Virus record (IMG/VR): IMGVR_UViG_2778261460_000005
Span: 1-37,721 of that record
Direction: 5' to 3' (one strand)
Origin: a virus
Taxonomy: Duplodnaviria; Heunggongvirae; Uroviricota; Caudoviricetes
Length of the DNA stretch: 37,721 nt
Shown here: in pieces, positions 1 through 37,721 of the stretch
Position numbering within the stretch: position 1 is the stretch's first letter
Layout of the letters: each line of letters begins with the position of its first letter
Translations under genes and position numbers: made by a program
The notes under the pieces: generated by a model
What the model was told of the DNA's origin: nothing
Databases searched by the model: none
Seen by the model: the letters and a program-made list of their open reading frames with translations, nothing else

Positions 1-1254
1 ATGCTGGAACAAATGGGCATTGCCGCGAAGCAAGCCTCGTATAAATTAGCGCAACTCTCCAGCCGCGAAAAAAATCGCGTGCTGGAAAAAATCGCCGATG
101 AACTGGAAGCACAAAGCGAAATCATCCTCAACGCTAACGCCCAGGATGTTGCTGACGCGCGTGCCAATGGCCTTGGCGAAGCGATGCTTGACCGTCTGGC
201 ACTGACGCCCGCACGGCTGAAAGGCATTGCCGATGATGTGCGCCAGGTGTGTAACCTCGCCGATCCGGTGGGGCAGGTAATCGATGGCAGCGTACTGGAC
301 AGCGGCCTGCGTCTTGAGCGTCGTCGCGTACCGCTGGGGGTTATTGGCGTGATTTATGAAGCGCGCCCGAACGTGACGGTTGATGTCGCTTCGCTGTGCC
401 TGAAAACCGGTAATGCGGTGATCCTGCGCGGTGGCAAAGAAACGTGTCGCACTAACGCTGCAACGGTGGCGGTGATTCAGGACGCCCTGAAATCCTGCGG
501 CTTACCGGCGGGTGCCGTGCAGGCGATTGATAATCCTGACCGTGCGCTGGTCAGTGAAATGCTGCGTATGGATAAATACATCGACATGCTGATCCCGCGT
601 GGTGGCGCTGGTTTGCATAAACTGTGCCGTGAACAGTCGACAATCCCGGTGATCACAGGTGGTATAGGCGTATGCCATATTTACGTTGATGAAAGTGTAG
701 AGATCGCTGAAGCATTAAAAGTGATCGTCAACGCGAAAACTCAGCGTCCGAGCACATGTAATACGGTTGAAACGTTGCTGGTGAATAAAAACATCGCCGA
801 TAGCTTCCTGCCCGCATTAAGCAAACAAATGGCGGAAAGCGGCGTGACATTACACGCAGATGCAGCTGCACTGGCGCAGTTGCAGGCAGGCCCTGCGAAG
901 GTGGTTGCTGTTAAAGCCGAAGAGTATGACGATGAGTTTCTGTCATTAGATTTGAACGTCAAAATCGTCAGCGATCTTGACGATGCCATCGCCCATATTC
1001 GTGAACACGGCACACAACACTCCGATGCGATCCTGACCCGCGATATGCGCAACGCCCAGCGTTTTGTTAACGAAGTGGATTCGTCCGCTGTTTACGTTAA
1101 CGCCTCTACGCGTTTTACCGACGGCGGCCAGTTTGGTCTGGGTGCGGAAGTGGCGGTAAGCACACAAAAACTCCACGCGCGTGGCCCAATGGGGCTGGAA
1201 GCACTGACCACTTACAAGTGGATCGGCATTGGTGATTACACCATTCGTGCGTAA
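1..1254 (+). CDS. proA: gamma-glutamyl phosphate reductase (glutamate-5-semialdehyde dehydrogenase)
   Basis: 417-aa ORF starting [25 protein letters not shown], which I recognise as full-length E. coli ProA. It lies directly upstream of thrW, as in the E. coli chromosome. Confidence 0.97.
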
Positions 1255-1368
1255 ATAAAACCGGGTGATGCAAAAGTAGCCATTTGATTCACAAGGCCAT
1301 TGACGCATCGCCCGGTTAGTTTTAACCTTGTCCACCGTGATTCACGTTCGTGAACATGTCCTTTCAGG

Positions 1369-1444
1369 GCCGATATAGCTCAGTTGGTAGAGCAGCGCAT
1401 TCGTAATGCGAAGGTCGTAGGTTCGACTCCTATTATCGGCACCA
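1369..1444 (+). tRNA. thrW: tRNA-Thr (anticodon CGT)
   Basis: 76-nt cloverleaf read by hand: acceptor GCCGATA/TATCGGC, D arm GCTC-AGTTGGTA-GAGC, anticodon arm GCGCA-TTCGTAA-TGCGA, T arm GTAGG-TTCGACT-CCTAT, discriminator A, encoded CCA. The position after proA matches thrW. Confidence 0.95.
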
Positions 1445-1458
1445 TTTAAATCAATAAG

Positions 1459-2622
1459 TTACACATCATTAGTACCTTCCTTATTTTTTGACTGGGACAA
1501 ATTTGGGACCGATGGGTTCAGGATCGAGTCTATTTGCCGTGCGTGTTCGGTAAGGTGATTAGGTGCAAGGTGAGCATATCGACGAACCATTTCGATAGAC
1601 TCCCACCCTCCCATTTCCTGTAACACTGACAACGGGACTCCGGCTTGAACCAGCCAACTTGCCCAGGTGTGTCTCAAGTCGTGAAATCTGAAATCATCAA
1701 TACCAGCCCGTCTCAGCGCCGCTTTCCAGGCTGTGTTTGCGTCATACCGCATCTTCCTTACTGTTGGCGCTTTCGTTCCGTCTGGTTTGGTACAGCTTTC
1801 CTTGTACACAAATACCCAACGGTGATGATTACCGATTTGTTTTTTCAATACGCGACATGCAGTATCATTCAGCGCAACGCCAATTGCGCGGTTTGATTTA
1901 CTCTCTTCCGGGTTTATCCATGCCACCCGGCGCTGCATATCTATTTGTTGCCATTCAAGGTTGATGATGTTCGAGCGTCTTAAGCCTGTTGCCAGTGCAA
2001 ATTCAACAACAGACTTTAATGGCTCCGGACATTCATCAATCAGCCTTTGTGCTTCATGGGGCTCCAGCCAGCGGATCCGTTTATTCTTTGGTTGAGGCAC
2101 TTTAATAATTGGTGCCTTATCGAGCATTTTCCATTCACGCTCTGCGGCTCTTAGCAGGGCCTTTATAAATGAAAGATGCGTAGCCTTCGTTGCAACGGAC
2201 GCTGGTTTTGGCGTGTATTCTGGAACAGGTTTCCCTTTTTTTCTGCATGCTTCTGCCCTGAGTTTCCAGTTTTCCTCATGACGCCGGTTCGTCATTTTCT
2301 GCATTGCTGAATAAATTTTTGATTCAGTAATGTCTCTTAGTTGCATTCCTGCGAAATGTTGAAGCCAGAATCCGATCCGGCTTTTGTCATCGTCCAGTGA
2401 TTTTTTATGTGCTTTCTCTTCAAGCCACCTGACACACGCTTCCTCGAACGTTATATCAGGTATTTCACCAAGTTTGCTGACCCGCCATGCTTCAGCCTTT
2501 AGCTTGTCATGGAGTTCTGTCGCCTGCCTTTTGTCCTTTGTTCCAAGAGACTGTTTAAATCTTTTACCGTTCGGCAATGTGAAACTGGCGTACCATATTT
2601 CACCTCTGCGGAAGAGTGACAT
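1459..2622 (-). CDS. int: tyrosine integrase, P22 Int-like
   Basis: 387 aa. The N-terminus [46 protein letters not shown] matches P22 Int as I remember it. The C-terminal catalytic region has [12 protein letters not shown] and RRYAHL. P22-family integrases target thrW. Confidence 0.93.
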
Positions 2623-2849
2623 TTTCTTTCCTCTGTTATGCCATCACCCGCGCTCACCTTGATAGTATGCAGCGGAGACTGAAGCGCCGCAATGCAGGCT
2701 TGTCGCGTTGTGAGGTAAGGAGATTTTGGTTTAGTGGGGTCTTTGCGTGTTGCCTGTAGGCGGCCTGTTCGTATCCAGTTGGTAGCGGTAGGTCTGGATA
2801 TCTTGAGAAACTGACAGGCCTCATCGAGTGTGAGGCTGTATGATTCCAT
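2499..2849 (-). CDS. xis: excisionase, P22 Xis-like
   Basis: 116 aa starting at [33 protein letters not shown] (helix-turn-helix), adjacent to and overlapping int. The ORF-track start at 2879 looks like a 10-codon upstream extension. Confidence 0.85.
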
Positions 2850-3099
2850 GGTTACCTCTGCTTTTTGAACGCATGTCACGTAACTTCTTAATGTGTTCTG
2901 CCGTTTCGATCTCTTCTGCTATCCGATCTGCATCAGCTTTATTCACAGGTTCAAAGTCATGATTAAAGCGGAACATGCTGGCGATACATGTTCTGCCTTT
3001 TCGGATGTAGTGAACTTTGTTGTGGGTAGAACGCAGGATTTTGCAGGGAGTGCCGTGGTGGTCGACGTACCAGGTGTTAGGAAAAATGATTCTGAACAT
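2821..3099 (-). CDS. hypothetical early-left protein (possibly DUF4222-like)
   Basis: 92-aa ORF in the early-left operon orientation, overlapping the xis start by about 29 nt. The family guess is from memory only. Confidence 0.55.
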   Translation of the reverse strand: MFRIIFPNTWYVDHHGTPCKILRSTHNKVHYIRKGRTCIASMFRFNHDFEPVNKADADRIAEEIETAEHIKKLRDMRSKSRGNHGIIQPHTR

Positions 3100-3146
3100 T
3101 TTTACACCTCAGTTGGACGATGTTGAAATTTGCTGCTTTGAGGCCA

Positions 3147-3365
3147 TCACAATCCCCATTGTTTGTTCTTAAGTTCGATCTCCTCCTGGCAACTTGCACA
3201 AGTCCGACAACCCTGAACGACCAGGCGTCTTCGTTCATCTATGGGATCGCCACACTCACAACAATGAGTGGCAGATATAGCCTGGTGGTTCAGACGACGC
3301 ATTTTTATTGCTGTATTGCGCTGTAATTCTTCGATTTCTGATGCTGAATCAATGATGTCTGCCAT
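3147..3365 (-). CDS. TraR/DksA-family C4 zinc-finger protein
   Basis: 72 aa with CCECGDPIDERRR...CRTCASC (CxxC-N17-CxxC), typical of phage TraR/DksA-like proteins. Confidence 0.8.
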   Translation of the reverse strand: MADIIDSASEIEELQRNTAIKMRRLNHQAISATHCCECGDPIDERRRLVVQGCRTCASCQEEIELKNKQWGL

Positions 3366-3418
3366 CTTCCATTAATCCCTGAATTGTTGGTTAATACGCT
3401 TGAGGGTGAATGCGAATA

Positions 3419-3441
3419 ATAAAAAAGGAGCCTGTAGCTCC
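3419..3441 (-). terminator. intrinsic terminator in the early-left operon
   Basis: The minus strand reads GGAGC-TACAG-GCTCC followed by TTTTTTATT. Confidence 0.6.
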
Positions 3442-3463
3442 CTGATGATTTTGCTTTTCATGT

Positions 3464-3679
3464 TCACCGTTCCTTAAAGACGCCGTTTAACATGCCGATT
3501 GCCAGACTTAAGTGAGTCGGTGTGAATCCCATCAGCGTTACCGTTTCGCGGTGCTTCTTCAGTACGCTACGGCAAATGTCATCGACGTTTTTATCCGGAA
3601 ACTGCTGTCTGGCTTTTTTGATTTCAGAATTAGCCTGACGGGCAATACTGCGAAGGGCGTTTTCTTGCTGAGGTGTCAT
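3464..3679 (-). CDS. hypothetical protein (lambda orf61-region-like)
   Basis: 71 aa from MTPQQENALRSIARQANSEIKK. Synteny with the lambda orf61/63/60a block left of exo. The ORF-track start at 3745 is probably too far upstream. Confidence 0.6.
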   Translation of the reverse strand: MTPQQENALRSIARQANSEIKKARQQFPDKNVDDICRSVLKKHRETVTLMGFTPTHLSLAIGMLNGVFKER

Positions 3680-3755
3680 TGAACAAGTCCCATGTCGGCA
3701 AGCATAAGCACACAGAATATGAAGCCCGCTGCCAGAAAAATGCATTCAGTGGTTG

Positions 3756-3947
3756 TCATACCTGGTCTCTCTCATCTGCTTCTGCTTTCGCCACCATCAT
3801 TTCCAGCTTTTGTGAAAGGGATGTGGTTAACGTATGAAATTCTTCGTCTGTTTCTGCTGGTATTGGCACAAACCTGACTCCAATTTGAGCAAGGCTATGT
3901 GCCATCTCAATGCTCATTCTTAACTCAACAGGAGATGCTTTGTGCAT
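3756..3947 (-). CDS. hypothetical protein, lambda orf63-like
   Basis: 63 aa, [37 protein letters not shown]. Size and position match lambda orf63. Confidence 0.7.
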   Translation of the reverse strand: MHKASPVELRMSIEMAHSLAQIGVRFVPIPAETDEEFHTLTTSLSQKLEMMVAKAEADERDQV

Positions 3948-4108
3948 ACAGCCCCTCGTTTATTATTTATCTCCTCAGCCAGCCGCTGGGCTTTCAGTGG
4001 ATTTTGGATAACAGAAAGGCCGGGAAATACCCAGCCTCGCTTTGTAACGGAGTAGACGAAAGTGATCGCACCTACCCGGATATTATCGTGAGGATGCTTC
4101 ATCGCCAT
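3920..4108 (-). CDS. hypothetical protein, lambda orf60a-like
   Basis: 60-62 aa, (MA)[31 protein letters not shown], immediately downstream of exo in the leftward operon (to its left on the map), as in lambda. The start may be the third codon (4102). Confidence 0.7.
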
Positions 4109-4779
4109 TGCTCCCCAAATACAAAACCAATTTCAGCCAGTGCCTCGTCCATTTTTTCGATGAACTCCGGCACCATCTCGTCAAAACTCGCCATGTAATT
4201 TTCATCCCGCTCAACCACGACATAATGCAGGCCTTCACGCTTCATTCGTGGGTCATAGTTGGCAAAGTACCAGGCATCTTTTCGCGTCACCCACATGCTG
4301 TACTGCACCTGGGCCATGTAAGCCGACTTTATGGCCTCGAAACCACCGAGCCGGAATTTCATGAAATCCCGGGAGGTAAACGGGCATTTCAGTTCAAGGC
4401 CGTTGCCGTCACTGCATAAACCATCGGGAGAGCAGGCGGTGCGCATACTTTCGTCGCGATAGATGAGCGGGGATTCAGTAACATTCACGCCGGAAGTGAA
4501 CTCAAAGAGGGCTCTGGCGTCGTTCTCGTACTGTTTTCCCCAGGCCAGCGCCTTAGCGTTAACTTCCGGAGCCACACCGGTGCAAACCTCGGCAAGCAGG
4601 GTGTGGAAGTAGGACATTTTCATGTCAGGCCATTTCTTTCCGGAGCGGGGTTTTGCTATCACATTGTGAACTTCTGAAGCGGTGATGACGCCGAGCCGTA
4701 ATTTGTGCCACGCATCATCCCCCTGTTCGACAGCTCTCACGTCGATCCCGGTACGCTGCAGGATAATGTCCGGTGTCAT
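4099..4779 (-). CDS. exo: lambda exonuclease (Red-alpha)
   Basis: 226 aa, [54 protein letters not shown]. Recognisably lambda Exo, with start/stop overlap to bet. Confidence 0.97.
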
Positions 4780-5561
4780 GCAGCCACCTTCTGTTCAGAG
4801 GCTTTCTGTTTCAGGAATCCAAGAGCTTTCACTGCTTCGGCCTGTGTCAGTTCTGACGATGCGCGAATGTCGCGGCGAAATATCTGGGAACAGAGCGGCA
4901 ATAAGTCGTCATCCCATGTTTTGTCCAGGGCAATCAGCAGAGTGTTAATCTCCTGCATGGTTTCATCGTTAACCGGAGTGATGTCGCGTTCCGGCTGACG
5001 TTCTGCAGTGTATGCGGTATTTTCGACAATGCGCTCGGCTTCATCCTTGTCATAGATACCAGCAAATCCGAAGGCCAGACGGGCACACTGAATCATGGCT
5101 TTATGCCGTAACATCCGTTTGGGATGCGACTGCCACGGCCCCGTGATTTCTCTGCCTTCGCGAGTTTTGAATGGTTCGCGGCGGCATTCATCCATCCATT
5201 CGGTAACGCAGATCGGATGATTACGGTCCTTGCGGTAAATCCGGCATGTACAGGATTCATTGTCCTGCTCAAAGTCCATGCCATCAAACTGCTGGTTTTC
5301 ATTGATGATGCGGGACCAGCCATCAACGCCCACCACCGGAACGATGCCGTTCTGCTTATCAGGGAAGGCGTAAATTTCTTTCGTCCACGGATTAAGGCCG
5401 TACTGGTTGGCGACGATCAACAATGCGATGAACTGCGCATCGCTGGCATCGCCTTTAAATGCTGTCTGGCGAAGAGTGGTGATCAGTTCCTGTGGGTCGA
5501 CAGAATCCATGCCGACACGTTCAGCCAGCTTCCCAGCCAGCGTTGCGAGTGCTGTACTCAT
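4776..5561 (-). CDS. bet: Red-beta single-strand annealing protein
   Basis: 261 aa, [66 protein letters not shown]. This is lambda Bet. Confidence 0.97.
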
Positions 5562-5566
5562 CCGTT

Positions 5567-5863
5567 TTATACCTCTGAATCAATATCAACCTGGTGGTGA
5601 GCAATGGTTTCAACCATGTACCGGATGTGTTCTGCCATGCGCTCCTGAAACTCAACATCGTCATCAAACGCACGGGTAATGGCTTTTTTGCTGGCCCCGT
5701 GACGTTGCAAATGATCGATGCAGAGTGATTCAAACAGGTGCTGGGGCAGACCTTTTTCCATGTCGTCTGCCAGTTCTGCCTCTTTCTCTTCACGGGCGAT
5801 CTGCTGGTAGTGACGCGCCCAGCTCTGAGCCTCAAGACGATCCTGAATGTAATAAGCGTTCAT
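5567..5863 (-). CDS. gam: Gam, RecBCD inhibitor
   Basis: 98 aa, [60 protein letters not shown]. This is lambda Gam, short form. Confidence 0.95.
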
Positions 5864-5938
5864 GGCTGAACTCCTGAAAATGGCTGTGAAAATATCGCCC
5901 GCGAAATGCCAGGCTGATTAGGAAAACAGGAAAGGGGG

Positions 5939-6082
5939 TTAGTGAATGCTTTTGCTTGATCTCAGTTTCAGTATTAATATCCATTTTTTATAAGCGTCGA
6001 CGGCCTCACGAAACATCTTTTCATCGCCAATAAAAGTGGCGATAGTGAATTTAGTCTGGATAGCCATAAGTGTTTGATCCAT
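5939..6082 (-). CDS. kil: Kil (FtsZ-inhibiting host-killing peptide)
   Basis: 47 aa [47 protein letters not shown], an internal start within the 89-aa track ORF. Matches lambda Kil. Confidence 0.85.
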
Positions 6083-6215
6083 TTTTTGGGACTCCTGGCT
6101 GATTAAGTATGTCGATAAGGCGTTTCCATCCGTCACGTAATTTACGGGTGATTCGTTCAAGTAAAGATTCGGAAGGGCAGCCAGCAACAGGCCACCCTGC
6201 AATGGCATATTGCAT
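6051..6215 (-). CDS. cIII: CIII, inhibitor of FtsH-mediated CII degradation
   Basis: Hand-translated 54-aa ORF below the track cutoff: [54 protein letters not shown]. It overlaps kil by 32 nt, as in lambda. Confidence 0.9.
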   Translation of the reverse strand: MQYAIAGWPVAGCPSESLLERITRKLRDGWKRLIDILNQPGVPKNGSNTYGYPD

Positions 6216-6287
6216 GGTGTGCTCCTTATTTATACATAACGAAAAACGCCTCGAGAGAAGCGTTATTGGTATGCGGTAACGCCGCGC

Positions 6288-6656
6288 TCAGGCGGCTTTG
6301 ATAGTCATATCATCTGAATCAAATATTCCTGATGTATCGATATCGGTAATTCTTATTCCTTCGCTACCATCCATTGGAGGCCATCCTTCCTGACCATTTC
6401 CATCATTCCAGTCGAACTCACACATAACACCATATGTATTTAAGTCGCTTGAAATTGCTATAAGCAGAGCATGTTGCGCCAGCATGGTTAATACAGCATT
6501 TAATACAGAGCCGTGTTTATTGAGTCGGTATTCAGAGTCTGACCAGAAATTATTAATCTGGTGAAGTTTTTCCTCTGTCATTACGTCATGGTCGATTTCA
6601 ATTTCTATTGATGCTTTCCAGTCGTAATCAATGATGTATTTTTTGATGTTTGACAT
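6288..6656 (-). CDS. ea10: Ea10 early protein
   Basis: 122 aa, MSNIKKYIIDYDWKASIEIEIDHDVMTEEKLHQINNFWSDSEYRLNKHGSVLNAV. Matches lambda Ea10. Confidence 0.9.
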   Translation of the reverse strand: MSNIKKYIIDYDWKASIEIEIDHDVMTEEKLHQINNFWSDSEYRLNKHGSVLNAVLTMLAQHALLIAISSDLNTYGVMCEFDWNDGNGQEGWPPMDGSEGIRITDIDTSGIFDSDDMTIKAA

Positions 6657-6674
6657 CTGTTCATATCCTCACAG

Positions 6675-6702
6675 ATAAAAAATCGCCCTCACATTAGAGG
6701 GC
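6675..6702 (-). terminator. intrinsic terminator in the pL operon (tL-type, upstream of ea10)
   Basis: The minus strand reads GCCCTC-TAATGT-GAGGGC followed by GATTTTTTAT. Confidence 0.65.
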
Positions 6703-6897
6703 AAAGAAGATTTCCAATAATCAGAACAAGTCGGTTCCTGTTTAGTTACGAGCGACATTGCTCCGTGTATTCACTCGTTGGAATGAATACACAGTGCAGT
6801 GTTTATTAGTATGCCTGTCTTTTAACCACATCAGGCTCGGTGGTTCTCGTGTACCCCTACAGCGAGAAATCGGATAAACTATTACAACCCCTACAGT

Positions 6898-7452
6898 TTG
6901 ATGAGTATAGAAATGGATCTACTCGTTATTCTCGGACGAGTGTTCAGTAATGAACCTCTGGAGAGAACCATGTATATGATCGTTATCTGGGTTGGACTTC
7001 TGCTTTTAAGCCCAGATAACTGGCCTGAATATGTTAATGAGAGAATCGGTATTCCTCATGTGTGGCATGTTTTCGTCTTTGCTCTTGCATTTTCGCTAGC
7101 AATTAATGTGCATCGATTATCAGCTATTGCCAGCGCCAGATATAAGCGATTTAAGCTAAGAAAACGCATGAAGATGCAAAACGATAAAGTGCGATCAGTA
7201 ATTCAAAACCTTACAGAAGAGCAATCTATGGTTTTGTGCGCAGCCCTTAATGAAGGCAGGAAGTATGTGGTTACATCAAAACAATTCCCATACATTAGTG
7301 AGTTGATTGAGCTTGGTGTGTTGAACAAAACTTTTTCCCGATGGAACGGGAAGCATATATTATTCCCTATTGAGGATATTTACTGGACTGAATTAGTTGC
7401 CAGCTATGATCCATATAATATTGAGATAAAGCCAAGGCCAATATCTAAGTAA
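6898..7452 (+). CDS. sieB: superinfection exclusion protein B
   Basis: 184 aa, ...MDLLVILGRVFSNEPLERTMYMIVIWVGLLLLSPDNWPEYVNERIGIPHVWHVF. Matches lambda SieB. It runs opposite to the pL operon, as in lambda. The exact start is uncertain. Confidence 0.92.
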   Translation: MMSIEMDLLVILGRVFSNEPLERTMYMIVIWVGLLLLSPDNWPEYVNERIGIPHVWHVFVFALAFSLAINVHRLSAIASARYKRFKLRKRMKMQNDKVRSVIQNLTEEQSMVLCAALNEGRKYVVTSKQFPYISELIELGVLNKTFSRWNGKHILFPIEDIYWTELVASYDPYNIEIKPRPISK

Positions 7453-7776
7453 CTAGGTAAGAGGAATCGATTTTCCCTTAATTTTCTGGCGTCCACTGCA
7501 TGTTATGCCGCGTTCGCCAGGCTTGCTGTACCATGTGCGCTGATTCTTGCGCTCAATACGTTGCAGGTTGCTTTCAATCTGTTCGTGGTATTCAGCCAGC
7601 ACTGTAAGGTCTATCGGATTTAGTGCGCTTTCTACTCGTGATTTCGGTTTGCGATTCAGCGAGAGAATAGGGCGGTTAACTGGTTTTGCGCTTACCCCAA
7701 CCAACAGGGGATTTGCTGCTTTCCATTGAGCCTGTTTCTCTGCGCGACGTTCGCGGCGGCGTGTTTGTGCATCCAT
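7453..7776 (-). CDS. N: antitermination protein N
   Basis: 107 aa from MDAQTRRRERRAEKQAQWKAANPLLVGVSAKPVNRP (arginine-rich motif). The track ORF extends 44 codons upstream of the true start. Confidence 0.95.
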   Translation of the reverse strand: MDAQTRRRERRAEKQAQWKAANPLLVGVSAKPVNRPILSLNRKPKSRVESALNPIDLTVLAEYHEQIESNLQRIERKNQRTWYSKPGERGITCSGRQKIKGKSIPLT

Positions 7777-7933
7777 CTGGATTCTCCTGTTAGTTAGCTT
7801 TGGTTGTGTGTGGGAGTCGTAGTCCTGAACGAAAACACCCCGCAATGGCACATTGGCTGCTAATCCGGATTCGCACTTCCGGCCAATGCTTCGTTTCGTA
7901 TCACACACACCAAAGCCTTCTGCTTTGAATGCT

Positions 7934-7965
7934 GCCCTTCTTCAGGGCTTAATTTTTAAGAGCAT
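7934..7965 (-). promoter_or_regulatory. nutL (boxA + boxB)
   Basis: The minus strand reads TGCTCTTAA (boxA-like), an 8-nt spacer, then GCCCTGAAGAAGGGC (boxB hairpin). It lies between pL and N. Confidence 0.9.
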
Positions 7966-8002
7966 CACCTTCATGGTGGTTAGTGCGTCCTGCTGATGTG
8001 CT

Positions 8003-8066
8003 TAGTATCACCGCTAGTGGTATTTGTGTCAACACCGCCAGAGATAATTTATCACCGCAGATGGTT
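8003..8066 (-). promoter_or_regulatory. pL promoter with operators OL1, OL2, OL3
   Basis: Three 17-bp CI operators: TATCACCGCTAGTGGTA (8006-8022), CAACACCGCCAGAGATA (8030-8046) and TATCACCGCAGATGGTT (8050-8066). On the minus strand, TTGACA is the -35 and GATACT the -10. Confidence 0.93.
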
Positions 8067-8224
8067 ATCTGTATGTTTTTTATATAGATTTATTTTTTGC
8101 AGGGTTGTGTGGCTTGGGAGGTGATCGAGAGATCAGAATTGCGTTGTTTAGTGAGTTGCACCTATTAATTTTAAAATAAATACAATTGGTTATGTGTTTT
8201 TAGGTGGGGCGATCGAGAGGCAAA

Positions 8225-8249
8225 GAAAACCCGGCTCGGTGGCCGGGTT
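8225..8249 (-). terminator. intrinsic terminator ending the immunity-region transcript (lambda t-imm-like)
   Basis: The minus strand reads ACCCGGC-CACCGA-GCCGGGT followed by TTTCTTTG. It begins 8 nt after the stop of the 285-aa ORF. The flanking sequence resembles lambda downstream of rexB, as I recall it. Confidence 0.8.
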
Positions 8250-8256
8250 GATGGGA

Positions 8257-9114
8257 TTATCGTTTATTTCTTTGATGTTTCTTTGCAGACTCAGCTTGAG
8301 TGTTTCCATACCTGCGTTTACCGCTATTGTTTTTTCCTCTAGGCTTGCCTTTTTTTCGATCTTCCCACCAGTCAGGTGCCGGGTCTGGCTCAACATGTAA
8401 AGCATCGGCAAGTCCTGATATCAAGCTGTATGACTGAACTCCATCAATGTGCTCTGACAGTGATGGGGTAACATTCTGTCTTAGTGGATCAAGAATAAAA
8501 TCAATACCTTTAATTCTGGCGTGTTTGGCGGCAGGCACAAAGTCTGAGTCCCCAGCAACAAGGACAATTACATCAACAAGTTTTTCATAAGCTAAAGTCG
8601 TGATATCCATCCCTAGCTTGATATCAACTTGTTTTTGTTTGATGTCATAGTAAAAATCATCATTTGTCAGTTCATCCCATTTTTTCGTTCCTTTCATCAG
8701 AGCATCAAGGGAGAATGTAGTTAGTTGCCATCGCTTATTATCAACAAGATTCCCTAATCTTAAGGCTGTTTTTCGAGTTTTTCTTAACTCTTCATGCAGC
8801 TCCGTTCTCAGAATATATGATTTTTCGAGTTTGAAATTCTTGCGACCAGGCGTCTTATTGCCAGGCTCAGGAAGTGGAAGGCGTGTTTGAATGTCGAGTG
8901 GTGGACAGTCATAGAAGTAAATTCTATAAAGCTCAAGCGGTTCCCTACGTTCTTGTGATTGACGTTTTCCATTAAGATGGGAAAGAACCATTGACCATAT
9001 TACTTTCATTATGCATTGCGCAGTCAGTTCATGCTCGGCGAAGTGTTTACGATGCGTAGCATGAACACGCTGCATGAAAAAACCCGCATCAATTAAAATT
9101 GCTGCTTTCTTCAT
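8257..9114 (-). CDS. NYN/LabA-like (PIN-fold) nuclease-domain protein with Lys/Arg-rich C-terminal tail; occupies the rexAB position
   Basis: 285 aa. It has the acidic motifs expected of NYN domains: AAILIDAGFF (D9), KQVDIKLGMD (D164, D170) and VLVAGDSDFVP (D189, D191). The C-terminus is WWEDRKKGKPRGKNNSGKRRYGNTQAESAKKHQRNKR. The gene is AT-rich compared with its neighbours. Confidence 0.75.
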   Translation of the reverse strand: MKKAAILIDAGFFMQRVHATHRKHFAEHELTAQCIMKVIWSMVLSHLNGKRQSQERREPLELYRIYFYDCPPLDIQTRLPLPEPGNKTPGRKNFKLEKSYILRTELHEELRKTRKTALRLGNLVDNKRWQLTTFSLDALMKGTKKWDELTNDDFYYDIKQKQVDIKLGMDITTLAYEKLVDVIVLVAGDSDFVPAAKHARIKGIDFILDPLRQNVTPSLSEHIDGVQSYSLISGLADALHVEPDPAPDWWEDRKKGKPRGKNNSGKRRYGNTQAESAKKHQRNKR

Positions 9115-9121
9115 AAGAGTC

Positions 9122-9184
9122 CCAAAAAAATAGCCCAGAGCCGTTATGCAGATATTAACAATTGTCTGCGAACGGGGCTGGGCT
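9122..9184 (-). terminator. long imperfect hairpin plus U7 tract between cI and the NYN gene (terminator or attenuator)
   Basis: Minus-strand RNA: AGCCCAGCCCCGUUCGCAGAC-loop-UCUGCAUAACGGCUCUGGGCU then AUUUUUUUGGG. The three stem segments (7+5+5 bp) pair 9132-9138/9178-9184, 9141-9145/9171-9175 and 9148-9152/9165-9169. The U-tract ends 8 nt before the ATG at 9114. Confidence 0.7.
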
Positions 9185-9194
9185 TGGTTTAATT

Positions 9195-9224
9195 AATCTA
9201 TGCCAAGTTGACTGTGCCGTCAAC
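9195..9224 (-). promoter_or_regulatory. putative sigma70 promoter for the NYN gene, overlapped by an inverted repeat
   Basis: The minus strand reads TTGACG (9223-9218), a 17-nt spacer, then TAGATT (9200-9195). A perfect inverted repeat GTTGAC-N6-GTCAAC (9207-9224) overlaps the -35. No experimental support. Confidence 0.4.
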
Positions 9225-9241
9225 ATAAAACTTACTTCCTA

Positions 9242-9958
<717 letters not shown>

Positions 9959-9965
9959 TTAAATC

Positions 9966-10029
9966 TATCACCGCAAGGGATAAATATCTAACACCGTGCG
10001 TGTTGACTACTTTACCTCTGGCGGTGATA
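9966..10029. promoter_or_regulatory. OR3-OR2-OR1 operators with divergent pRM and pR
   Basis: TATCACCGCAAGGGATA (9966-9982), TAACACCGTGCGTGTTG (9989-10005) and TACCTCTGGCGGTGATA (10013-10029), followed by the GGTTGCATGTACTAAGGAGGTTGT cro leader. Confidence 0.95.
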
Positions 10030-10046
10030 ATGGTTGCATGTACTAA

Positions 10047-10256
<210 letters not shown>

Positions 10257-10263
10257 ATAACCC

Positions 10264-10295
10264 CGCTCTTACACATTCCAGCCCTGAAAAAGGGC
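10264..10295 (+). promoter_or_regulatory. nutR (boxA CGCTCTTA + boxB GCCCTGAAAAAGGGC)
   Basis: Sequence read directly; it lies between cro and cII, as in lambda. The tR1 region follows. Confidence 0.9.
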
Positions 10296-10354
10296 ATCCA
10301 ATTAAACCACACCTATGGTGTATGCATTTATTTGCATACATTCAATCAATTGTT

Positions 10355-10397
10355 ATCTAAGGAAATACTTACATATGGTTCGTGCAAACAAACGCAA
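10355..10397 (-). promoter_or_regulatory. pRE (CII-activated promoter for repressor establishment)
   Basis: The minus strand carries the TTGC-N6-TTGC CII site (TTGCGTTTGTTTGC, 10384-10397) inside the cII 5' end, with AAGTAT as the -10 downstream. Identified from knowledge of lambda. Confidence 0.7.
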
Positions 10398-10668
10398 CGA
10401 GGCTCTACGAATCGAGAGTGCGTTGCTTAACAAAATCGCAATGCTTGGAACTGAGAAGACAGCGGAAGCTGTGGGAGTTGATAAGTCGCAGATCAGCAGG
10501 TGGAAGAGAGACTGGATTCCAAAGTTCTCAATGCTGCTTGCTGTTCTTGAATGGGGGGTCGTTGACGACGACATGGCTCGATTGGCGCGACAAGTTGCTG
10601 CGATTCTCACCAATAAAAAACGCCCGGCGGCAACCGAGCGTTCTGAACAAATCCAGATGGAGTTCTGA
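10375..10668 (+). CDS. cII: CII transcriptional activator
   Basis: 97 aa from MVRANKRNEALRIESALLNKIAMLGTEKTAEAVGVDKSQISRWKRDWIPKF. The track ORF starts 20 codons too early. Confidence 0.96.
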   Translation: MVRANKRNEALRIESALLNKIAMLGTEKTAEAVGVDKSQISRWKRDWIPKFSMLLAVLEWGVVDDDMARLARQVAAILTNKKRPAATERSEQIQMEF

Positions 10669-10690
10669 GGTCATTACTGGATCTATCAAC
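10612..10690 (-). ncRNA. oop: OOP antisense RNA
   Basis: The minus strand reads GTTGATAGATCCAGTAATGACCTCAGAACTCCATCTGGATTTGTTCAGAACGCTCGGTTGCCGCCGGGCGTTTTTTATT. This matches the lambda OOP RNA as I remember it, including the terminator hairpin and U-run. It is antisense to the cII 3' end. Confidence 0.75.
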
Positions 10691-10700
10691 AGGAGTCATT

Positions 10701-11600
10701 ATGACAAATACAGCAAAAATACTCAACTTCGGCAGAGGTAACTTTGCCGGACAGGAGCGTAATGTGGCAGATCTCGATGATGGTTACGCCAGACTATCAA
10801 ATATGCTGCTTGAGGCTTATTCGGGCGCAGATCTGACCAAGCGACAGTTTAAAGTGCTGCTTGCCATTCTGCGTAAAACCTATGGGTGGAATAAACCAAT
10901 GGACAGAATCACCGATTCTCAACTTAGCGAGATTACAAAGTTACCTGTCAAACGGTGCAATGAAGCCAAGTTAGAACTCGTCAGAATGAATATTATCAAG
11001 CAGCAAGGCGGCATGTTTGGACCAAATAAAAACATCTCAGAATGGTGTATCCCTCAAAACGAGGGAAAATCCCCTAAAACGAGGGATAAAACATCCCTCA
11101 AATTGGGGGATTGCTATCCCTCAAAACAGGGGGACACAAAAGACACTATTACAAAAGAAAAAAGAAAAGATTATTCGTCCGAGAATTCTGGCGAATCCTC
11201 TGACCAGCCAGAAAACGATCTTTCTGTGGTTAAACCGGATGCTGCAATTCAGAGCGGCAGCAAGTGGGGAACAGCAGAAGACCTGACCGCCGCAGAGTGG
11301 ATGTTTGACATGGTGAAGACCATCGCGCCATCAGCCAGAAAACCGAATTTTGCTGGGTGGGCTAACGATATCCGCCTGATGCGTGAACGTGACGGACGTA
11401 ACCACCGCGATATGTGTGTGCTTTTCCGCTGGGCCTGCCAGGACAACTTCTGGTCCGGTAACGTGCTGAGTCCGGCCAAACTCCGCGACAAGTGGACCCA
11501 GCTCGAAATCAACCGTAACAAGCAACAGGCAGGCGTGACAGCCAGCAAACCAAAACTCGACCTGACAAACACTGACTGGATTTACGGGGTGGATTTATGA
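10701..11600 (+). CDS. O: replication initiator O
   Basis: 299 aa, MTNTAKILNFGRGNFAGQERNVADLDDGYARLSNMLLEAYSGADLTKRQFKVLLAILRKTYGWNKPMDRI. This is lambda O. Confidence 0.97.
   Translation: MTNTAKILNFGRGNFAGQERNVADLDDGYARLSNMLLEAYSGADLTKRQFKVLLAILRKTYGWNKPMDRITDSQLSEITKLPVKRCNEAKLELVRMNIIKQQGGMFGPNKNISEWCIPQNEGKSPKTRDKTSLKLGDCYPSKQGDTKDTITKEKRKDYSSENSGESSDQPENDLSVVKPDAAIQSGSKWGTAEDLTAAEWMFDMVKTIAPSARKPNFAGWANDIRLMRERDGRNHRDMCVLFRWACQDNFWSGNVLSPAKLRDKWTQLEINRNKQQAGVTASKPKLDLTNTDWIYGVDL
11049..11180. repeat. ori-lambda: four O-binding iterons plus AT-rich region (inside O)
   Basis: The iterons TCCCTCAAAACGAGGGA, TCCCCTAAAACGAGGGA, TCCCTCAAATTGGGGGA and TCCCTCAAAACAGGGGGA are followed by ACAAAAGAAAAAAGAAAAGATTATT. 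Confidence 0.92.
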
Positions 11601-12298
11601 AAAACATCGCCGCACAGATGGTTAACTTTGACCGTGAGCAGATGCGCCGGATCGCCAACAACATGCCGGAACAGTACGACGAAAAGCCGCAGGTACAACA
11701 GGTAGCGCAGATCATCAATGGTGTGTTCAGCCAGTTACTGGCAACTTTCCCGGCGAGCCTGGCTAACCGTGACCAGAATGAACTGAACGAAATCCGCCGC
11801 CAGTGGGTTCTGGCTTTCCGGGAAAATGGGATCACCACGATGGAACAGGTTAACGCTGGAATGCGCGTAGCCCGTCGGCAGAATCGACCATTCCTGCCAT
11901 CACCCGGGCAGTTTGTTGCCTGGTGCCGGGAAGAAGCATCCGTTACCGCCGGGCTGCCAAACGCCAGCGAGCTGGTTGATATGGTTTACGAGTATTGCCG
12001 GAAGCGAGGCCTGTATCCGGATGCGGAGTCTTATCCGTGGAAATCAAACGCGCACTACTGGCTGGTTACCAACCTGTATCAGAACATGCGGGCCAATGCG
12101 CTTACTGATGCGGAATTACGCCGTAAGGCCGCAGATGAGCTTGTCCATATGACTGCGAGAATTAACCGTGGTGAGGCGATCCCTGAACCAGTAAAACAAC
12201 TTCCTGTCATGGGCGGTAGACCTCTAAATCGTGCACAGGCTCTGGCGAAGATCGCAGAAATCAAAGCTAAGTTCGGACTGAAAGGAGCAAGTGTATGA
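11597..12298 (+). CDS. P: replication protein P (DnaB loader)
   Basis: 233 aa, MKNIAAQMVNFDREQMRRIANNMPEQYDEKPQVQQVAQIINGVFSQLLATFPASLANRDQNE. This is lambda P. Confidence 0.97.
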   Translation: MKNIAAQMVNFDREQMRRIANNMPEQYDEKPQVQQVAQIINGVFSQLLATFPASLANRDQNELNEIRRQWVLAFRENGITTMEQVNAGMRVARRQNRPFLPSPGQFVAWCREEASVTAGLPNASELVDMVYEYCRKRGLYPDAESYPWKSNAHYWLVTNLYQNMRANALTDAELRRKAADELVHMTARINRGEAIPEPVKQLPVMGGRPLNRAQALAKIAEIKAKFGLKGASV

Positions 12299-12585
12299 CG
12301 GGCAAAGAGGCAATTATTCATTACCTGGGGACGCATAATAGCTTCTGTGCGCCGGACGTTGCCGCGCTAACAGGCGCAACAGTAACCAGCATAAATCAGG
12401 CCGCGGCTAAAATGGCACGGGCAGGTCTTCTGGTTATCGAAGGTAAGGTCTGGCGAACGGTGTATTACCGGTTTGCTACCAGGGAAGAACGGGAAGGAAA
12501 GATGAGCACGAACCTGATTTTTAAGGAGTGTCGCCAGAGTGCCGCGATGAAACGGGTATTGGCGGTATATGGAGTTAAAAGATGA
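12295..12585 (+). CDS. ren: Ren (Rex-exclusion relief protein)
   Basis: 96 aa, MTGKEAIIHYLGTHNSFCAPDVAALTGATVTSINQAAAKMARAGLLVIEGKVWRTVYYRF. This is lambda Ren. Confidence 0.93.
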   Translation: MTGKEAIIHYLGTHNSFCAPDVAALTGATVTSINQAAAKMARAGLLVIEGKVWRTVYYRFATREEREGKMSTNLIFKECRQSAAMKRVLAVYGVKR

Positions 12586-12608
12586 CCATCTACATCACTG
12601 AGCTAATA

Positions 12609-12641
12609 ACAGGCCTGCTGGTAATCGCAGGCCTTTTTATT
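12609..12641 (+). terminator. tR2-like intrinsic terminator
   Basis: AGGCCTGC-TGGTAATC-GCAGGCCT followed by TTTTTATTT, between ren and ninB as in lambda. Confidence 0.85.
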
Positions 12642-12658
12642 TGGGGGAGAGGGAAGTC

Positions 12659-13099
12659 ATGAAAAAACTAACCTTTGAAATTCGATCTCCAGCACATCAG
12701 CAAAACGCTATTCACGCGGTACAGCAAATTCTTCCAGACCCAACCAAACCAATCGTAGTAACCATTCAGGAACGCAACCGCAGCTTAGACCAGAATCGAA
12801 AGCTTTGGGCTTGCCTTGGTGACGTCTCTCGTCAGGTTGAATGGCATGGTCGCTGGCTGGATGCAGAAAGCTGGAAGTGTGTGTTTACCGCAGCATTAAA
12901 GCAGCAGGATGTTGTTCCTAACCTTGCCGGGAATGGCTTTGTGGTAATAGGCCAGTCAACCAGCAGGATGCGTGTAAGCGAATTTGCGGAGCTATTAGAG
13001 CTTATACAGGCATTCGGTACAGAGCGTGGCGTTAAGTGGTCGGACGAAGCGCGACTGGCTCTCGAATGGAAAGCGCGATGGGGAGACAGGGCGGCATGA
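12659..13099 (+). CDS. ninB: NinB (Orf recombination mediator)
   Basis: 146 aa from [64 protein letters not shown]. Confidence 0.93.
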
Positions 13100-13278
13100 G
13101 ACGACAGCGACGAAGTATCACCGACATCATCTGCGAAAACTGCAAATACCTTCCAACGAAACGCTCCAGAAATAAACGCAAGCCAATCCCAAAAGAATCT
13201 GACGTAAAAACCTTCAACTACACGGCTCACCTGTGGGATATCCGGTGGCTAAGACATCGTGCGAGGAATACAAGGTGA
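13096..13278 (+). CDS. ninE: NinE
   Basis: 60 aa from [52 protein letters not shown]. It follows ninB directly; ninC and ninD are absent. Confidence 0.85.
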
Positions 13279-13445
13279 TTGACCCAAATCGAAGTTACGA
13301 ACAAGAAAGCGTCGAGCGGGCTTTAACGTGCGCTAATTGCGGTCAGAAGCTGCATGTGCTGGAAGTTCACGTGTGTGAGTACTGCTGTGCAGAGCTGATG
13401 AGCGATTCGAATAGCTCGATGCACGAGGAAGAAGATGATGGCTAA
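13275..13445 (+). CDS. ninF: NinF
   Basis: 56 aa from a GTG start: [56 protein letters not shown]. The start codon is inferred by analogy with lambda. Confidence 0.75.
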
Positions 13446-14049
13446 ACCAGCGCGAAGACGATGTAAAAACGATGAATGTCGGGAATGGTTTCACCCTGCA
13501 TTCGCTAATCAGTGGTGGTGCTCTCCAGAGTGTGGAACCAAGATAGCACTCGAACGACGAAGTAAAGAACGCGAAAAAGCGGAAAAAGCAGCAGAGAAGA
13601 AACGACGACGAGAGGAGCAGAAACAGAAAGATAAACTTAAGATTAGAAAACTCGCCTTAAAGCCCCGCAGTTACTGGATTAAACAAGCCCAACAAGCCGT
13701 AAACGCCTTCATCAGAGAAAGAGACCGCGACTTACCATGTATCTCTTGCGGAACGCTCACGTCTGCTCAGTGGGATGCCGGACATTACCGGACAACTGCT
13801 GCGGCACCTCAACTCCGATTTGATGAACGCAATATTCACAAGCAATGCGTGGTGTGCAACCAGCACAAAAGCGGAAATCTCGTTCCGTATCGCGTCGAAC
13901 TGATTAGCCGCATCGGGCAGGAAGCAGTAGACGAAATCGAATCAAACCATAACCGCCATCGCTGGACTGTCGAAGAGTGCAGGGCCATCAAGGCGGAGTA
14001 TCAGCAGAAACTCAAAGACCTGCGAAACAGCAGAAGTGAGGCCGCATGA
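13435..14049 (+). CDS. ninG: NinG / Rap recombination endonuclease
   Basis: 204 aa, [62 protein letters not shown]. This is lambda NinG. Confidence 0.95.
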
Positions 14050-14102
14050 CGTTCTCAGTAAAAACCATTCCAGATCACAAGGGAGAAGGCGCATGGGCAT
14101 AA
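14046..14102 (+). pseudogene. ninH 5' remnant fused to a ninI-3'/Q-leader-like sequence (recombination scar)
   Basis: ATGACGTTCTCAGTAAAAACCATTCCAGA is the lambda ninH start ([10 protein letters not shown]) as I recall it. The frame then runs HKGEGAWA-stop through GGGAGAAGGCGCATG, which resembles the lambda ninI end. The resulting ORF is 18 aa. Confidence 0.55.
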
Positions 14103-14581
14103 GAGAACTAAACCTCACCAAAGAACAGCACGAGTGGCTGAATGGCTGGCTTGAACTGTGGGGCGCATGGGTTTATTCAGGTCGTCTGGAAAAGCGCATG
14201 AGCAGCGTAATAGCTAAGTTCATGGAGAGCGTAGAGCCGGGAAGAGTTATGACAAGGCCAATGTGTAATGATGATGATGGAATGTTGATTTCTCAGGTCG
14301 TCGATTCCGTCATGTACATTGACAAGAAAGCCTTTGGCATCCTCCTCAGCTACTACGCCCACGGCTCTTCCAAGCACGCCATTGCATCTTACTATCATCG
14401 CGTCGCAAGACCTCGCAAGATGTTATGCCGGGGCGGCGGGCGCATTCAAAAACCATCGCTCGCAACCTGTCGACGGGAAGTTGACGAAATCCTCAATGCC
14501 TCGTTGTTTATGATTTACCCGGTTCTGGATGGTGCGTTTAAAAACCGGAAACGTGTAGAGAAAATTAAACATGTAGCATAG
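14093..14581 (+). CDS. Q: late antiterminator Q (phage 21 Q-type)
   Basis: 162 aa from MGIRELNLTKEQHEWLNGWLELWGAWVYSGRLEKRMSS, with the SD GGGAGAAGG upstream. It sits directly upstream of a promoter-terminator unit and the phage-21-type lysis genes. It is not lambda Q. Confidence 0.8.
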   Translation: MGIRELNLTKEQHEWLNGWLELWGAWVYSGRLEKRMSSVIAKFMESVEPGRVMTRPMCNDDDGMLISQVVDSVMYIDKKAFGILLSYYAHGSSKHAIASYYHRVARPRKMLCRGGGRIQKPSLATCRREVDEILNASLFMIYPVLDGAFKNRKRVEKIKHVA

Positions 14582-14587
14582 AACGTG

Positions 14588-14620
14588 TTGACATCATTGA
14601 GCAAATGAGCAACACTATTC
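14588..14620 (+). promoter_or_regulatory. putative late promoter pR' / Q-utilisation region
   Basis: A perfect TTGACA at 14588-14593 lies 7 nt after the Q stop. The -10 is ambiguous (AACACT, CACTAT or TATTCG region). The strong terminator that follows fits the pR'-tR' unit of lambdoid phages. Confidence 0.5.
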
Positions 14621-14626
14621 GCATAA

Positions 14627-14669
14627 GCTGCCGTTAGTGACTCTTAAGTTGCAACGGTGGCTTTTTTTA
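14627..14669 (+). terminator. tR' intrinsic terminator
   Basis: A long hairpin spans 14627-14661: a 9-bp lower stem GCTGCCGTT/AACGGTGGC with G-U pairs, plus an upper stem. It is followed by T7 (14662-14668). Confidence 0.85.
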
Positions 14670-14672
14670 TTT

Positions 14673-14747
14673 GGGTCAGTCGTATAAAGGTCATTACGGA
14701 AGGCTGTTAACCTTCTTATCGTGGTTCGAGTCCACGCTGTCCCGCCA
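14673..14747 (+). tRNA. phage tRNA, Asn-like (anticodon GTT)
   Basis: Hand-folded 75 nt: acceptor GGGTCAG/CTGTCCC (one T-T mismatch at 4:69), D stem GTAT/TTAC (3 bp), anticodon arm GAAGG-CTGTTAA-CCTTC, T arm CGTGG-TTCGAGT-CCACG, discriminator G, encoded CCA. Confidence 0.7.
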
Positions 14748-14752
14748 AATAT

Positions 14753-14828
14753 GCTGGTTTAGCTCCAATGGTAGAGCGGTCGCCTTGTAAGCGAATGGGT
14801 AGCGGTTCAAGTCCGTTAACCAGCACCA
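14753..14828 (+). tRNA. phage tRNA-Thr (anticodon TGT)
   Basis: Hand-folded 76 nt: acceptor GCTGGTT/AACCAGC, D arm GCTC-CAATGGTA-GAGC, anticodon arm GTCGC-CTTGTAA-GCGAA, T arm AGCGG-TTCAAGT-CCGTT, discriminator A, encoded CCA. Confidence 0.8.
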
Positions 14829-14946
14829 TAACTGAGCCGTAGCCACTGGATGTCCTGAATTCATCAGTGATAGTTATGCTGCGGTCTTCTTTTTCTCCCT
14901 TCCCAATATAAGAACTACGCAATCCGTTACTGGCGGAGGCGTTGCT

Positions 14947-15162
14947 ATGAAATCAATGGACAAAATCTCAACTGGCATTGCCTACGGAACATCCGCTGGT
15001 AGTGCGGGATACTGGTTTTTGCAGTGGTTGGATCAGGTCAGTCCATCACAGTGGGCTGCGATTGGGGTGCTTGGAAGCCTTGTGTTGGGCTTTCTCACCT
15101 ATCTGACAAATCTGTACTTCAAAATCAGAGAAGACAGAAGAAAGGCTGCGAGAGGTGAATAA
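14947..15162 (+). CDS. S: pinholin, phage 21 S-type (dual-start S71/S68)
   Basis: 71 aa [71 protein letters not shown]. It has the M1-K-S-M4 dual-start motif and two TM segments. Confidence 0.93.
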
Positions 15163-15659
15163 TGCCTCCATCATTACGAAAAGCCGTTGCTGCGGCTATT
15201 GGTGGCGGGGCTATTGCTATAGCATCTGTGTTAATCACTGGCCCAAGTGGTAACGATGGTCTGGAAGGCGTCAGCTACATACCATATAAAGATATCGTTG
15301 GTGTATGGACTGTATGTTACGGGCATACCGGAAAAGACATTATGCTCGGTAAAACGTATACCGAAGCAGAATGCAAAGCCCTCCTGAATAAAGACCTTGC
15401 CACTGTCGCCAGACAAATTAACCCGTACATCAAAGTCGATATACCGGAAACAACGCGCGGCGCTCTTTACTCGTTCGTTTACAACGTTGGTGCTGGAAAT
15501 TTCAGAACATCGACGCTTCTTCGCAAAATAAACCAGGGCGATATCAAAGGCGCATGTGATCAGCTACGGCGCTGGACATACGCTGGCGGTAAGCAATGGA
15601 AAGGGCTGATGACTCGCCGTGAGATTGAGCGTGAAGTCTGTTTGTGGGGGCAACAATGA
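15162..15659 (+). CDS. R: SAR endolysin (T4-lysozyme fold), phage 21 R-type
   Basis: 165 aa. The N-terminus has a Gly/Ala-rich signal-anchor-release segment, [20 protein letters not shown]. The catalytic E-x8-D-x5-T is read as [16 protein letters not shown]. Confidence 0.93.
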
Positions 15660-16093
15660 GTAGAGTAACCGCGATTATCTCCGCTCTGGTTATCTGCATC
15701 ATCGTCTGCCTGTCATGGGCTGTTAATCATTACCGTGATAACGCCATGACCTACAAAGAACAGCGCGATAAAGCCACATCCATCATCGCTGATATGCAGA
15801 AGCGTCAACGTGATGTAGCAGAACTCGACGCAAGATATACAAAGGAACTTGCTGATGCTAACGCGACTATCGAAAGTCTCCGTGCTGATGTTTCTGCTGG
15901 GCGTAAGCGCCTGCAAGTCGCCGCCACCTGTGCAAAGTCAACGACCGGAGCCAGCAGCATGGGCGATGGAGAAAGCCCAAGACTTACAGCAGATGCTGAA
16001 CTCAATTATTACCGTCTCCGAAGTGGAATCGACAGGATAACCGCGCAGGTTAACTACTTGCAGGAATACATCAGGACGCAATGCCTTCGATGA
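15656..16093 (+). CDS. Rz: i-spanin Rz
   Basis: 145 aa from [30 protein letters not shown] (N-terminal TM, coiled-coil periplasmic part). The track start at 15644 is 4 codons upstream. Confidence 0.9.
15849..16040 (+). CDS. Rz1: o-spanin Rz1 (lipoprotein, embedded in Rz in the +1 frame)
   Basis: 63 aa with signal peptide and lipobox ...[11 protein letters not shown], followed by the Pro-rich [13 protein letters not shown]. It lies entirely inside Rz. Confidence 0.85.
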
Positions 16094-16233
16094 TAGCGAT
16101 AATTTTACTCATCATCCTTCACATCTGGCTCTGTAGACAGGGTGGTGATCACTTCTGGAGTGAATCCAGATTAAACATCTCATTGCTGATGCTTGAAGTT
16201 GAGCATCTGGCGCGCGGTAAGGGGCTGCGTTGA
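16090..16233 (+). CDS. possible 47-aa small membrane peptide (ATGA overlap with the Rz stop)
   Basis: Hand-translated [47 protein letters not shown], with a hydrophobic N-terminus. The ATG overlaps the Rz TGA. No other support. Confidence 0.25.
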
Positions 16234-16393
16234 GATAAGAGCCAGTTCATTACAAAGCCTATCTACGGGTGGGCTTGATAATGAAACCGGAATTTATTCT
16301 GGGCAACCAGTTACGGCAGTACAGCGAAACAACCCAAGCCAGTAAGTGGGGAAATAACACTGGCAGCCACTGAAAGATGAACCTCCAGCCTTA

Positions 16394-16831
<438 letters not shown>

Positions 16832-16867
16832 TACGGGCTAATTGATGTATTGAATATTTCGAGCGTA

Positions 16868-16888
16868 AATTGATGTGACACATCAATT
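16868..16888. repeat. perfect 10-bp inverted repeat AATTGATGTG-A-CACATCAATT (operator-like), with an extra half-site at 16840-16848
   Basis: Read directly. It lies 57 nt upstream of the protease ATG. A direct copy, AATTGATGT, lies 28 nt further upstream. Confidence 0.8.
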
Positions 16889-16944
16889 ATTCTGGTGGAT
16901 GAATTCATTATGATTTTTTCACACACCGGTATCGGAGCAAATCG

Positions 16945-17685
16945 ATGCATCAAACTCTAGCCAACGCAACTTTTCAGGTCATTGCAGGGGATTCTCGTGG
17001 TAGTGGGTTCAGCTTTATGCGAGAAGATCTGGTCGTAACCAATTTTCATGTTGTCGCCGCCTGCTGTAACTTGCAGAATCTGCGTCAAATTAATCATGTT
17101 AACCTTCAGACTGAATCTAATGAGCATATAGAAGCTCAAATATTGTACATTGATGGTGACAACGACTTTGCGATTATGCGGTTGCAATCACCGCTTCCTG
17201 CCGGGAGAACAGTACTTCAACCATCCGTAGGATTTACTCCAACTCGAGGCAAAAAGTTAATCTTTGCCGGGTATCCGCATGGGCTGCCTCAATTGCTTAC
17301 GAATGAAGGGATTATTTCCGCCCCTCTGGAAAGTGGGCGTTTTGCTCTTGATGGAATGGTTAATGGTGGAAATTCAGGCGGTCCAATTATTGACCGGGAA
17401 ACGGGAGAAGCTGTAGGCATTGTTACTCAACGTCGATACATTCTGCCGCCTGATGCGCAGCAGCTCTCTAATGAAGTTGCTCAGCTTCGCGGCTATTTGG
17501 CGCAGGCAGCACAGCAAATGTCAGTGGAAGTCATGGGGGTTAACTTTGGACGAATGGCAGATATGTTCAGTCGCTCACTGCAAATGGTTAATGAAATGTT
17601 GAATCTTAATGCCAATCCTGGCATTGGGACTGGTTTCTCGTTAGAACCAATCGTAAATGCAGTTAATTCACTTCCTCAACATTGA
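16945..17685 (+). CDS. cytoplasmic trypsin-fold (S1/Trypsin_2-like) serine protease with a ~90-aa helical C-terminal extension
   Basis: 246 aa. The catalytic triad is readable: TNFHVV (H35), DNDFAIMRL (D74), GGNSGGPII (S144). There is no N-terminal signal peptide. The gene is AT-rich. Confidence 0.8.
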   Translation: MHQTLANATFQVIAGDSRGSGFSFMREDLVVTNFHVVAACCNLQNLRQINHVNLQTESNEHIEAQILYIDGDNDFAIMRLQSPLPAGRTVLQPSVGFTPTRGKKLIFAGYPHGLPQLLTNEGIISAPLESGRFALDGMVNGGNSGGPIIDRETGEAVGIVTQRRYILPPDAQQLSNEVAQLRGYLAQAAQQMSVEVMGVNFGRMADMFSRSLQMVNEMLNLNANPGIGTGFSLEPIVNAVNSLPQH

Positions 17686-17714
17686 TCAAGCTGCGATTTA
17701 GTAAAAGACATAGG

Positions 17715-17742
17715 GCCACTGGCAAGTGCGAGTGGCTTTTCT
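17715..17742 (+). terminator. intrinsic terminator after the protease gene
   Basis: GCCACT-GGCAAGTGCG-AGTGGC followed by TTTTCT. Confidence 0.65.
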
Positions 17743-17866
17743 ATTGCCGTCAAATGGGTAGCATCATTGTAATGGCTTTAACTTTAGGTGCAGAATTATG
17801 GTAAAACCGGACTTGGATTCCGTTGAATAAGAATGGTGACCATAACACAGAGTCACCACAGATTAT

Positions 17867-18115
17867 TTATCCGCGCGCTTCGCGACCAGGCTCATCTTCA
17901 TTAACGCGATAACGCCAATATCGCTCAGGCTTAACCCAAACCACTTTATCACCGCTTACTTTGCGGAATTGGGTAATGACAGGTGTAGATAAAACAAGAT
18001 TACCATCAGCATTTTCTTTCAGAAACTGCTCATTATCGAGTTTGACTAAATAATCAACTACGTCTTCCTGATACAGGCAACCGTCATATTCTAACTGAGC
18101 CATCATCCACTTCAT
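17867..18115 (-). CDS. hypothetical 82-aa protein (second gene of the antisense cassette)
   Basis: MKWMMAQLEYDGCLYQEDVVDYLVKLDNEQFLKENADGNLVLSTPVITQFRKVSGDKVVWVKPERYWRYRVNEDEPGREARG. The 121-aa track version overlaps the conserved C-terminus of the upstream gene, so I prefer the internal start. No family recognised. Confidence 0.5.
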   Translation of the reverse strand: MKWMMAQLEYDGCLYQEDVVDYLVKLDNEQFLKENADGNLVLSTPVITQFRKVSGDKVVWVKPERYWRYRVNEDEPGREARG

Positions 18116-18150
18116 CACGTCTGTAAGAGACAACTTGAGTGCGTTTGGGT

Positions 18151-18360
18151 TTACGGCTTTGGGTTGGTAGCAGTCAGTGATTCTTCTGGAAATCTGGCTC
18201 TTTCTTGCTTTCTTCCTGAAAACCACTGACACCAGTAATCACCAACAAAAACATCAAAGCTGTTTATGATTGGCTCCTGAATAGCCATCGCCGGGCCGCC
18301 TGAAACCAAATAAACAATGTCGCCGATTTTAAATTTAGGGGTACGTGGATTTTTTGACAT
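18151..18360 (-). CDS. DUF2158 (YodC)-like small protein
   Basis: 69 aa. KIGDIVYLVSGGPAMAI ... YWCQWFSG fits the GD-V-L-SGGP-M and C-W-F pattern I associate with DUF2158. A good SD (AAGGAAG) lies 6 nt upstream. Confidence 0.6.
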   Translation of the reverse strand: MSKNPRTPKFKIGDIVYLVSGGPAMAIQEPIINSFDVFVGDYWCQWFSGRKQERARFPEESLTATNPKP

Positions 18361-18387
18361 AAAGCTTCCTTTTTAAGAGAGAGATAC

Positions 18388-18939
18388 ATGGCACTCACCG
18401 ACAAACAAGAAATGTTCTGTCGCGAGTACCTCATCGATTTAAACGCCACGCAAGCGGCTATTCGGGCGGGGTACAGCGCTAAGACAGCTAACCGTACCGC
18501 ATCCGAAAACCTGTCAAAACCTGACATCAAGTTAAGAATCGCCGAACTGAAAGCGCAACGCAATGATCTTGTTGGTATTAATGCAGAATATGTGCTTAAT
18601 CGCCTTATTGAAATCGACCAGATGGATGTGCTTGACATTCTCCTGCAAAACGGTGAGCTAAAACCCATTAAAGACTGGCCTAAGGTATGGCGCACAACGC
18701 TATCAGGAATGGATGTCATGGAGATGGTATCCGCAGATAGCGCCGCACTTCTGAAGAAAATCAAATGGCCTGATAAGGTTAAAAACCTTGAGTTGCTTGG
18801 GCGTCATGTTTCTGTTCAGGCGTTTAAAGACAACGTCAAAAATGAAGTGACTGGCGCTGATGGAGGACCAGTCAGAACAGAAATTACCAACTTAACGCCG
18901 GAGCAGGCTGCAGAGGCGTATAGAAAAATGATGGGCTAA
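18388..18939 (+). CDS. terminase small subunit (Terminase_2 / P27 family)
   Basis: 183 aa. [47 protein letters not shown] is the characteristic N-terminal HTH of this family. It lies directly upstream of the large subunit. Confidence 0.9.
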
Positions 18940-18941
18940 GT

Positions 18942-20564
18942 ATGCCGTTACCATTCCCCTTCGATTTTAAAAATCCTGATTACCAGATGGTTTTTGAATG
19001 GCGGATGGAACGCTTACAGCGCATTCGCCAGAACCCTGAAATATTGCCAGCACTAAAACAGTTTTACCGAACCAACCCGGCTCAGTTCATCATCGACTGG
19101 GGCATGACAACGGACCCGCGTAATATTGATTATGGCCTGCCGGTGACCATTCCGTTTTTACTCTTCCCTAAGCAGGAGGAGTGGATCCACTGGATTATGG
19201 AACGCTGGGGCAATAGGGAGAATGGTATTACCGAAAAATCCCGTGAAATGGGGCTCAGTTGGACCGCGATCGGACTGGCCTGCTCGCTTTGTCTCTTCAA
19301 CAAAGAAATGGTTATCGGTTTCGGCTCCCGTAAAGAGGAATACGTCGACAGCACCGGTGACCCGAAAGCATTGTTCTGGAAGGCGCGCAAGTTCGTGGAA
19401 ACACTACCTGTAGAGTTTCGCGGTTCGTGGAGCGAGAAGAAGCACGCGCCATATATGCGTGTTGAGTTTCCTGAAACTGGTGCCGTTATCAAAGGCGAGG
19501 CTGGCGATAATATTGGTCGTGGTGACCGTACCACGCTTTATCTGGTTGATGAGGCTGCATTCCTTCAGCGTCCTCTGCTGATTGATGCGGCGTTGTCACA
19601 AACGACGCGTTGCCGTATCGACCTGAGTTCAGTTAACGGCATGGCTAACCCGTTCGCTCAGAAGCGTCATGGTGGGAAGATACCGGTATTCACATTCCAC
19701 TGGCGGGATGATCCTCGCAAGGATGAAGAGTGGTATCGCAGGGAATGCGAGAAAATCGATAATCCGGTGGTGGTGGCACAGGAACTTGATCTGAACTACA
19801 GCGCATCAGCGGAAGGCGTCCTGATTCCATCCGAATGGGTACAGGCTGCCGTTGATGCGCATATCAGACTGGGTATCCAGCCAACAGGCAAACGACTTGG
19901 CGCGATGGATGTCGCTGATGAAGGCAGGGACAAAAATGCCTTTTCCACCCGTCATGGCTTCCTCCTGGAAAATGTGCGGGAATGGTCCGGTGTGGGCAGC
20001 GACATTTATCAGTCCGTCGAGAAGGTTTTCGGCTTTTGCGAACAGGACAACCTCGAAGAGTTTCGCTTTGACGAGGACGGGCTGGGCGCTGGCGTTCGCG
20101 GCGATGCACGCGCTATCAACGAACTGCGTAACGCTGCGCGTCGACCGTCAATACTTGCCACACCGTTTCGAGGTAGTGGCGCGGTATTTGATCCGGATGA
20201 TGAAGCTGTTCGCGGGGACAACGGGCAAGCCGCACGTCTGAACAAGGACTTCTTCGCTAACGCCAAAGCCCAGAGCTGGTGGCGGTTACGTAAACTTTTT
20301 CAGAATACCTGGCGCGCCGTGGTTGAAGGTATGGCTTACAACCCGGACGAAATCATCTCAATCAGCAGTAGCATGGCACTCAAAGATAAACTCATCATCG
20401 AGCTTTCGCAGCCGACCTATTCCATTAATGGTGTGGGAAAAATAGTTATTGATAAACAGCCTGATGGAACCCGATCGCCAAACCTTGCCGACTCGGTGAT
20501 GATCAACTATGCCCCAATGAATTCAGCCCTGAACATCTGGGAGCTGCTAGGGAGACAGGCCTGA
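18942..20564 (+). CDS. terminase large subunit
   Basis: 540 aa, positioned between terS and the portal gene. It has a Walker-B-like [10 protein letters not shown] and a C-terminal nuclease-sized domain. Confidence 0.85.
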
Positions 20565-22030
20565 TGGCACGAAACAAACAAGCCCTGCGGCGAACTGCGC
20601 AGGCCACAGCTGATGGTTATGAGAATTTTATTGCCCGCGTAGGGATGCAGACAACTAACCAGCACTCAGCATCCACCTACCGGGCTAATTTCACCAGTCG
20701 TAACCGCATGCTGGTGGAATGGTCCTATCGTTCGTCCTGGATCATCGGCGAAGCGGTCGATGCTATCCCGGATGATATGACCCGCAAAGGCATTCGCATC
20801 ACTTCGGAAATTGATGCAAAAGATCGCGGCATTCTCGAATCACAACTGGATGAGTTGCAAATCTGGGATGCGCTGAATGACGTGCTGAAATGGTCGCGCC
20901 TCTACGGCGGCGCGGTGGGTTTCATCATGATTGAGGGGCAGGCACCAATGACCCCGCTGCGACCCGAAACCATCGGTAAGGGCAAGTTTAAGGGGATTCT
21001 CCCGCTCGACCGCTGGATGATTGACCCGGTACTGACCCGCCGCATTAAAGATATGGGGCCGGACCTGGGTAAACCTGAGTTTTACGATGTGGTGACCACA
21101 GCAACGGGAATTCCTGCCTGGCGCATTCATCACAGTCGACTGATTCGCTTTGATGGCGTCACGCTGCCATTTCAGCAGAAGATGACCGAGAACGAATGGG
21201 GAATGTCGGTTGTAGAGCGTATCTGGGATCGTCTTACCGCGTTCGACAGCGCTACTGTCGGCGCGGCGCAGCTGGTCTACAAAGCGCATTTGCGTACCTA
21301 CAGCGTGGAGAAGCTACGCGAGCTTATCGCACTTGGTGGTCCTGCGTATGAAGCGTTGCTGAAGAATATTGACCTGATTCGACAGTTCCAGAGCAATGAA
21401 GGCATGACTCTCATGGACTCGCGGGATAAGTTTGAAACCCATCAGTACAGCTTCAGTGGTCTGGATGACATCCTTTCACAGTTTGCAGAACAGATTAGTG
21501 GCGCTGTTGGTATCCCACTGGTGCGGTTGTTCGGACAGTCCCCGAAGGGATTTTCTACCGGCGATGCAGACCTTGCCAACTATTACGACCGGGTAAGCTC
21601 GTTGCAGGAGAGGCGTTTACGTCTTCCGGTGCGGCGGATACTGGACATCATGCATCGTTCGGAGCTTGGCAAGCCGCTGCCGGACGATTTCACGTTTGAG
21701 TTTAACCCGCTCTGGCAAATGTCTGATGTCGATCGCTCAACGGTGGCGTTAAACACTACCAACGCAATCAGTACAGCGCTGGGTGATGGTCTGATGACAC
21801 TGAAAGCCGCTATGACTGATTTGCGAGAAAATTCTGACGTAACCGGCATCGGGGCATCCATTACCGACGAGGACATCGAGAATGCCGAAGATGAAGCGCC
21901 GCCCGGCATCGGCGAACCTGATGACGAACCGCAGGAACCGTCAGGCGGAAATCCGGTATCGAACCAGCCTACGCAGGATAGCGCGGGCGGTAGGGGACAT
22001 CGTAAATGGTCACTACGATGGTTCAAATGA
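20564..22030 (+). CDS. portal protein (DUF1073-type)
   Basis: 488 aa. Its start overlaps the terL stop (ATGA). Size and position fit a portal, and the C-terminus is acidic. The family name is from memory. Confidence 0.8.
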   Translation: MARNKQALRRTAQATADGYENFIARVGMQTTNQHSASTYRANFTSRNRMLVEWSYRSSWIIGEAVDAIPDDMTRKGIRITSEIDAKDRGILESQLDELQIWDALNDVLKWSRLYGGAVGFIMIEGQAPMTPLRPETIGKGKFKGILPLDRWMIDPVLTRRIKDMGPDLGKPEFYDVVTTATGIPAWRIHHSRLIRFDGVTLPFQQKMTENEWGMSVVERIWDRLTAFDSATVGAAQLVYKAHLRTYSVEKLRELIALGGPAYEALLKNIDLIRQFQSNEGMTLMDSRDKFETHQYSFSGLDDILSQFAEQISGAVGIPLVRLFGQSPKGFSTGDADLANYYDRVSSLQERRLRLPVRRILDIMHRSELGKPLPDDFTFEFNPLWQMSDVDRSTVALNTTNAISTALGDGLMTLKAAMTDLRENSDVTGIGASITDEDIENAEDEAPPGIGEPDDEPQEPSGGNPVSNQPTQDSAGGRGHRKWSLRWFK

Positions 22031-22655
22031 CAGTATCACGGAAATTATTGAGGCGCTGGAACGCTACAGTGAAATCATCACCCCCTGGGCGACAAAGGTC
22101 GCGGAAAACTTTACCGCCGATATTGTGCGCAAGAATGATGAGCAGTGGCGTAAACACAGCAAAACCATCAGCCGTGAGCTACGCAATCTGGTAAACAGTG
22201 CCCCGCCAGGGCAGGTGATGAAATCCATCGTTGCTGAACAGGTTAAGTACATTAAATCGCTACCCCTCGAGGCGGCTGACAGGGTGTACGACATCCAGAA
22301 TCGGGCGATTGAAGCTGTTGTGACCGGTGGGAGAGCGGAACATTTTGCTAAAGAAATAGCCGCATCGGGTGATATAGCAAAGTCCAGAGCTGACCTGATT
22401 GCCCGTACTGAACTTGGACGTGCAACCGGCGCGCTGGATCAGGCGCGTGCGCTGGCAATTGGTTCGAATGGTTATATCTGGCGTACAGCCGAAGATGGTG
22501 ACGTCAGGCATTCTCATCGGGAAATGGAAGGTAAATTTGTCGAATGGGGCAAACCTCCAACGCTTGATGGCATGACCGGTCACGCTGGCGAGCTCCCGAA
22601 TTGTCGCTGTTATAAAGAAATCGTTTTTCCCACCTCCCATTCTTATCCCGCCTGA
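21882..22655 (+). CDS. head morphogenesis protein (Mu F / SPP1 gp7 family)
   Basis: The C-terminal motif RTAEDGDVRHSHREMEGKFVEWGKPP...GELPNCRCY is typical of the family. The start is uncertain: ATGs at 21882, 21891 and 21921 all overlap the portal 3' end. Confidence 0.8.
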   Translation: MPKMKRRPASANLMTNRRNRQAEIRYRTSLRRIARAVGDIVNGHYDGSNDSITEIIEALERYSEIITPWATKVAENFTADIVRKNDEQWRKHSKTISRELRNLVNSAPPGQVMKSIVAEQVKYIKSLPLEAADRVYDIQNRAIEAVVTGGRAEHFAKEIAASGDIAKSRADLIARTELGRATGALDQARALAIGSNGYIWRTAEDGDVRHSHREMEGKFVEWGKPPTLDGMTGHAGELPNCRCYKEIVFPTSHSYPA

Positions 22656-22669
22656 ATCGCAGGTAACAC

Positions 22670-23890
22670 ATGAAATATTTTTTCAATACCCGGCTGGGGG
22701 AAACCCGCTATCAGCTGGCTGACGGCTCGTTGCTGTGCAAAGACGTGCCGATAGGACGAACAGGTAAGCAGCTCTATGGTGCTGATGACCTGCCAAAACT
22801 GAAACCCGATAAGTTCGGTGAAATAGTCGTCACGCGTTCTCCTGAGCAGGTATTCCATCCCGCCACGCTTGCCTCATTCGAAGGAATGAGTATCACGGTG
22901 TTGCATCCCGAGGATGAAAACGGGGATGTGCGGCTGGTGAATCCAGAGAACTGGAAAGAGCTCGCGGTCGGGCATCTTCAGAATGTCCGGCGCGGGACGG
23001 GTGTGCAGTCTGATTTGATGCTGGCTGACCTTATCGTCAAAGACGAAAACGCCATTCAGCTGATCGAAGATGGCCTGCGCGAAGTGTCGTGTGGCTATGA
23101 CGCGGAATATAAGCAGACTGAGCCGGGTAAGGCTGAGCAGGTTGATATTACCGGAAACCATGTGGCTCTTGTCCCTAAAGGCAGAGCCGGAAATCGTTGT
23201 GCAATTGGAGACAGAGACACAATGGCAAATCAAAAGAAAAGCTGGTGGACCCGCATGCGCACGGCCATCAAAACGGGTGACGCTGACACCATGAACGAAC
23301 TGGTGGAGTCGGCTCCCGCATCGGTTACAGGAGATGAGGGGGATTTGCCGCAGGGCGTTAATCTCAACATCAACCTGTCCCCGCAGCAACCGCTACCGGA
23401 CAAAGCACCAGAGATGGGCGGAGGTCCAACGGGCGACAGTGATGATGACCTCAAAACATTACTGAAAGCCCTGCTGGCTAAGCTGGAAGGAAATGCGACG
23501 GGCGATAACGACAATAAGCCTGACGATAATCCGACCGGTGACGGCGAGGACGATGAAGAGGAAACCACGATTACTGGTGACTCAGCCTGGCGTGCCGAAG
23601 TTATCGTTCCGGGTATTGATCTGAGCCGTAAGATGAAACCGACCGCGTTCAAACGTGAGGTTCTGGCTTCTGCTGACAAAACGCTGGTTCGCCAGATAGT
23701 CGGTGATGCGGATATCCGCAAATTGCCGAAACAATCAGTCGACATGGCGTTTAATGCCGTGTCTGAGATTGCCAAAGGGCGAAACACCCGCGCCACCACC
23801 GGCGATGCACAGCGCCCAAATATGGGCATGACCAGTATCGCTTCCCTGAACAAACAAAACGCTGAATTCTGGGCAAACCGTAAAGGGTAA
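22670..23890 (+). CDS. putative scaffold / prohead protease (DUF2213-like)
   Basis: 406 aa between the Mu F-like and capsid genes. It has an acidic, low-complexity middle (GDSDDD, GDGEDDEEE). The family assignment is from memory. Confidence 0.6.
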   Translation: MKYFFNTRLGETRYQLADGSLLCKDVPIGRTGKQLYGADDLPKLKPDKFGEIVVTRSPEQVFHPATLASFEGMSITVLHPEDENGDVRLVNPENWKELAVGHLQNVRRGTGVQSDLMLADLIVKDENAIQLIEDGLREVSCGYDAEYKQTEPGKAEQVDITGNHVALVPKGRAGNRCAIGDRDTMANQKKSWWTRMRTAIKTGDADTMNELVESAPASVTGDEGDLPQGVNLNINLSPQQPLPDKAPEMGGGPTGDSDDDLKTLLKALLAKLEGNATGDNDNKPDDNPTGDGEDDEEETTITGDSAWRAEVIVPGIDLSRKMKPTAFKREVLASADKTLVRQIVGDADIRKLPKQSVDMAFNAVSEIAKGRNTRATTGDAQRPNMGMTSIASLNKQNAEFWANRKG

Positions 23891-23893
23891 AAA

Positions 23894-24400
23894 ATGAATA
23901 ATGTATTTCTGTACCGGATGCCTGTTGGCATTGCCGGGGCTGTCTCTCGCCCGCAGGACTTAACCGTCGAACCGGTGGTCCTTAAATCCGATAACGCCTT
24001 TGCTGCCTATGGGCTGGCTGGTAAATACGATGATGACGGTTTTTTCGTGCCGCTGGCAGATGGTGATACCGCAGACAAGGTGAAGGGGATCTATGTGCGC
24101 CCTTATCCGACCACTTCGCAGCCGGACATGGTTCGCCAGGTGGGGAGTGGCAAGAACTTCCCGGGCGACGCAATGAAGCGTGGCTACGTGACCGTTAATC
24201 TCGGTTCTGATTTTGATGCCAGCACCATCAAAAAAGGCGACCCGGTATACGTTGTCGTCTCCACTGATGAATCCATCAAAGTGCCGCTGGGTGGATTCAT
24301 GGCCACGTCAGTCAGTGGCAAAAACGTGGTGCTGACCAACGCTGAATTCACAGGTGCCGGTGATGCTGACGGCAATGCAGAAATTTCCTGGAAGATTTAA
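23894..24400 (+). CDS. putative head decoration / cement protein
   Basis: 168 aa immediately upstream of the major capsid gene. Assigned by position only. Confidence 0.45.
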   Translation: MNNVFLYRMPVGIAGAVSRPQDLTVEPVVLKSDNAFAAYGLAGKYDDDGFFVPLADGDTADKVKGIYVRPYPTTSQPDMVRQVGSGKNFPGDAMKRGYVTVNLGSDFDASTIKKGDPVYVVVSTDESIKVPLGGFMATSVSGKNVVLTNAEFTGAGDADGNAEISWKI

Positions 24401-24411
24401 GGAACAGACGA

Positions 24412-25353
24412 ATGATTACTTTTGATCAGGCAACCGTTGACAGCTCTGGTGCCTTTCTCATCGGGGAGCTGGAGCGACTCGACCAGACGCTGAACCTGCC
24501 ACTGGTGGGGTACACCTGGACCCGCGATATCCAACTGCGTGAAGATGTCTCCATCGCAGATGACATTTCCAGCTGGACGAATACCAGCTTCGCTGCTGCG
24601 GGTACTGGTGCAAATCCGAATGGCAAAAACTGGGTAGGCAAAGACTCAACCGCTATTGCTGGCGTAAACGTGGATATCGGCAAATCCGGTAACCCGCTGA
24701 ACCTGTGGGGGATGGAACTTGGCTGGACGGTCATAGAATTGCAGGCTGCTCAGCAGGTCGGACGCCCGATCGATACGCAGAAGTATGACGGGATGCAACT
24801 GAAATGGCAGATGGATAACGATGAACAGGTGTATGTTGGCGATTCCGCATTAAACCTGAAAGGTCTTGTTACCCTGGACGGTGTGCCTGTCAACAACGCT
24901 GCCAAAACGTGGGCAACCTCAACACCGGACGAAATCCGCGCAAGCATTAACCAGGTGCTGTCTGATGCGTGGGCCGCTTCCGGTTACTCTGTGGTTCCGC
25001 GTGATTTGCTGATCCCGCCTGAGCAGTTTGCTCTGTTGTCCAGCATCATCGTTTCATCTGCGGGTAACCAGTCCCTGTTGACGTACCTTCAGACCAACAC
25101 CATCAGCTATCACCAGAACGGTATTCCGCTGAATATCCGCGCGGTTAAATGGCTGAAAGGCCGTGGTGTGGGGAATAAGGATCGCATGGTTGCGTACACC
25201 AACGATAAAAAATACGTCCGCTACCCGCTGGTTCCGCTTCAGAGCGTGCCGGTGCAGTATCGCGGTCTGTATCAGATCGTCACTTACTACGGCAAGCTGG
25301 GTGCAGTCGAGCCAGTGTACAAAGAAACCATTTCGTACGTTGATGGCATTTAA
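24412..25353 (+). CDS. major capsid protein (DUF2184-type)
   Basis: 313 aa. Position and size fit the head module. The family name is from memory. Confidence 0.7.
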   Translation: MITFDQATVDSSGAFLIGELERLDQTLNLPLVGYTWTRDIQLREDVSIADDISSWTNTSFAAAGTGANPNGKNWVGKDSTAIAGVNVDIGKSGNPLNLWGMELGWTVIELQAAQQVGRPIDTQKYDGMQLKWQMDNDEQVYVGDSALNLKGLVTLDGVPVNNAAKTWATSTPDEIRASINQVLSDAWAASGYSVVPRDLLIPPEQFALLSSIIVSSAGNQSLLTYLQTNTISYHQNGIPLNIRAVKWLKGRGVGNKDRMVAYTNDKKYVRYPLVPLQSVPVQYRGLYQIVTYYGKLGAVEPVYKETISYVDGI

Positions 25354-25394
25354 CAGCCACATGGCCCCCTGGCGGGGCCATTAAGGATGACCCG

Positions 25395-25616
25395 ATGGCA
25401 AAAAATAATGCAGTAATACACGTACATACCCCGTTTGTGCTCACGCTTCCCGACGGTTCACGGCGCGAGTTTGTTAAAGGCCGTCATGCTGTGGAGGAAG
25501 ACGTTGCCACGCACTGGTTCACTCGTGCGCACGCGGAAGTATCCGTTGGCAAAGCCACAGACGCGCGTAACGAGGTAAAAAATGCCAAAGAATCAAAGTC
25601 TGCCAGCGGTAAGTGA
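25395..25616 (+). CDS. hypothetical head-module protein
   Basis: 73-aa ORF in the operon orientation. Confidence 0.5.
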
Positions 25617-25989
25617 TTTTCGCCGCGACTTCCCGCAGTTTGCTGACCCTGCCAAATATCCCGAAGCGCAAATCCAGTTTCGTCTGAATCTGGCCGATGA
25701 ACTGCTGAGCGAAAACGTCACCGGCAAAAAGTTGTTTCCGTACTTTGCCGGGTTGTTCGTTGCGCACTACATGACGCTCTGGGCGGCAGACAGCCGGGCG
25801 ATGCTGGCTGGTGGTTCGGGCGGTTCAACCAATGGTGTTCAGTCCTCAAAGTCCGTGGATAAGGTAAGCGTCAGTTATGACACCAGCGCGACGCTGAATC
25901 CTGATGCAGGTTTCTGGAATAACACCCGATATGGCGCTGAATTTTATCAGTTGATCACGATGTTCGGTGCAGGCGGTCGCCAGCTATGA
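25582..25989 (+). CDS. head-tail connector protein (DUF4054-like)
   Basis: 135 aa. The N-terminus, [32 protein letters not shown], fits the DUF4054 pattern as I recall it. Confidence 0.6.
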
Positions 25990-26540
25990 GTTTCAAAAGC
26001 GGTGTAACAACGAGGGTGGATAACGCTAAGGCCATTCTGGATGCGCTCAGGTCGTTAACCAAAAAAGATGTGCTGGTCGGCATCCCTTCGGAAGACAGCG
26101 AGCGGGATGATGTTCCGTTTGGTAATGCGGGCATCGGTTACCTCAACGAATACGGCTCACCAGAGCAGAACATCCCGCCACGACCTCACCTGGCCCCCGG
26201 CGTTAAATCGGCAGAAGAGCAGACGGTGCCGCAGCTCAAAGCCGCGGCGCAGGCTGCACTGGATGGTAATGCTGCGGGAGCAGAAGGCGCACTCAACCGT
26301 GCCGGAACGCTGGCCGTTAATGGTGTCAGGCGTTACATGACCATTACCGGCTTTACGCCGCTTGCTGACAGTACTGTTGAAGCCCGGGCTCGTCGGGGGC
26401 GCAAGGGGGCAACACTGGAACTTGCCCGGCGTGCTGCTGGCGAATCTCCCGGAACCGATCTGGCGAAACCATTAATTGACACCGGGCAATATCGCAGAGC
26501 TATTACCCATGTAGTGAGGGATAAAGATGCCGACTCTTGA
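25986..26540 (+). CDS. putative head-closure / neck protein
   Basis: 184 aa with overlapping start and stop codons in the operon. Assigned by position. Confidence 0.5.
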
Positions 26541-26916
26541 TGTAACAGATGTGCTTTTTGACCCCGATTTTTGCGACTTCAATTTGTGGGTAACACGCCG
26601 AGTGCAAACGGTGGATGAGGACGGGATCGGCAGCGACAGCGAAGTTAAAAAGCAGTTTGCCGGAGTCGTAACTGTTGATCGCTCTCTGGAAAACCGCCGT
26701 ATGCAGGCAGGGCAGGTAATCAGCGGTGCAATTCTGATTGTGACGACTGAGCGACTGACGCAGGGACAGACTGGCCGTGATGCCGATATCGTGACGTATC
26801 AGGGCCGTGATTATCGTGTGACCTTCGTCGACCCGTATACAGCTTATGGTGCCGGATTCGTTCAGGCGCATTGTGAGTTGCTGCCGTTTGATGGGGGAAT
26901 TCCGGTTGAGCAATAA
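26527..26916 (+). CDS. putative neck / tail-completion protein
   Basis: 129 aa, assigned by position. Confidence 0.5.
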   Translation: MPTLDVTDVLFDPDFCDFNLWVTRRVQTVDEDGIGSDSEVKKQFAGVVTVDRSLENRRMQAGQVISGAILIVTTERLTQGQTGRDADIVTYQGRDYRVTFVDPYTAYGAGFVQAHCELLPFDGGIPVEQ

Positions 26917-27454
26917 CACCAGTACAGAGCGCGGATGGCTGATACCAACCAGTGGCGATCCGGATTATGACGAAGCGCTCGACAGGCTGTTAAGCCAGTG
27001 GATGCGTAACGTTTCCGGTCTGTCTGCCGGGATGGTTCGCCCGCGCTGGCAGAAAGAGCAGCCGCCACTGCTACCGGCTGAAACGAACTGGTGTGCGTTT
27101 GGGGTTATCGGATGGTCAGGTGATGACAGTCCGGCATTCACCAGACAGACCGATGATGGCTCTAAGCTCTGGCGGCATGAAACGATTGAGTGTATGGCTT
27201 CGTTTTATGGTCCGGCGGGGATGGTGTATGCGTCCCGGTTTCGTGACGGTATATCTGTACCGCAGAACAATGCAGCACTGAATGCGCTGGGGCTGTCTCT
27301 TGGCGATTACACAGGTCTGACCCCCTTCCCTGAACTTATTAATCAGCAATGGGTCCGCCGCTACGATATGACGGTGCGCCTGCGCCGGAAGGTTGTGCGC
27401 GAGTACGGTATTAAATCGCTGGTGGAAGCACCAGTCATCTTTTTCGGAGATTAA
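26891..27454 (+). CDS. putative tail-completion protein
   Basis: About 187 aa. The start is ambiguous: ATG at 26846 or 26891, or TTG at 26906 just before the stop of the preceding gene. Confidence 0.5.
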   Translation: MGEFRLSNNTSTERGWLIPTSGDPDYDEALDRLLSQWMRNVSGLSAGMVRPRWQKEQPPLLPAETNWCAFGVIGWSGDDSPAFTRQTDDGSKLWRHETIECMASFYGPAGMVYASRFRDGISVPQNNAALNALGLSLGDYTGLTPFPELINQQWVRRYDMTVRLRRKVVREYGIKSLVEAPVIFFGD

Positions 27455-27457
27455 GCT

Positions 27458-28603
27458 ATGGCACAGGGCTTGCCTGTATCAAACGTTGTTAATGTTGATG
27501 TGATCATGTCGCCGCGTGCAGCATCAGGGCGAAATTTTGGTGCATTACTCATTCTCGGCCCGTCCACAATCATTCCGGTAAGTGAGCGCATTCGCCGTTA
27601 TTCTGCCGCGGAAGATATTGGAAAAGATTTTGGCGTGGAATCACCAGAATATAAGGCTGCGCAGGTGTTTTTCTCACAATCACCGAAACCTCAGGAGGTT
27701 TTTGTTGGTCGTTGGGTGAAAACGAAGGGTGACAGCGAACAGGCCACGCCTGAGACGCTGGAGCAGGCTGTGAATGCCATGCTCGATTATACTTCATGGT
27801 ATGGGCTGGGGATTGCAGACGATGAAGATATTCCGGATGCAGACTGGCTGAAAGTGGCTGCGGCGATCGAATCCTCTTCTGTAAGCCGTATTCTGGCGAT
27901 TACGACAAGCGATGATAAATGCCTGCAGACTGCATCCAGCGATGATTTGGCATCAAAACTGAAAACCGCCGGATATTCACGCAGTTTTATTCAGTATTCA
28001 TCGGGTAATAAATACGCTGCGTTATCTGCATTTGGCCGGGTATTCACGGTTAATTTCAATGGCAGTAATACCGCGATTACGCTCAAGTTTAAGCAGGAGC
28101 CGGGTGTCGGGTATGAAACACTGACAGTCAGCCAGGCATCGGCACTTGATGCAAAAAACTGCAATGTATTCGTGTACTACCAGAATGATACGGCTATCCT
28201 CCAGCAGGGAGTGATGGCTAACGGCGATTTCTTTGATGAACGCCACGGCCTGGACTGGTTACAGAATTATGTGCAGACCAACCTCTATAACCTGCTTTAT
28301 ACCAGCACCACGAAAGTTCCCCAGACTGAAGCCGGTATTACCCGACTGTTATCAAATGTTGAAAAATCACTGGATCAGGCCGTTCAGAATGGACTGATTG
28401 CTCCGGGCGTATGGAACGGGGGCGACCTTGGTCAGTTGTCATCAGGTGACACACTGCCCAAAGGTTATTACGTATACGCCCAGCCGCTGGATGAACAGGC
28501 ACAATCAGAACGTGAAGCCCGTAAGGCTCCGGTGATTCAGGCTGCAATAAAACTTGCAGGCGCGGTTCATTACGCTGACGTACAGATTAACGTTGTTCGC
28601 TAA
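27458..28603 (+). CDS. putative tail sheath protein (DUF3383-like)
   Basis: 381 aa, followed by a 146-aa tube-sized protein, a chaperone and the tape measure. This order is typical of contractile tails. Confidence 0.6.
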
Positions 28604-28613
28604 GGGGAAGTGA

Positions 28614-29054
28614 ATGTCTACCTATTCTTTTATGGATGTCACTGCGACGCTGACCGGCCCGACCGGTTCGATTGACCTCGGGTACGGTTCTGCAAGTTCT
28701 GAAGAGGGGATTGTGGTTGCGATGGGCGGTCCTAAAAACACCATGACCATCGGTGCTGATGGCGAAGTGATGCACAGTCTCCATGCAGATAAAAGCGGGA
28801 CGATTACCGTTAACCTTCTGAAGACATCACCGACAAATAAAAAATTGTCGCTGGCGTATAACGCACAGAGCCAGTCTTCGGCCACATGGGGGAATAACGT
28901 TATTGTGATCCGAAACAAGGTCAGCGGCGACATCATCACGGCACGTAGTGTTGCGTTCCAGAAACAACCGGATAATGCCAACGCTAAAACCGGTAATACG
29001 ATGCCGTGGGTGTTTGACTGCGGCAAGATTGACCAGGTTCTCGGGGAGTTTTAA
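28614..29054 (+). CDS. putative tail tube protein (DUF3277-like)
   Basis: 146 aa, positioned between the sheath and chaperone genes. Confidence 0.6.
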   Translation: MSTYSFMDVTATLTGPTGSIDLGYGSASSEEGIVVAMGGPKNTMTIGADGEVMHSLHADKSGTITVNLLKTSPTNKKLSLAYNAQSQSSATWGNNVIVIRNKVSGDIITARSVAFQKQPDNANAKTGNTMPWVFDCGKIDQVLGEF

Positions 29055-29057
29055 TAC

Positions 29058-29510
29058 ATGGAATTCGAAATCAAAGGCGTGAAATATCGCGCGGCAAAAC
29101 TCAGCGTTTTTGATCAGCTGAAAGTGATCCGCAAACTTCTGCCGGTGCTGGCAGGAATGATGTCAGATTTCGGGAGCATTCGCTCCCGTTTGCCTGCTGA
29201 TGGCAAAATCGACACCGTGAAATTCGAGCAGTTAAAACCGGTGTTTGAAACCATGCTCCCGCGTATCGCTGAGGAACTGTCTTCCCTGACCGAAGATGAC
29301 ACCAGTGCGATTATTCATCCCTGTCTTGCGGTGGTATCGCGGCGTCATATGGACGGATGGGTTCCGGTATTTACCCAGGGCGAACTGATGTTTGATGATA
29401 TTGACTTGCTGGTCATGCTGCATCTGGTGGCGCGGGTGGTCGCCGATTCGCTGGGAAATTTTTTGCCTACACCCCTTACCAGCACGACGCAGAGCCTGCA
29501 ACAGGGCTGA
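29058..29510 (+). CDS. tail assembly chaperone (short form)
   Basis: 150 aa immediately upstream of the tape measure gene. It contains a slippery run near its 3' end. Confidence 0.7.
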   Translation: MEFEIKGVKYRAAKLSVFDQLKVIRKLLPVLAGMMSDFGSIRSRLPADGKIDTVKFEQLKPVFETMLPRIAEELSSLTEDDTSAIIHPCLAVVSRRHMDGWVPVFTQGELMFDDIDLLVMLHLVARVVADSLGNFLPTPLTSTTQSLQQG

Positions 29511-29698
29511 CGTTTAACAGCCTGCCGGACGGGCTGTCTTACCTTCTCAATCCGGTTGACGCTGGGTTAATTCCTTATACAGCACTTAAAGATGGCTCTG
29601 TCGATTTGTACGACATTGCTCTCTTGAATGACCATCTGGCGGTAAAAGCGGATAACCAGCGGCGCATTGAGAAATGGAGAGAGGATAATGAACGCTGA
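29456..29698 (+). other. programmed -1 frameshift site and -1-frame extension of the tail chaperone (long form)
   Basis: The zero frame reads GGA AAT TTT TTG (A AAT TTT / T TTT TTG slippery run, 29456-29465). The -1 frame is open from there to the TGA at 29696-29698. It encodes ...FAYTPYQHDAEPATGLTFNSLPDGLSYLLNPVDAGLIPYTALKDGSVDLYDIALLNDHLAVKADNQRRIEKWREDNER and has no start codon of its own. Confidence 0.65.
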
Positions 29699-31676
29699 AA
29701 CTATTAAAGATTTCCTCGTCTCGCTTGGCTTCAGTGTGGATGATGCAGGAGCGAAAAAGTTCGGTTCTGTCCTCGCCGGTACAACTGCAAATGTCATCAA
29801 AATGGGACTGGCCGTTGAAGGAGCTGCGCTGTCCGTGGTGGCCTTCACGGCTAAGATCGCCTCCGGCCTGGATAATCTTTACTGGGCGTCACAGCGCACC
29901 GGCGCGACAGTCCAGGGAATTCAGTCTATTGGCTATGCGGTTTCGCAGGTTGGCGGCAGCGTGGACGCTGCGCGCGGGTCACTGGAGAGCCTTGCCCGTT
30001 TTATCCGTAATAACCCCGGGGCTGAGGGATTTCTGAATCGTCTGGGGGTACAGACACGGGATGCCAGCGGTAACATGCGTGACATGGCCGCTATTTTTAC
30101 AGGTGTAGGACAGAAGCTCAGCGGCATGCCGTATTACCGGGCTAACCAGTATGCGCAGATGCTGGGCATTGACGAAAATACCCTTATGGCGATGCGCCGG
30201 GGTGTGGGTGGTTTCTCCGGGCAGTACAGCGCAATGGCGAAAGCTATCGGCTTCAATGCTGACGAGGCGGCCAGAAGCTCCAACAAATTTATGACCTCCC
30301 TGCGTGAGTTTAGCGCGATGGCAGGCATGGCCCGTGACAAAATCGGCTCTAATCTTGCGGGTGGGCTTGCGGGTTCGCTGGACACCCTGCGCCGCCATAT
30401 CCTGGACAACTTCCCTCGTATCGAGCAGACCCTGACGAAAGCTATAAAAGGCATTCTGGCGCTCGGGGATATTATCGGGCGGCTGTTCTTCAGACTGATT
30501 GAAGGAACATCAGGCCTCATCACCTGGTGGCAATCGCTGGATAAGCAAACGCGGGAGTTGATCTCGCTGTTTGGTGCACTGACGATTGCGCTGCGCATTC
30601 TGAACAGTACGTTCTGGATGTCGCCGATTGGCCTCATTACCGCGCTGGCGGCGGGTATTGCCCTCCTGTGGGAGGACTATCAGACCTGGAAGGAAGGCGG
30701 CGACAGCCTGATTGACTGGGGCAAGTGGAAACCGGAGGTTGATGCCGCGCTGAAGATGGTTCGTGACCTTAAAACGACCGTTAACGACCTGGTGAAAGCG
30801 CTGGCGAAACTGCTCAATATTGACCCCAAATCATGGTCCCTGAAGTGGGATTTCAGCAACTTCATCGACCAGATGGGCGAATTCAGCAAAATGCTGAACA
30901 TGATCGCCGACCTGCTCAACGCTATCAAAGATGGCCGCTGGGCTGATGCCGTCAGCATCAGCAAACAGATACTTAATCAGGGCAGCGAAAATCCGTCAGC
31001 GATGCCGATGGTTACAGACAGCGCTAACAGTACTGCCGACTGGATTAAAGAGCACTGGGGATTCGATCCCCGCAGTGTGGGCCGGACGGTACGCGGCTGG
31101 TTTGGTGATGATGAGCCGGAACAATATGCACAGGCTACGAAACGAGGAGAACGGAATAACAATCCGGGAAACCTTAATTTTGCTGGTCAGGCAGGGGCTT
31201 CTCTTGAACGCCCGGGCGGGCGATTTGCCAGATTTGAAACTGCTTTTGATGGATTACGGGCTCTTGCTCGTCAGTTAATGCTGTACGCCGGACGGGGAAT
31301 AAACAGTGTGGAGAAAATTATCTCTACCTGGGCACCTGCGTCTGATAATAACAACACAACTGCGTATATCAGGGCTGTATCGCAACGACTGGGAGTGGAT
31401 CCCCGGGCTGCCCTGAATATGAGCGATCCGCAAACCATGTCAGCATTGATGAGCAGCATTATCCAGCATGAAAATGGAAGAAATATCTATTCTCGAGAGC
31501 TGATTAATAAGGCTGCCGTGGCGGGAATTAGTGGCAAAATGACAGAGGTTAACCAGCAAAATACTTACCACATTTACGGTGGCGGAGATCCGCACGCTGT
31601 CGGTAATGAGGTTGCACGTCGGCAACAGTCTGCAAATGCTCAGGTCATGCGAAGTAATCAGGTGAGGGTGGGTTAG
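29688..31676 (+). CDS. tail tape measure protein
   Basis: About 662 aa from MNAETIKDFL, with the SD GGAGAGAGGA upstream. It is long and helical with hydrophobic central segments. The C-terminal region carries the NNPGNLNF...STWAPASDNNNTTAY motif. Confidence 0.85.
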   Translation: MNAETIKDFLVSLGFSVDDAGAKKFGSVLAGTTANVIKMGLAVEGAALSVVAFTAKIASGLDNLYWASQRTGATVQGIQSIGYAVSQVGGSVDAARGSLESLARFIRNNPGAEGFLNRLGVQTRDASGNMRDMAAIFTGVGQKLSGMPYYRANQYAQMLGIDENTLMAMRRGVGGFSGQYSAMAKAIGFNADEAARSSNKFMTSLREFSAMAGMARDKIGSNLAGGLAGSLDTLRRHILDNFPRIEQTLTKAIKGILALGDIIGRLFFRLIEGTSGLITWWQSLDKQTRELISLFGALTIALRILNSTFWMSPIGLITALAAGIALLWEDYQTWKEGGDSLIDWGKWKPEVDAALKMVRDLKTTVNDLVKALAKLLNIDPKSWSLKWDFSNFIDQMGEFSKMLNMIADLLNAIKDGRWADAVSISKQILNQGSENPSAMPMVTDSANSTADWIKEHWGFDPRSVGRTVRGWFGDDEPEQYAQATKRGERNNNPGNLNFAGQAGASLERPGGRFARFETAFDGLRALARQLMLYAGRGINSVEKIISTWAPASDNNNTTAYIRAVSQRLGVDPRAALNMSDPQTMSALMSSIIQHENGRNIYSRELINKAAVAGISGKMTEVNQQNTYHIYGGGDPHAVGNEVARRQQSANAQVMRSNQVRVG

Positions 31677-32263
31677 TGGATATTCTCTCTACACTTTTTC
31701 ATCAGCAGAGCAGAAAAATAGGAATGATTGTTCCCAGTGTTGTTATTTCAGAGAAGCATACAGATATGCTTGAAATAACAGAGCATCCGGTAGAGGTCGG
31801 GGCCGCTGTCGCTGATCATGCCTATAAAAAACCGTCAGAAGTGGTGATGGAGGTTGGTTTCGCCGGTGGCGGCGCATTGCTGGCTTTTGCCAGTAATCTG
31901 ACGGCTACCAGCCTGCTCGGCCTGAGTCCTCAGCAGACGTATCAGGAGCTACTGGATCTGCAGGAAAGCCGTATCCCCTTCGATGTGGTAACCGGTAAAC
32001 GACTGTACAGCAACATGTTGATCCGGGCGCTGGAAGTGACGACGGACAAGACAACCGAAAACGTCCTGTCCGCCGTCCTCACCCTGAGGGAGGTCCTTAT
32101 CTCCCGGACGCAGCAGATTACCGTCGCGGATAAAACCAACATGAAGGAAGGGGCCAGCACGTCGGCGGTACAGAATAGCGGCAACAAAACCACAAAGCCT
32201 CCAGATACTTCACTGCTGAAAAGCATCACGGGTAACGTGGCGTCATTACTGGGAGGCGGCTAA
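31676..32263 (+). CDS. putative tail/baseplate assembly protein
   Basis: 195 aa with a GTG start overlapping the TMP stop. Assigned by position after the tape measure. Confidence 0.5.
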   Translation: MDILSTLFHQQSRKIGMIVPSVVISEKHTDMLEITEHPVEVGAAVADHAYKKPSEVVMEVGFAGGGALLAFASNLTATSLLGLSPQQTYQELLDLQESRIPFDVVTGKRLYSNMLIRALEVTTDKTTENVLSAVLTLREVLISRTQQITVADKTNMKEGASTSAVQNSGNKTTKPPDTSLLKSITGNVASLLGGG

Positions 32264-32565
32264 TGACAATTCAGGAAATTCCGCTGACAGCGGACAACCA
32301 GCAGTTCAGCATCGTCTTGGGTGGTGTCACTTGGCAGATTAGCATCATATGGCGCGATCCTTACTGGATTATGGACCTGCAGAACGACAGAGGGGAGCCG
32401 GTAATCTCCGGTATTCCTCTCGTCACTGGCGCTGATCTGCTGGCGCAGTACGACTGTATGGGACTTGGTTTTAAGCTGGTGGTGGTCTGCGATGACAACA
32501 CACAGGATTATCCCACGAAAACTGATCTGGGCGGCCTCAGTCATTTACTGGTATCAACGGAGTAA
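32263..32565 (+). CDS. putative tail/baseplate assembly protein
   Basis: 100 aa with an ATGA overlap to the preceding gene. Confidence 0.5.
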   Translation: MTIQEIPLTADNQQFSIVLGGVTWQISIIWRDPYWIMDLQNDRGEPVISGIPLVTGADLLAQYDCMGLGFKLVVVCDDNTQDYPTKTDLGGLSHLLVSTE

Positions 32566-32567
32566 GC

Positions 32568-33629
32568 ATGTCACAGAACTGGATGAGACATTTCGAGCTG
32601 CAGCTTGTGGACGGGAACGGTCAGGGAATTGAGCTAAGTGATTTCAAAGTCACCTTTACGATCGACTGGTTCAACATCAGCAGCGCGTCCCGGGTAGGGA
32701 CTATCAAAATTTATAACCTCTCGGCAGATACTGTGAACCGAATCACCGGGCAGGAATTTTCGAAAGTGCGTCTGATTGCCGGTTACGACGGTGTCGCGCC
32801 AGAGGTGTCAGCAAGCGACGTAGGGACCGTGCGGGAAGTTGACGCGGCGGACGTGGGCCAGAGAGATGGCCGCAACTACGGACTGATTTTCAGCGGTGAA
32901 ATTCGCTACTCGGTCACAGGAAAAGACAGTCCGGTTGATACCTACGTCCTGATTCAGGCAGCAGATACTGATCTGGCTTTTGCCACCAGTATAACCTCAC
33001 AGACGCTGGCTGCCGGTTACACGGTCGCTGATGTGAACCGTGCGCTGATGAAAGACTTCGAAGCCAAAGGCGCGACCGAAGGCCTGACGCCTGAAATGCC
33101 TGCTACTGTATTCCCCCGGGGGCGGGTACTCTTTGGCATGACGCGGCATCTTATGGATAACGTAGCCGGTCAATGTGGCGCAACATGGCAATTCGTGGAC
33201 GGTCAACGCCAGATGGTGGCGAATAACGAATATGTTCATGAAGCGATTGTGCTCAACAGCGCTACCGGGCTTATTGGCATGCCGCAGCAGACTATCGGTA
33301 ACGGCGTAAACGTCCGCGCGCTTATTAATCCGAACATCCGGGTTAACGGACTCATTCAGCTGGATCAGGCTTCCGTGTATCGTACCGCCTTGTCGAACAA
33401 CGATATTGCGATGGCTGGTGGGCAGATCACTGACCAGAACACGGACGGAAATATCACGCTTAGCGGCACCACGGCGCAGCCTGCCAGCATCGCAACGGAT
33501 GGCGTTTATATTGTGCGCGGGATTATGTACAGTGGCGATACAAGGGGCCAGGCGTGGTACATGGATATGATGTGCGAAGCGCGTGGCGCGGCGGATCTGT
33601 ATACGCAATCGGCTTTGCAAAGGGGATGA
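32568..33629 (+). CDS. putative baseplate hub protein (Mu gp44 / P2 gpD-position)
   Basis: 353 aa. It occupies the hub position upstream of the spike, W-like and J-like genes. Confidence 0.55.
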   Translation: MSQNWMRHFELQLVDGNGQGIELSDFKVTFTIDWFNISSASRVGTIKIYNLSADTVNRITGQEFSKVRLIAGYDGVAPEVSASDVGTVREVDAADVGQRDGRNYGLIFSGEIRYSVTGKDSPVDTYVLIQAADTDLAFATSITSQTLAAGYTVADVNRALMKDFEAKGATEGLTPEMPATVFPRGRVLFGMTRHLMDNVAGQCGATWQFVDGQRQMVANNEYVHEAIVLNSATGLIGMPQQTIGNGVNVRALINPNIRVNGLIQLDQASVYRTALSNNDIAMAGGQITDQNTDGNITLSGTTAQPASIATDGVYIVRGIMYSGDTRGQAWYMDMMCEARGAADLYTQSALQRG

Positions 33630-33632
33630 GCA

Positions 33633-33974
33633 ATGAGGGGTATTATTTTTCTGTTAGCTGTCTTTTCTGCGTGCAGCGCGTGGGCGGATGGCTTCACGGT
33701 TAAATGCGGTGGCTACACTATGGTTGCAAACCAGGGCGAGTTATCGACAATCAACGGTGAAAGAGTTACCTCTCAAAAAATCACCGAACTGGGTACCAAT
33801 GGTTTGAAAGTAGACATGGGGCTTATGCCTGCCAAAGACGGTAACAACTACGGCTTTGAATACATTCGTCGCCCTGGTACCGAAACGCGATTCCTGAATG
33901 TCCAACTGCTGCAGAACAGCATGGATGCGCCGAAAATCATCGGTTCCTTTCCATGCAAAAAGATTGTTGATTAA
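33633..33974 (+). CDS. secreted protein or lipoprotein (moron within the baseplate cluster)
   Basis: 113 aa. The signal peptide MRGIIFLLAVFSAC-SAWA-DG allows either lipobox-like cleavage (FSAC) or AWA-type signal peptidase I cleavage. There is no structural-protein context. Confidence 0.65.
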   Translation: MRGIIFLLAVFSACSAWADGFTVKCGGYTMVANQGELSTINGERVTSQKITELGTNGLKVDMGLMPAKDGNNYGFEYIRRPGTETRFLNVQLLQNSMDAPKIIGSFPCKKIVD

Positions 33975-33991
33975 TCACTCGTAATTATAAT
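33964..33991 (+). promoter_or_regulatory. putative sigma70 promoter of the DUF4282-like moron
   Basis: A perfect TATAAT at 33986-33991 with TTGTTG 16 nt upstream. AAGGA lies 9 nt before the ATG at 34028. Confidence 0.5.
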
Positions 33992-34027
33992 GTGGTACTT
34001 CTACTTTCACGATAAGGAATTTGTCGC

Positions 34028-34267
34028 ATGTTCGGATTTGATAAATTAATAACTCCAAAAATCATCAACGTTCTGTATGGCATCACAATGTTACTTCTGG
34101 TTGTTGCCGCCATTATAACGTTTGTTAATGGGAAGGCTGCTGGCGCTTTAGTGCTTTTGTTATGTGCTGTATTTTGCCGAATATTCTTTGAGTGCATCAT
34201 GGTGTCATTTAAAAACAATGAGTATCTTCGCCGAATAGCTGAAGCGTTAGAAGCAAACAAGCAGTAA
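34028..34267 (+). CDS. two-TM inner-membrane protein, DUF4282-like (moron)
   Basis: 79 aa, MFGFDKLITPKIINVLYGITMLLLVVAAIITFV...AAGALVLLLCAVFCRIFFECIMVSF. It has two hydrophobic helices, is markedly AT-rich, and has its own promoter-like and terminator signals. Confidence 0.7.
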   Translation: MFGFDKLITPKIINVLYGITMLLLVVAAIITFVNGKAAGALVLLLCAVFCRIFFECIMVSFKNNEYLRRIAEALEANKQ

Positions 34268-34284
34268 TGAAACTTCAATAATGA

Positions 34285-34306
34285 ACCCGCCACCCGCGGG
34301 TTTTTT
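34285..34306 (+). terminator. intrinsic terminator after the moron gene
   Basis: ACCCGC-CACCC-GCGGGT followed by TTTTTT. Confidence 0.8.
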
Positions 34307-34325
34307 GCTTTCTGGAGCCTACTAA

Positions 34326-35078
34326 ATGGCAGTATCTGACCAGACCCGCAGCGGCGACCTTGCCGAAACATTCAAATCTGAACGGGAAACAACAAAGAAC
34401 CAGATCCGTGTCGCCTTGCCTGGCATTGTTCAGTCATTCGATCCCGACGCGGTGACGGCGGTTGTGCAGCCAGCTATCCGTTCGGTTGAAAAGGATAACG
34501 ACGGTAACCGCATTACCAAAAATTACCCGTTGCTGGTGGATGTGCCAGTGGTATTTCCGCGCGGCGGAGGCTGTACGTTGACTTTTCCGGTTAAAGCCGG
34601 GGATGAGTGTCTTGTCGTTTTTGCCGATCGTTGTATTGATTTCTGGTGGCAGAGCGGTGGGATACAGGAGCCGGTCGATGACAGAATGCATGATTTATCG
34701 GATGCGTTTTGTATTGCCGGTCCCCAGTCGCAGGCGAGGAAGATTAGCGGTATTAATACCAGTGCCACACAGTTGCGTAGTGACGACGGCAGCACCTATT
34801 TTGAGCTTAATCCTGATACCCGGAAAATTAAAATTGTCGCCCCGGGTGGTCTTGATGTGGTTGCCCCTCTGGCTGATTTTTCTGAGAAAGTAACCATTCA
34901 TGGCCTGTTAACCTGGATGGGGGGCATGGTGGGGTCTGTTGTTTCTGGTGTGGCTTCAAAAATCACTGGTGCTGTTGAGTTCTTGGGGAGCGTTAAGGCT
35001 AACGGCAAGCCAATCGATGATACGCACACTCATGGCGGTGTTCAGCGCGGTGGAAGCAATACCGATGGGGTAAACTGA
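34326..35078 (+). CDS. baseplate central spike (gpV / Mu gp45-like)
   Basis: 250 aa. The C-terminal DDTHTHGGVQRGGSNTDG (HxH tip motif) and the position before the W-like and J-like genes support the call. Confidence 0.7.
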   Translation: MAVSDQTRSGDLAETFKSERETTKNQIRVALPGIVQSFDPDAVTAVVQPAIRSVEKDNDGNRITKNYPLLVDVPVVFPRGGGCTLTFPVKAGDECLVVFADRCIDFWWQSGGIQEPVDDRMHDLSDAFCIAGPQSQARKISGINTSATQLRSDDGSTYFELNPDTRKIKIVAPGGLDVVAPLADFSEKVTIHGLLTWMGGMVGSVVSGVASKITGAVEFLGSVKANGKPIDDTHTHGGVQRGGSNTDGVN

Positions 35079-35431
35079 TGCGATACAGACGTGAAGACGC
35101 CGATGGCGATTACACCTTTGGCAGCGGTGATGACACCTGGCTGATTAACTCACCGGAGGCCGTGGCGCAGGCGGTAAAAACGCGATTCGAATTGTGGTAT
35201 GGGCAGTGGTTTCTCGACACCACAGAGGGGACACCGTGGATTCAGTCCGTACTCGGTAAGCAGAAGCCGGAAACCTACAACTTGGCGATCCGTAAGCGCA
35301 TCCTCGAAACGCGGGGCGTTAAATCCATTCTCTCTTTCAATACGACAGTGAACACGACGACGCGCCGCGTCCAGTTCTTCGCTGAGATCGACACTATCTA
35401 CGGAACAACGACAGTAACCAGCGAGGCATAA
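35078..35431 (+). CDS. baseplate wedge protein (gpW/gp25-position)
   Basis: 117 aa with an ATGA overlap, immediately upstream of the baseplate J-like gene. Confidence 0.55.
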   Translation: MRYRREDADGDYTFGSGDDTWLINSPEAVAQAVKTRFELWYGQWFLDTTEGTPWIQSVLGKQKPETYNLAIRKRILETRGVKSILSFNTTVNTTTRRVQFFAEIDTIYGTTTVTSEA

Positions 35432-36631
35432 ATGGCCCTCAATTTGGATACACTCGGCTTATCGGCAACGGTAACCGCTGAGGGGATCAGCGCGCCTGAT
35501 TACCAGACGATACTCGATACCCTGACAAGCTATTTCCAGCAGATTTACGGCAGTGACGCTTATCTGGAACCGGACAGCAAAGACGGCCAGATGGTGGCTC
35601 TGATGGCGCTGGCGATTCATGATGCCAATAATATGGCGATAACTGTCTACAACTGTTTTTCACCGGCAACCGGCTATGGGGCTGCACTGACCAGTAACGT
35701 GAAAATAAATGGTATTTCACGTAAAGGCGCGACGAATTCTACGGTTGATTTGCTTCTTACAGGAACTGCCGGAACAACCATCATTAATGGCAGCGTGAAA
35801 GACAGTAATAATGTGATATGGCGTTTGCCTGCTTCAGTGGTGGTCGGCGTGGATGGTACAGTGATGGTGACCGCAAAATGTTCTGTCAGTGGTGCAGTGG
35901 CGGCGCTGGCTGGAACTATCACTGAAATTAATACGCCAACCCGTGGCTGGGTTTCGGTAACCAATCCTGCTGCAGCTACTGTAGGCACTCCAGCAGAAAC
36001 TGATGCGGAGTTACGTATCCGCCAGTCGCAAAGTGTTGCGTTGCCATCAATAACCCCATTTGAAGCACTGGATGGTGCTGTTTCTAATGTTACCGGTGTA
36101 ACCCGCCACAAACTCTATGAAAACGATACTGGTTCGGAGGACGGTAACGGGTTACCGCCACACTCTGTTGCTGTAATTGTGGATGGCGGTGATGTGACGG
36201 ATATTGCTCAGGCTATCAGAGGAAATAAAGGCCAGGGGACAGCCACTCACGGTACAACATCCGTTACGGTTCCGGATAAATACGGCAATCCCCATGTAAT
36301 CAAATTCTCGCGTTCCAGTGATGTGCCTGTTTACGCCCGGATTAAATTAAAAGTTTTTACGGGTTATACCTCACAGATAGGGCAGCAGATCCAGCAGGCT
36401 ATTTCCGACTATATCAATAGTCTGATGATTGGTGATTCGGTCCTTTTAAGTCGCATTTACTCACCGGCGAATCTTGGCGTGGTGAGTGGCGGGAATGCAC
36501 GCTATTACGATATTCAGGAACTGACGATTGGGAAATCCCCGGGGGCTTTGTCGTCATCAAACATTGATATCAGATACAACGAATCTACGTCCTGTACCCC
36601 GGAAAATATCGTTATAACGGTGGAGTCATGA
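35432..36631 (+). CDS. baseplate J-like protein
   Basis: 399 aa. Size, position and the DAELRIRQSQS-type segment fit the Baseplate_J family. Confidence 0.7.
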   Translation: MALNLDTLGLSATVTAEGISAPDYQTILDTLTSYFQQIYGSDAYLEPDSKDGQMVALMALAIHDANNMAITVYNCFSPATGYGAALTSNVKINGISRKGATNSTVDLLLTGTAGTTIINGSVKDSNNVIWRLPASVVVGVDGTVMVTAKCSVSGAVAALAGTITEINTPTRGWVSVTNPAAATVGTPAETDAELRIRQSQSVALPSITPFEALDGAVSNVTGVTRHKLYENDTGSEDGNGLPPHSVAVIVDGGDVTDIAQAIRGNKGQGTATHGTTSVTVPDKYGNPHVIKFSRSSDVPVYARIKLKVFTGYTSQIGQQIQQAISDYINSLMIGDSVLLSRIYSPANLGVVSGGNARYYDIQELTIGKSPGALSSSNIDIRYNESTSCTPENIVITVES

Positions 36632-37308
36632 GCAAATACACCGAACTAATCACGAACTACCACGCCACCAAACCTAAATTTCTTGCGCATGTTGATCTGA
36701 TGACCCGGCCACTTATTGATGTTGCGGCTGCCACCAGAGGGCTGATTACTGCATTTGATATTGACTCTGCGGTTGGTGTGCAACTTGACATTCTTGGATT
36801 GTGGATCGGACGTAGCCGTGTTGTCAGCCAGCCTATCTCAGGTGTCTATTTCAGCTGGGATACCGACGGGCTTGGATATGATCAGGGGGTATGGCAGGGA
36901 CCATACGATCCTGATTCAGGATACATGTATCTCAGCGATGAAACTTATCGTGTCATTCTTAAAGCGAAGATTGCGATTAATAACTGGGACGGACGGAATG
37001 ATTCGCTTCCGGCAATTCTTGACGCGGCAACAGCAGGATCCGGGCTGCGAATGCAGATAGTCGATAACCAGGACATGACGATATCGGTCTGGGTCTTTCC
37101 TGATACTGATATTTCAGATGTATCGCGTGAGTTAATTGCGGCAATTAAACAGGGGTATCTAACAGTAAAAGCCGCCGGGGTATGGGCGGGGGGCATTGAA
37201 ACACCTTCGGTGGAAACTCCATCGGAAGGCTCTAAATTTTTTGGTTTTGATATGGATAACGAATTCATCAGTGGTTTTGATGTAGGGGCATGGGGAGTAT
37301 TACTCTGA
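36628..37308 (+). CDS. baseplate / tail-fibre attachment protein (gpI-position)
   Basis: 226 aa between the J-like and tail-fibre genes. Confidence 0.55.
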
Positions 37309-37721
37309 TGGCGAAAAATGACTTTAAAGCGTTTGCAACTGATCGAAATGCCAATGTTATGTCGCAGGAGGAATGGGAAGCGTTGCCTGCGCTTATATCC
37401 GGATTTACAGCAGGGAAAGCATCCAGTGCGCAAGTCAATAAGGTTATTCGGCAGGCCAGCTTTATTGCTGCAGCTCTGGCCCAGTTTGTAAGTGATAAAA
37501 CGCAACGGGATGTGCTTGATAATGGTGATCTGCCCGGTTTTGTTGAATTGCTGGGATCGGGGTTTGCTGTTGAATACCTGAGCCGCAAGAATCCGTTTGG
37601 CGATATCAAATCGGATGGCACTGTGCAAACGGCTCTCGAAAACCTTGGTTTAAGAGCAAGCGGGCAGTACACCGATAATTTGTTATTTACAGGTCCTGAT
37701 GGTCTTAAGATTCAGGTGTTT
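37308..37721 (+). CDS. tail fibre protein, N-terminal part (truncated by window end)
   Basis: This open frame is absent from the ORF track because no stop is reached. It reads [61 protein letters not shown], a typical conserved tail-fibre N-terminus. The ATG overlaps the preceding TGA. Confidence 0.75.

Follow-up and report, generated by a model that had tools for sequence, protein, structure and literature searches.

In AbiF/RCd22 and AvcID, a conserved 5′ RNA neutralizes a toxin encoded by a prophage or other mobile element, and the same is known for ToxIN-type systems. Together with the type III toxin-antitoxin (TA) systems (ToxIN, CptIN, and TenpIN), they share an order of promoter, short structured non-coding RNA, terminator, and gene for a nuclease or other enzyme toxin, carriage on prophages and plasmids, and an RNA motif conserved along with its protein family; the locus described here resembles them in this layout, in its carriage, and in its conserved RNA motif. 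Single-protein PIN/NYN-type defence candidates are likewise found in Enterobacteria (HEC-09, a PADLOC candidate with an NYN domain, and DS-3, a DefensePredictor candidate with a split PIN domain). HEC-09, only weakly related to the protein studied here, gave no phage protection in a published screen, and neither did “NYND” (WP_001399740.1, 215 aa), a perhaps unrelated candidate that received no DS name. Among the novel defence genes that DefensePredictor predicts for E. coli are some that encode NYN-domain proteins. BstA and other cargo of the repressor–N interval in lambdoid and P22-like prophages occupy the same variable slot and are defences expressed by the lysogen; BstA itself is presumably an unrelated protein. 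Other lambda-immunity phages carry hicAB or different genes in this slot. The window (the whole stretch of 37,721 nt analyzed here) carries a lambda-type immunity region with a single NYN nuclease gene in place of rexAB. We propose, with a probability of roughly 0.45, that the rex slot harbors an autonomous mobile two-part module in which an RNA restrains an NYN ribonuclease, analogous to type III TA systems and probably acting in phage exclusion.

The exchanged cassette and its nuclease gene

Aligned to lambda, positions 6916–8249 of the window match lambda 34500–35826 (96%) and positions 9238–10515 match lambda 37223–38500 (98%), bearing out the claim of the earlier note that both flanks are lambda. 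Because homology ends at 8249 and restarts at 9238, the intervening 988 bp replace lambda 35827–37222, which holds rexB, rexA, and the cI–rexA spacer (Table 1). These breakpoints place the NYN gene exactly in the rexAB slot, where the ORF list shows it alone between cI and t_imm, and both cI and pL (8032→8004) lie beside it, all as had been read from the sequence. The t_imm-like terminator noted earlier is also present and common to lambda, with a hairpin running from 8249 to 8228 and a T-run extending down to ~8218; it is predicted to close the transcription unit of the cassette 8 nt past the NYN stop codon, and the copy in the CP027435 prophage is identical. On the minus strand between cI and NYN, terminator scanning and folding found no terminator-like site besides the leader hairpin described below. 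The cassette resembles rexAB in its slot between cI and t_imm/OL, its strand, its terminator, and its lysogen-side location, and bears no sequence relation to RexA or RexB. Lambda rexAB is co-transcribed with cI and encodes two proteins, whereas the cassette encodes one and has its own predicted promoter and terminator after cI, which makes simple co-transcription of NYN with cI, in the manner of rexAB, unlikely.

Table 1. Positions in the window of the exchanged cassette, its elements, and its neighbors.
Feature	Position	Strand	Basis
t_imm, intrinsic terminator hairpin	8228–8249	−	terminator scan; alignment with lambda t_imm
Whole exchanged cassette (promoter, leader RNA, and NYN gene)	8250–9237	−	lambda breakpoints
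NYN (PIN-like) nuclease gene, 285 aa, ATG start	8257–9114	−	ORF, Pfam, and fold
Shine-Dalgarno-like GGGA, weak (inferred)	9120–9123	−	read from sequence
U7 tract	9124–9130	−	sequence; one A separates it from the hairpin
Interrupted leader hairpin, 53 nt	9132–9184	−	fold, inverted repeat, covariation, covariance model
Predicted sigma70-like promoter, TTGACG-17 nt-TAGATT	9195–9223	−	promoter scan, 9/12 matches
Palindrome GTTGACGGCACAGTCAAC overlapping the −35 hexamer (candidate operator)	9207–9224	−	sequence
Lambda-type cI repressor gene (context)	9242–9955	−	lambda homology

The minus-strand ORF is present as claimed and rich in AT: its GC content is 40.8%, where the window averages 49.7%, and it ranks among the lowest 2% of 858-nt windows. 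Its acidic motifs lie where the first reading had put them: AAILIDAGFF from residue 4 (D9), KQVDIKLGMD from residue 161 (D164 and D170), and VLVAGDSDFVP from residue 184 (D189 and D191). A further acidic residue, D69 in YFYDCPP, had been missed. All six are invariant across 42 homologues (41–86% identity), and the layout is that of NYN domains, with an Asp after strand 1, an Asp starting the central helix, and a GDxDF motif. In the Pfam search that the earlier note had proposed, PF01936 matched residues 158–205 with 36.8 bits (cutoff 24.2, E 6.8e-9), and the protein has a PIN-like α/β/α fold; identity as an NYN nuclease is thus supported by both sequence and fold. The family matches of the ORF were NYN and phrog_5783 only, and PF01936 was found in all 120 homologues listed, two N-terminal fragments excepted. 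A search of solved structures by sequence returned no match. The basic tail described earlier exists here (14 K/R and 3 D/E in the last 35 aa) but is not a family-wide trait: the conserved core spans residues 1 to ~250, whereas the Lys/Arg-rich tail (residues ~251–285) is lineage-specific, and some homologues have an acidic tail or none. Compared with PF01936 relatives (MARF1, LabA-like VPA0982; Rae1/YacP, Regnase-1, KHNYN, N4BP1), the prophage protein has ~100 more residues in its core, where insertions lie near positions 25–60, 70–95, and 121–157; it also differs from them in its variable C-terminal tail, its carriage as mobile-element cargo, and its dedicated leader RNA. Its most likely activity is that of an endoribonuclease dependent on Mg2+/Mn2+.

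The earlier note had recognized no named defence system, and PADLOC-DB v2.0.0 gave no full-length significant model match. Partial weak matches were obtained for HEC-09 (E 2e-4, residues 155–200) and the NYN model PDLC01154 (E 1.4e-3). We rejected HEC-09 as a member of the same family given the weak, partial match, and DS-3 (WP_022645725.1, 340 aa, PIN split into N- and C-terminal parts) as the same protein given a BLASTP E of 0.38. The searchable literature on NYN and prophage defence, type III TA systems, and RNA motifs described no member of the NYN–hairpin family.

The leader hairpin and its link to NYN

Positions 9115–9237 are more than a spacer: they contain the promoter-like site of the cassette and a conserved hairpin/terminator. 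The −10 hexamer ends 10 nt ahead of the hairpin, placing the predicted transcript start a few nucleotides before the hairpin base, and this geometry is kept in homologous loci (7–13 nt from the −10 end to the hairpin in 25 of 28). The palindrome over the −35 hexamer is possibly an operator; in 6 of the 28 loci the corresponding position bears a TTGAC-N-GTCA palindrome.

The hairpin consists of three helices, P1 (7 bp), P2 (5 bp), and P3 (5 bp), separated by a 2×2 and a 1×2 internal loop and capped by a 12-nt apical loop, CAAUUGUUAAUA. It folds at −24.0 kcal/mol (z = −5.0 against shuffles) and is also picked up by an inverted-repeat search. The 146-nt intergenic region as a single fold was rejected (whole-region z −1.5), the hairpin alone being significant. 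Since a U7 tract follows the hairpin, the leader is predicted to double as an intrinsic terminator, which ends 9 nt ahead of the NYN ATG; most homologous loci likewise have a run of 5 or more U/T directly after their hairpin. The GGGA begins straight after the U-run, 5 nt from the ATG. A plain terminator also consists of a hairpin and a U-run. Riboswitch control and leader-peptide attenuation were rejected, as the transcript could start only 1–6 nt ahead of the hairpin; the fixed promoter–hairpin spacing therefore leaves no room for an antiterminator or alternative fold.

The order promoter–hairpin–terminator–NYN recurs in Proteobacteria, Acidobacteria, Elusimicrobia, and one Streptococcus phage, and Bacteroidales homologues likely have a variant of it. 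Hairpin architecture is the same in six diverged loci; across homologous loci its size stays within 51–57 nt with conserved loop sequences, and its spacing to both promoter and start codon is fixed across phyla. Paired cells made up 94% of the alignment against 70% in shuffles, with a covariation of 0.74 against 0.27 that none of 500 shuffles reached, a test that is partly circular because segments were chosen by requiring the outer stem. The inner helices, free of this selection constraint, were 96–100% paired and contained compensatory changes. A covariance model found the window at 9124–9184 (E 7.6e-14), and in 640 kb its best 37 matches all lay directly upstream of NYN, non-seed loci included; its top match in phiE202 and in Javan85 was at the same position. 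Among viral contigs with the hairpin core, 54 of 56 had an NYN ORF 24–29 nt downstream. An AGUA/GA internal loop, present in many lineages, resembles the loop-E/sarcin-ricin module. Searches of Rfam for the leader RNA gave no relevant match in window positions 7900–10300 (release 15, E ≤ 1) and none in 10 diverse homologous loci (E ≤ 0.1). The hairpin is a conserved RNA inseparable from the NYN gene, and the coupling is nearly exclusive.

As in type III TA systems, a terminator is predicted between the RNA and the nuclease gene, here the −24 kcal/mol hairpin with its U7 tract. Positions 8100–9400 contain none of the tandem RNA repeats of type III TA systems and a single hairpin instead. The protein does not belong to the ToxN/AbiQ family: Pfam and fold identify it as NYN, and PADLOC gave no ToxN or Abi model. 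The fold of the putative toxin thus differs from the ToxN/AbiQ, Abi_2, or deaminase toxins of type III TA, AbiF/RCd22, and AvcID.

Distribution and mobility of the cassette

The NYN gene behaves as lysogeny-module or accessory cargo, as the first reading of its position implied, and does so in many elements. Copies of the cassette 100% identical to that of the window occur in prophages with two other repressors, giving three repressor contexts in all. In some elements, homologues occupy the stretch between Q and the lysis genes and are encoded on the opposite strand; others adjoin integrases, and the Streptococcus phage homologue sits downstream of the repressor in the lysogeny module. By its identical copies and varied contexts, the cassette is autonomous and mobile. 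The gene is present in 48 sequenced Stx2a-converting phages and many E. coli pathotypes, and diverged E. coli paralogues were not detectable at the DNA level. The full gene is kept in 74 of 275 cassette-bearing E. coli genomes, with a truncated allele in ~200.

Proposed mechanism and alternatives

In the reading we favor, the sigma70-type promoter would start the transcript almost directly at the 53-nt hairpin, and transcripts from pRM/pRE through cI would reach the same leader hairpin/terminator ahead of NYN. Most transcripts from either source would stop there, yielding much short RNA and little nuclease, and only read-through would reach the ribosome-binding site and the gene. The conserved hairpin loops form a putative binding site for the NYN protein, as their conservation suggests; if they do bind it, the RNA would restrain the nuclease, acting either in cis, as an autoregulatory leader, or like the RNA antitoxin of a type III system. 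The module would stay poised in the lysogen. When a superinfecting phage halts host transcription or depletes the RNA in some other way, the nuclease would cut RNA and keep the phage from growing, whether through exclusion or through abortive infection. We infer the anti-phage role from the position of the module.

The strongest competitor, less probable than this reading though a serious one, is a self-limited RNase outside defence, possibly in RNA turnover or processing, lysogeny maintenance, or plasmid or prophage establishment, with the leader serving only in cis, for attenuation or autoregulation, like those of rnc and rne. Short-form relatives in Rhodanobacteraceae, which lack the U-run hairpin, are syntenic, core-like chromosomal genes beside a pseudouridine synthase and TatD, a homologue in Proteus is a solitary gene on the chromosome, and that of Campylobacter pTet lies near the relaxase region. 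The missing protection by HEC-09 and NYND, and the spread of the truncated allele in O157:H7, point the same way and, with the core-like relatives, speak against defence. Yet the hairpin-bearing long form is overwhelmingly cargo of prophage accessory or lysogeny slots and of plasmids, often adjoining toxin-antitoxin pairs; in the window it precisely replaces a known exclusion system; NYN-domain proteins figure in the DefensePredictor set; and strict throttling by a constitutive terminator suits a dangerous protein.

The earlier note had proposed a stand-alone, one-gene exclusion or abortive-infection effector, for which the hairpin would only provide generic termination or insulation and have no specific tie to the protein. 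The single ORF between cI and t_imm, the position shared with rexAB, and known one-protein nuclease defences without an antitoxin, such as DS-3, would suit such an effector. A generic terminator would not, however, keep its loops, its size, its spacing, and compensatory changes across phyla, nor would one covariance model find generic terminators almost exclusively upstream of NYN, and elsewhere no co-oriented upstream gene exists for the hairpin to terminate. The gene is tied to a conserved structured leader RNA/terminator, and we consider a stand-alone effector improbable; the sequence observations of the note hold, whereas its interpretation is only partly supported.

Still harder to sustain is a DNA (flap/5′) nuclease that attacks phage DNA as it enters or replicates: NYN domains give the best matches in both structure and sequence, Pfam detected no FEN helical arch or H3TH DNA-binding elements, and a partner RNA of its own points to a protein that binds RNA. 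Least credible is a counter-defence nuclease against host immunity RNAs (crRNA, retron, or toxin-antitoxin RNAs), which would suit the homologues found on conjugative plasmids, close to the region of the transfer origin, and in phages from many phyla, but lambdoid and Streptococcus phage copies adjoin the repressor in the lysogeny module and not early lytic genes, some bacteria carry a core chromosomal gene, and no defence-system neighborhood was seen among the homologue loci examined.

The RNA-restrained ribonuclease might, as a bolder and rather doubtful extension, be the founding case of a new and ancient RNA–protein class of TA/Abi systems, pairing an NYN toxin with a ~55–65 nt hairpin antitoxin that is its own terminator. 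In such a class, the AGUA/GA loop may mimic the cellular RNA target of the nuclease, spread would have run through the lysogeny modules of Proteobacteria and Firmicutes phages and through plasmids, and the toxin would have counterparts in the antiviral NYN RNases of eukaryotes, KHNYN, N4BP1, and Regnase-1.

If an RNA-restrained prophage NYN RNase does act against phages, both its effector family and its structured RNA would be new to bacterial immunity, the leader being absent from Rfam and previously undescribed. The type III TA idea would then take in another nuclease fold and an antitoxin reduced to one hairpin, and bacterial defence would be tied to the NYN RNases that serve antiviral immunity in animals. 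Given its presence in Stx2a phages and E. coli pathotypes, the gene may shape which phages, therapeutic ones included, grow in these strains. Even without a role in defence, the protein and its RNA make up a well-defined regulatory unit whose conservation reaches from E. coli to Streptococcus phages.

In RefSeq, the intact gene is often split in two, one part annotated as a “PIN” pseudogene and the other as a short “NYN” protein. A frameshift as the cause of this PGAP split was rejected, since those genomes carry the ORF uninterrupted and with 100% identity; the “PIN” fragment model derives from the truncated allele common in O157:H7. The split hides the intact gene from protein-based screens, and recognizing it provides an annotation fix.

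Exchange of rexAB for a NYN cassette

The earlier note had placed an AT-rich 285-aa ORF in the rexAB slot of an immunity region flanked on both sides by lambda, and BLAST against lambda, which set the borders, bears this out (Table). The cassette occupies the place of rexB, rexA and the cI-rexA spacer, with its left junction at the rexB stop codon, directly past a t_imm hairpin common with lambda, and its right junction 4 nt past the cI stop. GC content of the ORF is 40.8% (window 49.7%), which places it among the lowest 2% of windows of that length. The 123 bp that separate cI from the NYN start are likewise part of the cassette and not of lambda. A SieB-like superinfection exclusion ORF is kept beside N as in lambda, so one exclusion gene of lambda survives the replacement of rexAB in this prophage.

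Features of the cassette and its surroundings in the window
Feature	Position	Strand	Details
SieB-like ORF	6898-7452	+	beside N
Left lambda flank	6916-8249		lambda 34500-35826, 96% (BLAST)
t_imm hairpin	8249->8228		
Cassette	8250-9237	minus	988 bp
NYN ORF	8257-9114	minus	285 aa
Imperfect inverted repeat	8570-8594 / 8614-8638		25 nt, 72% complementary
U7 run	after leader hairpin	minus	then GGGA, ATG 5 nt further; read from sequence
Leader hairpin	9184-9132	minus	53 nt, interrupted; -24.0 kcal/mol; z -5.0 vs shuffles
Palindrome	9207-9224	minus	GTTGACGGCACAGTCAAC
Promoter-like site	9223->9195	minus	TTGACG-17-TAGATT (promoter scan)
Right lambda flank	9238-10515		lambda 37223-38500, 98% (BLAST)

The rex slot of lambdoid phages is known to be variable, and in other lambda-immunity phages it holds unrelated genes, e.g. 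hicAB. Phage ev099 has the same cI and NYN arrangement (99.5% identical over 7900-10300), 48 Stx2a-converting phage records carry the cassette, and prophages with two other repressors contain it at 99-100% identity, one of which has an additional DUF3024 gene and, at its junction, a vestige of the final cI codons. In the CP027435 prophage (L002, ~5017-5050), an inserted DUF3024 gene separates the NYN cassette from a different repressor, and its end, at the right cassette junction, is formed by a short sequence that exactly matches the final codons of lambda cI. This resembles a scar left by recombination and may mark how the cassette travels. The first 25 kb of the window (1-25000) are mosaic: int to nin is nearest to Shigella phage SfI and phage phi458 (~98%), the immunity region is nearest to ev099, and none of the phage records reaches 80% coverage of this part.

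More distant homologues occur in diverse accessory contexts. In Edwardsiella and E. albertii they lie between Q and the lysis genes on the opposite strand; in a P. syringae prophage and in Burkholderia phage phiE202, where BrnTA adjoins, beside the integrase; and in Streptococcus phage Javan85 between the repressor and the integrase. P. aeruginosa has one adjoining HigBA on a plasmid-like element, Pantoea one close to tail genes and a toxin-antitoxin pair, Campylobacter carries the gene on conjugative pTet plasmids (136 records), and in Proteus it stands alone on the chromosome, downstream of glmS. A tRNA gene, possibly an integration site, lies ~400 nt upstream of the cassette in an uncultured gammaproteobacterium (L104, 2529-2601).

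The NYN protein

The NYN identification made from sequence was right (Pfam PF01936, 36.8 bits vs a curated cutoff of 24.2); the NCBIfam NYN model TIGR00288 matched under its cutoff. The protein falls in phrog_5783 of PHROGs (function unknown, E 1.5e-119), and a search of 5.8 billion proteins returned 7035 relatives; nearly all matches listed were single-domain NYN proteins of ~250-295 aa, from many different Gammaproteobacteria. The three acidic motifs begin at residues 4, 161 and 184 and place D9, D164/D170 and D189/D191 as the earlier note had it. Across 42 aligned relatives (41-86% identity), D9, D69, D164, D170, D189 and D191 were invariant, as were several Arg, Lys, His and Trp residues, and conservation stopped near W250. 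The Lys/Arg-rich tail is also real (14 Lys/Arg vs 3 Asp/Glu in the final 35 residues); it is basic in enterics, whereas one P. aeruginosa homologue has no such tail and further homologues have an acidic one. Because family matches, invariant Asp residues and a confident AlphaFold2 model (mean pLDDT 86.9, pTM 0.79) agree, the protein is a predicted NYN/PIN-like metal-dependent nuclease, most probably an RNase judging by its nearest structural relatives.

RefSeq/PGAP splits an intact 285-aa ORF, 100% identical to that of the window, in two (L002, 4033-4890, and loci L022 and L023), giving a 117- or 146-aa "NYN domain-containing protein" and a pseudo "PIN domain-containing/hypothetical protein" lacking its C-terminus; the ev099 RefSeq record annotates the gene full length. 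The inverted repeat in the coding region lies around KQVDIKLGMD and may be due to chance.

A conserved leader RNA

The gene had been described as stand-alone, which does not hold: the unit comprises the protein and a conserved RNA, as the hairpin is coupled to NYN across loci. The same order of features precedes homologues of only 47-87% protein identity in unrelated contexts. A wider survey (one genome per species, 80 loci; of the first 600 pattern matches, 589 were confirmed as relatives) found the element in most loci outside Rhodanobacteraceae. Burkholderiales, Xanthomonadales, Halomonas, Acidobacteria and Elusimicrobia share one consensus, in which helix P1 (GCCCnnGG/CCnnGGGC) is followed by the internal loop CAGUA(C/A)G ... 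CCGA(G/A/C)C, a P2 that varies, and a U-run; Gammaproteobacteria keep UUGUUA(A/G) in the apical loop.

In the 27-sequence alignment, all ten consensus pairs showed compensatory changes, 94.1% of cells were paired (69.6% in shuffles), and the covariation score was 0.736 vs 0.268 in shuffles (0/500 shuffles reached 0.736; slid controls ≤0.287), values that are partly circular, as segments were selected by a required 6-bp outer stem. Two less circular tests were added for this reason. Among 13 Gammaproteobacterial sequences, the inner-helix test gave 100% pairing in helix 2 (P3) and 96% in helix 1 (P1 and P2), with exchanges C-G/U-A 7:6, A-U/G-C 9:4 and U-A/C-G 8:5. When a covariance model was searched against both strands of 640 kb, the best 37 hits (E ≤ 0.0011) all lay directly upstream of a NYN start on the gene's strand, including loci L061, L092 and L072, though these were outside the model-building set; 11 weaker hits (nine further loci) fell at the same position, alongside eight weak off-target hairpins. 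In phiE202 (E 1.5e-7) and Javan85 (E 0.0024), too, the top hit of the model immediately preceded the gene. Viral contigs with the enteric hairpin core carried a NYN ORF (44-100% identical) 24-29 nt downstream in 54 of 56 cases, the exceptions being one deletion derivative and one solo hairpin. The latter (L150, 3576-3608), the only one of its kind in the 56 contigs, has no NYN, is followed by a tRNA-like gene and differs in its upstream promoter sequence.

Bacteroidales likely carry a leader variant with an extra small hairpin, recognized by eye (L072, L076, L086, L087, L089, L091, L094, L097), to which the model matched weakly (L072, L097, L094; E 0.001-0.8); its apical region contains a conserved UCUUGAUAAU stretch. 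In distant leaders (L104 2919-2982, L098, L090, L088, L161 2402-2465, L163 2419-2478), the conserved internal loop has 5' (C/G)AGUA(A/C) facing 3' (C)GA(G/A/C) and reads like a loop-E/sarcin-ricin (bulged-G) module; the E. coli leader keeps the overall architecture without the loop-E-like sequence. The palindrome, a possible operator, shares sequence with the -35 hexamer of the promoter. Loci of Tatumella, Yersinia, Edwardsiella, E. albertii and P. syringae have a TTGAC-N-GTCA palindrome in the corresponding position; most other loci do not.

Proposed function and its main rival

At 25 of 28 loci, a sigma70-like promoter (8-11/12 matches) has its -10 hexamer ending 7-13 nt before the hairpin. 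From this spacing we infer that the transcript must start within a few nt of the hairpin base, leaving no sequence for an antiterminator alternative, an anatomy that excludes metabolite-, tRNA- or leader-peptide-controlled attenuation. Termination would be constitutive, yielding a short RNA with rare read-through, and any modulation would have to come from a protein recognizing the conserved hairpin loops, for which the co-evolving NYN protein would be the obvious candidate. Transcripts from pRM/pRE would also meet the hairpin on leaving cI, and the terminator and promoter scan and the fold suggest that the NYN gene, unlike rexAB, is probably insulated from cI transcription. The reading we favour is an RNA-restrained ribonuclease, probably for exclusion of superinfecting phages (probability roughly 45%). 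Fold, active-site residues, cassette exchange and RNA-gene coupling are established steps of this reading; transcription start, termination, binding of the RNA to the protein, toxicity, trigger and target are presumed ones.

Type III toxin-antitoxin and abortive-infection modules have the same layout (promoter, short structured RNA, terminator, nuclease gene) and are likewise carried by prophages and plasmids. The layout is also common to AbiF/RCd22, in which a conserved 5' "abiF motif" RNA neutralizes a prophage toxin in cis and trans, and to AvcID, where the sRNA decays after phage-induced transcription shut-off. We found no tandem repeats at the cassette locus; lacking these and having a NYN toxin fold, the cassette is not a member of ToxIN/CptIN/TenpIN but may, by analogy, work like them, and we group it with RNA-controlled nuclease modules of mobile elements.

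That no named defence system matches was also upheld, as PADLOC matches were partial and weak throughout (HEC-09, E 2e-4, residues 155-200; generic NYN model, 1.4e-3). The validated DS-3 of DefensePredictor ("PIN split between N and C terminus") resembled the protein by description and was rejected as unrelated (WP_022645725.1, 340 aa). Full-text literature searches found no paper on this NYN family, which is annotated and functionally uncharacterized, and the RNA, matching no Rfam 15 family, appears undescribed.

The chief alternative, that the module is a self-limited RNase serving some purpose other than defence, seems rather unlikely to us. It gains from NYN candidates tested by others without protection: HEC-09, and the E. 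coli "NYND" construct cloned in the DefensePredictor study (WP_001399740.1, 215 aa; known here by description), which received no DS name and whose final flag in Table S6 is FALSE, in contrast to the TRUE of validated systems. In that paper, proteins with a NYN domain also figure among the "predicted novel defence genes". The alternative gains, too, from allele loss: the whole gene is present in 74 of 275 complete E. coli genomes with the cassette, and ~200 genomes, mostly O157:H7, have only the first ~116-118 codons, fused to the OL region. This truncated allele (viral contigs L132 and L158; E. coli genomes e.g. H141-H157) lacks t_imm and four of six catalytic Asp (D164-D191) and keeps promoter and hairpin, and it is the predominant form in O157:H7 genomes; its many copies may descend from one inherited event, and the allele is probably the source of the PGAP "PIN" fragment model. 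The NYN gene is clearly dispensable. Finally, the chromosomes of Rhodanobacter, Dyella and Frateuria carry a shorter version of the gene (~213-220 aa) in conserved synteny, with genes for a LysR regulator, an alcohol dehydrogenase, a pseudouridine synthase and TatD around it; the family as a whole is therefore more than a weapon of mobile elements. The short form has a different conserved leader (L040-L082, ~100 nt upstream of the gene), with a TAGAAT/TAAAAT -10-like box followed within ~10 nt by a GC-rich hairpin that lacks a U-run and often has a CUAUGGG loop.

Follow-up and report, generated by a model that had tools for sequence, protein, structure and literature searches.

An uncatalogued, conserved leader RNA and probable terminator of a mobile NYN-nuclease cassette in lambda-like prophages

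In a lambda-immunity prophage (IMG/VR record IMGVR_UViG_2778261460_000005; its 37,721 nt are the whole stretch of DNA analyzed and are called the window below), a promoter-like element and a 53-nt hairpin with a U-tract stand between the cI repressor gene and a gene for an NYN-domain nuclease. Our best description of this element is a leader RNA and probable terminator that is conserved, absent from the catalogues and part of a mobile cassette with the nuclease gene. The same architecture was observed in distant bacteria and phages, together with compensatory changes in the stems, joint diversification of RNA and protein, and rare copies of the hairpin that have no NYN gene. In our best reading, to which we give about an even chance, the leader RNA would be made by termination and would act as a specific partner of the adjacent nuclease.

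Anatomy of the leader and its gene

Coordinates of all features are collected in Table 1. As originally predicted, a sigma70 promoter-like element with an inverted repeat over its -35 box is present at 9224..9195 on the minus strand. It scores 9 of 12 matches in the promoter scan, and the predicted transcription start (about 9188) lies approximately 4 nt upstream of the hairpin. The palindrome is a candidate operator. The three-segment hairpin, claimed to have 53 nt and about 17 bp, agrees with the sequence and was recovered by RNAfold, whose minimum-energy and centroid structures of the leader are both this exact hairpin; by itself it folds with -24.0 kcal/mol. It contains two internal loops in addition to its 12-nt loop. 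The expected U7 tract follows (9130..9124), and the gap from the U-run to the ATG is 9 nt, not the 8 nt first given. The weak GGGA proposed as a Shine-Dalgarno-like element is present as well.

Table 1. Features of the cI-NYN-pL region, with positions in the window
Feature	Position	Strand	Basis or remark
pR	10003..10031	opposite to cI-strand features	scan
cI repressor gene, lambda-type	9955..9242	-	ORF list; LexA-family repressor annotation in identical prophages
Last 18 nt of cI, GAAGAGACGTTTGGGTGA	9259..9242	-	left junction of the mobile NYN cassette
cI stop codon TGA	9244..9242	-	sequence
Perfect inverted repeat GTTGAC/GTCAAC	9224..9219/9212..9207	-	6-nt gap; overlaps promoter-like element
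-35 box TTGACG	9223..9218	-	promoter scan
Promoter spacer, 17 nt	9217..9201	-	sequence
-10 box TAGATT	9200..9195	-	promoter scan
Three-segment hairpin, 53 nt, 17 bp	9184..9132	-	RNAfold, covariation, covariance-model match
Basal stem AGCCCAG/CTGGGCT, 7 bp	9184-9178/9138-9132	-	RNAfold
Middle stem CCGTT/AACGG, 5 bp	9175-9171/9145-9141	-	RNAfold
Apical stem GCAGA/TCTGC, 5 bp	9169-9165/9152-9148	-	RNAfold
12-nt hairpin loop CAATTGTTAATA	9164-9153	-	RNAfold
A + U7 tract directly 3' of hairpin	9131..9124	-	sequence; terminator-type tail, predicted RNA 3' end
GGGA, weak Shine-Dalgarno-like	9123..9120	-	sequence
NYN gene ATG	9114..9112	-	sequence
NYN-domain nuclease gene, 285 aa, basic C-terminal tail	9114..8257	-	Pfam, fold, residues
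Terminator-like hairpin just past NYN stop codon	8249..8228	-	terminator scan; right-hand end of cassette
pL	8032..8004	-	promoter scan; N downstream on same strand
nutL boxB GCCCTGAAGAAGGGC	7948..7934	-	downstream of pL

The location of the hairpin and U-tract in the nuclease gene's own leader, directly behind cI, is as predicted. Because of its GC-rich basal stem (AGCCCAG/CUGGGCU), followed by A and U7, the element has the anatomy of an intrinsic terminator. Textbook terminators are shorter and less interrupted: 53 nt, two internal loops and a 12-nt loop place this hairpin outside the compact type (stem of 5-14 bp, loop of 3-8 nt). The standard terminator scan of the window does not list the hairpin because its loop exceeds 8 nt. 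The d'Aubenton-Carafa d-score of the hairpin is negative, yet that of a control terminator is negative too.

Taken alone, the site is unexceptional. The 141-nt leader differs from its shuffles by z = -2.3 only. In a scan of the whole window for hairpins followed by T residues (dG <= -20 and at least 6 T in 8) the NYN leader ranks 4th, and shuffled windows contain about 3.6 sites of this quality. The lone site is thus not beyond chance, and the case for it rests on conservation and covariation in related loci.

Several other candidate features of this interval were considered and dropped. A leader peptide was abandoned since the first ATG after the predicted start (about 9188) is that of the NYN gene itself, and a bidirectional terminator since the plus strand carries no converging gene. 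Antisense pairing between the loop and the NYN translation start amounts, by eye, to only 5-6 bp or so and is not conserved. The minimum-energy fold also contains a long-range helix that joins the sequence following cI to the NYN start, but the variants do not keep it.

The 285-aa product is a genuine NYN-domain protein. It matches Pfam PF01936 (NYN) with 36.8 bits, above the cut-off of 24.2, and has no other Pfam match. Its AlphaFold2 model (pLDDT 85) has the NYN domain of MARF1 as its top and only significant fold match in PDB, and the acidic residues D9, D69, D164, D170, D189 and D191 are invariant across the family. The protein belongs to phrog_5783, whose function is unknown. PADLOC assigned it to no defence system, giving only weak HEC-09 and NYN matches. 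Its homologues number 7,034 in a protein search with E <= 1e-5.

Conservation and covariation of the leader RNA

The comparative set consisted of 29 distinct IMG/VR leader variants and 80 GTDB loci. A conservative scan found the order promoter, hairpin, U-tract and NYN gene in 69 of 101 distinct upstream regions. These loci come from Enterobacterales, Pseudomonas, Acinetobacter, Pasteurella, Burkholderiales, Acidobacteria, Bacteroidales and Elusimicrobia, and P22-like and P2-like phages carry the same architecture. Regions negative in the scan belong almost entirely to one clade, Rhodanobacteraceae, where the leader has a different GC-rich hairpin and no U-tract.

Spacing within the leader is constrained. 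Hairpins of the 69 loci measure 49-83 nt, mostly 51-58 nt, with longer ones in Bacteroidales; each is followed by a tract of 5-9 U, and the start codon comes 13-58 nt further. The -10 box ends 8-12 nt upstream of the hairpin base across all lineages. The promoter type itself varies with lineage (TTGAC...TAnnnT, and TAnnTTTG in Bacteroidales), and diverged relatives keep TTGAC, TA...T and the 17-nt spacing. The claim that the nuclease gene has a promoter-like element of its own is thereby strengthened, as the position is conserved in very different lineages. Other elements are less stable: the palindrome is conserved only in part, as TGAC(G)-N4-6-(C)GTCA, and a GGA 5-8 nt upstream of the ATG is semi-conserved. 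Both are missing from the Proteus type.

Comparison of related loci bore out the expectation that the structure would be conserved. Among close relatives (67-95% full-length protein identity to the window), 5 of 17 pairs show compensatory changes, no pair is broken on a single side, and 98.5% of cells are paired; none of 500 shuffles attains the observed values. When Gammaproteobacteria at 42-100% protein identity were analyzed, RNAalifold independently yielded the same three-stem fold, with compensatory changes in 14 of 16 pairs. A covariance model finds a single match per locus, on the coding strand, and its one match in the window spans 9184..9124 with 82 bits. These changes indicate that the hairpin structure is real and conserved.

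Conservation of sequence is also high. Hairpins remain 100% identical where the coding sequences have diverged to 76-88% identity and the promoters to 68-81%, and they are still 81-96% identical at a coding identity of 69-75%. The apical loop motif yAUUnGUUAr persists down to 42% protein identity. Judged by these comparisons, the hairpin is the most conserved part of the cassette, and its sequence appears to be conserved well beyond the needs of termination.

More distant protein clades have a second class of RNA, composed of a basal stem, GCAGUA(A/C)GC, a variable stem-loop, GCCGAnCC and then U residues, and the variant of Bacteroidales has an additional stem. RNA classes follow the protein clades in a rough tree. 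The covariance model of the first class finds no leaders of the second one, so that a single ancient RNA family is unproven. MAFFT with RNAalifold gave a poor consensus for hairpins of the second class, apparently through misalignment, and their structures were taken from individual folds.

The leader RNA is uncatalogued. Rfam gave no match on the leader at E <= 1 in the region 7400-10400 of the window, the abiF motif (RF03085) included. With 12 diverse NYN leaders it likewise gave no leader match, only one tRNA and sub-threshold matches outside the leaders. No PADLOC system was found for it, and our literature search found no paper describing an NYN-associated leader RNA.

A mobile cassette and hairpins without a nuclease gene

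Phage lambda carries rexA-rexB in the slot between cI and pL, and its cI-rexA spacer is unrelated to the window from the first base past the stop codon. Stx2a-converting phages match the cassette at 99.6% identity (window positions 9260 to 8175); there an unrelated repressor of the 933W type and an additional gene of 113 aa precede it. Repeats of the cI-tail sequence given in Table 1 are found at the cassette junctions. We propose that the cassette is a self-contained, mobile unit of RNA plus nuclease which replaced rexAB behind lambda cI. It resembles phage "morons", reportedly described by Juhala, Hendrix and co-workers in 2000 as autonomous promoter-gene-terminator units inserted between conserved phage genes: the identical cassette stands in different backbones, behind different repressors of lambda-immunity prophages and Stx2a phages, with promoter-like and terminator-like sites at both ends. 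Unlike morons, which have a terminator after the gene, the NYN cassette adds a second terminator-like element between promoter and gene.

In complete E. coli genomes the leader is present in 275 of 5,426, whereas at least 80% of leader plus gene is found in only 74. Examples of an intact cassette are those of phages ev099 and 2B8 and of E. coli TST3. In the cryptic prophage CP-933H of O157:H7, IS1203 interrupts the NYN gene behind its leader (305,678-305,823 in TW14359), and in a second strain the gene is split. Such frequent disruption with the leader kept would fit a costly gene that needs tight repression.

A BLAST search with the leader matched the hairpin and U-tract alone in three kinds of phage record. 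One is the P22-like Proteus phage Brookers, whose hairpin again has a LexA-type repressor on one side and an NYN gene on the other, in flanks too diverged for BLAST. It contains a compensatory change from GCAGA/UCUGC to GUAGA/UCUAC.

The second kind comprises the virulent Chaseviridae BSBP01 and vB_Shi_2KOFFS, which carry a 98%-identical hairpin and neither an NYN gene nor an NYN-type promoter. The copy is in sense orientation, and the spanin genes, together with a small acidic ORF, lie just 3' of it. Flanks of this slot are conserved in about 45 related genomes, and in the two relatives that were aligned, phiEcoM-GJ1 and SA91KD, an odd tRNA-like gene of 92-95 nt occupies the slot instead. ST32 is another relative of BSBP01 that, like phiEcoM-GJ1, has the tRNA-like gene in this slot and no hairpin. 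The segment which Chaseviridae share with the window begins with ACCA at 9188, the predicted transcription start, and ends within the U-run. Its borders indicate that the shared segment is the predicted RNA itself.

The third kind is a lambdoid IMG/VR contig, L085. There a Q-like gene and then a putative pR' precede the hairpin, a tRNA-Arg(UCU) gene follows it, and the U-tail runs directly into the 5' end of the tRNA. Exactly in place of the hairpin, a canonical terminator of 11 bp stands in the nearly identical prophage of E. coli E3. This natural swap supports the view that the element is able to take a terminator's place, and it fits the terminator function which had been attributed to the NYN leader.

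Copies without NYN are rare, representing two independent events. The search covered 50,697 records of the "phages" set by BLAST, and IMG/VR and JGI metagenomes by exact pattern. The pattern scan of JGI metagenomes returned 9 matches, all of them NYN-linked; a relaxed 18-nt pattern added 5 matches in IMG/VR, all by chance and with no hairpin. Seventeen concatenated hairpins of the other classes, compared with phage genomes by BLAST, found only NYN-linked or truncated copies. Since the wider scans gave no further copies, captures of the hairpin without its gene seem to be uncommon, and plain terminator swapping could explain one of them, because the L085 copy sits in a terminator slot.

Possible roles of the leader RNA

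We suggest the following course of events. Transcription would start from a constitutive sigma70 promoter about 4 nt before the hairpin, which together with its U7 tail would function as an intrinsic terminator. Most transcripts of this promoter, as well as those arriving from the cI operon, would end there, and a discrete RNA of approximately 60-65 nt would be released. A minority of transcripts would be read through, and the NYN ribonuclease would be translated from its weak ribosome-binding site. The hairpin RNA, marked by its invariant loops, would then be a specific ligand of the adjacent nuclease. Its most likely effect is restraint, either as an antitoxin-like inhibitor, a pseudo-substrate or an autoregulatory operator, and the terminator would set a large excess of RNA over protein, as in type III toxin-antitoxin systems and AbiF-RCd22. 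Phages that have the hairpin alone would supply a decoy.

The terminated leader is probably a functional RNA in its own right, because it is conserved beyond the needs of termination and occurs free-standing in phages that have no NYN gene. That NYN recognizes it may be deduced from the fact that the NYN protein is the only constant partner of the RNA. We favour inhibition of the nuclease over a role as autoregulatory target, since phages would gain nothing from carrying an activator.

A simpler explanation acts in cis only. The hairpin and U7 would end the cI unit and throttle the NYN promoter, the short RNA would be a by-product, and conservation of the sequence would reflect termination kinetics or binding of host factors (Hfq, ProQ) instead of NYN. 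We find this somewhat unlikely, even though the terminator anatomy of the site, the replacement of a canonical terminator in the late region of L085, the rarity of NYN-less copies and the persistence of the leader beside disrupted NYN genes all agree with it. Terminators normally do not hold their loops and internal loops invariant while the coding sequence drifts to 76% identity, nor would one normally expect a loop motif to persist in them down to 42% protein identity. On the comparative evidence, a stop signal alone appears to leave these features unexplained, and equally the co-diversification of RNA class with protein clade and the copy in virulent phages. The latter occupies a tRNA slot immediately ahead of lysis genes, where efficient termination would be a disadvantage. 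It is improbable that the element is no terminator at all and that a 5'-terminal stabilizing hairpin and a U-rich translational enhancer set the half-life and translation of NYN mRNA. In every lineage the hairpin does start only a few nt from the predicted 5' end, Shine-Dalgarno sequences are weak or absent, and a U/A-rich stretch lies immediately 5' of the ATG. However, a GC-rich basal stem with 5-9 U immediately behind it in 69 of 101 loci is a terminator signature, in L085 the unit takes the place of a canonical terminator, and both the NYN-less copies and the invariant loops would have no explanation.

The leader terminator had originally been read as an attenuator or conditional switch, overridden by terminator-resistant polymerase from an incoming lambdoid phage or by a leader-binding factor. 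The terminator-like element in the leader stands, whereas a classical attenuator with competing folds is unlikely because the predicted start, only about 4 nt before the hairpin, leaves no room for a competing helix of the attenuator or riboswitch kind. Switching by N or Q of an incoming or induced phage is very improbable. A terminator in the gene's own leader and the lambdoid context speak for it, and in L085 polymerase modified by Q would pass the hairpin, which a Q-like gene and a putative pR' precede. But N and Q act in cis, on transcripts bearing nut or qut; the leader (9241..9115) contains neither and is too short for such a site. Since nutL boxB is situated past pL and faces the other way, N-modified polymerase travels away from the cassette. 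The architecture is moreover found in chromosomes of Pseudomonas, Burkholderiales, Acidobacteria and Bacteroidales and in a P2-like phage, i.e. also in phyla that have no lambda-type antitermination. The idea of a leader-binding factor survives, and we favour NYN itself as this factor. Overall, what had been noticed in the sequence is confirmed, and its interpretation is partly supported. As for a functionless chance hairpin in an AT-rich intergenic spacer, the modest z-score and the comparable sites in shuffled windows would allow it, but covariation, deep conservation and conserved position effectively refute it.

Preferring the leader RNA as a specific partner of NYN, we can tentatively go one step further. 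It is possible, if less than probable, that NYN and hairpin constitute a new phylum-spanning RNA-protein toxin-antitoxin or abortive-infection module, similar to type III, which phages counter with the RNA alone. Such a module would consist of a single structured RNA and the NYN ribonuclease, with the terminated leader of about 65 nt as antitoxin or pseudo-substrate. The counter-move would have been made by Chaseviridae in the tRNA slot and by the lambdoid phage in its late leader. A still more specific version, in which the loop U-GUU-A-A copies the anticodon loop of tRNA-Asn and NYN is an anticodon nuclease held by a tRNA mimic, is doubtful.

Among known systems, type III toxin-antitoxin loci (ToxIN, CptIN, TenpIN) have the same order of promoter, non-coding RNA, Rho-independent terminator and endoribonuclease gene. 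Their terminator sets the excess of RNA over toxin mRNA. They are likewise carried by mobile elements and have been linked to abortive infection. Phage PhiTE is said to escape ToxIN by acquiring a ToxI-like RNA (Blower and co-workers, 2012), which parallels the NYN-less hairpin copies in phages. Type III antitoxins are, however, tandem repeats of 34-36 nt, whereas the NYN leader is one 53-nt hairpin and the leader in the window contains no repeats; the toxins are ToxN, CptN or TenpN, and the cassette protein has an NYN/PIN-like fold. Membership in type III fails on these two differences, and we infer that the NYN cassette works like such a system but is not one.

A structured RNA with no repeats precedes a toxic effector in AbiF-RCd22 from a C. 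difficile prophage, where RCd22 lowers expression in cis and neutralizes AbiF in trans by direct binding (bioRxiv 10.1101/2025.04.15.648962). The Abi_2/AbiD/F protein and the RF03085 motif are nevertheless unrelated to NYN and its leader. In RNA anti-CRISPRs (Racrs), single copies of an RNA element from a host defence system reside in phage genomes and reportedly serve as decoys (PMC10651486); that system consists of CRISPR repeats and Cas proteins, whereas a decoy role of the NYN hairpin is deduced only. The rexA-rexB pair of lambda shares with the cassette the cI-pL slot and an accessory function expressed by the prophage, presumably against other phages. It differs in being co-transcribed with cI from pRM/pRE with no intervening terminator, and its proteins are unrelated to NYN. 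We therefore place the element within the theme of RNA antitoxins and attenuators, probably as an antitoxin-like RNA or a regulator of the nuclease.

If the RNA is indeed the partner of the nuclease, it belongs to a large uncharacterized RNA-protein module, as the number of homologues suggests. The catalogues would gain a new family of structured RNA and the RNA-antitoxin systems a new family of toxins, and virulent coliphages of the therapeutic type would possess a natural RNA-based counter-defence. Even if the element acts only in cis, a lambda-immunity prophage would have exchanged its co-transcribed rexAB for a transcriptionally insulated, self-regulated cassette. The module occupies the classic exclusion slot in lambda-like, P22-like and P2-like prophages, including those of Stx phages and CP-933H. 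Prophage accessory slots that hold the cassette are those known for exclusion genes, like rexAB in lambda; in phiE202 the cassette adjoins a toxin-antitoxin pair and the integrase.

Nuclease genes behind the leader, and a phage slot that holds the hairpin

An intact leader often precedes a disrupted NYN gene. In E. coli O157:H7 (strain TW14359, prophage CP-933H) the gene is interrupted by IS1203 after about codon 127, and in strain AJ5 it is split. Among 5,426 complete E. coli genomes, the leader was present in 275, but the leader-plus-gene sequence was covered to 80% or more in only 74. Disruption of the nuclease with retention of its leader may stem from a cost that the nuclease imposes, or it may be no more than an effect of clonal sampling of O157.

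The hairpin is also found at the place of another RNA gene. In two relatives of phages phiEcoM-GJ1 and SA91KD, it occupies the slot that holds an odd tRNA-like gene in these two phages. The D-arm of this gene appears to contain an insertion of about 20 nt, and its anticodon loop apparently reads UUCGACA, with C at position 37; depending on the tool, the gene is assigned to Arg, Leu or Ser. Because the slot holds either the tRNA-like gene or the NYN hairpin, we propose that it may be a place for RNA-based counter-defence.

Promoter and leader variants

In enterobacterial cassettes (promoter, hairpin with U7 and NYN gene), the palindrome over the -35 element is semi-conserved, and many variants contain an additional TTGAC about 30 nt upstream. 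The palindrome is a candidate operator of a regulator. Further downstream, the conserved loop of class-1 leader RNAs (the window type) includes U-GUU-A-A, identical to the anticodon loop of tRNA-Asn; class-2 RNAs, which belong to more distant NYN protein clades, keep AGUA facing GA in an internal loop similar to the loop-E/sarcin-ricin motif. Both are likenesses of short motifs only.

Rhodanobacteraceae homologues carry a -10 element of TAGAAT type, then a GC-rich hairpin unlike other leaders, for example GCCGCCAGC-CCCAUCCU-GCUGGCGGC; no U-tract follows the hairpin in L105-L148. This different hairpin without a U-tract suggests that terminator function may have been lost or never present in these leaders.

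The most stable hairpin-plus-T site of the window is a separate one. Symmetric and with a T-rich tail on either strand, it resembles a bidirectional terminator.

Coordinates of the features (L-numbers denote comparison loci, each with its own numbering)
Feature	Location	Remark
Palindrome TGAC(G)-N4-6-(C)GTCA over -35	window 9224..9207; homologous positions in L013-L040, L091-L092	
Class-1 conserved loop	window 9164..9153	
Class-2 RNA	L170 2409-2470	example
Rhodanobacteraceae NYN leaders	L105-L148, ~60-100 nt upstream of position 2501	Dyella, Rhodanobacter, Frateuria
Hairpin-plus-T site	window 1260..1316	both strands; dG about -27 kcal/mol
Disrupted NYN genes, leader intact	L171 3132-4754 (TW14359); L003 2687-3544; L041-L044	
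tRNA-like gene, 92-95 nt	L172 945-1039 (phiEcoM-GJ1); L173 764-855 (SA91KD)	Carltongylesvirus phages examined
Hairpin+NYN cassette	L184 1378-3348	Burkholderia phage phiE202, P2-like
Last codons of lambda-type cI, GAAGAGACGTTTGGGTGA	window 9259..9242; L002 2620-2648 and 3001-3020 (Stx2_EH0505)	repeated junction
Second, partial repressor 3' end	L002 6237-7021	Stx2_EH0505

Genomic surroundings of the cassette

In phiE202, the cassette has a ribonuclease-toxin/antitoxin pair on one side and an integrase on the other, a location typical of hotspots for accessory or defence genes. In Stx2a phages, a remnant of the cI-end junction lies 3' of an unrelated repressor gene. After it come a gene of 113 aa, which has a strong SD, and then a second junction copy 5' of the NYN cassette. 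The junction looks like a recombination linker that would allow cargo genes to be stacked behind repressors.

Stx2_EH0505 contains a second, partial repressor 3' end past an IS3-family element and, 3' of it on the opposite strand, matches to the NYN leader and to the 3' end of the NYN gene. This arrangement points to a duplication of the region in association with the IS.
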